Below are positions 1 through 43,357 of a stretch of DNA of 43,357 nucleotides, piece after piece. Where the stretch lies: NCBI GenBank assembly GCA_035639375.1, contig DASQYF010000008.1, forward strand, positions 1 to 43,357, given 5' to 3'. The stretch is from Nitrososphaeraceae archaeon (GTDB lineage: Archaea > Thermoproteota > Nitrososphaeria > Nitrososphaerales > Nitrososphaeraceae). The notes beneath the pieces were generated by a model. That model saw only the letters and a program-made list of their open reading frames with translations, was not told where the DNA came from and did not search any database. The stretch's first letter is position 1. The number at the start of each line of letters is the position of its first letter. The position numbers and the translations under genes were made by a program.

Positions 1-1
1 A

Positions 2-1585
2 GGAAAGACAATAAGAGATGGGTTAGCGCAAGCTTCTGGTGTCACAAATGCAGATGGTGCTCTTGATTATGTAATTACAAATGCGGTTATCATGGATCCG
101 GTGCTAGGAATAGTTAAAGCTGACATTGGAATAAAGGATGGGAAAATAGCTGGAGTTGGAAAATCAGGCAACCCATATGTAATGGATAAAGTAAATACAA
201 AGATGATTGTTTCAGCATGCACTGAAGCTACAGCTGGCGAACACACTATATGTACCGCAGGACACTTTGATACACACGTTCACAATATATGCCCACAACA
301 GTACATAGATGCCATCAGCAATGGTATCTGCAACATGATAGGAGGAGGAACTGGTCCAGCAGATGGAACATGTGCAACGACCTGTACACCTGGAGTCTTT
401 AATATGAGCAGAATGTTGGAAGCGATCGAAGATACACCTATGAACTGGGGATTTTTAGGAAAGGGGAATGATTCTCATCCATCATTAGCAACCCAAATGG
501 AGCAGATAGAAGCAGGAGCATGCGGCCTCAAAGATCATGAAGACTGGGGAACAACTAATGCAGTATTAGATGCTTCTCTAAAAGCAGTAGACGCTACTGA
601 TACACAGCTAGCCATTCATACAGATTCAATAAATGAATGCGCCTACGTAGAAGATACTATAAATGCTATTGATGGTAGAACATTGCATACATATCACACA
701 GAAGGCGCAGGTGGTGGTCATGCACCAGATATTATGAAGATTGCTGGAGAACAATTCGCTCTGCCATCTTCAACCAATCCAACCAGACCATACACTGTAA
801 ATACAGTAGATGAGCATCTTGACATGTTGATGTTCTGTCATCATCTTAACCCTGCAGTTCCGGAGGATGTCGCATTTGCAGAGTCAAGGATAAGAGCTGA
901 AACTATTGCTGGAGAAGACGTTTTACATGATGAAGGAGTGATAAGTATGTATTCATCGGACAGTCAAGCAATGGGCAGAATAGGCGAGGTAGTAATACGC
1001 GCATGGCAGACTGCAGACAAAATGAAGAAGATGAAGGGAAGATACAAAGAGGAGACAGGCGATAACGATAATTTCAGAGCAAAAAGATACATTGCAAAGA
1101 CAACAATTAATCCTGCAATAACACACGGTGTTTCAGACTATCTAGGATCTCTTGAAGTAGGTAAATATGCAGATATAGTTATGTATCCAATGGCATTCTT
1201 CCCTGCAAAGCCTAAGATGGTATTTAAAGGAGGATTCATAGCATGGTCAATCATGGGAGATCCAAATGCATCTCTTCCAACTCCAGAGCCAGTCTACTAT
1301 AGACCAATGTTTGGAGCATTAGGAAGGGCAGTAAAGAACACATCATTCACTTTTATGGCAAAGAAAGCCATAGAATTAGGAGTCCCCGAGAAATTAGGAT
1401 TGGAAAAAGTGATTCTCCCTGTTAAGAATTGCAGAAGTATTGGCAAACAAGATATGATGTGGAACGACAAGACTCCTGAGATAACAATAGATCCAGAGAC
1501 ATATGAAGTAAAATTAGACGGACAAATTGCAACCGTAGATCCTGCAAAGGAACTCTCATCAGCACAAAGGTACTTTATGGCATAG
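2..1585 (+). CDS. ureC: Urease alpha (catalytic) subunit, 5'-truncated by the window edge
   Basis: The frame is open from nt 2 ([13 protein letters not shown]... precedes the first Met at 92), so the gene starts upstream. Urease alpha hallmarks are visible: [14 protein letters not shown] (HxH Ni ligands), GLKDHEDWG (carbamyl-Lys context), [42 protein letters not shown]. Confidence 0.97.
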
Positions 1586-1658
1586 CAGTTTAACAACCGG
1601 AGTAGTAGTAGTAATAATAGCAAACAACGGCCACAGCATCAACTATGGCTGGAAAATT

Positions 1659-1680
1659 CTTTTATTTTTTTATTCTTTTT
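1659..1680 (+). terminator. Oligo-T tract downstream of ureC (candidate archaeal intrinsic terminator)
   Basis: The run ttcttttatttttttattcttttt lies about 75 nt after the ureC stop. Archaeal RNAP terminates at T-runs. No experimental support. Confidence 0.3.
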
Positions 1681-1696
1681 GATATATCTTTATTTT
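1681..1696 (+). promoter_or_regulatory. TATA-like element upstream of the thermosome-paralogue gene
   Basis: gatatatctttatttt is centred about 34 nt upstream of the ATG at 1722. The spacing fits an archaeal TATA box with a very short 5' UTR. Confidence 0.3.
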
Positions 1697-1721
1697 GATC
1701 TGTATCAGAGAATAATGTCTA

Positions 1722-3278
1722 ATGTCAAATCCTAATTATGGTGTGTGGAGGCCTATGGCTGAGAACATTGAGTTCAATGCATTAGAGTCCAATTCCAATG
1801 CAGTGATGACTGTGGCGGACACTGTAAGAACTACCCTAGGACCTAAGGGATTAGATAAGCTACTAATAGATCAAGCTATGAATAGACATGTTTCAAATGA
1901 CGGTGTAACAATCTTGCTCTCCCTAAGGGCTATACATCCAGTTGCAAGAATGATTGTAGAAATAGCTGAAAGACAAGAGCAATTAGTTGGTGATGGAACT
2001 ACAACTGCAGTAGTAATGGCAGCTGAAATGATAAAGGAAGGCAAGAGACTCATCAAGGAACTAGGTGTTCATCCAACAAAAGTTGTAGAAGGTATAGAGA
2101 GTGGAGTCAATCATGCATGTCAGCTTTTGGAAAAAGAGGCCAATAAGATTACGCTAAATGACATTGAATTAGAACAGATAATCAAGACATCTCTATCATC
2201 AAAGCTCGACGGAGAAAAACTCTCTTCATTAGTAATTGCAGCACTGAGGTCCGTAGGAAAAAATGCAATGTATAATGGCTCCTATAATTTTGATAAGGCG
2301 ATCATGGTTATTAGAAGAACCAATATGGAGGATAGGACCATCAATGGCATAGTCCTAGAAAGAAAAAGAATGGATCCCGAGATGCCTTTAGAAATAAAAG
2401 AATCAAGGATCCTGATTGCGAAATTAGATTTAAAACCTGTTAAAGAATCTTGGCTTAAAGACAACAGTAAATATGAAGAAATACTTAGCATGGAAAATGA
2501 TAGGGTTATCAAATCAAAAGAAATAGTAGATGCCATGCTAGCAACTAGTGCAAATACCATCTTGATTGCGTCACCTGAAGTAGATCAGGTTATAGAGGAT
2601 CTTCTTGTAGCAAGAAAGGTATTTGCCGTCCGTATATCTACAGAAGAAATTGAATATCTGTCGCGATATACTGGAGCTAAGGCTATAAGAACGATTGAAG
2701 ATCTAAAAAAAACAGATATTTTAGGTAAAGCAGGTCATATATATGAAGATGAAGATAATGGGGTAATATACATAGAGAATGGTTTGGGTAGAAATATGGT
2801 TACAATGATTGTATCTGGTACAACTAAAGAGACATCTCTTGAGCGATGGAGGGCTGCTATAGATGGCGTAAATGCTGCCGAAGCGGCTCTGAATAAAGGA
2901 GTTGTTGCCGGCGGAGGCTCTGCAGAATTGCATGTCATAGAGAAAGTAAATAATTTGAGATTGAAGGGTCTTGAACAAGTTGGCCTAGAGGTTGTCACTT
3001 CAGCTTTAGAAAGCATTATGCGTCAAATACTAACAAATGCAGGCTATAATGGATTAGAAAAGGTTATGGCAGCAAAAGCATCGCCTAGTGGTTTTGGTAT
3101 TGATATTGATTCAGGCGAAGTAGTAGATATGTGGAAAAAGGGTGTGCTTGATCCTTTATTGGTTAAGACGATGGCTCTTCAGGCTGCAGGAGAGATATCT
3201 AAATCTGTTTTAAGAATAGATAAAAACCTGGCAGCAGAAGATCTGAGTCATCAGGCAGTATCAGAGGTAAAAAGGTGA
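1722..3278 (+). CDS. Group II chaperonin (thermosome/CCT family), divergent short paralogue
   Basis: 518 aa. Motifs present: [29 protein letters not shown] (ATP site), [19 protein letters not shown]. Overall architecture matches a thermosome, including the apical insertion region. It lacks the usual Gly/Met-rich C-terminal tail. Confidence 0.9.
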
Positions 3279-3290
3279 TTAGATACAATA

Positions 3291-3671
3291 ATGTTGATTC
3301 GTCATTGTGTTGAGGAGTCTAATGTTGACGAGAACTTGATCGTAATTGATCCAGCGAAAATAAGACATGGAGTCATTGCGGCAGGTAAACTTCAATCGAT
3401 GTCTGGACTCATTGATCCTGCTTCACATCTTAATCTTGATTACCCAGATCATAAGATTACAAATTGCATCATTGTTGAAAAATTTGAAAATGGCGCTAAG
3501 GTTAGATTAGGAGATCGAGGGCTTGTTTTTGCGTTCGTTGACAGATCGTCCTTTGATCATTTTGGTTTCGTTGATTATACTCAAAGATTGTCAGATATGA
3601 TTAAGAGAGTAAAAAGGATTCGTCGATCGAGATCGACAATTAAAAGAACTAGGAAAAAGGATAGAAATTGA
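3291..3671 (+). CDS. Hypothetical protein with Arg/Lys-rich C-terminal tail
   Basis: 126-aa ORF starting 12 nt after the chaperonin stop. Its TGA overlaps the TTG start of ureE (ATTGA). Tail sequence is KRVKRIRRSRSTIKRTRKKDRN. The segment IIVEKFENGAKVRLGDRGLVFAFVDRSS weakly resembles an S1/OB-fold strand pattern. No confident family. Confidence 0.55.
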   Translation: MLIRHCVEESNVDENLIVIDPAKIRHGVIAAGKLQSMSGLIDPASHLNLDYPDHKITNCIIVEKFENGAKVRLGDRGLVFAFVDRSSFDHFGFVDYTQRLSDMIKRVKRIRRSRSTIKRTRKKDRN

Positions 3672-4183
3672 TAACTATTAATTCGGTAATTGGAAATATA
3701 AACAAGAATACCAGTCTTAACGAAAAATATATGGAGATGTCTCATAAGAAAGTTTGTGAAGTAATTAAAATCAGCAGATTAGAGTCACAGAGAGTTAGGA
3801 TGAGAAAGACATCTAATAAAGGAACTGATATTGCTCTGATCCTTCCACAGGGAACACAACTAAGACATGGCGATGTTATTATGATAACAGAAGAGAAGAT
3901 GGTAATAGTGGAAATGGAACCAGAGAATGTGGCGGTGATCGAGATTAAAGATGACATCCGCAACCACGATATCATTGACGTACCAGTAAAAGTTGGTCAT
4001 ACAATAGGAAACCTACATCGTCCTCTAAAATTAGAGGGAAATAAAATTTACTTTCCAATTCAAGCCGATAGTGAATTGGAAATATTCAGGAAGCTTTTTG
4101 CACCAATAGCCGAACATCTAAAAATTAATAACACAAATATGGTCTTTGAACCTGAAGAGGGCACGGAAATACATGAGCATTGA
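3668..4183 (+). CDS. ureE: Urease accessory protein UreE (Ni metallochaperone)
   Basis: GHTIGNLHRPLKLEGNKIYF matches the UreE 'LGNRHxPxQ' core. Position is between ureC and ureF. Only a minimal His motif at the C-terminus (..EIHEH). The start is uncertain: TTG at 3668 or ATG at 3731. Confidence 0.85.
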   Translation: MITINSVIGNINKNTSLNEKYMEMSHKKVCEVIKISRLESQRVRMRKTSNKGTDIALILPQGTQLRHGDVIMITEEKMVIVEMEPENVAVIEIKDDIRNHDIIDVPVKVGHTIGNLHRPLKLEGNKIYFPIQADSELEIFRKLFAPIAEHLKINNTNMVFEPEEGTEIHEH

Positions 4184-4877
4184 CAAGATGGACATGCAAG
4201 AAATAAGTATACTACAGCTTTCTGATTCTTTTTTTCCAACCGGTATGTATACTACTTCAAACGGTCTTGAAACGTTATTTTATAGCAAGAAGATAAATAA
4301 TGCAAATGAATTGCGTGATCTGATAAAGGTATATGTAGAGCACCAAATTGGTCCGGCAGATTGTACTGCCCTAGGAAATGCCTATGAATGTGCTGATAAA
4401 TCAGATTTATCTAAATTGTTAAAAGTAGATCAAATAATATATGCAATGAAACTTGTTAAAGAAATAAGAGACGCTTCTACTAGATCAGGCACCCAGCTTT
4501 TAAGATGCTTAACTTCATTCATAACAGATAATGAATTAATGAATCAATATCAACAGGCAATAAAACAAGGACAAGCTGCAGGAGTATATTCTACTGTAAT
4601 GGCAGTTGCAAGTAACGCTTTAAAGATACCAAAGCAAAAAGCTGCTATTATGATGCTTTACACTTTTTCAGTAAGCATAGTTGGAGCAGCCTTAAGATTA
4701 GGGATGTTACAGCATTTTGAAGGCCAGAGAATCATTCATGAATTAAAACCTACTATTTTGAATACCATGATAAACAACATTGATAGACCGTTAATAAGTA
4801 TGTGGCAGTTTGCTCCAGAAATAGATATTATTCAGATTTCACATGAAAAATTGGATTCAAAAATGTTTATTACTTGA
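4173..4877 (+). CDS. ureF: Urease accessory protein UreF
   Basis: LQLSDSFFPTGMYTTSNGLE is the typical UreF N-terminal motif. I prefer the ATG at 4173, which overlaps the ureE end by 11 nt, over the TTG at 4146 used by the ORF track. Confidence 0.88.
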   Translation: MSIDKMDMQEISILQLSDSFFPTGMYTTSNGLETLFYSKKINNANELRDLIKVYVEHQIGPADCTALGNAYECADKSDLSKLLKVDQIIYAMKLVKEIRDASTRSGTQLLRCLTSFITDNELMNQYQQAIKQGQAAGVYSTVMAVASNALKIPKQKAAIMMLYTFSVSIVGAALRLGMLQHFEGQRIIHELKPTILNTMINNIDRPLISMWQFAPEIDIIQISHEKLDSKMFIT

Positions 4878-4895
4878 TCGCACAGTACTTTTTGC

Positions 4896-5549
4896 ATGAG
4901 TGCTAAACGAATTCCTAGAGTAGGAATTGGAGGTCCTGTTGGTTCAGGAAAGACCATGCTTATAGAGCAAGTCGTTCCTATACTTTCATCTAGAGGTTAT
5001 AGGGCAGGTATAATTTCAAATGATGTAGTCTCTCGAGAGGATGCAGATAGAATGAGACAAAATTTAGCAACACAAAAGGGCTTGATGGCAGAAGATTTAG
5101 TAATCGGATTAGCAACAGGAGGATGTCCTCATACAGCTATACGTGAAGATCCATCAATGAATATATCAGTGGTAGAGGAAATGGAAGAAAAAAATAATTA
5201 TCTCGATTTGATTATAATTGAAAGTGGAGGAGACAATATTACAACCACATTTAGCCCTGCACTAGCTGATTATTTTATCTATATCATAGATGTCTCTGGC
5301 GGCGATAAATATCCAAGAAAAAGGGGCCTCGGCATAGAAAGCTGCGACCTCCTGGTAATAAATAAGATTGATATTGCACCTCATGTTGGCGCAGATCTTG
5401 GGATCATGGAAAGAGATGCTAAAGACGTAAGGGGAATAAAGCCTTATGTCTTTGTGAACTGTAAAACAGGTCAAGGAGTCAAAGAAGTAACAGAGCACAT
5501 AATAAGAGATGTTCTCTTTGAGTCTCCTCCAAAGGCTATTGCAAAATGA
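4896..5549 (+). CDS. ureG: Urease accessory GTPase UreG
   Basis: P-loop GIGGPVGSGKT, metal-binding GGCPHTAIRED, ESGGDN, and NKIDI (NKxD). Confidence 0.97.
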   Translation: MSAKRIPRVGIGGPVGSGKTMLIEQVVPILSSRGYRAGIISNDVVSREDADRMRQNLATQKGLMAEDLVIGLATGGCPHTAIREDPSMNISVVEEMEEKNNYLDLIIIESGGDNITTTFSPALADYFIYIIDVSGGDKYPRKRGLGIESCDLLVINKIDIAPHVGADLGIMERDAKDVRGIKPYVFVNCKTGQGVKEVTEHIIRDVLFESPPKAIAK

Positions 5550-5576
5550 CAAGGTCGTCGTCGTAATAATACATTA

Positions 5577-6506
5577 ATGAACAATTTAGAATTTTATGTT
5601 CCGGTAGATATACCACCGGAAGTATTAGTATACGAATCAAAATTAAAACAACTTGAAGTAGGAAAAGCAGGAAAACTAGGCGCCTTGGTATTACGATTAG
5701 AGAAAGATCCGGAAGTAGGAAAAACCGTTGTCAAAGAACAATATTCAAAGGTCCCTCTGTTCACCCAGAGAGCACTATACCTTGAAGAGTCCATACCTTC
5801 GATGGCATACATTTACATAATATCTCCTTCAGGAGGCATTCTTCAGGGAGATAGATACAGGATGGATATAAAATTGAAGAATAACGCATATGCCCATATA
5901 ACAACACAAGGCGCAACAAGAGTTTATAGAATGGAAAATAATTATGCCACACAGATAGTGAATGTTGATGTAGATGATGGCTGTTATTTTGAATTTATTC
6001 CCGACCAAATAATTCCTTATAGGAACTCTCGTTTTTACCAGACGGTTAACTTGAATGTTCATGATAATGCAACCATGGTCTATTCTGAAATCATAGTACC
6101 AGGCAGGGTGGCCACTGGAGAATCATTTGAATATGATATTTGTTATATGAAAGCTTTGGCAAAGAATCAAAAGGAGATATTAAGATTCATAGATATTGCA
6201 ATATTAGAACCTAAGAAACGCAACTTGAAAACACTTGGAATACTTGGCACTTTCAGTGTTGTTGGAACAATGTACATACTTACAATGGCAAAATATGTGG
6301 CAGAATTAAATGAAGCGATAAATTCGAGTATGCAGAAGTTTTTCAAGATTTCAGGAGGAGCGACAATCCTTCCTTATAATTCTGGCATCATAGTAAGAAT
6401 GCTTGGTAGTGTGGCTGCCGATCTTAGAACTGCTATCTATGAAGTAATTAAAATTATAAGAAAGATTATACTTAATGCCTCCTTTACCGGAGTAAGAAAG
6501 GGCTAG
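5577..6506 (+). CDS. ureD: Urease accessory protein UreD/UreH
   Basis: 309 aa. The PSGGILQGDRY motif and the last position in the ure accessory block fit UreD. Confidence 0.85.
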   Translation: MNNLEFYVPVDIPPEVLVYESKLKQLEVGKAGKLGALVLRLEKDPEVGKTVVKEQYSKVPLFTQRALYLEESIPSMAYIYIISPSGGILQGDRYRMDIKLKNNAYAHITTQGATRVYRMENNYATQIVNVDVDDGCYFEFIPDQIIPYRNSRFYQTVNLNVHDNATMVYSEIIVPGRVATGESFEYDICYMKALAKNQKEILRFIDIAILEPKKRNLKTLGILGTFSVVGTMYILTMAKYVAELNEAINSSMQKFFKISGGATILPYNSGIIVRMLGSVAADLRTAIYEVIKIIRKIILNASFTGVRKG

Positions 6507-6545
6507 CATAAAATCAATTACTTTTGAAAACAGCCATTTTTATAT

Positions 6546-6752
6546 TCATCGTCTGCCAGTAATCCAGAATTCTGTTACTTTTATTTTGTGTCCCATATGA
6601 TCGCGATGCATATTGGCAGTCCATAATACATCAAATACTTCATTACAATCTTCACACCAGGCAGTGAAGTTTTTTCTATGTTTGTCAAATGCGTTCATAG
6701 TTTGTTTGTTATAACGAAATTTCATATAAAAGCTTGCACTCAAACAGAGCAA
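6546..6752 (-). CDS. Small C2H2-type zinc-finger-like protein (start uncertain)
   Basis: WCEDCNEVFDVLWTANMHRDHMGH gives C-x2-C-x12-H-x3-H spacing. The track start at 6752 is TTG. In-frame ATGs at 6725 and 6698 would give 59- or 50-aa products. Convergent with ureD. Confidence 0.4.
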   Translation of the reverse strand: MLCLSASFYMKFRYNKQTMNAFDKHRKNFTAWCEDCNEVFDVLWTANMHRDHMGHKIKVTEFWITGRR

Positions 6753-7122
6753 ATAGTATCTAAAAATTTAAGCCAAGCAGAAACAAGAAAGAATATCTAT
6801 GGCTGATTCTAGAGACAAGCATTATATATTATTATAATTTCTAGAGCACAGGTCAATTTAGGCAGTTAGAATAAAGGATCAAAGGAGCAAAAGAATAAAA
6901 TTAGTAACTTCACTGTACATTAATAATAATCATTCATATTATTAATCCATTATCTCAATTAGCTCTTATATTTTTTTGACTAATTCTGTACTACCATACT
7001 TTCCTCTATATCATTTCTTTTCTAATTCTACAAGCAGTTCTTTCTTATTGAGCTGTATCTATTCAAACTCTCGTTAGATTAGCTGCTAATTCTCTTAGAG
7101 TTTCTGCAGAAGGGCAGCTAAA

Positions 7123-7245
7123 CTACGCTTCCATCCATTTATCTAGTATATATACTGCACCTTGACTTAATCCACAGGTTCTAGCAATGTCATTTCTAGG
7201 ATTGATCGAAAGTACAGAAATATTACTATATACTCTTATATCTCG
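7123..7245 (-). pseudogene. Remnant of a helix-turn-helix gene (transposase/regulator N-terminus), no start codon
   Basis: Minus-strand translation reads ...SINPRNDIARTCGLSQGAVYILDKWMEA*. It is bounded upstream by an in-frame TGA with no ATG. The IARxxGLSxxAVYxxL pattern is a classical HTH. The surrounding 1.3 kb is full of stops in all frames. Confidence 0.3.
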
Positions 7246-8030
7246 TCAGAAACTTTCTTAGTCAGATTTAGGAGAACTACTACAGTGGATATGCTTTTAA
7301 ATGTTTCATCGGTGCTGCAGGTCTGCGTGAAGGTCAGGTTGGTCATCTAAGCAGTCAAGTTAGTAGTCAAATTCGTCAAAGCAGAAAATATATCTTTAAC
7401 AGATAATTGTCAACGGATTAATTTTTTCCCATCTGGTGCACGCTACTTTGGCCATGACATAGCTTTATCAATAAACATTAGGTAGGGATTTGACAGGGAC
7501 ACATTGGTTATATCGATTTATATGGGCTGAGATTGACTCAAGTATGGACGCGATTTTCTTATTAGCATTGGGTACACGGATGAAGAAGAAGTAAGAGTCT
7601 AATCTGATAGATATATATCATTAGCAACGATAAGTAGATAACTGTATCCTCAGTGGTTATTTCATTCAGTGATTTCAACTGAGTCAACCTGAGACCCACT
7701 TTCTTACATAATTCATCAGACAAATCTAGTGTATCAGTTTCTATAATAATCAGTCGTTTACTATATAATGAGGCATTCATACTTGTAATAGAATTCTATT
7801 GGCATATGAAAAGTTCTTTTTTTCTAGAATTTAAATAAAGAAAAATTATTCATAGAAAGTTTATTCTCTTGTATTTGCCTTGCCCGACCTTTTTCTTAAT
7901 ACAATTTCTAAAACTCCGTTGTTAAATCTGGATTAACATTTCAAAATGTTCTTGTGCTAGATCACCATACTACAATCTATTTAAATATGTGAAATGCAAA
8001 GTATAATATCTCTTTCTTATAAAAGACAAA

Positions 8031-8369
8031 ATGCAAAGCTCAATAACATGTTCTCTATGTAATAGCCAAGATCAGACGGTCACAGATCCTGAATCGGGCG
8101 AGATAATTTGTAGAAGCTGTGGTCATGTGATATCAGAGAAAGCTTTAGAAACACAGGCAGAATGGCGTGCTTTTACTACTGATGAAGTAAATGATAGAAG
8201 TAGAACAGGAATGCCTACCTCTCTAGCTAGACATGATAAAGGACTTGCAACAATAATTGGAAGAGCAAATAAGGATGCTAGCGGACAAGTTTTAGATGCA
8301 GCTATGCGTACTACCATGGAAAGATTAAGGACATGGGACTTTAGAAGGACATACTCTGATTACAAATAA
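8031..8369 (+). CDS. Transcription factor B paralogue truncated to its N-terminal domain (Zn-ribbon + B-reader/linker), lacking cyclin-fold core
   Basis: CSLC-x16-CRSC zinc ribbon, then AEWRAF, RSRTGMPTSLARHDKGLATIIG, and RLRTWDFR. The stop follows at residue 112, where the first cyclin repeat of a full-length (about 300 aa) TFB would begin. Confidence 0.8.
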   Translation: MQSSITCSLCNSQDQTVTDPESGEIICRSCGHVISEKALETQAEWRAFTTDEVNDRSRTGMPTSLARHDKGLATIIGRANKDASGQVLDAAMRTTMERLRTWDFRRTYSDYK

Positions 8370-9381
8370 GAAATGGGATTCAAACTTCAAGCTCAAGGCT
8401 AAGAAGAATTTGCAACAAGATTGGCTGTAATTCACTATGATAACAGGAGTATAACAATAAAGCGTTACTTGTCGGTTGATGATTCTTCTGATAATTGAAG
8501 AAAATAGTTATAGTAAGTGAAAGGACTTTACTTGATAGCTAATGATATTATAACAATGATCTCAATGCCTGTTTATTTGAAATCCGGCTTTCAATATTGT
8601 AATATTTTCTTTCCTATAATATCACTCGTTAATATATTTGTTAAATCTTTAAATCTCTAGATCAACAGAGGAAACTAACCGATGCGATTTTGGATTAGAT
8701 ACGAATTAGAGCACGGATATTATAAAATCGTTTTCAATTAATTAAGCACAGATTTTGCACGTACTGTACCAGTAATAAAAAAACCTATTTTGTGAAATAT
8801 AAGTTTATTTGATATTAAATTTATGTTATTTGTGTAGAAGAGCAGTTATAGAATTAGCGAAGTATTAGAGAGGTAACTTACAAGATGTCGAGCAACAATC
8901 GTAAAAACAATTAATCAGAGAAAGCAAAAAAGATACATGATGTCATAATAATGTCGTTACAATATATAATGAAAAGGATTTGATTGTTATCATCTCATCC
9001 GCAGTCTATGATGAAGCGTTAGGAAATTGGCTGACCCAATAACAATGAGACTAAAGAAAGCTAAAGCAGACATAATTGTAAAATTTAGAATTACATAACA
9101 TAAGACATAGTATGAAACCTCAGATAAAGAACTTATTATCTCAAAAGTTAAGCCAAATATGCAGAAGGGACATCTGTTACGGTGTTAAGTATTTAGTTCT
9201 ATTGACACATATGTGGCTCAAGGTGGACATTATTGGACGTCATCAAGAACCTTATTGTTCTTGTCATAAGAAATATCCAGAAATTTAACAAGTTAATTAT
9301 TTGCATCCGCGTGAGTTTTTTTAATTGAACCTTTGTTCTATGTCCTAATGCCTGTTTCAATATATATTTAATATAGTTATA

Positions 9382-10350
9382 CTATAAGTTTCTCAAAATA
9401 ATCTCTAATTCTTGCGCTACTTGTCCTATTTGCAGACTTTCACTACTATTCTTTATTAAACCTGCTGCTGCATGATTATGACCCCCACCATTTAGTTTCT
9501 GACCGATAACATCACATTTTATATCAGATCCTGGCCTTCTTCTGATACTTACTTTTCCATCTGGAGCAAATAAAATCACAAGATTCACCTCTGGTTTCTC
9601 TACAAAAATTTTTTCCGACAATATGCTTTTAGAGATTATTCTTGGCGACTCCGTGATAGCTACTTTGTAATTACAAATATTGTAAATCGTAAGTGATTTC
9701 ATTGCAGCGAACAAGGCAGATTCCCTTAACGGAAGGTATTGGTCAAAGTCTTCTTGCAAGTCGTCATCCCAAAATATACCCTTAGATGCTTTATTTACTA
9801 TAGACTGCAACTTTGGATATGGGTTAGGCATACTACGGTAATAGGTAATAAGCTCAGGGAGTGGCGGCAACTTGTGCACTTCTTGTAACCGAAAATCAAC
9901 AATATGTGCGAATTTAGCTATCTTTTCACATGTTCTTCTATTGTTTGCGAATTTTTCATAAACTAATTCGGCAGTACATTTCACTTTATCATTTGGTAAG
10001 ATCAATGATGCAAACGAATTTACTCTTCTTTTTATTTTCTCAGACCAAACATGGTGATCTAGCCATACGAAATCCCATCCATAATTTCTTGCATTATTAG
10101 CGGCATCTTCTATAGGTTCAATATCTTGTACGTCGTCTGCACCTAAATCGCTGATTACAATTATTCCATTCTTCCTTGATCTAGCCACATTGAACTTGAT
10201 TGCCGCGGCGGCTCTTTCTACGTTTTTGTGTCCATAATTTGTAAGAAATACTAAAGTATCTGGAAAGGCATTCTTTAGGATCGCACTAGAAAACAATCCG
10301 TCTACATCTTGTTCATGTGTCAAAGATAAAATTCGTTTAGTGTTAGCCAA
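9382..10350 (-). CDS. DHH/DHHA1-family phosphoesterase (NrnA/RecJ-like fold)
   Basis: Motifs in order: THEQDVDG (DxD), VISDLGADD, WLDHHVW (DHH), and GGGHNHAAAG (DHHA1 GGGH). TTG start. Confidence 0.85.
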   Translation of the reverse strand: MANTKRILSLTHEQDVDGLFSSAILKNAFPDTLVFLTNYGHKNVERAAAAIKFNVARSRKNGIIVISDLGADDVQDIEPIEDAANNARNYGWDFVWLDHHVWSEKIKRRVNSFASLILPNDKVKCTAELVYEKFANNRRTCEKIAKFAHIVDFRLQEVHKLPPLPELITYYRSMPNPYPKLQSIVNKASKGIFWDDDLQEDFDQYLPLRESALFAAMKSLTIYNICNYKVAITESPRIISKSILSEKIFVEKPEVNLVILFAPDGKVSIRRRPGSDIKCDVIGQKLNGGGHNHAAAGLIKNSSESLQIGQVAQELEIILRNL

Positions 10351-10720
10351 ACGTACTCACTTTTTATTTCTATTTATATTACAAATGATAACCACATATT
10401 AATGCATAAAAATATTTAACTATTAAAGTGATAAATTATGCTTTTTACAGGCATTCTGAACACATAATTCTTGCTCATTATACTTTTCTATTATCACTAT
10501 TATTTATTATGCACATGTCTTGCTTCTATTAGAATTGAACACCATGAATAGATATATTTTATATATAAAGCTAAAATAAGAAAAGATAAGCCTTACAGTT
10601 AAATGCTAAAAATGATATTCCATGAACCAGTTTTTATAATCTTAGGGACTTCATTATCTATAAAATTTACCTTTTCTGTCGTTTAGTTATAGTTAAATAT
10701 GGCACCTTGTCTTGCTTACC

Positions 10721-11050
10721 ATGTCTATGAAATTACTGTCATTTTCAACAATAGCAATGATTATTGGTGTAACTCTACTTGCTGTAGGACATTTGACAAA
10801 TAATGCTTATGCCCAAGACGGAGCAACAGCATCTGCTAGTGGGTCTTTTAAATTTATAGGTGCAGGAGTTGCCTTTGGACTAGCAGCCCTAGGCGCTGGT
10901 ATTGCCATTGGAGGTGTTGGTGCAGCAGGACTTGCAGCTATTACCGAAAGACCAGAACTTAGATCACAGGCACTGGTCTTTACAGCTCTTGGGGAAGCAA
11001 TCGCAATTTATGGTATCGTCGTAGCAATCATAATCCTAGGACAATCATGA
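10721..11050 (+). CDS. atpK: A/V-type ATP synthase proteolipid (subunit c/K) with N-terminal hydrophobic leader
   Basis: Gly/Ala-rich hairpin GAGVAFGLAALGAGIAIGGVGAAGLAAITERPE...LGEAIAIYGIVVAIIILG with the conserved carboxylate Glu. ATG at 10721 is preferred over the track's TTG at 10712. Confidence 0.85.
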   Translation: MSMKLLSFSTIAMIIGVTLLAVGHLTNNAYAQDGATASASGSFKFIGAGVAFGLAALGAGIAIGGVGAAGLAAITERPELRSQALVFTALGEAIAIYGIVVAIIILGQS

Positions 11051-11137
11051 GAATACAATATTTTTTCTCATGAGCAAGTCGATCTTGTCCCCACCTGATG
11101 ACATACGAGATTGTTGCGCAGTATGATTACATAATAA

Positions 11138-11599
11138 TCAAGATACTAATTCGTTTATTGTAAGAGTTCTAAAACAATATCTACATCTTAGTATGACTTT
11201 TTCTTTATCTATAATATTTATAACAGGCTTGATATATTCATCACTGTTGGTAACACATTTAAGATTAGTGCATTTGAAAACTCCAGTTATAGAATCAGGA
11301 AGTTGAATCTTACGTTTTTCAATTAATTTGTAATCTTTGATAATATTAATAGTTGCATGAGGAGCAATTAAGGCAAGTTTGTTAGTTTCGTTTTCTTCTA
11401 AAAATCTATTTTCTACTTTGATAATGTCCTTCTTATTATGTTTGCTACTTGGAACGTTTAAGGCAACAGTTATCACGTTGCCCTCTTCGCCAGTAATATC
11501 TAGAGTACGCAATACGAGCAATGCCTTGCCAGATTCAATATGATCTATTACTGTTCCATCCTTGATTCTACGAACAAGAAGCTGCCTTGTGTCAGACAT
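11138..11599 (-). CDS. pyrI: Aspartate carbamoyltransferase regulatory subunit
   Basis: LVRRIKDGTVIDHI N-terminal motif and C-terminal Zn site CTNLKC...CRYC. Length 153 aa. Confidence 0.92.
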   Translation of the reverse strand: MSDTRQLLVRRIKDGTVIDHIESGKALLVLRTLDITGEEGNVITVALNVPSSKHNKKDIIKVENRFLEENETNKLALIAPHATINIIKDYKLIEKRKIQLPDSITGVFKCTNLKCVTNSDEYIKPVINIIDKEKVILRCRYCFRTLTINELVS

Positions 11600-12185
11600 T
11601 ATAACCTTAATACAATATGAAATTCAGGCAATTATAAGTTACTGGACATACAAGAATTTATTGTTAATGTCTCTATCTTTCTATAAAATAATTATTATTG
11701 TCACTCAGTTTATCAGGCAGAGTGAAGTATTGCACTTAGCTCAAATCTATTAAGAGAAATTATCTACGATATTTATTTATCCTTATTTTTGTAACTTCTG
11801 TTATTTTTCATTGATTTCTCGTATAATTGTAACCTAAGTAATGTCTTTAGATCTTTTGTCTGAAATGTTTTTACTCCACACAGCCAGAAGGAGAGATCTC
11901 TTCAATATCTACACTTTAAAACAGGCCTATGAGAAATTATACCACCTTTACGTTGCTTTTGGCTTAACTCCTAAATCTTATTCGGCGTGGTTGTTTACTC
12001 TATTAAACTATGACCAGCTAAGAAACAGCTTTATTGTAAAATTAGATTAAAATTACTGATATTTCAAGATTCTAGATTCATAAATAATTTTGTTTTTTCT
12101 TCGTTTTAGAGTTAAAATAATAAAAATAAATAAAGACGTTATACAAACTACTACAATAAGATGACTCAATCATTTGAAAGCGTAA

Positions 12186-13202
12186 TTAATCAGGATTATT
12201 GCTGTCACCAAAGATTAGCTTCATTTCCTCAAATGTTAGCTTTTCGCCACTTGACATCTTTTTTAATGCGGCTTCCTTTAATGTATTCCATCTCTCCTGA
12301 TTCTCTTTACTTCTTTTAGCTCTTTCTTGAGCCACTTCGTATCTGGATTCTCGTCTATCTCCGCTTTCCTTCTGTTTTCTTTGTCGGTATTCAGCAGCCT
12401 GAATACGTGATTTTCTAAATTCAATTGCATTGAGTTGTGTTTCAACCATTTCTAATTTTGCTGCCGATTCTCTAACATCACGAATTGTTTTTCTTCTCTC
12501 TTCATATAAATTTTCACGTAAATTTAAAAGAAAATCTAAGCTTTTCTTCAGTTCGCCAATCTTGTTACCAAATTCTGATTTCAGGTCAAAGATATTGTTC
12601 ATTTTTGTTTTTATTGCGTCATACTGAGACGAAATGTTTCTATAATGATCTTCTTTCTTGTGGATAATCTTCAACGCATATAATTTGGTAGCAATCTCCT
12701 TTGACCTTGCAACTAATTTTCTCTCTTCGTCTTTTGATAATTTCTTTGTTTGAATGTCGCGCTCAATCTGTTCAAAAGCTTTGGTCAAATTAGCCAGATC
12801 ATAACGTTCCTTACGGAATTTTGAGGATCCAGCTGAACCTGCTTTATCATCGAGAGATTTCACTTGATTTTTTGCTTGTATAAGATTACTTTTTAGTTCC
12901 GTAAATTTAGAGTATTCTGTGTCCTTTTGATCGTTAATTTCTTTTAATTTGATACGAAAATCCTCTAGTCGTATCCTTTCCTCATCAATCTGCTTCTTGG
13001 TACCTTCAATCTTATTGTTGAGATCCTGAATTTTTATTTCGCCTGTTTTCTGCTCTTCTACCAGAGTTTTTTTGAATTCTAGTAGAGTATTAAGGTTTGA
13101 ATCTGCTGAATTCTGACTGCTCTTTATAGTATTATTTCTAGCGGCAGTAGTAGTAGTAGTAGCTGCACTGCTATTTCCATTACTGTATTTGTCTCTTGTC
13201 AC
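12186..13202 (-). CDS. Archaeal coiled-coil protein (COG1340-like), function unknown
   Basis: 338 aa. Almost entirely heptad-like, K/E/R/L-rich helices after a Ser/Thr/Asn-rich N-terminus. GTG start. The family call is from overall look only. Confidence 0.7.
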   Translation of the reverse strand: MTRDKYSNGNSSAATTTTTAARNNTIKSSQNSADSNLNTLLEFKKTLVEEQKTGEIKIQDLNNKIEGTKKQIDEERIRLEDFRIKLKEINDQKDTEYSKFTELKSNLIQAKNQVKSLDDKAGSAGSSKFRKERYDLANLTKAFEQIERDIQTKKLSKDEERKLVARSKEIATKLYALKIIHKKEDHYRNISSQYDAIKTKMNNIFDLKSEFGNKIGELKKSLDFLLNLRENLYEERRKTIRDVRESAAKLEMVETQLNAIEFRKSRIQAAEYRQRKQKESGDRRESRYEVAQERAKRSKENQERWNTLKEAALKKMSSGEKLTFEEMKLIFGDSNNPD

Positions 13203-13355
13203 GTTACTTGTCGTTTTCTTATAACTTCAAAAATATATTTTTTCTCATTTCTGAACAATAAATTTTTGTTATGATGGAGAGTGATGACTTTTTATAATTG
13301 CTAAATCTCCCACACCTTTATATGACATGACGTTATAAGAGATTATTGATCGCTT

Positions 13356-13745
13356 ATGGACGATTTTGAGAGAGACTTCCCAAATTTAGATTGGAAGAAC
13401 ATTCCAGCCTATAAGCATCCCGGAGGTAAGAATTGTCCGTGCCCTAAGCATGAATACATACGTGAGCAGGTTAATATAGCCAAAGCTGTAAGTAATAATA
13501 GAGAAATCGTCCCTGAACAGAGACAAAGAGCACAGGTAATACTCAAATTCTGTCCCGATCATTATAATGTATATTTTGGCGAAGTAATCCCATCAATGCC
13601 TTTTAAATTTAGGTTGATGACTAAAATCGCACTTAAAATAGGGGCAGTAGTGGTTCAACGAATACCTTATATGCAATCCGATCAATGCTTCTATTGCAAA
13701 TTCGGATCCGGAGGATTCGATAAAAAAACACTAATAGTTCCCTAG
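13356..13745 (+). CDS. Hypothetical Cys/His-motif protein
   Basis: 129-aa ORF with an ATG start. Carries CPCPKH, CPDH and CFYC motifs. No recognised family. Confidence 0.5.
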   Translation: MDDFERDFPNLDWKNIPAYKHPGGKNCPCPKHEYIREQVNIAKAVSNNREIVPEQRQRAQVILKFCPDHYNVYFGEVIPSMPFKFRLMTKIALKIGAVVVQRIPYMQSDQCFYCKFGSGGFDKKTLIVP

Positions 13746-14257
13746 GATACATAATGGAGAATTAGGACAAGCTATCACAAAAGCGTTTGAACGGCATTGC
13801 TAACGCTATGAGAATAATAGCGAATATTATAAGCTAATGTTTTTACGATTCAATTAAATATTGATCATTATAAGCATGTCAATGAAAAGGCGAAGCAAGA
13901 GAAATAAGATTTTATTTTCCCGCAGGTTCTTTTAAAAGAACTTAAAATTAGGTATAAAACAAAAACGTTTAATGTAAAGATGCGCTCTATTGAACTGGCT
14001 GATAGAAGTACATAACAATATTCTCATTGATTAGCCTTAAGCGTATATGGCATTTTATTGTTAACAAAATCATCAATTGAATTTATTATGTTATTAATTG
14101 TCTCTTAATGTTATTATTATCTATGCTATATATAGCGATAATCTTCTAATAGATCCACTAGCGTAAAATTTTAAAATAAACTTAAGCAAATAGATATGTT
14201 TTGGCAATACCGGTCTATTAAGAATCAAACTCTGGTTGTGTTTTTTATATTGCATAA

Positions 14258-15640
14258 CTATTTTACGATTCTGAATATTTTTCCATCATCATATGACAAT
14301 ATATACAAAAACCCATCAGGTCCTGTCTCGATATCAGTTATACGGCCAAAGCCAGTTCCAAAAATTATTGCTGATAATTCGTCATTATTATCTGCCACAA
14401 AATCAGTTAATCCAATATAATGACGACCAGTGCTGCTGCTATTACTATCAAACTTTAGGCCTGTCCTTCCTTCATTAACTTCAAAGTAATAGAGATTACC
14501 ATTATTAATATCACCAACAAAAATATTATTTGCAAATCTATCTCCGAGTTTCGATGAATTTAGGAATTCTATGTCAGTAATTCCAATCTGATCTCTCCAG
14601 CTAAATACAGGATCAGTATATATTGAGCTGGAGAAACTGACCAAATCATTAGGCGTTTGATTACTATTTCTAGCAATAGGCCCCATAACTTGTGCCCATC
14701 CACTGTTAAACCCTGGTTTAACCAAATTAACTTCATCATAGCCACTTTCTCCATTTTCCGTATCCCATAAGGTTCCTGTTATAGGATCAAAATCGATGCC
14801 AAAACTATTTCTGATACCGTATGCATAATACCTATCCAACAAGCTTTCAACATTATCCTTATCATTATAATAGCCACCATTACTACTATGATTATCATTA
14901 TTATTATTGTTATAAAACGGATTATTATTGACTGGTAAGCCATTATCTGGGTTTACTCTCAATATTACCGAGGTATCATTAGGATCCTTTCCGTTTTTAT
15001 TATTCTGTAGTACGCTGTCTGGTGCAGTAAGGTCTCCTATAACTGCATACAGGTAATTATCATAGCCTATTTTCAATTTTCCTCCTTGATGATAGGGACC
15101 TGGAGCTGCCGGCAAATCCAAAATCAAAGTACGATTAACTAGATTTGCTCCATTCCAATGATATTGATATACTCTATTTCGTAATGGCTTATCATGGTCT
15201 GATTCAGTAAAATAAAGAAACACAGTATCTTTTCCGCTATGTGTGATTCCGAGCAGTCCACGCTCTCCCTTAGTGTCAACTTGTACTTTCAACACTGGCT
15301 TCTTTTGTAGAATACCATTTGAGATAAGATGTACTGTTCCAGTATTCTTTTGCAAAACCAAAATATTGTTATTATCTATAAATTCCATGCTTGTAGGAAA
15401 AGACAACCCTTCAGTTACTAATTCTACTTTCAGAGAGTTGTATGGAATTTGTAAAGATGGACCTTGTTTCCTTTTCTGCTGTTGTGTTTGGCCTATGATG
15501 ACATTCATTATGTTAAAGTAGAATGCGAATATTATTATGATCAGTATTATAATTATTATAGTAATAGATAAAACAAAAAGAAATTTCTTCTTTTTATTTC
15601 GCCTGTTTTCATCAATGTTACTGCTTATAGAGCTAGTCAA
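14258..15640 (-). CDS. Membrane-anchored PQQ-dependent (soluble glucose/sorbosone dehydrogenase-type) beta-propeller sugar dehydrogenase
   Basis: N-terminal basic stretch plus Ile-rich TM segment. Family motifs: LSFPTSMEF, GERGLLGI, YHQGGKLKIGYDNYLYAVIGD, ILRVNPDNG, AYGIRNSFGIDFDP..G.LWDTENG, and DEVNLVKPGFNSGW. Contains an Asn-rich insert. TTG start. Confidence 0.85.
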   Translation of the reverse strand: MTSSISSNIDENRRNKKKKFLFVLSITIIIIILIIIIFAFYFNIMNVIIGQTQQQKRKQGPSLQIPYNSLKVELVTEGLSFPTSMEFIDNNNILVLQKNTGTVHLISNGILQKKPVLKVQVDTKGERGLLGITHSGKDTVFLYFTESDHDKPLRNRVYQYHWNGANLVNRTLILDLPAAPGPYHQGGKLKIGYDNYLYAVIGDLTAPDSVLQNNKNGKDPNDTSVILRVNPDNGLPVNNNPFYNNNNNDNHSSNGGYYNDKDNVESLLDRYYAYGIRNSFGIDFDPITGTLWDTENGESGYDEVNLVKPGFNSGWAQVMGPIARNSNQTPNDLVSFSSSIYTDPVFSWRDQIGITDIEFLNSSKLGDRFANNIFVGDINNGNLYYFEVNEGRTGLKFDSNSSSTGRHYIGLTDFVADNNDELSAIIFGTGFGRITDIETGPDGFLYILSYDDGKIFRIVK

Positions 15641-16589
15641 TTCTTTTATTTAAACCACAGAGGGTTTATCTACATTACGGCAGGTGAAATAAGGAAGTCT
15701 AGATACCATTAATATTATAAGATTAAACTTCCGAGAATACAGATTGTTTATATTCCATCGGGTCTATAAGTGATAGCAAAATTTAGTCATCTGTAAATCC
15801 TGAGTTTGCTATTATTATCGACCATTTTTTCTTCTGAAGAAGGTAACATTTTTGTCTTGATATTATAGAAATTCTTCATGTCATCTTTGTTCAATGATTT
15901 CTCTCATTTCTAACTGTAATACACTTGTCTAGGAAACATTAAATTTTCTACATTTCTTTTTTGCAAGAAAGACAAAAGCTGAAGTAACAAGCTGAGGAAA
16001 AGATTATAATAAAATCTTTATCTCTATTTTTATCTACTCTCATATCGTGACATGGATAAGAATATGAACCCTCTGTCTTTTGCCTCCAATTCAAGAGATG
16101 ATTGAAAGCTGATAAATATTGATCAACTCTGCTTTATACTAAAGTAATCTAAAATTCTAATTATTTTTCTATAATTAGATTTCTGCACAAAAATAGATCG
16201 CTGCTATCATCATGTCAAAGCACTCTCTCGGTTTTTCAAAAATAGTCCTTGTGTAAACAGTAAATAGTAAATCGTTACAAAAAGATGCAATACATCTTTT
16301 GTTTAATACAATGTACTTTGCTATGACTTATACTTGCCTTGTCCCATTCTTAAATTTGTGGTCAATTTATTGCATCAATACTATTGAGAATTTTAAAATT
16401 AAATATTTTGAGAGATATTATTAAATATTTCATCTTAAGAAAAAAGATCGATTAACTTTATTCTCAAGATCTAACAAATAAGAAAATCAATAGGAGGTTA
16501 GATTTGATTCCTTTTTTTCTGCTTGCTAATATGTGATATTGTTTACAACAAAATTTATTTTCACCAAACTATCTTCATTATCTAGGATT

Positions 16590-17297
16590 TCATAGTGTCT
16601 GTGAAGAGTCTCTAACCATATTTTGAACCATTGCAGTGTGATTAGAAGCAAAACCGAATGAAAGGAGATTTCTCAATATGATAGAAAGATATGGAAAACT
16701 ATGTTTTGTCTCGGATTTGTACCCATAGAAAAAAGCCCTTTCTATTGCCTGATATTGAGAGTTCTCAAGATCGATTACACTTGCAAGAAATGAACCGATA
16801 TCAATACTTCGTGAAAATATCGAAGCTTTTTTTTGTATGAATCCTAAATCAGTTCTAATAAGAGACATGTCTGATGCGACAAGGTAATTCTGCGATTTAT
16901 TGTCTGTAAAAACGTAATTTGCTTTATGTAATTTGCCAGTTAGAACTCCTGCTTGGAAGGCCAACGTTGAATTTTTACCATCTGAAAATGCTCGGTAGAG
17001 GTCTCCTTGTTGTATATATTCTTCAATGATAACGGAATCTGAAATTGAAATAAGCTCTGGCGTAGGAATGCCTAAGTTTTGTAATTTCCTTCTCATATCG
17101 TAACCCTCGTTTTCTAACATAACTTTTCCCAAATGAGGGGGGGCAGAGGGATGAGCCAGCAAAATAGAAGCAAGAGTATAAGTGAATATTAAGAGATATT
17201 CATGAAAAACTTTTGTTGATTTATTTTTTTTTATAACTACTTTCCGTCCACCAAGGTATTCTATGGATATCTTTCTTTGCCAATTGACTAGATACAA
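16590..17297 (-). CDS. Atypical small protein-kinase-fold protein (Bud32/RIO/Kdo-kinase-like)
   Basis: GRKVVIKK supplies the beta3 Lys. ...IIEEYIQQG resembles a hinge. LHKANYVFTDNKSQNYL is a catalytic-loop-like D..N. IRTDLGF is DFG-like. There is a hydrophobic insert after the Lys. TTG start. Family assignment is tentative. Confidence 0.5.
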   Translation of the reverse strand: MYLVNWQRKISIEYLGGRKVVIKKNKSTKVFHEYLLIFTYTLASILLAHPSAPPHLGKVMLENEGYDMRRKLQNLGIPTPELISISDSVIIEEYIQQGDLYRAFSDGKNSTLAFQAGVLTGKLHKANYVFTDNKSQNYLVASDMSLIRTDLGFIQKKASIFSRSIDIGSFLASVIDLENSQYQAIERAFFYGYKSETKHSFPYLSIILRNLLSFGFASNHTAMVQNMVRDSSQTL

Positions 17298-17372
17298 ATT
17301 ATTCTTGGTATATAGTATGGACTCCCTGTATAAGTTTCAATATATATTAGGATATAACATAAAGATAAAACA

Positions 17373-18050
17373 TTGCAAATACATGAGGGACATAAAAATG
17401 CTAGAAAATTTTTTAACTCTAAAACTGCGTCTAGCTACGATTCTGTCGTTCGTCTTACTACCTTCGGACAGGATTACCTGTGGAAAAATCATATATTGGG
17501 CATCCTAGATAAAAGAGAAACTATTCTCGACCTTGCTTGCGGAACGGGGATTCTTTCTTCATTATTATCAAAAAATAATAAAAAACAAGTAATAGGCTTA
17601 GATCTAGCCTTGGATTATTTGAAAATTGCAAAAACTAAAACGAGAAATTGCTTATTTATTAATGGTAATGCAGAAACATTACCTTATAGGTGTAACAGCT
17701 TTGATACGATCATATCGTCGTACTTAGCCAAATATGTGCATATCGGAGAATTGATAGAAGAATGTTGGCGTATATTAAAGCATAATGGCATTATAGTTTT
17801 TCATGACTTTATTTACCCACAAAATGTTATTTTTCGCAAGTTATGGGATGCATATTTTGTAGTTCTTCAAATATTTGGTAAATTTTCGGCCTCTTGGAGA
17901 GTCGTATTCAGAGACTTAAATAAGGTCATAAGAAATACTAAATGGGTAAAAGAAATGATGTATATTCTACACCAGGCGGGATTCAAGAGTATTTCTTGCA
18001 CTGTTTATACTATGCAAACCGCGGCAATTATTTCAGCAAAAAAACCTTGA
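17373..18050 (+). CDS. Class I SAM-dependent methyltransferase, UbiE/MenG-like
   Basis: SSYDSVVRLTTFGQDYLWK is the UbiE-type N-terminal motif. ILDLACGTGIL is SAM motif I. Also VIGLDL, NAETLPYRCNSFDTII and LKHNGIIVFHDF. TTG start. Confidence 0.88.
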   Translation: MQIHEGHKNARKFFNSKTASSYDSVVRLTTFGQDYLWKNHILGILDKRETILDLACGTGILSSLLSKNNKKQVIGLDLALDYLKIAKTKTRNCLFINGNAETLPYRCNSFDTIISSYLAKYVHIGELIEECWRILKHNGIIVFHDFIYPQNVIFRKLWDAYFVVLQIFGKFSASWRVVFRDLNKVIRNTKWVKEMMYILHQAGFKSISCTVYTMQTAAIISAKKP

Positions 18051-18757
18051 ATGAAGATACTCGTTTAAATGAGTGGTTCGTACCGAAATTTGGGCCTATA
18101 AAATTTCGCATTTTTATAGGCTTGTTATTTCTTCCATATACAGGTATGTGTATATCCTTTACCATAATTGGTTCTCTTCTTTCTCCTTCCGTATTGTGGG
18201 ATAGAGTTATTGCTATCTGTGTTATTTATGCTCTAGCACTAGGAGTGTCAGCACATGCCGCTGATATCTTAGGTTCAAAAATTAAGCCGTGGGGGAATTA
18301 CCTTAACAAACGACAATTATGGATATTGATAATTTCCGGTCTAATAGTTGCATACACTATTGGAGTCTATTATATAATTTTTTATGTATCACTACTTGGC
18401 ATAGTTGCCATATTAGAAGGATTTTTTGTTTTTGCATATAATCTGGAACTATTCAAAGGATTGTTTCATAACAATTTCTGGTTTGCAATTTCTTGGGGTG
18501 TCCTCCCATTGCTGGCGGGATTTATTATGCAAACTAATTCCATCGGGTTCTTATCGATAATTGTATCGTTAATAACAGGTCTGGAAAGCTATATTGAAAT
18601 TAAAACATCTAGACAATATAAAGAACTGATAAGAAATGGACGTGACAAATTTCGAATCAAAAAACTTGAGACCAGGCTTAAGTTAGTGAGTTTAGGAACT
18701 ATAGTTTTTACCATTATCTTGGTTGTTTTTAGATTAGTCGCAGGATCATTTTTTTAG
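18047..18757 (+). CDS. Polytopic membrane protein, unknown function
   Basis: About 7 hydrophobic segments. I place the start at the in-frame TTG at 18047, which overlaps the methyltransferase stop (TTGA). The track start at 17942 lies inside the upstream gene. It has a YNLELFKG...WG..PLLAG pattern faintly like UbiA-family helices, but no Asp-rich motifs. Confidence 0.7.
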   Translation: MNEDTRLNEWFVPKFGPIKFRIFIGLLFLPYTGMCISFTIIGSLLSPSVLWDRVIAICVIYALALGVSAHAADILGSKIKPWGNYLNKRQLWILIISGLIVAYTIGVYYIIFYVSLLGIVAILEGFFVFAYNLELFKGLFHNNFWFAISWGVLPLLAGFIMQTNSIGFLSIIVSLITGLESYIEIKTSRQYKELIRNGRDKFRIKKLETRLKLVSLGTIVFTIILVVFRLVAGSFF

Positions 18758-19266
18758 TGTTTGTATATTATTGTAAACAATTGGCTATTGTTTCAATAAC
18801 GATAAAAGATTTTTCATGCTATATGCTAGAGAAGATAGCCGAGTTGGAATGCAAAGCAAACATCATTCTTCCCCTTTATGCAAAAATACTTATCTCCGAA
18901 ACCGGAACTATAGAGCAAATACTGAGTATATTGACTAATTCAAAAACTCAAGTAAAAATCTTAAAACAGAAAGAAAGTCCTGAGTTGATCAAACGACAGA
19001 TATTTATTATCAATAAAAAAACTGGGGAACGATTAGCATATGCAAGATCAAATATTTTTCCTACCTGTCTTCCTCAGAAAATAATAAAGAAAATAAAGGA
19101 GAGGAAGGAGGGTATAGGAAAGATTATTGTGAATTCTAAATTAGAAACCTTCCGATATATATTAAAAATCGGTTATGATTCAAAAACCAAATCAGCATTT
19201 AGAATTTACCAAATTATACATAAAGGACGTGTGGCTTTTGAAATTAAGGAGAATTTTACTATATAA
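18757..19266 (+). CDS. Chorismate-lyase-fold (UbiC/DUF98-like) protein
   Basis: ILISETGTIEQILSIL matches the UbiC 'LLxxDxSxTxxxE' region. Also R(Q)IFIINKKTGERLAYARSNIFP...GIGKII...FRIYQIIHKGRVAFEIKENF. The GTG at 18757 overlaps the previous stop by 1 nt. An alternative ATG lies at 18823. Confidence 0.6.
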   Translation: MFVYYCKQLAIVSITIKDFSCYMLEKIAELECKANIILPLYAKILISETGTIEQILSILTNSKTQVKILKQKESPELIKRQIFIINKKTGERLAYARSNIFPTCLPQKIIKKIKERKEGIGKIIVNSKLETFRYILKIGYDSKTKSAFRIYQIIHKGRVAFEIKENFTI

Positions 19267-19296
19267 ATCTAACGTCAGTAACGTATATAGAAGATT

Positions 19297-19370
19297 TGGA
19301 CCGGGTGGGATTCGAACCCACGACCTCAGCAATGCCAATGCCGTATCCTACCGGACTAGACGACCGGCCC
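19297..19370 (-). tRNA. tRNA-Ala (anticodon GGC)
   Basis: The reverse complement GGGCCGGTCGTCTAGTCCGGTAGGATACGGCATTGGCATTGCTGAGGTCGTGGGTTCGAATCCCACCCGGTCCA folds as a cloverleaf. It has a 7-bp acceptor stem with the G3:U70 Ala identity pair, a TTGGCAT anticodon loop and a GTGGG/TTCGAAT/CCCAC T-arm. No encoded CCA and no intron. Confidence 0.93.
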
Positions 19371-19461
19371 TGCATTAATCAACAGTTTTATTAGGATATT
19401 AATACCTTTAAGATAAGGTAACAATATTATAATTACCTTGATTTCTCAATAATGGTATAGA

Positions 19462-19884
19462 GTGGCGCTAGAACAGTCTATAGGAGCAATTATAAGATAT
19501 GGTACTTCTTTGGAAAATGCAGAATCTCAGTTTCTTCTCTTGAGAAATAGGAGAGGTTTCTGGGGTTTTCCACAGGGACATAAAGAAAAAGGCGAAACTG
19601 ATATACGAACCCTAATAAGAGAAGTATCTGAAGAAACAGGCATCGTCTGTTTGTATATTCAATCATATATAGGTAGAATTCATTATTCTTATTTTAAAGC
19701 AGATGGTATGAAATCAGAAAAGGAAGTCAGATTTTATTTTGCAACCACCTCTACTAGGAAGATAAAGATCTCTAAAGAACACGATGGCTATAAATGGGTA
19801 ACATTTTCAAACGCTTTATGTATTCTTAACCATCGACAGCTTAAGTCAATACTGATTAAAGGTCACAGAAAAGGTCTCTATTAA
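19462..19884 (+). CDS. Nudix hydrolase
   Basis: Nudix box GHKEKGETDIRTLIREVSEETGI (Gx5Ex7REUxEExGU). GTG start. Confidence 0.9.
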   Translation: MALEQSIGAIIRYGTSLENAESQFLLLRNRRGFWGFPQGHKEKGETDIRTLIREVSEETGIVCLYIQSYIGRIHYSYFKADGMKSEKEVRFYFATTSTRKIKISKEHDGYKWVTFSNALCILNHRQLKSILIKGHRKGLY

Positions 19885-19981
19885 TTAATTAAACGAAATA
19901 ACCCACTGACCATACTAGAATCGTTATGGTAATAGATTTATATCGAGTCTGTAGACGAATTGGATAGGATACAGAATAGAA

Positions 19982-21556
19982 ATGGCGGCTGGGAGACGTA
20001 TAGTTTTAACAGCGGACCGTAGCCTAATGACCAATTATAGAGGAAACTTCCTATATGGTTTCATTGCGTGCGGACCTTATGAGTTAGTCCCCGAATTTGT
20101 CTTCGATAAGTTATTTTGTCCGAGCGTAGAGACTGACAAAAGTACTGGAGAGATTAAGGTTGCCCAATGCGGATTAAGAAGAATCGAAGGGGCACTTTTG
20201 AAAGAATATGAACGAGAAGATATTTTCCTTGCTCATCCAGAAATGCTTGACAAATGTATAGGACCAGATACAAAGGTAGTTGGTATTAATGTAATGGATC
20301 CGCTAGGTATGGCACCAGTCACCACGACAATGTCTCCAGAAAAACTGTCTTACGTTGCTATGAAATTTAAGAAGATGTGTGCTTCAATCATACAATTAAA
20401 AAAGAAGTTTAACTTTAAAGTGGTAGTAGGTGGAAATGGTTCATGGGAATTAGCTAAGCCTGACAGAATGAAGATCCACGGAATTGATACAGTTGTGATT
20501 GGTGAGGCTGACGAACTCGCTCTAGATCTTTTTCATGATTTAGAGGCAGAGGATGCACCAGAATTACTTCACACCTTTGTTAGAAATATCGACAACATTC
20601 CTTTGATAAGAGGCCCTACTATAAATTCGTTGATCGAAGCAATGCGTGGGTGTGGAAGGGGTTGTGACTTTTGTGATGTTAACAAACGGTCAAAGAAAGA
20701 TATACCATTAGATAGATTGCAGACTGAGGCCAGGATTAATTTGAAATATGGCTTTGATTCTATTTGGCTTCAGTCAGATGAAATGCTTCTTTATGGATGT
20801 GATAACAAGAATTTTATTCCAAATTCTGATGCAATCTTGGATGTGTGGAAAGGATTAAAATCTGTGGGTGCAAATTTTGTGGGCACAACCCATATGACAT
20901 TATCAGCTGTTACGTCATCACCAAGCCTTATCAAGAGTCTCTCTGAGGTAAATAATATGGATGCGACTGGAAGGTGGCTTGCAACTAATTTAGGAGTAGA
21001 GACGGTAGCACCCAGGATGGTAAAAAAACATCTAGGCGTAAAGACAAAGCCATACCAGCCTGAGGAGTGGGGTGCCGTAGTGAGAGAGGGTTGTAAGATT
21101 CTAAACCAAAATCATTGGTTCCCTGCGCTGACGCTTATTATAGGATGGCCCGATGAAACGCCCGATGAAACACAATATACAATAGATCTAATTGAGGACT
21201 TTAGAGAAATGAATATGAGAGGTCTAGTTGCACCATTACTTTACCAAGATTTTTCAGAGAAGAATTCTATGCACTTTGGAAACTTAAATGAAGCACAATT
21301 CACTTTATTCTGGAAATGTTGGCAACATAACTTATGGGTAATCAACGATATAATTCCTATAATTATCAGAAATAAGACATATGGTCCTGCAATGAAAGTG
21401 TTCATGGCTGGATTAATAAAGGCAGGAACTTGGGCTATAATGAAATATCTGCGTGGATTATCAAAAGATCTCTTTGATGGACAACTCCCTGAAGATATTG
21501 TTGATAGGTATGCCCGACAGAGATCAGTGACAGCTCCAGTACCCCCAGGTCTCTAA
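19982..21556 (+). CDS. Radical SAM enzyme with N-terminal B12-binding-like (Rossmann) domain; substrate unknown
   Basis: CGRGCDFC is the CxxxCxxC cluster motif. Upstream VVGINVMDPLG and KVVVGGNGSWEL...VVIGEADE resemble the class-B radical SAM N-domain. 524 aa. Confidence 0.88.
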   Translation: MAAGRRIVLTADRSLMTNYRGNFLYGFIACGPYELVPEFVFDKLFCPSVETDKSTGEIKVAQCGLRRIEGALLKEYEREDIFLAHPEMLDKCIGPDTKVVGINVMDPLGMAPVTTTMSPEKLSYVAMKFKKMCASIIQLKKKFNFKVVVGGNGSWELAKPDRMKIHGIDTVVIGEADELALDLFHDLEAEDAPELLHTFVRNIDNIPLIRGPTINSLIEAMRGCGRGCDFCDVNKRSKKDIPLDRLQTEARINLKYGFDSIWLQSDEMLLYGCDNKNFIPNSDAILDVWKGLKSVGANFVGTTHMTLSAVTSSPSLIKSLSEVNNMDATGRWLATNLGVETVAPRMVKKHLGVKTKPYQPEEWGAVVREGCKILNQNHWFPALTLIIGWPDETPDETQYTIDLIEDFREMNMRGLVAPLLYQDFSEKNSMHFGNLNEAQFTLFWKCWQHNLWVINDIIPIIIRNKTYGPAMKVFMAGLIKAGTWAIMKYLRGLSKDLFDGQLPEDIVDRYARQRSVTAPVPPGL

Positions 21557-21578
21557 AAATTGTAACTTTTAATTATAT

Positions 21579-21914
21579 TTATTTTTTAGATTCTAAATAC
21601 AAAATAGCACTGTCTGCGATAGTTGCAATTTTAGGAGTCAAGATAATAAAGTAATTTTTATCAGCTCTTTCAACTGCAGGTACTATTTTGTATTTCTTAG
21701 TCGAAATATCAAACTCTATCATTCCTGGCTCCATGTCACCTTTTGTGTAAATCATCATAAGTACATCACCTGAAAGGGGTGTCAAGGGGACAATAGAAAA
21801 TACATAGCCTTTATATGAGCTGACAGGTAGAACCTGCTTCATGTACGGCGCAACAGAGACCAGGTAAAGAAAAACATCTTCTACTGTAGAGAATTCTTCA
21901 AATTCAAACTTCAT
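21579..21914 (-). CDS. Hypothetical protein
   Basis: 111-aa ORF with an ATG start, 60 nt downstream of the FNR-like gene on the same strand. No recognisable motif. Confidence 0.45.
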   Translation of the reverse strand: MKFEFEEFSTVEDVFLYLVSVAPYMKQVLPVSSYKGYVFSIVPLTPLSGDVLMMIYTKGDMEPGMIEFDISTKKYKIVPAVERADKNYFIILTPKIATIADSAILYLESKK

Positions 21915-21974
21915 ATATTAGTTGTCGATGTTTCCATGATATAAGGCTTTAAAAACTGAAAAAGCGAAGGTAAT

Positions 21975-22817
21975 TTATCCATATGATTCAAACTTTACGT
22001 CATAGCTTCCATCTTTTCTCTTATTTCGTTCAGTAACAAAACCCTTTGGAACCAAATAGTCGAGTGCGCCATCTACGGTGCCCTGCCATCCACAGACATA
22101 AAATGAAGTATTTTCTGGTGTTATCTTTTCGCCCACTAATTCTTCCAAAGGTGACCGGTCTATGCCCGGCATAGGTCTTAAGAATGATTCTACTCGTCCT
22201 TTCTGACCACTCCATGTCCTATTGAACCACTCTTGGGGCCTACTGATACTCGCTCTATACCGGAAGTTCCATTTATCTCTACCTTTATCTAAGCTCTCTT
22301 CTTCCAAATCAGTTAATAATTCCCGATAACTTAGTTCATCTACGTAACTAGCTCCATGTAAGACAATTATTTCTCGCTTACTTCCAATTGATTTTAGATG
22401 TAGAGTATATGCTATGAAAGGTGCCAGACCTGTACCTCCTCCTATTAGAACCATCCTTCTGTTATCAGGCGATCCATCGTGCATCTTTTCATTGATAGTA
22501 AATATTCCAACAGGTTTGACCCAAAAGATTTCATCCCCTTCTTTTTTATTGAACAAGTCAGTGGTTAGTCGACCTGGAACAGGTTTCCTTACCCATCTAA
22601 TGAGCAATTCAAAATGCTTTTTTTGTTCCGGAGGAGAAGCAATAGAATATGCCCTTCGTATTATTTTTCCTTCAGATGGTATATAGGTTCCCAATGTAAC
22701 GAATTGGCCGGCTTTGAAATCTGGAACGGGACCATCCGAAGGAGTTACACGGATAATAGCAAGATCTTCCTTGAGTACACGGACATAAGTGCATCTTCCT
22801 TTATTGTCAACTACCAT
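21975..22817 (-). CDS. Ferredoxin-NADP(+) reductase-type flavoprotein
   Basis: RRAYSIAS is the RxYS FAD motif. LIGGGTGLAPF is the NAD(P) GGxGxxP motif. YVCGWQG is near the C-terminus. Confidence 0.85.
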   Translation of the reverse strand: MVVDNKGRCTYVRVLKEDLAIIRVTPSDGPVPDFKAGQFVTLGTYIPSEGKIIRRAYSIASPPEQKKHFELLIRWVRKPVPGRLTTDLFNKKEGDEIFWVKPVGIFTINEKMHDGSPDNRRMVLIGGGTGLAPFIAYTLHLKSIGSKREIIVLHGASYVDELSYRELLTDLEEESLDKGRDKWNFRYRASISRPQEWFNRTWSGQKGRVESFLRPMPGIDRSPLEELVGEKITPENTSFYVCGWQGTVDGALDYLVPKGFVTERNKRKDGSYDVKFESYG

Positions 22818-23050
22818 ACAATCCTCAAATTCAATTTATGCTAAATAAATATATTGTTATCATTTGCAATAGATAATTCGATTTTTAATATTAAATCCTT
22901 TATAAATAATTGACAATATGGTTCAAAATCAAGACATTTCACGCAATTTCTCATACCTAGATCAACTTATACAAGCCAATAAATGAAAGTGCAGATAAAG
23001 AACTACATCAAATGCATTTGATAAAGCAATAAACCCTTTATAGAAATGCT

Positions 23051-23926
23051 TTATTGTTGTTGAAACACTATGCGATTTCTAATCATCCCGAGCCTTTCTA
23101 TGGAGATTTCAACAATGTCGTCATCCTTTAGATATTTTGGTTCCTTCATAGACATTGCTACCCCTGCTGGAGTACCTGTTGAAATTATATCACCAGCTTC
23201 TATCGTCATAAGCATACTTAAACTTGAAATTATTTTCTTTATAGGTATCACCATATTTACACTAGAGGAATTCTGTCGTGTCTCACCGTTAACCTTAGTA
23301 ATAATCTTCAAGTTCTGCGGATCCTCTATTTCATCTTTAGTTGTAATCCAAGGACCGCAAGGTGCAAAAGTATCAATACTCTTTCCCCGTGTAAACTGTT
23401 TGTCTTTGAACTGAATATCTCTTGCAGATACATCATGTAAAATCATATATCCAAAAATAGAATCAACCGCATGTTCTTCCGATACCTTTTTAGTATTCTT
23501 TCCTATTATAGCGGCAATTTCTGCTTCATAATCTAAACGTTTAACAAACGAAGGACAAATAATGTCACTAAAGGGAGGATTTAATGTAGTTCTTGGCTTC
23601 ATAAATATTACAGGTTCATCAGAAGGCGTTAATCCTGCGTCTCTTGCATGGTCATAATAGTTAAAAGCGAGACAAATAATCTTGGATGGATTGGGTAGAG
23701 GAGCTAATAGTCCAACATCTTCGATTCTATGGCTATATTCCAATGTTCCTCGATTATCTTTGACTTCATTTAACCAACCTTCAAACATAAATTCCTTAAT
23801 GCGAGGAGGAATAGGAATACCAGTTTGTTCTTGAATTTCGGATTTTGTGATTATTTTCTTTTCGTCATCAGAAACAATGCCATATGTCTCACCTATTGTG
23901 GCATTTTTTATTCGAGCAATCTTCAT
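23051..23926 (-). CDS. Fumarylacetoacetate hydrolase (FAH) family protein
   Basis: KIICLAFNYYDHA, PVIFMKP, DYEAEIAAIIGK, ILHDVSARDIQ, KSIDTFAPCGPWI and GDIISTGTPAGV. Confidence 0.92.
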   Translation of the reverse strand: MKIARIKNATIGETYGIVSDDEKKIITKSEIQEQTGIPIPPRIKEFMFEGWLNEVKDNRGTLEYSHRIEDVGLLAPLPNPSKIICLAFNYYDHARDAGLTPSDEPVIFMKPRTTLNPPFSDIICPSFVKRLDYEAEIAAIIGKNTKKVSEEHAVDSIFGYMILHDVSARDIQFKDKQFTRGKSIDTFAPCGPWITTKDEIEDPQNLKIITKVNGETRQNSSSVNMVIPIKKIISSLSMLMTIEAGDIISTGTPAGVAMSMKEPKYLKDDDIVEISIERLGMIRNRIVFQQQ

Positions 23927-23934
23927 TTTTTCAT

Positions 23935-25674
23935 CTACCTATGAGAGAATATAGCTGTATTATTTTCATCTAGTCTGCAGAAACCAAATCTTACAAACTG
24001 AAATATAGTTCCGTATTCGAGTGTTGACACAAATGCTTCAGCAAATCCTTCAGAGATCTTCAGACTGTCTATGTTATAGACTTCACCTATGTATAGCTGT
24101 CTTGCAATTAGAACCTTGAAAGGAACTATGTTATCGTTTGCAACCCATTGAATTTTAGGAATAGCCTGTTTTAACTGATCACCTATGGAATTTGCTATCA
24201 GTAGTTTTTTATGATCTTCTGACTTGATCTCGACTATCTTAATATTATATAACTCCATTAGTCTAATTTCGTCGCCTACATTAAGTTTGATTGCGTCTTC
24301 ATTAGAAATATAAAAGGAATTTGAAACCTTTACCTTTCGAAAGCCAAAGTCCTTATTTGGATGATTTTTCAATATTATTTCATTTGATGAATTAATATTC
24401 TTAATATGTAATTCCACAGGATCATTTACAAAAAATAACCTAATACATTGAGGATCAATAATCTTCCTGTTAAACGCTTCAAGAGCCTCAAAGGGAGGTT
24501 TTGTTTCAGCACGTGTCATACCTAAAGACAGAACAAATTGCCTTATGGCTTCAGGTAAAAAGCCTCTTTTTCTCATTGCCATTAAAGTCGGAAGGCGAGG
24601 ATCATCCCAGCTTTTTATAATACCTCCTTCTATTAGTGGTTTTATTTTCCTTTTAGAAACCGGGATTCCGTCAAACTCTAACCTTGAAAATTCGATCATG
24701 ATAGGTTTCCTAAGCCCTAGTCTATCGAGTATCGCAAAATACAGTTCATTGCGCAGTTCATATTCTTTCGTGCGCATTGCATGAGTCACACCATCAAGAC
24801 TATCTTCAATAGGTGCAGCAAAATCATAAGTGGGCCAAACTCGAATTCTATTCCCTAATTTCGGATGATTAGCTTCTAATATTCTAAAAAGTGTTGGATC
24901 TCTCATAGTAGTATTTTGGTCAGACATATCTCCTTTGAATCGGACAATTGCATCGTTTTGGCCAAAATATCCATCCAAAACTTTCCTAAATCTTTCTATA
25001 GCAACAGCTGGATCTTTTCTACACTCACAAGGGAGTCCGTTTGCTCGGAGATCATGTATCTTTCTTTGAGGACATGTACATACATAAGCTCCATCAGCCA
25101 TTATCAATTTTTTACCATATTCGTATAATAGTTGAATATCATCAGAAGTATTCTTTGTAACATTAGGCTTTACTCCAAGCCATTCTAATCCCTCATTAAT
25201 TGCTTCATAATATTCTAATTTTTCATTTACTGGATTAGTGTCGTCAAAGCGCAGAATTAATTTACCTTTATACAGACGTGCGTATTGTTCATCTATAATT
25301 GCTGCCTTGGCGTGTCCTAGATGAGGATAACCATTGGGTTCAGGAGGAAACCTTGTAACCACATTTCCCATTGTTGCGCCTTGCAGTGGTGGAAGTTGTG
25401 ATTGTCCCGCTTCGTATACTTTCTTTCTTTCCTTTAATTCTTCTGGCGCAATCTCTTCAAGAAATGCTTTTTGGTCAGCTAATGATAACGAATTAATCTT
25501 CTCTACCAATATTTTTATGTCGGGAATGACGTTTGTCAAGTCACTTCGAAGATTGGGTTTAGAAGCGGCAATTTTTGCAATGACGGTATCAACCATTGCT
25601 TTACCATCATGTTCGACAGCATTTTTTAGCGTTATGATCCTAGTAATGTTTTCTGTTTCTTCATCAAAGGACAC
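23935..25674 (-). CDS. gltX: Glutamyl-tRNA synthetase, archaeal type
   Basis: RFPPEPNGYPHLGHAKAA is the HIGH motif. PVSKRKI is the KMSKS-equivalent. 579 aa, with a C-terminal anticodon-binding beta-barrel region. Confidence 0.95.
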   Translation of the reverse strand: MSFDEETENITRIITLKNAVEHDGKAMVDTVIAKIAASKPNLRSDLTNVIPDIKILVEKINSLSLADQKAFLEEIAPEELKERKKVYEAGQSQLPPLQGATMGNVVTRFPPEPNGYPHLGHAKAAIIDEQYARLYKGKLILRFDDTNPVNEKLEYYEAINEGLEWLGVKPNVTKNTSDDIQLLYEYGKKLIMADGAYVCTCPQRKIHDLRANGLPCECRKDPAVAIERFRKVLDGYFGQNDAIVRFKGDMSDQNTTMRDPTLFRILEANHPKLGNRIRVWPTYDFAAPIEDSLDGVTHAMRTKEYELRNELYFAILDRLGLRKPIMIEFSRLEFDGIPVSKRKIKPLIEGGIIKSWDDPRLPTLMAMRKRGFLPEAIRQFVLSLGMTRAETKPPFEALEAFNRKIIDPQCIRLFFVNDPVELHIKNINSSNEIILKNHPNKDFGFRKVKVSNSFYISNEDAIKLNVGDEIRLMELYNIKIVEIKSEDHKKLLIANSIGDQLKQAIPKIQWVANDNIVPFKVLIARQLYIGEVYNIDSLKISEGFAEAFVSTLEYGTIFQFVRFGFCRLDENNTAIFSHR

Positions 25675-25678
25675 TTAT

Positions 25679-26683
25679 TTACAGGCTCCTTTCTACTATA
25701 AAATTAGCCGACGATACAAGTACCCCCTTTGCATACGAATAACTATATCGTTCAATTGATTTGATCGCTCTATCTATATGTGATTTTGCAGCTTCTTTTA
25801 CCTGTCTTTCTATCCCTATGCTTGAAATGGTCCTAACTGCTGCTTCGAGGTCAGCAGTCGACGAATTCTTTCCGAAAACTTTGAAGATTTTATTTCTCTC
25901 ATTCTCTTTCGCATTTCTGAGAGCCAGAAGAATAGGATATGTTTTTTTGCCCTCCCTAATATCATTTCCCACCGACTTTCCTGTAAGCTTTGGATCTCCT
26001 ATTATTCCTATTAAATCATCAATGAGTTGGAATGCAATTCCTACATTTTTTCCAAACGAGGATAGATTTTCTATGTCTTTATTGTCTGACTCTGCTGCTG
26101 ATAATGCGCCTAATGCACAAGAGACTTCAAATAGCGCGGCTGTTTTTTTACATATCATGTCTATATAGTGTGATTCACTAGAGAATCGTCGATTTAATGT
26201 CATGCCAACGTCAGTAGCTTGGCCTTCACAAACGTAAATACATGCATTTGAAAGCCGTGCTACCATTTCAGAAATTGCATTCTCTGAATGCCCTACTTTT
26301 CTTCCCTCTGCCACTAGTAATTTGAATGCTTTAGAAAAGAGAATGTCACCTGACAATATAGCAAGAGGTGTGCCATAATAGTTGTGGACGGTAGGAATAT
26401 TATGACGCATCTCATCATTATCCATTATATCATCATGTACCAAAGAGAAATTATGGATCATTTCTACTGCTGCGGCAGGAGGTAACGCCCTTTTTGAATT
26501 TCCGCCCAGCATCTCACACGATTTAATAGTCATGAAAGGCCGCAGCCGTTTACCTCCGCTTACAATATAATGTTCTGATGCCTCATACAGCTCTTTGGGT
26601 TCGCCTTGCAAATATGAGCGAATAAAATCAGTTATTATACTAGCATTAGATTCAAGCTCGTCTCTAATACTACTTGCTTTCAT
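25679..26683 (-). CDS. idsA: Polyprenyl (geranylgeranyl) diphosphate synthase
   Basis: First Asp-rich motif LVHDDIMDND, second FQLIDDLIG, and GKRLRP. Confidence 0.93.
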   Translation of the reverse strand: MKASSIRDELESNASIITDFIRSYLQGEPKELYEASEHYIVSGGKRLRPFMTIKSCEMLGGNSKRALPPAAAVEMIHNFSLVHDDIMDNDEMRHNIPTVHNYYGTPLAILSGDILFSKAFKLLVAEGRKVGHSENAISEMVARLSNACIYVCEGQATDVGMTLNRRFSSESHYIDMICKKTAALFEVSCALGALSAAESDNKDIENLSSFGKNVGIAFQLIDDLIGIIGDPKLTGKSVGNDIREGKKTYPILLALRNAKENERNKIFKVFGKNSSTADLEAAVRTISSIGIERQVKEAAKSHIDRAIKSIERYSYSYAKGVLVSSANFIVERSL

Positions 26684-27810
26684 CGATTGCTGACCTGATC
26701 TGCTAAAGGCCCTGTCAATATATACCTTGAGCTTTTCAACACAGAAAGATCCATTGCGCCAACAAGGAACATGGTACTCTTAAGTTCAGCTATAACAGTG
26801 TCGGCAAAATTAAATAATTGTTCTTTTGATTCTGCTGCTCTTAACAAGAAAGGATAAGCCATCGCACACATGCTCGCACCCAAGGCAATACACTTTGCAA
26901 TTTCCAGCCCATTTCGCAAACCGCCTGAGGCAATAATTGGTAATTCGACTGCTTTTTTTACTTCAATAAGACTGGCTGCTGTAGGTATTCCCCAATCCCA
27001 AAAAATTTCGCCAAGGTGAATTTTAAGATCGTTATTTAATGCCTCCGCACGCATTTTTTCGACTCCTGCCCAACTTGTTCCACCAGCTCCGGCCACATTG
27101 ATCGCAGATATGCCTGACATCTCTAGCTTAACTGCTACCTCTTTAGAGATGCCTGCACCAACTTCCTTTACAATTACAGGTACATCTATGCATTTGGAGA
27201 TTTCAGAAATCTTCGAAAAAACTCCTCTATATTTTGGTTCTCCTTCTGGTTGTATAAGTTCTTGCAATGGATTAAGGTGGATTACAAGAGCGTCGGCTTT
27301 TATCATGTCTATGATATCTTTTATATTTTCTATTGTGAGGCCCTTTGCAATCTGAGCCCCGCCAATATTTGCAACAAGAAACGCATTAGGTGCGTTTTTT
27401 CTTGCAATAGAATATGTTTCTGCCAGCTCTTTACTTTCAAGGCCGGCCCTTTGACTACCTACACCCATTGCAAGACCATATTTTTCTGCGAGATCGCCTA
27501 GCCTCCCATTTATTTTGGTTGCCTCAGGAGTACCTCCAGTCATGGAATCTATAATGATAGGTACAGAAAATCTCCGTTTTAGAAAAGTTGTCGAAATATC
27601 AATCTCATCATAGTCAAGTTCAGGTAAGGCATTATGAATAAGCCTAACATATTCCAAATAAGTAGAAGTAGTTTTAGACTGAACATTTTTTTGCAACGGT
27701 ATTTCGATACCATCTCTTTTGCGTTTTTTTATAATTTCTATACGAGATGGAACATCCGCCACATTCGGCACTTTATTTTTTACCTCCTCTTTTAATAATG
27801 GTACCTTCAA
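26680..27810 (-). CDS. fni: Type 2 (FMN-dependent) isopentenyl-diphosphate delta-isomerase
   Basis: SMTGGT, GVGSQRA, VKEVGAG, SGGLRNGLEIAKCIALGA and the KKRKRDGIEI N-region. The ATG at 27810 overlaps ipk by 38 nt. An in-frame GTG at 27771 would abut the ipk stop instead. Confidence 0.93.
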   Translation of the reverse strand: MKVPLLKEEVKNKVPNVADVPSRIEIIKKRKRDGIEIPLQKNVQSKTTSTYLEYVRLIHNALPELDYDEIDISTTFLKRRFSVPIIIDSMTGGTPEATKINGRLGDLAEKYGLAMGVGSQRAGLESKELAETYSIARKNAPNAFLVANIGGAQIAKGLTIENIKDIIDMIKADALVIHLNPLQELIQPEGEPKYRGVFSKISEISKCIDVPVIVKEVGAGISKEVAVKLEMSGISAINVAGAGGTSWAGVEKMRAEALNNDLKIHLGEIFWDWGIPTAASLIEVKKAVELPIIASGGLRNGLEIAKCIALGASMCAMAYPFLLRAAESKEQLFNFADTVIAELKSTMFLVGAMDLSVLKSSRYILTGPLADQVSNR

Positions 27811-28543
27811 AATCTGAACCGCTTAAAGCATCTATAATTCGTTCTGGCTTAAGTCCATTTATCATCAATACATCTATTCCAGAGCGTGCTATCTTAAATG
27901 CTTCTATAACCTTTCTCCGCATACCGCCTGTTACATCAGCTTCAACAGTTGACAACTCAATCGACCTATTTCTATTTGCTATCTCTTTGATAATCTCTTT
28001 GGTCTTAATGTTCTTATAGATTCCGTCGACATTCAAAGCAAAAAGGACTTTTGAAGGATGTAGAGCCTGAGCAAGGATTGTCATTATCACATCTCCAGAT
28101 AATACAGAGTACTTTGTTTTCTTAATATGAACAATATCTCCAAATGTTACAGGCATTATTCCATTTTGTGCAATACTCTTTAATTCGATAATTTTTCTTG
28201 TAATGGGTCTTTGGCCTGACATAAAAGTTGAAGGCATAAATGCGTATGCATTTATTCTTTCCTTTATCATGAACTTAACTATGATCTGGTTTAGATGTAC
28301 CATTGATTCGTGTACCATTGATATGCCATACGGATCGTAATCGTCTGGTTTTGTATGCATATCATATTTTACAGACCAGTAATGTCCAAATGAACCACCT
28401 CCATGCACAAGTATTAGTGGAATATTAAGTCTGGCAATTGCACGTACGATATTATTAATCGCTTCAAGATTGGCGGTAAGTGGCTTTTCTTTAAAGGTAA
28501 CTACTGATCCACCTAGCTTGATTAAAGCTAGCTCGTTTCGCAT
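27773..28543 (-). CDS. ipk: Isopentenyl phosphate kinase
   Basis: IKLGGSVVT and LVHGGGSFGH are the amino-acid-kinase fold motifs typical of IPK. The gene sits between mvk and idi2. Confidence 0.92.
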   Translation of the reverse strand: MRNELALIKLGGSVVTFKEKPLTANLEAINNIVRAIARLNIPLILVHGGGSFGHYWSVKYDMHTKPDDYDPYGISMVHESMVHLNQIIVKFMIKERINAYAFMPSTFMSGQRPITRKIIELKSIAQNGIMPVTFGDIVHIKKTKYSVLSGDVIMTILAQALHPSKVLFALNVDGIYKNIKTKEIIKEIANRNRSIELSTVEADVTGGMRRKVIEAFKIARSGIDVLMINGLKPERIIDALSGSDFEGTIIKRGGKK

Positions 28544-28578
28544 TTAAAAATTTCATATTTTTAAAGTAGATTTAAAGT

Positions 28579-29565
28579 TTAGTATAACATTAAACCATTG
28601 AAATCTATTTCGACAGGTATACATTCATAACCATTTTTTTTTATGGTTGAAATTATCTTCAACTTTTTCTCTTGCGGAACTAGTGCTAGCATAATTCCTC
28701 CGCCGCCAGAACCGGTAAGTTTTGCTCCTAATGCACCGTTCTCGATACAAACATTTACCAGATAATCAATTTTGTCATGAGATACTCCTATCTGCTGAAG
28801 CAATGTATGGTTTTCTCTCATCAATTTTCCAAGTTTTTTCTCATCACCTTTCTCAATAGCAGTAAAAGCATCTCTGGATATATTTTCTGCACGACAGGAT
28901 AAATTATTGAATAATGAATTATTTTCATCTTTGAATTTTTTTACTGAAGAGACTAAGGCTCCAGTTGAATGTTTGATTCCTGTATTTCCTATTATCAAAG
29001 ATAGACCCTTTCTACAATAGATTTTATTAAAACCCGTATTCTTACTATAATATATCAGACCTCCAAATGTGGAAATATAGCAATCAGCTCCTGAGGAATT
29101 ACCGTGAATTAGCCTCTCTGACTTAATTGCTTTGTCGCATACATATTGCTTATCTGGTTTATGAAACAATGACTCAACCGCAGCAACTGTGGCAACACAA
29201 GATGCAGCCGAGGATCCAAGACCAACGCCACTGGGAAATTCTGAATTTACAACTATGTCTAAACCTTGGATTTGATTTCTTTCTGAAAGTACGCTTCTAG
29301 CCGCCTCATAGAGAGGATATAAAATTGTCTCTGAATCCTTCCGTCCTTTGATTATGCTATTAAAATCTGATTCTTTATATGAGGCTTCAATGCCGAGGTC
29401 TGATTTAATATCGATGCTTTTTCTATCATTCAAATACGCGCCGACTTTAACACGCTTGGTCACAGATGCAAGGATTGCAGGTTTATTGTATACAACAAAA
29501 TGTTCTCCAAATAAAATAATCTTTGCCGGTGCAGATGTCTGCGCGAAGGATTTTTCCCAATTCAT
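28579..29565 (-). CDS. mvk: Mevalonate kinase
   Basis: APAKIILFGEHFVVY, GHMP motif GVGLGSSAA, and KLTGSGGGG. Confidence 0.93.
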   Translation of the reverse strand: MNWEKSFAQTSAPAKIILFGEHFVVYNKPAILASVTKRVKVGAYLNDRKSIDIKSDLGIEASYKESDFNSIIKGRKDSETILYPLYEAARSVLSERNQIQGLDIVVNSEFPSGVGLGSSAASCVATVAAVESLFHKPDKQYVCDKAIKSERLIHGNSSGADCYISTFGGLIYYSKNTGFNKIYCRKGLSLIIGNTGIKHSTGALVSSVKKFKDENNSLFNNLSCRAENISRDAFTAIEKGDEKKLGKLMRENHTLLQQIGVSHDKIDYLVNVCIENGALGAKLTGSGGGGIMLALVPQEKKLKIISTIKKNGYECIPVEIDFNGLMLY

Positions 29566-30410
29566 ACAAATACAATTGATGAATATCCTACTACTGTGTT
29601 GGTATCACCAATAATATCTCCACTTGTGGCATATTTTAGTAATTCGCCTTTAGTAGCGCCAAGATTTTTTGCTGCCGTCATTATTGAAGCAATTGCGCCA
29701 TAGCCACAGGCCGATACATTTTCTCTTTCCAGAGTTGTATAAAACTTTAAAATATCTAATGATAGGATAGCTTTTATTAGCTCCATATCTTTTCTGTGTG
29801 CCTCGCTGTTTGATTCATAGTGGGTAAAATCTGACGATGCAATAAGTAAGCTCTTTGCATTCACGATGGATTGTGCAATAGATCTACCAATATCCTCGGC
29901 AGTCTGTCTGTCTTGCATTATTAAGATGATCGGCACAATTCTGAATTTTTTTTTTATATATTGAACAAAGGGTAACTGGACTTCTAGGCAATGATCTTTA
30001 CTATGGGCAAAATCATCTTGATCAAGTATCTCTGAATTTTTAGAGATTACTAAGGACAACTCCTGATTAATTTCAACTTGGCCAAATGGTGTTTCCCATA
30101 GACCAGAACTCATGATAGCAGCTCCTGTTCCTATGCCGTAATGATTAGGCCCTACCATTACGACGTCATCAAATTCCATTGATGATACCTCATAAAATCC
30201 ATTAGCAGCAACTGCGCTTGAATAGAGATATCCAGCATGAGGTGAAACAATCCCATAGATTCTACGCTTTGAGCCAGAGGGCGGTAATTTGTTGGGTCCA
30301 AACCTCTGATCTTTAAAAGATCGTTCAATTGTCTGGTTGAGTTCAAAAGGATCTCTTGGATAAAAAATTCCTGCGACGGCAGGTCTACGTACTCTCGCCT
30401 TGCTGTTCAA
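29562..30410 (-). CDS. MEMO1-family protein (AmmeMemoRadiSam system protein B-like)
   Basis: GIVSPHAGYLYSS, VGPNHYG and DHCLEVQLPF. The TTG start overlaps the rps2 stop (TTGA), and the stop overlaps the mvk start. Confidence 0.88.
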   Translation of the reverse strand: MNSKARVRRPAVAGIFYPRDPFELNQTIERSFKDQRFGPNKLPPSGSKRRIYGIVSPHAGYLYSSAVAANGFYEVSSMEFDDVVMVGPNHYGIGTGAAIMSSGLWETPFGQVEINQELSLVISKNSEILDQDDFAHSKDHCLEVQLPFVQYIKKKFRIVPIILIMQDRQTAEDIGRSIAQSIVNAKSLLIASSDFTHYESNSEAHRKDMELIKAILSLDILKFYTTLERENVSACGYGAIASIMTAAKNLGATKGELLKYATSGDIIGDTNTVVGYSSIVFV

Positions 30411-31150
30411 GGTAATTCCTCGACCAATTTGGTTTCAAAGTCTTCTATAGACACTTTCATATCGCTATCTGACTTTATAGTGCCTTGTTTCTTTAAAACC
30501 TCTCTTGCGAGGAGCCAATAAACGGTAGCCAGAGCCTTTCGGCCTCTGTTATTTGCCGGGATTACTAGGTCTACTTTTGATGTCACATTGTCACTGTTAG
30601 AGATCGCAATGACTGGAACACCTGCTCTCGTAGCCTCTAAGACCGCTTGTTGGTCAGCCTGTGGATCAGTAACAATTACGATTTCAGGCTCCATGTATCT
30701 TGGTAAGGATGGATTTGTGAAAGTTCCTGGCATAAACCGTCCAAAAATACCGCTAGCACCCGTAAATTCACAGAACTTTTCGACAGGTGTTTTACCATAT
30801 TCACGGGCAGAAGTCACTGCAACTCTTGATATAGTCGAACGTCCAATAAATTTTGCCGCGACGTCAATCCTTGATAATGTTTTGCTAATGTCAAGGATGT
30901 ACAAACCTTCAGGGTTAGCACGCACAATAAATGGTGTCATATATTTAGTCTTAACTGGAGTACCAACACGAATACCTGTAGAAAGAATCATTTTCTCTAG
31001 ATTGTTGCTATCCTGGCTGTAATTCATATCTTCTTTGGATTCAGTAGGAGTTGATTCTTCAGATGTTAGATCGTCGGTAATCTGTTCCGATCCTTTGTCT
31101 TCAACTTCAGTTTCCACAGGTATATTCTGAATCTCCTTTTCATCACTCAT
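30407..31150 (-). CDS. rps2: 30S ribosomal protein uS2 with acidic N-terminal extension
   Basis: LSTGIRVGTPVKT..., VIVTDPQADQQAV.EA...GVPVIA, and NNRGRKALA. The ATG at 31150 lies 1 nt after the eno stop. The track's ATG at 31180 would overlap eno by 29 nt. Confidence 0.9.
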   Translation of the reverse strand: MSDEKEIQNIPVETEVEDKGSEQITDDLTSEESTPTESKEDMNYSQDSNNLEKMILSTGIRVGTPVKTKYMTPFIVRANPEGLYILDISKTLSRIDVAAKFIGRSTISRVAVTSAREYGKTPVEKFCEFTGASGIFGRFMPGTFTNPSLPRYMEPEIVIVTDPQADQQAVLEATRAGVPVIAISNSDNVTSKVDLVIPANNRGRKALATVYWLLAREVLKKQGTIKSDSDMKVSIEDFETKLVEELP

Positions 31151-31151
31151 G

Positions 31152-32399
31152 TTAAGTAGAGGACACTTCAGCCATACCATTTATTAAACCATACTCTGAT
31201 AGCCGTAAAAGTTCGTTTAGCTTTGAAACACGTTCTCCTCCTACAATGCCTGCCTTTAGCATCTTCGAACCGGTAGCGATTGCAATATGAGAAATATGTG
31301 AGTCAATCGACTCACCTGATCTGTGAGACGTTACAATTTTTATGTTATTATTATTGCATTCATTAGCAAAGTTCAGCGCGTCATGTAGACTTCCTGCCTG
31401 GTTCACTTTCAGAATTGCCGCATTACAGGTTCCATGCTTTATTGCTTCTCTTACACGTGCAGCATTAGTAACTAATATATCATCACCTGTGACTAGACAA
31501 TTTGGATTCTTTTTAGTGATAGTTGCCATACTCTTAAAATCTTCCTCATGAACAGGATCTTCTACATATATGAGTTTATATGTGCTAATTAGGTAATTAG
31601 CAAACTCTATTTGTTCTTGGGTATCACGTAATATTCCCTGTCTACGATAATCATAAACTTGTTTATTTTCGTTCCACATTGAAGAACTAGCAAAGTCGAT
31701 TCCTAACGCCATGTCTTTGCCTATGGTAAAACCACAATTTTTAACAGCCTTTTCGACAATCTCTATTGCTTGGTCGTTATTAAGATTAGGCGCCCATGCA
31801 CCCTCATCTCCACGACCATTTGTAAATCGTTTGTCAATGGATTCGATAACTTTACCTACTTGTGCATGGAGTTTAAAGTTCATTTCAAGAGCCTCCATTA
31901 TATTTCTAGCACCTAATGGACAAGCTAGAATCTCTTGAATATCAGGAGTGCCGGGGCCAGCATGAGCACCACCGCCTAAAACGTTCCCTAATGGATAAGG
32001 GAATTTATAGAGTTTTCTTGCATTTAATAATTTGAATAATGGTATATCCAGTGCTTTTGCTGCTGAATCAACAGATGCAATGCTCAAAGCATATGCAACC
32101 GCGCCCCCAATTTTAAGATATGACCTACTATTGTCAATTGATTTTATAATGTCAAAAATTGCCTTTGGATCCTGCGCCTCTATACCAATGAACTTCTTTA
32201 TATTTTCATTGAATATTTCCAGTGATTTTTCGGGCCTGTTGTCAGAAAAACTTTGTGCTTCCAATTTTCCAACACTAGCGCCTGAAGGAGCGCATGCTCT
32301 CCCAAAGAATTTATTGTCAGTGGTAACGTCGATCTCTATGGTCTTGCTTCCTCTACTATTAAAAATGATCCTGCCTTTAACCTCTGAGATTAATGGCAT
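31152..32399 (-). CDS. eno: Enolase
   Basis: SRGSKTIEIDV, GGAHAG, VEDPVHEEDF, ILKVNQAGSL and SHRSGESID. Confidence 0.96.
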   Translation of the reverse strand: MPLISEVKGRIIFNSRGSKTIEIDVTTDNKFFGRACAPSGASVGKLEAQSFSDNRPEKSLEIFNENIKKFIGIEAQDPKAIFDIIKSIDNSRSYLKIGGAVAYALSIASVDSAAKALDIPLFKLLNARKLYKFPYPLGNVLGGGAHAGPGTPDIQEILACPLGARNIMEALEMNFKLHAQVGKVIESIDKRFTNGRGDEGAWAPNLNNDQAIEIVEKAVKNCGFTIGKDMALGIDFASSSMWNENKQVYDYRRQGILRDTQEQIEFANYLISTYKLIYVEDPVHEEDFKSMATITKKNPNCLVTGDDILVTNAARVREAIKHGTCNAAILKVNQAGSLHDALNFANECNNNNIKIVTSHRSGESIDSHISHIAIATGSKMLKAGIVGGERVSKLNELLRLSEYGLINGMAEVSST

Positions 32400-32405
32400 T
32401 TTGTT

Positions 32406-32693
32406 TTATTCTATTTCTGATTTGATCTCTGACATTCTTCTTCTTAACGCCTCGTAATAAGGTATTACCTGATATATTGTTTCGACACTGGAAACAAACA
32501 TTCGTCTACAACAATAACGTTTCACATTTAAAGAATCCATAACCTTTGCAGGATCTTCTCCCGTTTGTACTCTGTTTAAATATTCAGCATATTTATCTGC
32601 AACTAGATTCCCACAGGTAAAACAGCGTATGGGTACTAACACATCTTTGTATTCTTCTAAAGGCTTATAAAAACCATTATCGTACATTATCAA
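32406..32693 (-). CDS. rpoN: DNA-directed RNA polymerase subunit N (Rpo10/RpoN)
   Basis: PIRCFTCG...KRYCCRRM is the signature. The ATG ORF gives 95 aa, which is long. An in-frame GTG at 32642 would give the canonical (M)LVPIRCFTCG N-terminus. Confidence 0.9.
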   Translation of the reverse strand: MIMYDNGFYKPLEEYKDVLVPIRCFTCGNLVADKYAEYLNRVQTGEDPAKVMDSLNVKRYCCRRMFVSSVETIYQVIPYYEALRRRMSEIKSEIE

Positions 32694-32828
32694 TTATAAT
32701 TAAATGCATGGCATTTTATTATTCAATATAATTTTTTTCCGTGACATTGCCTGAAATTTATTATCCTTATTTAGGCTCGTAAAATAGGTAATATTCAAAT
32801 TAGCGGTGTAAAACATTTTATAGCAAGA

Positions 32829-32913
32829 GCGGGAGTCGCCCAGCTTGGCCAAAGGCGTAAGACTGAGGCTCTTATCCCTCAGGGGTTCGTGGGTTCAAAT
32901 CCCATCTCCCGCA
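32829..32913 (+). tRNA. tRNA-Leu (anticodon GAG), class II with long variable arm
   Basis: GCGGGAG...CTCCCGC+A forms a perfect 7-bp acceptor stem. Anticodon stem is TAAGA/TCTTA with loop CTGAGGC. Variable arm is CCCTCAGGGG. T-arm is GTGGG/TTCAAAT/CCCAT. Confidence 0.93.
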
Positions 32914-33306
32914 TTTCTGAAGACTCAATAAAAGAACTCTAAATTTTCATCTGCCCTATACAGATAATAGATTTGAATTTTATAAGGTGAATATTATGGT
33001 GATCTGTCAATCGTATTCTTTAATATTTTGTAATAAGGCAATACTTTCAACTAGAAAAAATAAAAACAAGTATGCATGCTATAAAACACTAAAAATATGC
33101 ATAATTATTTTGTGATTTGAAACAAGAGATTAATCAGCAGTGGACGGAATGAATAGGAGGAGTTATGAATCAAAAAAGGTTTCTTATGTTTAATATTAAT
33201 AATTTTCAGCCAATATAGACAGATGTCGATTAAGATTATTCTATATAGTTAAGTATGAAGATAAGATCACATTCTTTCAATCAATCAATTAATCAATCAA
33301 CGTGTT

Positions 33307-33789
33307 TTATCTTCTAAAGGAATCAATTACTTCCTGACTGTGACCTACTGGTTTTACCTTAGAGAAAATTTTAATAATTTTTCCATTTATGTCAATTAGG
33401 AAAGTAGATCTGTTAACACCCATATACTCCTTACCCATAAAAGTCTTAGGTCCATAAACCCCATATTTTTTGGAAGTTTCATTTTGAGTGTCAGAAGAAA
33501 GTAGATAGGGAATATTCAGTTTTTGCCTAAACTTTCTATGTGATTCATCGGTGTCCGGGCTAATGCCTATGATCTCAATGTTAGCTTCTTTTATCTTCTT
33601 ATAATCTCTTGTGAATTCTGTTGCCTCTGTGGTGCAACCAGGCGTAAAATCCTTTGGATAAAAATAAACTACAACATTCTTTTTTTTACGAAAATCAGAC
33701 AGCTTGAAACTATGACCATTAGAATCTAACGAAGTAAAATCTGGAGCTATATTTCCCTCCGTAAGCTGCTCAATATGATCTTTATCCAT
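33307..33789 (-). CDS. bcp: Peroxiredoxin, Bcp/PrxQ type
   Basis: VVVYFYPKDFTPGCTTE contains the peroxidatic Cys motif. 160 aa. Confidence 0.93.
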   Translation of the reverse strand: MDKDHIEQLTEGNIAPDFTSLDSNGHSFKLSDFRKKKNVVVYFYPKDFTPGCTTEATEFTRDYKKIKEANIEIIGISPDTDESHRKFRQKLNIPYLLSSDTQNETSKKYGVYGPKTFMGKEYMGVNRSTFLIDINGKIIKIFSKVKPVGHSQEVIDSFRR

Positions 33790-33917
33790 ATTAACCAGAT
33801 AACAGTATTGATAGAAAAACTTTTGACTTGAGCTCTTGTCGACGGTGATATAAATAGATAGAAATAATATTATCGACTATTAATAATTCCATAAAATCAC
33901 TAATCATCGCTATCCAT

Positions 33918-34934
33918 CTACCCAAACACAAATGTGTAAAATTTAAAATTCTCGGATCGAGGAATTATCTCTATTTCATGTATTTCGGGCTTTTGTGTGC
34001 TTATCAAATTATGCATGAATGACCATTTCACCTCTACAAGACTGATGCCGTTTTTCATTCTTACATCTTTTCCAATATACTTTTCTGTCAAATAGTTGCC
34101 ATCGAGTTTAACTTCCACCTTTCCAACCTTACCGTCTGAAGTTCCGATAATGCCATGTACGCGTTTTGCATTGTCATATTTTATTATTATTGCCGGGTCC
34201 TTCTGTTTACCATCTGAACAAAACCGTACACTCTCACGCTCCCATATCCACTTACCGCGCAAATAAACTAAATTATAGTCATGAGATCCACTATCCATAA
34301 CCATATTTGGTTCATCGGCCTTCATGGTTTGGTTGTTTCCAAATCTTCTAAGCCTTGAATAACCAACACAGATCTCCGGTGCGATCCCGTGATAGTGCAT
34401 TCCATAAGTATTAAAAATCTCGTCAGTTGGATTTTCACTGTCTCTATATTCAGCTGGTTTCTGGCCAGCCTCTTCTAATAATTCTACTACTGCATCTTCA
34501 AAATCTTGTATCTCTCCATATCCTGCATGCTCATAACGGATAAAGCCATTATGATCAATTAAAATGTGCTTTGGCCAATACATATTACCGTATGCTTGCC
34601 ATATTCTATTATCGGTATCAAATGCAACTGGAATATTGTTTATGTTATAGCGCATTAGTGCTCTTTGTATGTTCGATGCATCTTTAGCAAAATCATATTC
34701 CGCGGAATGCGCTTGGATTACTTGAAATCGATTCTTAGCATATTTTTGCTGTAAACGTTTCATTATGGGAATAGTACGCAAACAAAAGATACAAGTATAT
34801 GTCCAGCAGTCTAGGAGGATAACTTTTCCCTTCAATCCTTTCATCGAAACTGGTTCTGAGTTTGCCCAAATTGAAATATCTTTAAATTCAGGTGCGGGTA
34901 TGGCAGGGATAAGATTCAATTTATCATGCCTCAT
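33918..34934 (-). CDS. Thioredoxin-fold protein with C-terminal beta-sandwich domain (DipZ C-terminal-like)
   Basis: VILLDCWTYTCIFCLRTIP is the CxxC redox motif. Also AHSAEYDFAKD and YWPKHILIDHNGFIRYEHAGYG, as in the TlpA-like/DipZ-C family. About 160 extra C-terminal residues. Confidence 0.85.
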   Translation of the reverse strand: MRHDKLNLIPAIPAPEFKDISIWANSEPVSMKGLKGKVILLDCWTYTCIFCLRTIPIMKRLQQKYAKNRFQVIQAHSAEYDFAKDASNIQRALMRYNINNIPVAFDTDNRIWQAYGNMYWPKHILIDHNGFIRYEHAGYGEIQDFEDAVVELLEEAGQKPAEYRDSENPTDEIFNTYGMHYHGIAPEICVGYSRLRRFGNNQTMKADEPNMVMDSGSHDYNLVYLRGKWIWERESVRFCSDGKQKDPAIIIKYDNAKRVHGIIGTSDGKVGKVEVKLDGNYLTEKYIGKDVRMKNGISLVEVKWSFMHNLISTQKPEIHEIEIIPRSENFKFYTFVFG

Positions 34935-35342
34935 ATGAATAAGAGTATTTCATGACAAATAATAGAAGCACAAAATAATATAGTCTAACGATATTCATTC
35001 TCAGAACAGCTTTGTAGGAGTAATTGATTGAATTATCATTTCTCATTGTTCATATCGTATACTAAGATGTACTATAATAATGTGCAAATTTTTCTTCTGT
35101 TTTATAAAAATATCATAGTGGAGTAGTTCTAATGCTTTAGCCTCTCATTTAATAAACCCATCTTATAAAGGGATTAAAAGTAATCCTTATTTATTGATTC
35201 TCAAGTATCTAATAAATTCTGATGCAATTTTCTTTCTGCACTTTATATATTTGTATTGAGTGGAATGGACTTTAGACTCTATATTGGCTAGGCTATTAGA
35301 TAAACATAATTGAGAGGAGTTAATCATTTGCTTTTATTCATA

Positions 35343-36752
35343 ATGACAAATTTATTAGTAATTGATGACTTATTTTCTCTCATTTCCAAAGCTAGGAATA
35401 CAAAATATGTTGAGGTTCGTTATCAATCTAGAACTACAAATGAAGTGAATTTCAGTAATGGTGAACTTGAACGCATTCGCAGCATTGAAAATTCTGGCTG
35501 TGGTATTCGAGTCCTTGTAGATGGTTGCTGGGGTTTTAGCAGTACGAATCTTCTTTCAAAGGATGGATTGAATGACTCTCTTTATGAAGCAATTTCAGTA
35601 GCAAAACTCCTTGCTGGAACGAAAAAAAATAAAGTTGAAGGACTTGCATCATCAAAGCTCGCTAAAGGTCTCTTTAAAACAAATATTCGAGGTGATCTTT
35701 CTAGCATTGATATTGAAAATAAAGTAAGAATTACAAAAGAGGCTGAAGAGCAGGCTCGAAAATATTCTCCAGTAATAAAATTTGCTTCTTGTGTCTATCG
35801 TGAAATGTTGGACCATAAATTAATAGTTAATAGTGATGGGGCAGAAGTAGAAATATATGATTCTAAACCAGAATTTAATGTAACAACAGTCGCACGCAAA
35901 GAAAATGAAAGCGTAACTACCTCAGAAGGAATTGGAATAACAGGTGGCTGGCAGGATTTGTTTTCTGAAAAAGATCATATTGATTATGCTAATCTAGCAT
36001 CAGAAAAGGCAACAAAGCTACTCGAAGCAAAACGCGTTACCGGCGAAAGGACAACGATAATATTAGATCCAGGAATGGTAGGATTAATTTCACATGAGGC
36101 TATAGGTCACATGGTAGAGGCTGATTTTGTTCTTTCTGGCTCAATAGTAAAAGATAAAATCGGAACAAAAGTTGCAAGCAATCTCATTACCATGGTAGAT
36201 AGTGGTCTACCAGATATTGGTTCAAATGCCGCAGGAACTCTCATAGTTGATGATGAAGGTGTTATCGCGCGAAGAAGCGTTATTATCCAAGACGGTATAC
36301 TTAAGTCTTTTTTACATAACCGTGAAACTGCATTGATGTTCGATGCTCAACCTACTGGCAATGCACGTGCCTTTGAATATGATGATGATCTGCTTATTAG
36401 GATGAGAAATACATTCATTGAACCTGGATATGACAAACTTGATGATATGATAAAGGAAACAAAACATGGCTATTTAATAAAAGGCGCTAGAAATGGTCAG
36501 GCTGATGCTAATGGGGAGTTTATGTTTGGATCTCAAGAAGTATACTTAATTGAAAGGGGTGAACTAAAGGAACTTCTAAGAGGCACTAGTGTTTCAGGCA
36601 GCGCTTTTGACGTGTTACAGTCTGTTGACATGGTGGGAAAGGATTTCAAATTCGACATTGGAACAGGGTACTGTGGTAAATTTCAACCAGCAAAAGTTGA
36701 TGGTGGTGGACCGCATATCAGATGCAATGCAATTATCGGAGGTCTGCAGTAG
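35343..36752 (+). CDS. tldD: TldD-family metalloprotease
   Basis: HEAIGHMVEAD is the HExxxH motif characteristic of TldD. GNARA, and C-terminal GYCGK..Q...DGGGP. ATG at 35343 is preferred over the track's TTG at 35310. Confidence 0.9.
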   Translation: MTNLLVIDDLFSLISKARNTKYVEVRYQSRTTNEVNFSNGELERIRSIENSGCGIRVLVDGCWGFSSTNLLSKDGLNDSLYEAISVAKLLAGTKKNKVEGLASSKLAKGLFKTNIRGDLSSIDIENKVRITKEAEEQARKYSPVIKFASCVYREMLDHKLIVNSDGAEVEIYDSKPEFNVTTVARKENESVTTSEGIGITGGWQDLFSEKDHIDYANLASEKATKLLEAKRVTGERTTIILDPGMVGLISHEAIGHMVEADFVLSGSIVKDKIGTKVASNLITMVDSGLPDIGSNAAGTLIVDDEGVIARRSVIIQDGILKSFLHNRETALMFDAQPTGNARAFEYDDDLLIRMRNTFIEPGYDKLDDMIKETKHGYLIKGARNGQADANGEFMFGSQEVYLIERGELKELLRGTSVSGSAFDVLQSVDMVGKDFKFDIGTGYCGKFQPAKVDGGGPHIRCNAIIGGLQ

Positions 36753-38086
36753 GAAAGTTGGAAGATATTTGTAGTTTTGTATTGAGCGAGGCAGAAAAAA
36801 AGGGAGCTGATTATTGTGAATCTTATGGAGTCAGCAATAAAGAATCAGAAGTCTTTATTGAAAATAACGATGTGAAACAGTCCAAGTCCCACAAGACAGA
36901 TGGATTGGGAATCAGAGTGTTTGTAAATGGTTCATTAGGCTTTTCGTCTACAAATATATTAGAAAAGGAACACATCAGGGATGCGGTTACAAAGGCTATT
37001 AAACTTGCTAGAGTGAGTCCACCGGATAAATTCAACTCGATGCCTTATTCACGAACAGTAAAATTGCTAAATGGTATCTATGATAGAAAATCGGAATCTT
37101 TCACAGCATCGGATGCAGTAAAACTGGCTGCCGACATGTTAGATGCTGCAAAATCCTATGACAAGAGAGTGAGTGTCGACAGCGGTAATTTTACAAGTTC
37201 TGTGATGACCCATGCTTTGTTGAACTCCAATGGAATAAGAACAAAAGAAACCATCAGTGCATTTTCGTGGTTTATTATGGGAATGGCAATAGAAGGGAGT
37301 GAGGTATCTAATTTTGATTTTCAATTTGGAGGCACTCACAATGTCAAAGATATTGATGTGTATTCAACAAGTAGAGAATTCTCTAAGTCAGTTATAGATT
37401 CTTTGGGTTCGAAAAAGATCGAGAGCTTCAAAGGAGAAATGCTCCTTACTCCCTCAGCAGTAACTGAACTGATACAGGATGTACTAGCTTATTCTATTAA
37501 TTCACAGACAGTACAGAAGGAAGCAAGTAAATTCGAAGGACAGCTTGGCAAATCAGTCTCTTCTGATTTACTAACTCTTATAGATGATGCTACTGATATC
37601 AACGGCTTAGGAGCGTCAAGTTTTGATAGAGAGGGTGTGCCTCATCAGTGTAACATAATAATAGAAAAAGGGATTTTGAAGAAATTTCTTTACAATACTT
37701 ATACAGCTAATAAGGGTGATACAAAAAGTACGGGCAATGCAGGCGGTTCTCCTAAAACTCCACCTATAGTATCTACAACTAATGTTATAATAAAAGCAGG
37801 TAAGACAAGAGCAGACAATCTGATATCTGAGATAGACAAAGGCATCATAATAAACAGATTTTCTGGAAATGTGAATCCTGTAAATGGTGATTTTTCCGGC
37901 GTCGTTAAAGGTGGACAATACATAGAGAAGGGAAATATAGAATATGCTGTAAAGGAACTAATGGTAGCAGGAAATGTATTTGATGCATTAAATGATCTTA
38001 CTGGTATCTCAAAAGAACAAAAGGTCCTATCAGATTCTATTCTTCCTTATATGCGATTTGACAATGTTTCATTTACTGCAGGATGA
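36722..38086 (+). CDS. pmbA: PmbA/TldE-family protein (TldD partner)
   Basis: Same fold family without HExxxH. Motifs: GIRVFVNGSLGFSSTN, GASSFDREGVP, TGNAGG and NPVNGDFSGVVKGG. The start is either the ATG at 36722 (31-nt overlap with tldD) or the TTG at 36758 (preceded by GGAGG). Confidence 0.85.
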   Translation: MQCNYRRSAVGKLEDICSFVLSEAEKKGADYCESYGVSNKESEVFIENNDVKQSKSHKTDGLGIRVFVNGSLGFSSTNILEKEHIRDAVTKAIKLARVSPPDKFNSMPYSRTVKLLNGIYDRKSESFTASDAVKLAADMLDAAKSYDKRVSVDSGNFTSSVMTHALLNSNGIRTKETISAFSWFIMGMAIEGSEVSNFDFQFGGTHNVKDIDVYSTSREFSKSVIDSLGSKKIESFKGEMLLTPSAVTELIQDVLAYSINSQTVQKEASKFEGQLGKSVSSDLLTLIDDATDINGLGASSFDREGVPHQCNIIIEKGILKKFLYNTYTANKGDTKSTGNAGGSPKTPPIVSTTNVIIKAGKTRADNLISEIDKGIIINRFSGNVNPVNGDFSGVVKGGQYIEKGNIEYAVKELMVAGNVFDALNDLTGISKEQKVLSDSILPYMRFDNVSFTAG

Positions 38087-39303
38087 ATATGACTACAACC
38101 ATAATCGGAAGCTATGATATTGCAATTGTAGGTGGAGGTCCTGCGGGACTCTCAGCTGCATATAAAGCCTCAAAATTAGGAGCAAATGTGATCCTATTCG
38201 AGAAAGACGACTCGATTGCACATAACATCAGAACCAGTGGTGTTACTTGGATAGAGGATATAGAAAAACTTGGAATTTCAAAAGACCATTATAATCCAAT
38301 AAAAAACTATTCTTTACTATCATCATCTAATGAAGCTACTATCAGAGGAGAGTCAGCGAAATCGTGTGTACTGAATGTTAGAACGACGTATCAATTTCTT
38401 GCATTTTTGGCTGCAGAGGCTGGTACCGAAATTATGGTAAGAAGCAATGTTACCAATGTAATAACTGACACCAAAAACCGAGTCTTGGGATTAAAAGTAA
38501 ACACACCAAAAGGAGATTTAATTATAAATTGTAAATTAGTGATAGATGCCAGCGGTTTTAGTAGTTCTGTTGGTCGAAGGTTGCGGATGGTTAACGAGTG
38601 GAAAAGATACGGAGTCGGAGCTGAATACGAGTGCTACTGTGAGCACGCGGACCCAGAGACATGGACGCTGATGGTAGGAAGTCAGTATTCAGATGTTGGT
38701 TACGCATGGGTTTTTCCGTTGTCAAAGAATAGAATAAGAATAGGAGTTGGTGTTGGTAGACCTGAATCTAATATGGATCCAATGCAAAATTTACATTGGA
38801 TAATTGAAAAGAAATTAAAACCATTAGATAGGCTAGGTAAAATCCAACCGATAGAGTTACATTATGGATTTATACCAAATGAAGGCCTTAGAGAATCTTC
38901 TGTCTCTGATGGCTTTATTTTGGTAGGAGATTCAGCAGGACAATCTAATCCGTTGGTATTAGAAGGAATTAGGTATGCGATTGAATTCGGCAGATTGGCA
39001 GGCGAAATTGGAGCTAGATCTCTATCAAAAGATTCCGAGAAAGCATCACTTATAGAGTATGAACAAATTGTGAGAAAGAGGATAGAATCAAAAATCAAAG
39101 CAGCCCTTAAGGTTCAAGCGCGATGGATTGGACTTTCAGATGATGAATGGAATAAAGAAATTGATATATTAAGAGATTTATCTATTGATGAGTTCTTAGA
39201 TTTTATTAAAGCCGAATTCACAACAGCGAAGATGATGCGCTTGGCTCTAAATCATCCAAAGCTTGCTGCTCGCCAACTGTTCAATATAGTTTTGAAACAT
39301 TAA
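38083..39303 (+). CDS. FAD-dependent oxidoreductase, geranylgeranyl reductase family
   Basis: YDIAIVGGGPAGLSAA is the dinucleotide fold. GYAWVFPLSKNRIRIGVG is the GGR signature. Also GDSAGQSNPLVLEGIRYA. The ATG overlaps the pmbA stop (ATGA). Confidence 0.85.
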   Translation: MNMTTTIIGSYDIAIVGGGPAGLSAAYKASKLGANVILFEKDDSIAHNIRTSGVTWIEDIEKLGISKDHYNPIKNYSLLSSSNEATIRGESAKSCVLNVRTTYQFLAFLAAEAGTEIMVRSNVTNVITDTKNRVLGLKVNTPKGDLIINCKLVIDASGFSSSVGRRLRMVNEWKRYGVGAEYECYCEHADPETWTLMVGSQYSDVGYAWVFPLSKNRIRIGVGVGRPESNMDPMQNLHWIIEKKLKPLDRLGKIQPIELHYGFIPNEGLRESSVSDGFILVGDSAGQSNPLVLEGIRYAIEFGRLAGEIGARSLSKDSEKASLIEYEQIVRKRIESKIKAALKVQARWIGLSDDEWNKEIDILRDLSIDEFLDFIKAEFTTAKMMRLALNHPKLAARQLFNIVLKH

Positions 39304-39310
39304 AGCAAGA

Positions 39311-39320
39311 TTTTTATATC
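39311..39320 (+). promoter_or_regulatory. TATA box candidate for the nuo operon
   Basis: tttttatatc, preceded by purine-rich gcaaga, is centred about 28 nt upstream of the nuoA TTG start. The spacing suggests a leaderless or near-leaderless transcript. Confidence 0.35.
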
Positions 39321-39343
39321 TTCATAAATCAGCAAGTGATGCA

Positions 39344-39718
39344 TTGGCTGGAGAGACTGCTGCACAATTTACTCCAATTATGTACATGTTTGGATTTGGT
39401 GTACTAGCTGCTGTTCCGGCATTGATTTTATCTAGACTATTGTCACCAAGACGACGTTACAATCCAGTTAAATTCCTACCTATGGAATGCGGCCAGATGC
39501 CAAGCGGCGAAGGGCGTTCTCATTTTATGATGCAATATTATGCTTACATTCTGATGTTTGTTGTATTCGATGTCATGTCAATCTTCCTTTTTTCTTGGGC
39601 TACAGCCTTATTTTCAATTCCAAGGACTGCGACCCTTCCAATTATGGCTTTCTTAGGAATAATGTTCTCATCCATGGCCTATGCACTGTATTTGTCTGGC
39701 AGGAAAGGGATTTGGTAA
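39344..39718 (+). CDS. nuoA: NADH-quinone oxidoreductase subunit A
   Basis: Three TM segments, PMECGQ motif, and MQYYAYILMFVVFDV. TTG start. Confidence 0.9.
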   Translation: MAGETAAQFTPIMYMFGFGVLAAVPALILSRLLSPRRRYNPVKFLPMECGQMPSGEGRSHFMMQYYAYILMFVVFDVMSIFLFSWATALFSIPRTATLPIMAFLGIMFSSMAYALYLSGRKGIW

Positions 39719-39785
39719 TGATAGTATCTTTTACTGACAAGCATTATATATCAAAACTGTGGACAGATACTGAGGAAAAAGGGCA

Positions 39786-40301
39786 ATGATTAGAGAGCTT
39801 ATTAATCCTACGAACTTCAATGTGATGGTTAGTAAATTAAGTGATGTACTAGTGAAGGCATTAGACAAGCCTTTAGGCTTTGCCATCAATTGGGGAAGAG
39901 TTTGGTCCTTATGGCCTGTACATTTAGAAACTGCATGTTGTAGTGTAGAGTTTGGAGCGGCTTCAGGTCCTAGATATGATGTTGAAAGGTTCGGAATTAT
40001 TGAAGCATTTGGTTCATTAAGACAGTGCGATTTGATTGTTGTACAAGGTACTGTAACTAGGAAAATGGCACCTAGATTGAGGATGGTTTATGATCAGATG
40101 CCTGAGCCAAAATATGTAATTGCGATGGGTGCATGTGCAATTACAGGCGGATTGTATATTGACTCATACAATGTACTTCCGGGAGTCGATGGAATTATCC
40201 CAGTAGATGTATATGTTCCTGGATGTCCTCCTCGACCTGAAACATTGATCCAAGGCACAATGTTGCTGCAAGAAAAGATCAAAAGGTCGAAGATTAAGTA
40301 A
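39786..40301 (+). CDS. nuoB: NADH-quinone oxidoreductase subunit B
   Basis: TACCSVEF, GACAITGG and VPGCPPRPE, which are the N2 cluster ligands. Confidence 0.96.
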   Translation: MIRELINPTNFNVMVSKLSDVLVKALDKPLGFAINWGRVWSLWPVHLETACCSVEFGAASGPRYDVERFGIIEAFGSLRQCDLIVVQGTVTRKMAPRLRMVYDQMPEPKYVIAMGACAITGGLYIDSYNVLPGVDGIIPVDVYVPGCPPRPETLIQGTMLLQEKIKRSKIK

Positions 40302-40302
40302 T

Positions 40303-40890
40303 ATGAGTGAAGATTCAAAAAAAAATAAATCTGCCAACACCACCAATTCTCCATCTTCAATATCATCACCACCGCCCAAGCCTGCTGCGACTACTGCTGT
40401 AGCAAAAAAAGAGCCTGATCCTCCGATCTTCGAAAAGGGACTTGTAGGTCAAATATCTTCTCGGTTTGGCGATAAGGTTAAAGTCATTTATATTCGACCA
40501 CTGCGCATAAAAATATATGTTGATCCTATAAATATCGTAGAAGTGGCAGCTTTTCTTCGTGATTCTATGGGATTTGATCATGCAGAATCTGTTGCTGGCA
40601 CTGATTATCCTAAAGATAATCAAATTGAAGTTAGTTACCATCTAGGCTCTTACTCAAAAGCAGATCTTGGTGCTCATATTCTGCTTTTGGCTACTCGGAC
40701 CAATCGTGATGACGCAAGATTGCCAACATTAATTAATGTCTACAAAAGCGTAGAGTATCATGAGCGAGAGACATTTGAAATGCTGGGTGTATATTTTGAA
40801 GGCCATCCAAGAAATGAGCGTTTTCTCTTGCCTGAAGACTGGGCCGATATCCCACCATTGAGAAAGGAGTTTAGAATAAAAGGTAGATAA
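40303..40890 (+). CDS. nuoC: NADH-quinone oxidoreductase subunit C with low-complexity N-terminal extension
   Basis: SVEYHERETFEMLGVYFEGHP and LPEDW..PPLRK. The first 40 or so residues are Ser/Pro/Ala/Thr-rich. Confidence 0.92.
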   Translation: MSEDSKKNKSANTTNSPSSISSPPPKPAATTAVAKKEPDPPIFEKGLVGQISSRFGDKVKVIYIRPLRIKIYVDPINIVEVAAFLRDSMGFDHAESVAGTDYPKDNQIEVSYHLGSYSKADLGAHILLLATRTNRDDARLPTLINVYKSVEYHERETFEMLGVYFEGHPRNERFLLPEDWADIPPLRKEFRIKGR

Positions 40891-40904
40891 GGAGAATAAA
40901 AGAT

Positions 40905-42065
40905 TTGGCAAATATTCAAGATAACATAGACCAATCTGACAAACTAGGGATTGAAATAGTAAAAGAATCTCCTGACGATCGTTTAATGACGTTAAGCGTA
41001 GGACCCCAACATCCTGGTTCAGGACACTTTAGATTTACAATCAAGCTTGATGGAGATTACATTGTTTATTGCGATCCTGATCCCGGCTATGTGCATCGAG
41101 GAGAAGAGAAAATGTGCGAATATCGTAATTTTATTCAAAATATACCTCATCTTGAGCGGCCTGTTATCCATGATTCTAATAATATTACGTATTCATATAG
41201 TCTAGCAGTAGAAGAACTAGTTGGTATTCAAGTCCCTAGACGAGGCCAGTTTATTAGAGCGATTGCATCAGAGCTTAACCGTCAGGTATATACACTATAC
41301 TGGCTTGCAATCTATGGAATCTTTCTTGGCCATTCTACTATGTTTATGTGGCCAACAGGCGACAGAGAATTATTTATTGATCTATTGGATGCATTGACTG
41401 GTGCCAGGGTAACACATGCATTCAACATACCCGGAGGCGTCAGAAATGATGTACCAAATGGCTTTAAGGACAGATGTCTAAGACAAATTGCATACTTTGA
41501 AAAACGTCTAAATGAATATGAGGACATATTTTACAATAACCCACTATTACGACAGAGAACAGAGGGAGTTGGAATCTTGACAAAGGAAGACGCAATTAAC
41601 CTAGGAGTCACCGGATCTGTATTGCGAGCTTCTGGAGTCCCATTTGATGTCCGGAAGGCTGAACCATATGATGTATACAATGAAATCGATTTTAAAGTCC
41701 AATATATGAAAACATGTGATTCATTTGCAAGAGCATACGTTCCATTATTGGATATGAGAGAATCGTGTAATATTATGAGACAGTTGCTAGATAAGATGCC
41801 CGACTCCGGAGAAGTTAGAGCAAAGTTGCAGCCTAACCCTAAGGGACTTCCAGGCGAAGCTTATAGGAGGGTTGAATCAGGAAGAGGCGCTCTTGGATAT
41901 TATATTGTAAGTGATGGTACTCCAAAGCCTTATAGAGTTAAGATCTCAGTAGGCTCTTTTAGAAACATTCTAGCATTACCTCATTTGCTAATAGGAGCAA
42001 AGTTGGCAGACATGCCATCTATTTATTGGGCGTTAAATTATTGGCCTGTGGAGGCTGATAGATAG
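40905..42065 (+). CDS. nuoD: NADH-quinone oxidoreductase subunit D
   Basis: MTLSVGPQHPGSGH, GYVHRGEEK, ERPVIHD and the C-terminal WPVEADR. TTG start preceded by AAGGAG. Confidence 0.96.
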   Translation: MANIQDNIDQSDKLGIEIVKESPDDRLMTLSVGPQHPGSGHFRFTIKLDGDYIVYCDPDPGYVHRGEEKMCEYRNFIQNIPHLERPVIHDSNNITYSYSLAVEELVGIQVPRRGQFIRAIASELNRQVYTLYWLAIYGIFLGHSTMFMWPTGDRELFIDLLDALTGARVTHAFNIPGGVRNDVPNGFKDRCLRQIAYFEKRLNEYEDIFYNNPLLRQRTEGVGILTKEDAINLGVTGSVLRASGVPFDVRKAEPYDVYNEIDFKVQYMKTCDSFARAYVPLLDMRESCNIMRQLLDKMPDSGEVRAKLQPNPKGLPGEAYRRVESGRGALGYYIVSDGTPKPYRVKISVGSFRNILALPHLLIGAKLADMPSIYWALNYWPVEADR

Positions 42066-42067
42066 AG

Positions 42068-43333
42068 GTGGCAACAGCTCCAAAAGACTTTCGGTTTGGT
42101 AATTTTGTTGGCAGTCTTATTTGGCTGATTTTCTGGATTCTGATTATTGTCTCACTTGTGGGCTTGCCAGTTATTTTTATCATATTATTTTATGTCCCAC
42201 TTCCACCTATCAATGGAGAGGTTCTTACGCCATACTTATTTCTATCAATGGTAGTGGATCCTACACGTACTTTGCCGATCATTAAGTTTCTAATTCATAC
42301 TGACATATTCAGAATTGCAGTATTTCCTGGGTTTACATTTGCAGCTCTACTTGCAGCTGCTACAATTTTTATTGAGCGTAAATTCCTAGCAAAAATGCAG
42401 TTGAGAGTTGGCCCACTTTATGCTGGCAAAATTGAAGGAATTTTACAGTTAGCTGCTGATGGACTAAAACTTATTGCTAAAGAGATTATAGTTCCTTCAG
42501 GAGCTGACAAACCTATCTTCTGGATGGCTCCCATTGCATTTGTTGCAACAGCAGCAGCACTAGCCGCCTTGGTACCTGTGGCTCCAGGTTGGGTAGCAGC
42601 AGATCTAGACGTTGGTATTCTTGCAGTATTTGCAATATTAGGATTCTTTCCTCTAATTGCATTACTTTTCTCTTGGGCAAGCAATAGCAAATACCCATTC
42701 ATTGGAGGATTAAGAGCATTACACCAAATGATAGCTTTTGAAATTCCATTTATTCTTTCGGCGCTTTCTGTTGTTATTCTTGCTGGTTCCCTTAATCTAA
42801 CAGATATTGCACTTGCTCAACAGCCCTTTTGGTTTATTTTATTCCTTCCGATTAGTGCATTTGTATTCTATATTTCTTCTTTAGCTGAGCTTGAAAGAAT
42901 TCCATTCGACCTACCTGAAGCAGAATCTGAAATTGTAGCAGGCTGGCTTACTGAAACATCAGGTATGATTTATGGGTTAATTCAGCTTGGAACCTATCTC
43001 AAACTCTACGTTCTCGCTGGACTCTTCGTAGTATTATTCCTAGGCGGATGGGCAGGACCTCAGATATTTCCAAAAGAAATCATTCCAGGATATACGGGGG
43101 TACAGATTTATAATCCTACTACAGTCAATGCAATTTTTTGGTTTACATTAAAGACATTTGGAATAATTATGTTGATGTTACTTCCACGAGGCATAAATCC
43201 ACGTATTAGAATAGATATCTTGCTTCATACTGGTTGGTACAAGCTTATAGTCTTGACATTCATAAATATCTTTATAGCACTAGCACTGATTTATGGTGGT
43301 ATCTTAGGACCAGGTGGAGTATTGACACAATGA
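42068..43333 (+). CDS. nuoH: NADH-quinone oxidoreductase subunit H with about 65-70 aa N-terminal TM extension
   Basis: ERKFLAKMQLRVGPLYAG, ILQLAADGLKL, SNSKYPFIGGLRA and ELERIPFDLPEAESEIVAG. The conserved ERK..Q.R.GP motif appears only at about residue 103. GTG start. Confidence 0.95.
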   Translation: MATAPKDFRFGNFVGSLIWLIFWILIIVSLVGLPVIFIILFYVPLPPINGEVLTPYLFLSMVVDPTRTLPIIKFLIHTDIFRIAVFPGFTFAALLAAATIFIERKFLAKMQLRVGPLYAGKIEGILQLAADGLKLIAKEIIVPSGADKPIFWMAPIAFVATAAALAALVPVAPGWVAADLDVGILAVFAILGFFPLIALLFSWASNSKYPFIGGLRALHQMIAFEIPFILSALSVVILAGSLNLTDIALAQQPFWFILFLPISAFVFYISSLAELERIPFDLPEAESEIVAGWLTETSGMIYGLIQLGTYLKLYVLAGLFVVLFLGGWAGPQIFPKEIIPGYTGVQIYNPTTVNAIFWFTLKTFGIIMLMLLPRGINPRIRIDILLHTGWYKLIVLTFINIFIALALIYGGILGPGGVLTQ

Positions 43334-43357
43334 TCTTTCGCTCTTCGAGTTTACCTT
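43330..43357 (+). CDS. Probable start of nuoI (3'-truncated by window end)
   Basis: The ATG overlaps the nuoH stop (ATGA) and the frame stays open to the window end (MIFRSSSLP). The identity is inferred only from the conserved nuoH-nuoI order. Confidence 0.35.

Follow-up and report, generated by a model that had tools for sequence, protein, structure and literature searches.

A thermosome-like chaperonin gene linked to urease genes in a Nitrososphaeraceae archaeon and in other archaea and bacteria

We analyzed a 43,357-nt stretch of DNA (the window) from a Nitrososphaeraceae archaeon (GCA_035639375.1, DASQYF010000008.1:1-43357). It carries a tightly packed block on one strand: ureC, a spacer, a Cpn60/TCP-1 chaperonin gene (cpn), orf126, ureE, ureF, ureG, and ureD (Table 1). 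An earlier sequence-only reading had placed the chaperonin within the urease accessory block; its coordinates and the gene order were confirmed by ORF check and by Pfam and NCBIfam matches. The ureC frame is open from base 2, which means that the left window edge truncates the gene, by about 45 codons; the complete copy in locus L001 encodes 575 aa. UreC scores ~740 bits against solved bacterial ureases and is, by sequence, an ordinary urease alpha subunit. All four families of the ureEFGD accessory operon were matched (Pfam, NCBIfam); the genes are co-directional and adjoin ureABC, the full locus being visible in L001. A small convergent ORF comes after ureD.

Table 1. Features of the urease locus in the window.
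Feature	Coordinates	Strand	Evidence or remark
ureC (urease alpha subunit), 5' end truncated	1..1585	+	NCBIfam urease subunit alpha, 794 bits
ureC-cpn spacer	1586..1721	+	136 nt
Urease-locus chaperonin (cpn), thermosome-like Cpn60/TCP-1, 518 aa	1722..3278	+	Pfam PF00118 (Cpn60_TCP1), 342 bits
orf126, small unannotated protein	3291..3671	+	Conserved homologues; no family match
ureE	3668..4183	+	TTG start; Pfam UreE_N + UreE_C; NCBIfam UreE
ureF	4173..4877	+	Pfam UreF, 125 bits; start ambiguous
ureG (Ni-insertion GTPase)	4896..5549	+	NCBIfam TIGR00101 ureG, 235 bits, over cut-off
ureD, final gene of block	5577..6506	+	Pfam UreD, 161 bits

The TTG start of ureE shares 4 nt (TTGA) with the orf126 stop. 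Some gene callers pick an alternative ATG at 3737; the long form is favored because the NCBIfam UreE profile aligns from residue 1 and the tblastn matches in other loci are full-length. The 11-nt overlap of ureE and ureF described previously holds if ureF starts at ATG 4173, but this start is ambiguous. The other options are TTG 4146 and ATG 4188, and gene callers prefer the latter (4-nt gap). The gaps are 12 nt for cpn-orf126, 18 nt for ureF-ureG, and 27 nt for ureG-ureD.

The spacer contains a T-tract and a TATA-like element, as the sequence-only reading had noted. An imperfect hairpin is found at 1630–1649 and oligo-T tracts at ~1660–1682; the latter could terminate the ureABC transcript. 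A BRE/TATA-like element, ATATCTTTATTTT, is located at 1684–1696, about 25 nt ahead of the chaperonin ATG, and this is its sole exact match within the window. At this distance the cpn mRNA would be leaderless or nearly so. Of 14 Nitrososphaeria spacers aligned, 13 keep the element ATAYCTTTATYTTT at equal distance, the remaining spacer sequence being 45% identical, which supports a separate cpn-orf126-ureEFGD transcript. Intergenic gaps across the block are 27 nt or less, and in locus L151 the cpn-led block stands apart from ureCBA. These features support the prediction that cpn-orf126-ureEFGD is its own transcription unit. In N. viennensis under DMPP stress, the urease genes and "an archaeal thermosome" (given without locus tag) were up together; these expression data possibly bear on the urease-locus chaperonin.

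In a genome survey, at least 600 pattern matches were examined and at least 80 loci were kept. Among the matches listed, all 16 Nitrososphaeria genome loci and ~62 of the 63 metagenome loci that could be assessed repeat the gene order of the window; the arrangement is therefore not a chance one. The Nitrososphaera, Nitrosocosmicus, and Nitrosocaldus loci (L007–L022) show the order ureABC-cpn-orf126-ureEFGD. Scalindua-type bacterial loci have ureABC-orf126-ureEFGD-cpn (15/15 contigs reaching past ureD). In the "Methanobacteriota BL5" archaeon, cpn is convergent on ureD and adjoins a urea transporter gene. In Ca. Methanomassiliicoccus intestinalis, cpn (AGN27054) is found beside a urea transporter gene (AGN27055), and the ure operon lies elsewhere in the genome, ~93 genes off. 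The urease-linked chaperonins form one clade (see below), and all clade members examined adjoin ure genes, or a urea transporter gene in a urease-positive genome. No clade member distant from urea genes was found among the matches listed. The closest non-members (Group III genes in hrcA-grpE-dnaK operons and ordinary thermosomes) had no ure neighbours in the loci examined. Within this scope, the chaperonin was found together with urease in every lineage examined, and their co-occurrence may be strict. The linkage outlasts rearrangement and cross-domain transfer, with at least four gene orders in bacteria and archaea.

The sequence-only reading left open how far this linkage had been described; it has been known in ammonia-oxidizing archaea (AOA) since 2018. 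Abby et al. (2018; PMC5797428) report an Hsp60 homologue (arCOG01257 subfamily) from the urease loci of both Nitrosocaldus and the Nitrososphaerales and propose that urease is stabilized by it. They also cite a Helicobacter pylori precedent, so that a chaperonin contribution to urease has a bacterial parallel. By sequence, the window gene is an orthologue of this Hsp60 homologue. The two share family, ureC-ureE position, taxonomic group, and proposed role, and both are distinct from the conserved housekeeping thermosome. We see no essential difference; the window adds a further member, from a soil Nitrososphaeraceae MAG. In the text consulted we did not find orf126, the Scalindua and Methanomassiliicoccales copies, or a Group II/III placement. 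Our analysis extends the association of chaperonin and orf126 with urease genes to anammox bacteria and to two lineages of euryarchaea.

By clade structure and gene linkage, cpn, the orthologue of the AOA urease-locus Hsp60 homologue, belongs to a distinct, horizontally mobile lineage whose members accompany ure clusters of one type as well as orf126. We consider it reasonably probable that it has a dedicated role in urease maturation. An intact chaperonin in the ure block, the promoter-like spacer, co-occurrence with urease, and the presence of an extra chaperonin all fit a client-dedicated role. The last point comes from a related Nitrososphaera contig (L009), which also carries a canonical thermosome, so that the urease-locus chaperonin is an extra and not the sole one, at least there. 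It would have counted against the earlier proposal had cpn been the only thermosome gene. An unlikely alternative, still the strongest competitor, is that cpn encodes a chaperone for general or stress use which is carried along in a mobile urease island, has no special relation to urease, and is kept since an extra chaperonin helps the acquired genes or the host proteome. Its chaperonin fold and motifs are generic, and cpn and the ure operon are well separated in M. intestinalis. In the AOA-type contig L157 (ureC-promoter-orf126-ureE) the cpn ORF is apparently deleted, which suggests that the chaperonin may be dispensable in some lineages. According to Abby et al. (2018; PMC5797428), the ureases of Nitrosopumilales are without the urease-locus Hsp60 homologue, so maturation without it is possible for a urease of this general type. 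However, cpn stays linked to genes for urease or urea transport over all these gene orders while other neighbours change, none of the matches listed places a clade member away from urea genes, and a housekeeping chaperonin is already present in at least some hosts.

Far less probable is a client among other components of urea use, e.g., the urea transporter or the assembly of a regulatory complex. In the BL5 archaeon and M. intestinalis, cpn is divergently adjacent to a UT-type urea transporter gene, but its nearest neighbours in the AOA and bacterial-type loci are ureC, orf126, or ureD. Polytopic membrane proteins are not known as folding clients of cytosolic chaperonins, which counts against a transporter client. 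A dedicated role in urease maturation is still the reading we prefer.

The window chaperonin had been taken for a divergent thermosome paralogue. A neighbour-joining (NJ) tree, the only tree type built, places it in a separate clade common to bacteria and euryarchaea: 16 urease-linked chaperonins (AOA, bacteria, two euryarchaeal lineages) group with bootstrap 100, as does the AOA subclade within them. The 108 thermosomes, Nitrososphaera copy included, group without this clade (bootstrap 96). The window chaperonin shows 73–87% identity to its counterparts in the loci of Nitrososphaera, Nitrosocosmicus, and Nitrosocaldus and 43–46% to those of Scalindua-type bacterial urease clusters, vs. 29% to the Nitrososphaera thermosome on L009. 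It is hardly likely, therefore, that the Nitrososphaeria thermosome recently gave rise to a fast-evolving paralogue and that the operon took up this copy within the lineage, and these identities and the clade structure largely refute such an origin. In its favor are the best NCBIfam models (thermosome subunits), the Group II-like sensing-loop Lys and lid region, and the NJ position, in which the urease-linked clade lies outside Group III (Group III bootstrap 66) and joins the thermosomes at 82. Scores against Group II and Group III HMMs are about equal overall, the Group III HMM beating the thermosome HMM by 20–40 bits for the archaeal copies. Among PDB sequences, ACIII, a reconstructed ancestor of Group III, scores highest (286 bits vs. 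~225 bits). We conclude from the sequences that the urease-locus chaperonin is not a copy of the host thermosome, and that the urease-linked chaperonins are a distinct clade, outside the canonical thermosomes and, in the NJ tree, apart from dnaK-operon Group III. This lineage has probably spread by horizontal transfer along with the urease cluster.

The window protein carries the ATPase motifs GDGTTT, NDG, and VAGGG and has no Gly/Met (GGM) tail, both as predicted and now confirmed in alignment. The relatives aligned share GDGTTT, NDG, GGG, the catalytic Asp (D381), and the Lys of the sensing loop. The N-terminal "LKEGT" strand is absent and the sensing loop (SSKLDG, Lys included) is shorter than in thermosomes; the aligned Group III sequences carry a deletion at this loop. 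The lid region is about as long as in thermosomes (5-aa deletion plus a small insert). The AF2 model (pLDDT 88.6) shows the three-domain chaperonin fold, and the alignment places the ATP-site motifs in it. Its TM score is 0.85 to closed Mm-cpn and 0.86 to T. acidophilum thermosome beta, with a range of 0.83–0.86 over closed thermosome, Mm-cpn, and Group III structures. A helical protrusion is modeled as helices 242–246 and 251–274 (pLDDT 63–79, lowest of the core). The chaperonin is intact and, by motifs and fold, probably ATPase-competent. That the gene is a decaying, non-functional relic is scarcely credible: it scores below the thermosome NCBIfam cut-offs (TIGR02339, 292 bits vs. 671; NF041082, 291 vs. 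450), lacks the N-terminal strand and GGM tail, and is apparently deleted in the L157 lineage, but more than 4,000 relatives in the database have an intact ORF, identity across Nitrososphaeria is high (see above), the catalytic motifs are all invariant, and the fold model is confident.

In comparison to known systems, the chaperonin resembles Group II (thermosome, Mm-cpn) in fold, ATP-site motifs, catalytic Asp, sensing-loop Lys, and, in the AF2 model, a putative helical protrusion. It differs from Group II in sequence (29–36% identical, outside the thermosome clade, under the NCBIfam cut-offs), in lacking the N-terminal strand and the GGM tail, in the shorter sensing loop, and in sharing an operon with the maturation genes of a metabolic enzyme. 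Like Group III (Carboxydothermus Ch-CPN, PDB 5X9U/5X9V; ACIII, PDB 9RWQ), it has ~515 aa without GGM tail or N-terminal strand; Group III also gives the top sequence scores, and some hosts of the urease-linked clade are bacterial. Unlike the Group III genes of the Techtmann & Robb type, which are found in bacterial hrcA-cpn-grpE-dnaK-dnaJ operons, the window gene is in an archaeal ure operon; the urease-linked clade also keeps the sensing-loop Lys and does not fall inside Group III in the NJ tree. H. pylori GroES/GroEL (HspA/HspB) is comparable as a chaperonin with which the stability or activity of a nickel urease has been linked. It is a housekeeping Group I chaperonin encoded outside the ure cluster, not a dedicated paralogue. 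Interaction work on this chaperonin and urease reportedly exists (PMC6370633).

A GGTGA (Shine-Dalgarno-like) motif is located 12 nt upstream of the orf126 start. Between 742 and 958 homologues of orf126 were found, every one named "hypothetical". Five His residues (H5, H26, H46, H54, H90) and several Asp/Asn/Arg are invariant. Searches gave no family match in Pfam, NCBIfam (any listed threshold), or PDB sequences; for the fold, the best Foldseek E-value was 2.4 and hhalign against UreE gave a probability of 0.5%. The gene stays between ureC and ureE irrespective of the cpn position, including in bacteria and the BL5 archaeon. From this conservation, orf126 is a real unannotated family and a candidate new urease accessory protein.

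If the chaperonin is dedicated to urease, the pathway may be outlined as follows. Transcription of cpn-orf126-ureE-ureF-ureG-ureD probably starts from an archaeal promoter inside the ureC-cpn spacer and would give a leaderless mRNA. Its first product probably forms a lidded, ATP-driven chaperonin ring, which would fold or hold a component of urease until nickel is inserted by UreDFG and UreE. The client may be UreC, a 61-kDa TIM-barrel subunit, or the aggregation-prone UreD or UreDFG complex; no experimental report on the client was found in the literature searched. The orf126 protein probably takes part as well, either handling metal together with UreE or serving as an adaptor.

We tentatively propose, at somewhat less than even confidence, that chaperonin and orf126 together extend the machinery of urease maturation by two proteins, which are horizontally mobile with one type of ure cluster and present in AOA, marine anammox bacteria (Scalindua-type), and Methanomassiliicoccales-related archaea. 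If this is true, the chaperonin would be a third thermosome-like lineage, specialized on a single nickel enzyme, and orf126, with its five invariant His, would be an unrecognized accessory protein of urease that handles nickel together with UreE or serves as an adaptor to the chaperonin.

The gene map of the sequence-only reading was reproduced exactly by the ORF list and the sequence, and each of its ure gene assignments was confirmed by Pfam and NCBIfam. The best NCBIfam models for the 518-aa protein encoded by cpn (the urease-locus chaperonin gene) are thermosome models, with a score of 292 bits that lies far under the curated cut-off of 671. The window comes from a soil Nitrososphaeraceae MAG, and its first 8.3 kb share 98.8% identity with contig DAINRV010000005.1 (L001) of GCA_036741675.1, on which the locus is complete: urea transporter, 196-aa hypothetical protein, ureA, ureB, ureC, cpn, orf126 (the gene of a small His-rich protein), ureE, ureF, ureG and ureD. 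The gene of the 196-aa protein (L001 3058-3648, beyond the left edge of the window) lies between the UT urea transporter gene and ureA in Nitrososphaeraceae loci (37 to 82% identity). It has no Pfam match and was undetected by tblastn in the Nitrosocaldus locus L020. Downstream of ureD, a convergent 68-aa ORF with Cys/His motifs is also predicted by gene callers in L001-L004; a phage zinc-binding domain matches it weakly, short of the cut-off (E 7e-4). The identity to L001 holds up to base 8346, inside a TFB (TFIIB) gene, and the sequences are unrelated after that point. The breakpoint at ~8346 is either an insertion or rearrangement or an assembly joint.

Features of the urease locus and its right flank in the window
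Feature	Position	Strand	Remarks
ureC	ends 1585		frame open from base 2; 5' end lies beyond the left edge of the window
ureC-cpn spacer	between 1585 and 1722		136 nt
TATA-like element	1684-1696		sole exact match within the window
chaperonin ORF (cpn)	1722-3278	+	518 aa; Cpn60/TCP-1, 342 bits (Pfam)
orf126	3291-3671		12 nt after the chaperonin ORF; no match in Pfam or NCBIfam
ureE	TTG start at 3668		start within the orf126 stop; Pfam and NCBIfam
ureF	start at 4146, 4173 or 4188		start ambiguous; Pfam and NCBIfam
ureG	4896-5549		18-nt gap before the gene; Pfam and NCBIfam
ureD	5577-6506		27-nt gap before the gene; Pfam and NCBIfam
68-aa ORF	6546-6752	-	convergent with ureD
TFB ORF	8031-8369		first 105 of 301 codons; remaining codons nowhere in the window

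The core finding, the linkage of a chaperonin to urease, has been known since 2018, which settles the question of earlier description raised in the sequence-only reading. In the one paper on the linkage that a full-text search found, Abby et al. (2018, Front Microbiol 9:28, PMC5797428) describe an Hsp60 homolog in the loci of Nitrosocaldus cavascurensis and Nitrososphaerales, distinct from the conserved thermosome and absent from Nitrosopumilales; in their view it likely stabilises urease and was perhaps gained from bacteria in a single block with the urease genes. Two database proteins with 86% identity to the window chaperonin (P0030 and P0058) are labeled "Nitrosopumilales archaeon" at NCBI, against the absence reported for that order; the labels probably reflect loose MAG taxonomy. 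A full-text search of the searchable literature found neither a functional test of the urease-locus chaperonin nor a mention of the small ORF. Three further points were not found in that literature: that the clade occurs, with shuffled gene order, in Methanomassiliicoccales-related archaea and in anammox bacteria, that it is separate from Group II as well as Group III chaperonins, and that the His-rich orf126 travels with it. In a 2026 preprint on N. viennensis, urease genes and "an archaeal thermosome" rise together; because this thermosome is given without a locus tag, the co-rise was not counted as evidence.

The window chaperonin had been read as a divergent paralog of the host's thermosome. 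This did not hold: it shares only 29% identity with the Nitrososphaera thermosome. A neighbor-joining (NJ) tree was built from 150 sequences (502 columns, 200 bootstraps, E. coli GroEL as root). In this tree the urease-linked chaperonins form a clade of 16 sequences with bootstrap 100, and the canonical thermosomes form a separate group of 108 sequences (bootstrap 96) that includes the Nitrososphaera thermosome encoded on the same contig (L009) as a urease locus. Group III, the thermosome-like chaperonins of bacterial dnaK operons, comprises 25 sequences (bootstrap 66). When 1.84 billion representative proteins were searched, all Nitrososphaeraceae copies fell into one 50% cluster. Outside it, the first two outliers have 43% and 38% identity, followed by bacterial proteins at 34 to 37% (Thermoactinomyces, Peptococcaceae and a Firmicutes MAG), and ordinary thermosomes rank lower. 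The best PDB sequence match is 9RWQ with 286 bits (Mm-cpn and thermosomes, ~225). According to PMC12696368, 9RWQ is ACIII, a resurrected ancestor of bacterial Group III chaperonins, and 9RWP is ACII. The PDB molecule name of 9RWQ, "Ancestral Group II Chaperonin (ACII)", conflicts with that paper.

A strictly Group III assignment has some support in the profile scores, where the Group III HMM is better by 20 to 40 bits for the archaeal urease-linked copies. It was rejected, as operon context and the nucleotide-sensing loop do not fit: in the two contexts examined (Thermoactinomyces and the Firmicutes MAG) the bacterial relatives are encoded in hrcA-cpn-grpE-dnaK-dnaJ operons, the Group III context, and the window chaperonin keeps the sensing-loop Lys that Group III chaperonins lack. 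The NJ tree joins the urease-linked clade to the thermosomes (bootstrap 82), whereas the profile scores lean slightly to Group III. We therefore call the urease-linked chaperonins a third thermosome-like lineage, on whose deep position the NJ and HMM signals disagree.

The alignment bore out both the ATPase motifs and the loss of the Gly/Met tail reported earlier. GDGTTT, NDG and GGG are kept, as is the catalytic Asp D381, which does not vary within the clade, and the lid region is of nearly normal length; the N-terminal strand and part of the sensing loop are missing along with the tail. The AlphaFold model is confident, with a pLDDT of 88.6 and a pTM of 0.84, and least so in the protrusion. 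It superimposes on closed Mm-cpn with a TM score of 0.85, on T. acidophilum thermosome beta with 0.86 and on the closed Group III structure 5X9V with 0.83. We infer chaperonin activity and a ring architecture.

Loci were compared by a genome-collection scan and a tblastn map, a sample in which MAG taxonomic labels may be wrong. Among the matches listed, the order ureABC-cpn-orf126-ureEFGD was found in 16 of 16 Nitrososphaeria loci (Nitrososphaera, Nitrosocosmicus, several family-level MAGs and Nitrosocaldus), and the next-closest relatives are bacterial (43 to 46% identity), on contigs labeled Scalinduaceae, Brocadiaceae and Neomarinimicrobiota; exact-sequence look-up assigned them mostly to Ca. 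Scalindua species. The bacterial order is ureABC-orf126-ureEFGD-cpn, also present on a 3.1-Mb bacterial contig and on all 10 metagenome contigs of sufficient length. In two bacterial-type loci (L095 1079-3847 and L096 2840-5608) a 2.7-kb insertion separates orf126 from ureE. The archaeal MAG "Methanobacteriota BL5" carries ureABC-orf126-ureEFGD convergent with cpn, adjoined by urea and ammonium transporter genes. In the human-gut methanogen Ca. Methanomassiliicoccus intestinalis (L027 8713-11461) the clade member AGN27054 divergently adjoins the urea transporter AGN27055. AGN27054 has no ure gene within 10 kb; the ureA-G operon of this genome (AGN27148-54; Borrel et al., 2014) is ~93 genes away. 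Each clade member examined among the matches listed is thus tied to urea metabolism. None of the ~60 thermosome loci and the Group III loci is so tied.

One AOA-type metagenome contig (L157 2523-2652) has ureC, a promoter-like ATATACCTTTATTTTT, orf126 and ureE, with the chaperonin ORF absent. Its spacer retains "GTGTCAA", similar to the cpn start ATGTCAAAT, and the arrangement resembles a natural, clean deletion of cpn. The 1057-aa Freyarchaeota tandem chaperonin P0244 scored high but was set aside as a clade member; its neighbors are corrinoid-methyltransferase genes, not ure. On its contig (L171 3366-11174) the fused double chaperonin and a second, 568-aa chaperonin lie amid MtrH, corrinoid-protein, RACo and DsrE genes, a further case of chaperonin genes inside a metabolic cluster, unrelated to urease. 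An Rfam search of L170 gave no match.

The orf126 product belongs to a genuine family with 742 to 958 database relatives, every one named "hypothetical". orf126 keeps its place between ureC and ureE wherever the chaperonin gene sits, so its tie to the urease genes is no looser than that of the chaperonin. AOA, bacterial and BL5 copies (37 to 48% identity) share the invariant residues R4, H5, N11, D20, H26, G39, D42, P43, H46, L47, N48, D50, H54, H90, G92, V94, D95 and R99; the basic C-terminal tail is found in AOA only and the two Cys are not shared by all copies. Pfam, NCBIfam, a PDB profile search and hhalign against UreE gave no match. In a third large protein search the matches listed for the orf126 profile were close AOA relatives only and revealed no distant hosts. 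The AF2 model (pLDDT 77.5, moderate) shows a beta-rich domain and a C-terminal helix, and Foldseek found no structural neighbor in the PDB. The five invariant His and the position beside ureE suggest a metal-handling role.

A sigma-70 promoter scan returned 32 sites against 31 expected and this model is uninformative for an archaeon, so spacer conservation across loci was used instead. The spacers upstream of cpn have a mean identity of 45% between loci, and 13 of 14 carry ATAYCTTTATYTTT ~25-35 nt upstream of the ATG, with oligo-T runs ahead of the element. The spacer may hold a ureABC terminator followed by an archaeal BRE/TATA promoter, from which a cpn mRNA with no leader or almost none would start. 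The cpn-orf126-ureEFGD block would form one transcript, which fits the downstream gaps of 27 nt or less and the GGTGA motif before orf126. In a variant AOA locus (L151 4480-14293) cpn-orf126-ureEFGD occupies one strand, with ureCBA downstream in convergent orientation. With the accessory block apart from ureCBA, the cpn-led block must have its own promoter there; the usual ATAYCTTTAT element is absent from the sequence upstream of it.

Soil and marine nitrifiers and anammox bacteria draw on urea as a major source of nitrogen and energy, and the activation of urease serves as the textbook case of nickel-enzyme maturation. The interpretation in the sequence-only reading is supported in part: the locus is best explained by a urease-dedicated chaperonin, which on balance we favor. 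Beyond the linkage known since 2018, the analysis contributes a wider distribution, a correction of the evolutionary placement and orf126 as a lead. Should this lineage of chaperonins and orf126 prove to be genuine maturation factors, the UreDEFG paradigm would fall short for a large share of environmental ureases, and heterologous expression of archaeal ureases would probably need both cpn and orf126. The lineage would also be a clean natural case of a one-client thermosome-like chaperonin that moved between domains along with its client.

Follow-up and report, generated by a model that had tools for sequence, protein, structure and literature searches.

A conserved three-gene unit in ammonia-oxidizing archaea encodes a UbiE-like methyltransferase, a membrane protein with a predicted UbiA fold, and a chorismate-lyase-fold protein

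We analyzed a stretch of 43,357 nucleotides (the window) on a contig from a soil ammonia-oxidizing archaeon, Ca. Nitrosocosmicus. Three genes on the plus strand, at 17373-19266, form a unit. The first (17373-18050, +) encodes a UbiE/COQ5-family SAM-dependent methyltransferase of 225 amino acids, which we call MT. The second (18047-18757, +) encodes MEM, a membrane protein of 236 amino acids with a predicted and divergent UbiA fold. The third (18823-19266, +, in a reading frame that is open from the GTG at 18757) encodes a PF01947 protein (DUF98, Rv2949c-like) with the chorismate-pyruvate-lyase fold. Divergently from MT, on the minus strand, lies a gene for a small kinase-like protein of 235 amino acids that is related to Bud32 (16590-17297). 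The spacer between this gene and MT (17298-17372) is AT-rich and 75 nt long, and it may act as a promoter. On the 3' side, the unit is bounded by a tRNA-Ala(GGC) gene (19297-19370, minus strand, from ARAGORN), which stands between the unit and genes for NUDIX and radical-SAM proteins. A preliminary description of this DNA had given the same coordinates for the four open reading frames and for the spacer.

That description also proposed that the three genes are translationally chained, via a TTGA overlap at 18047-18050 and a TAGTG overlap at 18755-18759. Both strings are in the sequence. The first overlap holds up: homologues of MEM begin exactly at this position (MNEDTRLNEWF...), which supports a TTG start for MEM that overlaps the stop codon of MT. 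The start of the third gene is probably further downstream. Alignments to homologues of the PF01947 protein begin only at residue 18-23 of the open reading frame, and a conserved methionine corresponds to the ATG at 18823, so translation probably starts there. This leaves a spacer of 65 nt after MEM, which makes the second translational chain doubtful.

MT had been described as a UbiE/MenG-type methyltransferase, and its membership in PF01209 agrees with this (86.6 bits across residues 10-221, with a cut-off of 20.1). Its glycine-rich SAM-binding motif is ILDLACGTG, which includes the DLACGTG that it has in common with the demethylmenaquinone methyltransferase MenG/UbiE, and its best matches in NCBIfam are UbiE/MenG models. 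But MT scores far under the cut-off of every MenG/UbiE equivalog model in NCBIfam. (For TIGR01934, MenG_MenH_UbiE, the score is 116.2 bits and the cut-off is 158.35.) MT is also a paralogue of a second, widespread UbiE-like methyltransferase. In a phylogenetic tree, MT clusters with other methyltransferases that are linked to MEM, both bacterial and archaeal, with a 100/100 split from the genome's other UbiE-like methyltransferase.

We then examined the membrane protein, which had been described as a novel protein with seven transmembrane segments. Structural modeling identifies it instead as a divergent member of the UbiA superfamily, with that superfamily's multi-helix membrane fold around a central cavity and with both of the Asp-rich motifs lost. 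The AF2 model (pLDDT 88) has 8 helices. In VIA, it matches AfUbiA (PDB:4TQ3; Z = 15.1, rmsd 3.5, 203 residues aligned), UBIAD1 (8DJM; Z = 14.8), ApUbiA (4OD4; Z = 14.7), and DGGGP synthase (6M31; Z = 14.7), while soluble prenyl synthases rank lower (Z of 12 or less). The top 10 matches from Foldseek are all from the UbiA family, with weak E-values (0.03-0.2). MEM shares the helical fold of these proteins over about 200 residues, but it is shorter than they are, its motifs are replaced, and its score against Pfam's UbiA model (PF01040) is 22.0 bits, under the gathering cut-off of 34.2. No model in Pfam or NCBIfam covers MEM. When the MEM profile was compared to single UbiA paralogues with hhalign, the alignments were weak and partial (probability under 5%). 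A K-P-W-G segment after the first motif and a Y-N/S motif in MEM do align with UbiA features.

The absence of UbiA's Asp-rich motifs, which the preliminary description had pointed out, is confirmed. Where UbiA proteins have the first motif (NDxxDxxxD), the segment in MEM is SAHAADILGSK, or AHALDE across the wider family. The second motif (DxxxD) does not occur anywhere in MEM, and the corresponding region is SYIEIKTSRQYKE. The genome's three true UbiA paralogues, in contrast, keep NDxxDxxxD-type motifs. In MEM, A-H-x-x-D, Y-N-x-E...F-H, and S-R-x-x-K/R take the place of the two Asp-rich motifs for Mg-diphosphate, and His70, Tyr131, His141, and Ser188 are invariant. The lost motifs are those that define prenyl transfer, so any chemical role of MEM is putative. 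The family comprises 629 clusters at 50% identity (E < 1e-10). In the Atlas look-up, the relatives of MEM had no name beyond "putative UbiA family prenyltransferase." We found no functional study of the module or of the MEM family in the literature; the sole mention is a label in a figure (PMC5797428).

The third protein had been likened to UbiC and to DUF98, and both its family and its fold bear this out. The open reading frame at 18757-19266 matches PF01947 with 36.2 bits (the cut-off is 22), and the protein's profile matches the structure of the DUF98 protein AF1396 (PDB:2NWI) at 5e-9. The AF2 model (pLDDT 89.6) is similar to 2NWI (TM 0.76 from Foldseek) and to the chorismate lyase UbiC from E. 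coli (1FW9 and 1JD3; TM 0.60-0.62). Gln49, Arg58, Tyr129, and Glu143 are invariant among 14 archaeal sequences, and the conserved Gln, Arg, Tyr, and Glu are also found in AF1396. Arg58 and Glu143 may be equivalent to Arg76 and Glu155, the catalytic or product-pocket residues of UbiC. Although the family, the fold, and these four positions are shared with AF1396 and with the Rv2949c-type lyases, the sequence identity is about 24%, the gene is tied to that of a membrane protein, and lyase activity is putative.

The three plus-strand genes are a real conserved unit, as had been proposed. The order MT-MEM-PF01947 was found in all of the Nitrososphaeraceae loci that we examined, except for two from one genus that lack a detectable PF01947 gene, and the synteny is also retained, with rearrangements, in the Nitrosocaldaceae and the Nitrosopumilaceae. 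MT adjoins or overlaps MEM in every family of ammonia oxidizers that has MEM. In more distant Nitrososphaeria, MT adjoins MEM divergently, and in 19 of 38 loci from soil-bacterial metagenomes, MT immediately precedes MEM and is transcribed in the same direction. No PF01947 gene adjoins the bacterial MT-MEM loci. Furthermore, at least nine protein clusters (P0234, P0291, and P0293-P0299) are fusions of MT and MEM in a single chain. MT and MEM are an ancient obligate pair, and MEM differs from the rest of the UbiA superfamily in always having a methyltransferase as its partner or as part of the same chain. (We did not count P0289, with 434 amino acids, as a fusion: its N-terminus is of low complexity and is probably an over-extended gene call. 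P0290, P0292, and P0300 have C-terminal extensions of 300 amino acids with no Pfam family.) We also found one fusion of MEM to an SRPBCC domain (Polyketide_cyc).

Within the Nitrosopumilaceae, the unit is patchy. MEM has strong matches in 32 of 73 genomes. In complete Nitrosopumilaceae genomes that lack MEM, we found neither an orthologue of MT nor, with a family-specific profile, the PF01947 gene (5/5 genomes), and no PF01947 gene was found in two MEM-bearing genomes from the genus g39.

In Nitrosocaldus, the genes that flank the unit encode a polyprenyl synthase, a flavoprotein of the geranylgeranyl reductase family, and an extended SDR of the lipid type. The first two of these neighbors agree with the suggestion that the unit has to do with prenyl lipids or quinones. 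At one such locus (L016, in a complete 1.58-Mb Nitrosocaldaceae genome), the order is MT, an epimerase-type SDR, MEM, PF01947, polyprenyl synthase, and a gene similar to geranylgeranyl reductase (GGR), with a HerA-type ATPase upstream. These genes are those of the ICE-2 cargo cluster of Ca. Nitrosocaldus cavascurensis, which are labelled CHLP, GGPS, UbiC, UbiA, RmlB, and UbiE, without analysis, in a figure of Abby et al. 2018 (PMC5797428, Fig. 8). In N. cavascurensis, the module sits within a published ICE-2 element. In contrast, the unit in the window is chromosomal, lies amid housekeeping genes, and has no SDR, polyprenyl synthase, or reductase as a neighbor.

The conservation of the neighborhood does not extend to the kinase-like gene, which adjoins the unit only in the Nitrososphaeraceae. 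The preliminary description saw an echo of UbiB in this protein and listed three kinase elements. Two of them, D..N and D-L-G in the C-lobe, match the Bud32 structure 8UNK (the alignment covers residues 72-196), but the N-lobe lysine could not be aligned. The protein has no Pfam family at E ≤ 0.1, and so no ABC1 domain. Its only relatives are Bud32 models (47 bits for TIGR03724, for which the equivalog cut-off is 125), and the genome's true Bud32, the KEOPS partner of Kae1, is another protein (G000:C72, 206 bits). As neither Pfam nor NCBIfam gives an ABC1 signal, we rejected the idea of a UbiB analogue. The gene encodes a Bud32 paralogue and is probably a neighbor of the module rather than a member of it.

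Is the unit part of menaquinone biosynthesis? An undescribed route or tailoring step had been suggested, but the genome encodes MqnC, an MqnE-like protein, MqnD, a UbiD-type MqnL, a MenA-like prenyltransferase, and the second UbiE-like methyltransferase elsewhere. Leaving aside MqnB and UbiX, these account for most of the pathway, with the exception of MqnA. Also, the module was not found in roughly half of the Nitrosopumilaceae genomes that are complete, and all of these have MqnD. Because the Mqn genes and the second methyltransferase are elsewhere and the module is patchy in the Nitrosopumilaceae, the module is not part of the core menaquinone route, and we regard it as an accessory unit.

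The second methyltransferase is of the PRK05785 type and is present in all five of the genomes tested and in 27 of the 31 genomes from the order, so we rejected the module's MT as the sole MenG. (Among the control genomes, PRK05785-type proteins score above the cut-off only in Sulfolobus, which has quinones.) A PF02621 protein of the MqnD type is present in all 79 of the genomes of ammonia oxidizers that we sampled. Nearly all of these have just one PF02621 gene (four have a second match), and the one from the window's genome matches the MqnD structures TTHA1568 and AF1704, not MqnA. MqnA was not detected in any of the ammonia oxidizers sampled; in a sister family, two PF02621 genes lie side by side. 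We also considered a dedicated UbiD decarboxylase that tracks the module, and rejected it: every ammonia oxidizer sampled has two copies of UbiD, so the copy number does not covary with the module. Finally, in seven Nitrososphaeria that do not oxidize ammonia but have relatives of MEM, we found no MenB above the cut-off and no match to the MqnA/D family. The only menaquinones from ammonia-oxidizing archaea are reportedly MK6:0 and MK6:1 (Elling et al. 2016).

Our main interpretation is that the three genes are an accessory unit that methylates an isoprenoid-tailed, probably aromatic, lipid beside the menaquinone pathway. We give this a probability of roughly one half. MEM would hold the isoprenoid-tailed lipid in a UbiA-type cavity at the cytoplasmic face of the membrane, and it may also prepare the lipid chemically. 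The attached MT would methylate the head group of the lipid that MEM holds. The PF01947 protein, perhaps in physical contact with MEM, might make the aromatic head from chorismate (by 4-hydroxybenzoate-type chemistry), or it might bind the head and deliver it. The product would be a methylated and probably aromatic prenyl lipid, made alongside menaquinone; we know of no lipid of this type. The idea of an aromatic head rests mainly on the archaeal form of the unit, because the third component varies (a PF01947 protein, none, or SRPBCC). More tentatively, and with the odds against it, MT and MEM could be a new two-part machine for methylating lipids, in both archaea and bacteria, with the UbiA fold repurposed for presenting the substrate or for chemistry based on His, Asp, or Glu. 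In ammonia-oxidizing archaea, this machine would work with a chorismate-lyase-fold enzyme to give a second prenylated aromatic lipid or quinone.

The same three folds carry out the UbiC/Sll1797-UbiA-UbiE steps of ubiquinone and plastoquinone synthesis in E. coli and cyanobacteria, and here they are encoded in one unit. The unit might then be an alternative start to a benzoquinone, with a UbiC-like lyase that forms 4-hydroxybenzoate, MEM as a true 4-hydroxybenzoate polyprenyltransferase with non-canonical metal ligands, and MT as the methylase for the ring. The PF01947 protein belongs to the right family, has the chorismate-lyase fold, and has a weak match to the model for the cyanobacterial chorismate lyase. 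Judging from its sequence, MEM could bind a metal, as it keeps Asp73, Glu124, Asn132, Glu134, and two histidines. The legend of the figure in Abby et al. 2018 (PMC5797428) also gives the same cluster the automatic names UbiC, UbiA, and UbiE, which imply such a route. But MEM lacks both of the catalytic motifs that the genome's UbiA paralogues keep, no hydroxylase or decarboxylase gene is linked to the unit, the number of decarboxylases does not covary with it, and no lyase gene adjoins the MT-MEM pairs of bacteria. We know of no benzoquinone in ammonia-oxidizing archaea. We consider this explanation unlikely, and we think the same of the idea that MT and MEM act on a membrane lipid that is not aromatic (for example, a polyprenyl phosphate, a glycolipid, or the head group of an ether lipid), with the PF01947 protein as a ligand-binding accessory. 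UTRA ligand-binding domains do have the same fold as the PF01947 protein, and relatives of MEM occur in genomes without signatures of the menaquinone pathway. A fusion of a GT2 glycosyltransferase to MEM (P0288) and the recurrent SDR partners of MEM, which resemble the lipid enzymes HpnA, OleD, and SdmB, would fit a non-aromatic lipid as well. However, the GT2 fusion is known from one record, MT belongs to a family (UbiE/COQ5) that methylates ring carbons, and the PF01947 protein retains the residues that are conserved in its family.

The remaining alternatives keep the unit within menaquinone synthesis. If MT were the demethylmenaquinone methyltransferase (MenG/MqnG), then MEM could be a membrane adaptor that presents demethylmenaquinol to it. 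The top NCBIfam matches of MT, the MT-MEM fusions, and the polyprenyl synthase and side-chain-reductase-like gene beside the Nitrosocaldus unit are consistent with this. It is harder to reconcile with the complete Nitrosopumilaceae genomes in which the module was not found (about half) and which have MqnD and two copies of UbiD, with the PRK05785-type methyltransferase that most genomes have in addition (5/5 tested and 27/31 in the order), or with the seven Nitrososphaeria that have relatives of MEM and show no MenB or MqnA/D. On this evidence, we think it quite unlikely. Another idea is that, in ammonia-oxidizing archaea, the PF01947 protein replaces chorismate dehydratase (MqnA), which catalyzes the first step of the futalosine pathway. 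This would explain why nearly all of the 79 ammonia oxidizers have a single, MqnD-like PF02621 gene where a sister family has two adjacent ones, and the PF01947-type fold of UbiC does bind chorismate. But PF01947 was not found in the five complete Nitrosopumilaceae genomes with MqnD or in the two MEM-bearing genomes mentioned above, so it does not co-occur with the futalosine pathway, and the gene tracks MEM and MT rather than the mqn genes. We rejected this idea because of the phyletic pattern, and it seems very improbable. The MqnA gap in ammonia oxidizers is thus sharpened, and the module does not fill it.

Ammonia-oxidizing archaea are major nitrifiers worldwide, and their quinones and lipids serve as environmental biomarkers. 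If our main interpretation is correct, the lipid that depends on the module would be a new marker, one that sets soil and thermophilic lineages apart, together with some of the marine ones. The function of MEM, once worked out, would extend the known roles of the UbiA fold.

There is a hint that the unit is expressed in soil. Contigs from RNA libraries (soil metatranscriptomes), which may contain DNA, leave out most of MEM and of the kinase-like gene, but they cover MT in four runs. They also cover the PF01947 gene, and one contig spans the junction between MT and MEM.

The window comes from a soil ammonia oxidizer that resembles Ca. Nitrosocosmicus, and its membrane protein gene is 99% identical to the copy in a public Nitrosocosmicus MAG. 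On the forward strand are genes for a UbiE/COQ5-family methyltransferase (MT; 17373-18050; 86.6 bits to PF01209, and 116 bits to TIGR01934, whose cut-off is 158), a 236-amino-acid membrane protein with only a sub-threshold match to UbiA (MEM; 18047-18757), and a member of PF01947 (18757-19266; Rv2949c-like chorismate pyruvate-lyase, formerly DUF98). On the reverse strand are a kinase-like gene (16590-17297) and, upstream of it, a gene for a GSDH-family (glucose/sorbosone dehydrogenase) protein of 460 amino acids with an N-terminal hydrophobic segment (14258-15640). For the kinase-like gene and the three forward-strand genes, our positions agree exactly with those in the preliminary description. 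The reported TTGA overlap of MT and MEM is present in the sequence, and MEM homologs begin at the same residue. The TAGTG overlap proposed between MEM and the third gene is also present, but the third protein's homologs start from a conserved methionine, which corresponds to the ATG at 18823, so a 65-nt gap is likelier. At the 3' end, a tRNA-Ala(GGC) on the opposite strand (19297-19370) separates the unit from forward-strand genes for a NUDIX hydrolase (19462-19884) and a radical SAM protein of 524 amino acids with a B12-binding-like domain (19982-21556). This short tRNA segment is common to many unrelated RNA contigs. The radical SAM protein is 85-88% identical between genera of the family, and its gene stays adjacent to that of the NUDIX hydrolase. 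Searches with its sequence gave nothing in PDB and only weak matches in NCBIfam.

MEM had been described as a novel seven-helix protein without Asp-rich motifs. The motifs are indeed absent, but the AlphaFold model is confident (pLDDT of 88) and has eight helices, and UbiA-superfamily structures rank first. In an exhaustive comparison, the top matches were AfUbiA, UBIAD1, ApUbiA, and DGGGP synthase (Z of 14.7-15.1 over about 200 residues), followed by a membrane phosphoribosyltransferase of the UbiA superfamily and then by soluble prenyl synthases. Foldseek placed the same UbiA-superfamily proteins on top, with weak E-values, and the MEM family profile also detects genuine UbiA genes in other genomes (E ~1e-7). 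Both Mg-diphosphate-binding motifs of UbiA are missing: MEM has S-A-H-A-A-D at the first site (A-H-A-L-D-E in the wider family), S-Y-x-E-I-K-x-S-R at the second, and Y-N-x-E...F-H-N-N in the region of the Y-S-x-x-K motif. The three true UbiA paralogs in this genome (heme O synthase, MenA-like, and EboC-like) keep the canonical motifs. P30, G42, H70, Y131, H141, and S188 are invariant across the MEM family, which has 629 clusters (50% identity, E below 1e-10) and is covered by no Pfam or NCBIfam model.

Many independent observations tie MT to MEM. MEM is present in 23 of 24 Nitrososphaeraceae genomes, and at the loci examined in this family MT lies directly upstream, often overlapping. An epimerase-type SDR sits between the two genes in Nitrosocaldaceae and in one further family. 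In Nitrosopumilaceae, MEM is followed by PF01947 and MT is convergent, and in two more distant Nitrososphaeria genomes a MEM relative adjoins a divergent MT. When an alignment of bacterial-type MEM was used to scan contigs from metagenomes, 576 relatives were found, and flanks were usable at 38 loci. At 19 of these, a UbiE-family MT was directly upstream on the same strand, and at 14 an SDR was divergently upstream. (Neighbors such as PknG indicate Actinobacteria.) MT and MEM are fused in at least nine protein clusters. In a maximum-likelihood tree, taken without biochemically proven reference sequences, the archaeal and bacterial MEM-linked MTs group together, separated from the archaeon's other UbiE-like MT by a branch with 100/100 support; within ammonia oxidizers, the topology tracks families. 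A single metagenomic protein (P0288; 1028 amino acids) combines a family-2 glycosyltransferase (residues 298-578), extra membrane segments, and a MEM domain (803-1028).

The chorismate-lyase fold proposed for the third protein is borne out by its membership in PF01947 and by the superposition of its predicted model on 2NWI and on chorismate lyase. Its profile matches 2NWI, the DUF98 protein AF1396, at 5e-9, and the model (pLDDT of 89.6) has a TM score of 0.76 to that structure. E. coli chorismate lyase (TM of 0.6) and then UTRA ligand-binding domains come next. Four residues (Q49, R58, Y129, and E143) do not vary among 14 archaeal sequences, and AF1396 has them too. The third component of the unit is not fixed: bacterial MEM loci from metagenomes have none adjacent, one lineage has MEM fused to an SRPBCC/Polyketide_cyc domain, and in two Nitrosopumilaceae genomes from one genus MEM is present and a PF01947 gene was not found. 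One Nitrosopumilaceae genus lacks the PF01947 neighbor and encodes a small conserved protein (130-170 amino acids, ending ...VCIILS.xY.SE) divergently upstream of MEM (L046:6627-7142, forward; L049:5518-5919, reverse). In Pfam, one of these has a faint match to AraC_binding and the other has none; this protein may be an alternative third component. Overall, the comparisons show that MT and the UbiA-fold protein are an ancient pair, which a chorismate-lyase-fold protein joins in ammonia oxidizers.

The module is patchily distributed. In a class-wide sample of 121 genomes, MEM was found in 3/3 Nitrososphaeraceae and 3/3 Nitrosocaldaceae, but only 32 of 73 Nitrosopumilaceae had a strong match, and its presence differs even inside genera. 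(The Nitrosopumilaceae tallies for MEM, MqnD, and UbiD, n = 73, include an unpublished genome, G145, on which no conclusion rests.) Most MEM-bearing genomes have both the module MT and the PF01947 gene, and neither was found in five complete MEM-less genomes. The same cluster was reported as cargo of a putative immobilized conjugative element, ICE-2, in Ca. Nitrosocaldus cavascurensis, with genes labeled CHLP, GGPS, UbiC, UbiA, RmlB, and UbiE and no further analysis (Abby et al. 2018, PMC5797428). Locus L016, from a complete Nitrosocaldaceae genome of 1.58 Mb, has the same gene order, with a HerA/DUF87-type ATPase upstream (1767-3122, forward) that adjoins the module, consistent with the published placement.

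The module had been put forward as a possible undescribed route or tailoring step for menaquinone. It is not the core pathway: the module is patchy, and the core pathway genes are encoded elsewhere in the same genome. These are MqnC, which passes its cut-off, and an adjoining MqnE-like paralog, one PF02621 gene that matches the MqnD structures TTHA1568 and AF1704, a UbiD of the menaquinone-decarboxylase type, and a MenA-like prenyltransferase. (The PF02621 gene is at 11182-11961 of contig C350, locus L025.) MqnD and two UbiD copies are kept in all 79 ammonia-oxidizer genomes sampled. In nearly all of the 79, a single PF02621 gene was found, of the MqnD type (four gave a second match), and MqnA was not detected; in a sister family of the class, two PF02621 genes lie side by side. 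Ammonia-oxidizing archaea seem to use a futalosine pathway without MqnA. Zhi et al. 2014 (PMC3914697) had earlier assigned the futalosine pathway to Thaumarchaeota, and found MqnA in only 1/3 proteomes. Among seven non-ammonia-oxidizing Nitrososphaeria with MEM relatives (85-99% complete), none has MenB above the cut-off or PF02621. Our comparisons show that, relative to the futalosine pathway, the MT-MEM pair is accessory.

What might the module do? We give a probability of about 0.5 to a reading in which a lipid with an isoprenoid tail would be bound or prepared by MEM, MT would methylate the head of that lipid, and the PF01947 protein would supply or deliver an aromatic head. That the PF01947 protein takes the place of MqnA is very improbable: MqnA does seem to be missing, but the PF01947 gene was not found in the five complete MEM-less genomes, which keep MqnD. 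A MenG membrane complex would fit a UbiE-family MT paired with a UbiA-fold protein, but we consider it quite unlikely, given a second UbiE-like MT (PRK05785 type) in this genome. That type is present in 5/5 tested genomes, MEM-less ones included, and in 27/31 genomes of the order; among 14 control genomes it was above the cut-off only in Sulfolobus. The three folds recall a true UbiC-UbiA-UbiE start to benzoquinone synthesis, which is unlikely with a MEM that would need non-canonical catalysis. A non-aromatic lipid as substrate would suit the glycosyltransferase-MEM fusion and the SDR partners, but the MT belongs to the ring-methylating UbiE/COQ5 family; this too is unlikely.

Contigs from four soil metatranscriptome libraries (four studies) cover MT, and contigs from three of those libraries cover the PF01947 gene. 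One contig, from a related strain, spans the MT/MEM junction (17955-18109). Metatranscriptome libraries can contain DNA, so the hint of co-transcription is a weak one.

The kinase-like protein had been proposed as a possible UbiB counterpart and as the fourth member of the neighborhood. We found no ABC1/UbiB signal in it; it matches the Bud32 model instead (47 bits, with a cut-off of 125), and its gene adjoins the module only in Nitrososphaeraceae. We treat it as a neighbor. Its C-lobe aligns to Bud32 structures, with the D..N and D-L-G elements kept, as the D..N and D-x-G noted earlier. This 235-amino-acid protein is a Bud32 paralog; the genome's true Bud32 is on another contig (C72; 206 bits). 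A third, weak Bud32-like match lies on contig C285, within a 579-amino-acid frame.
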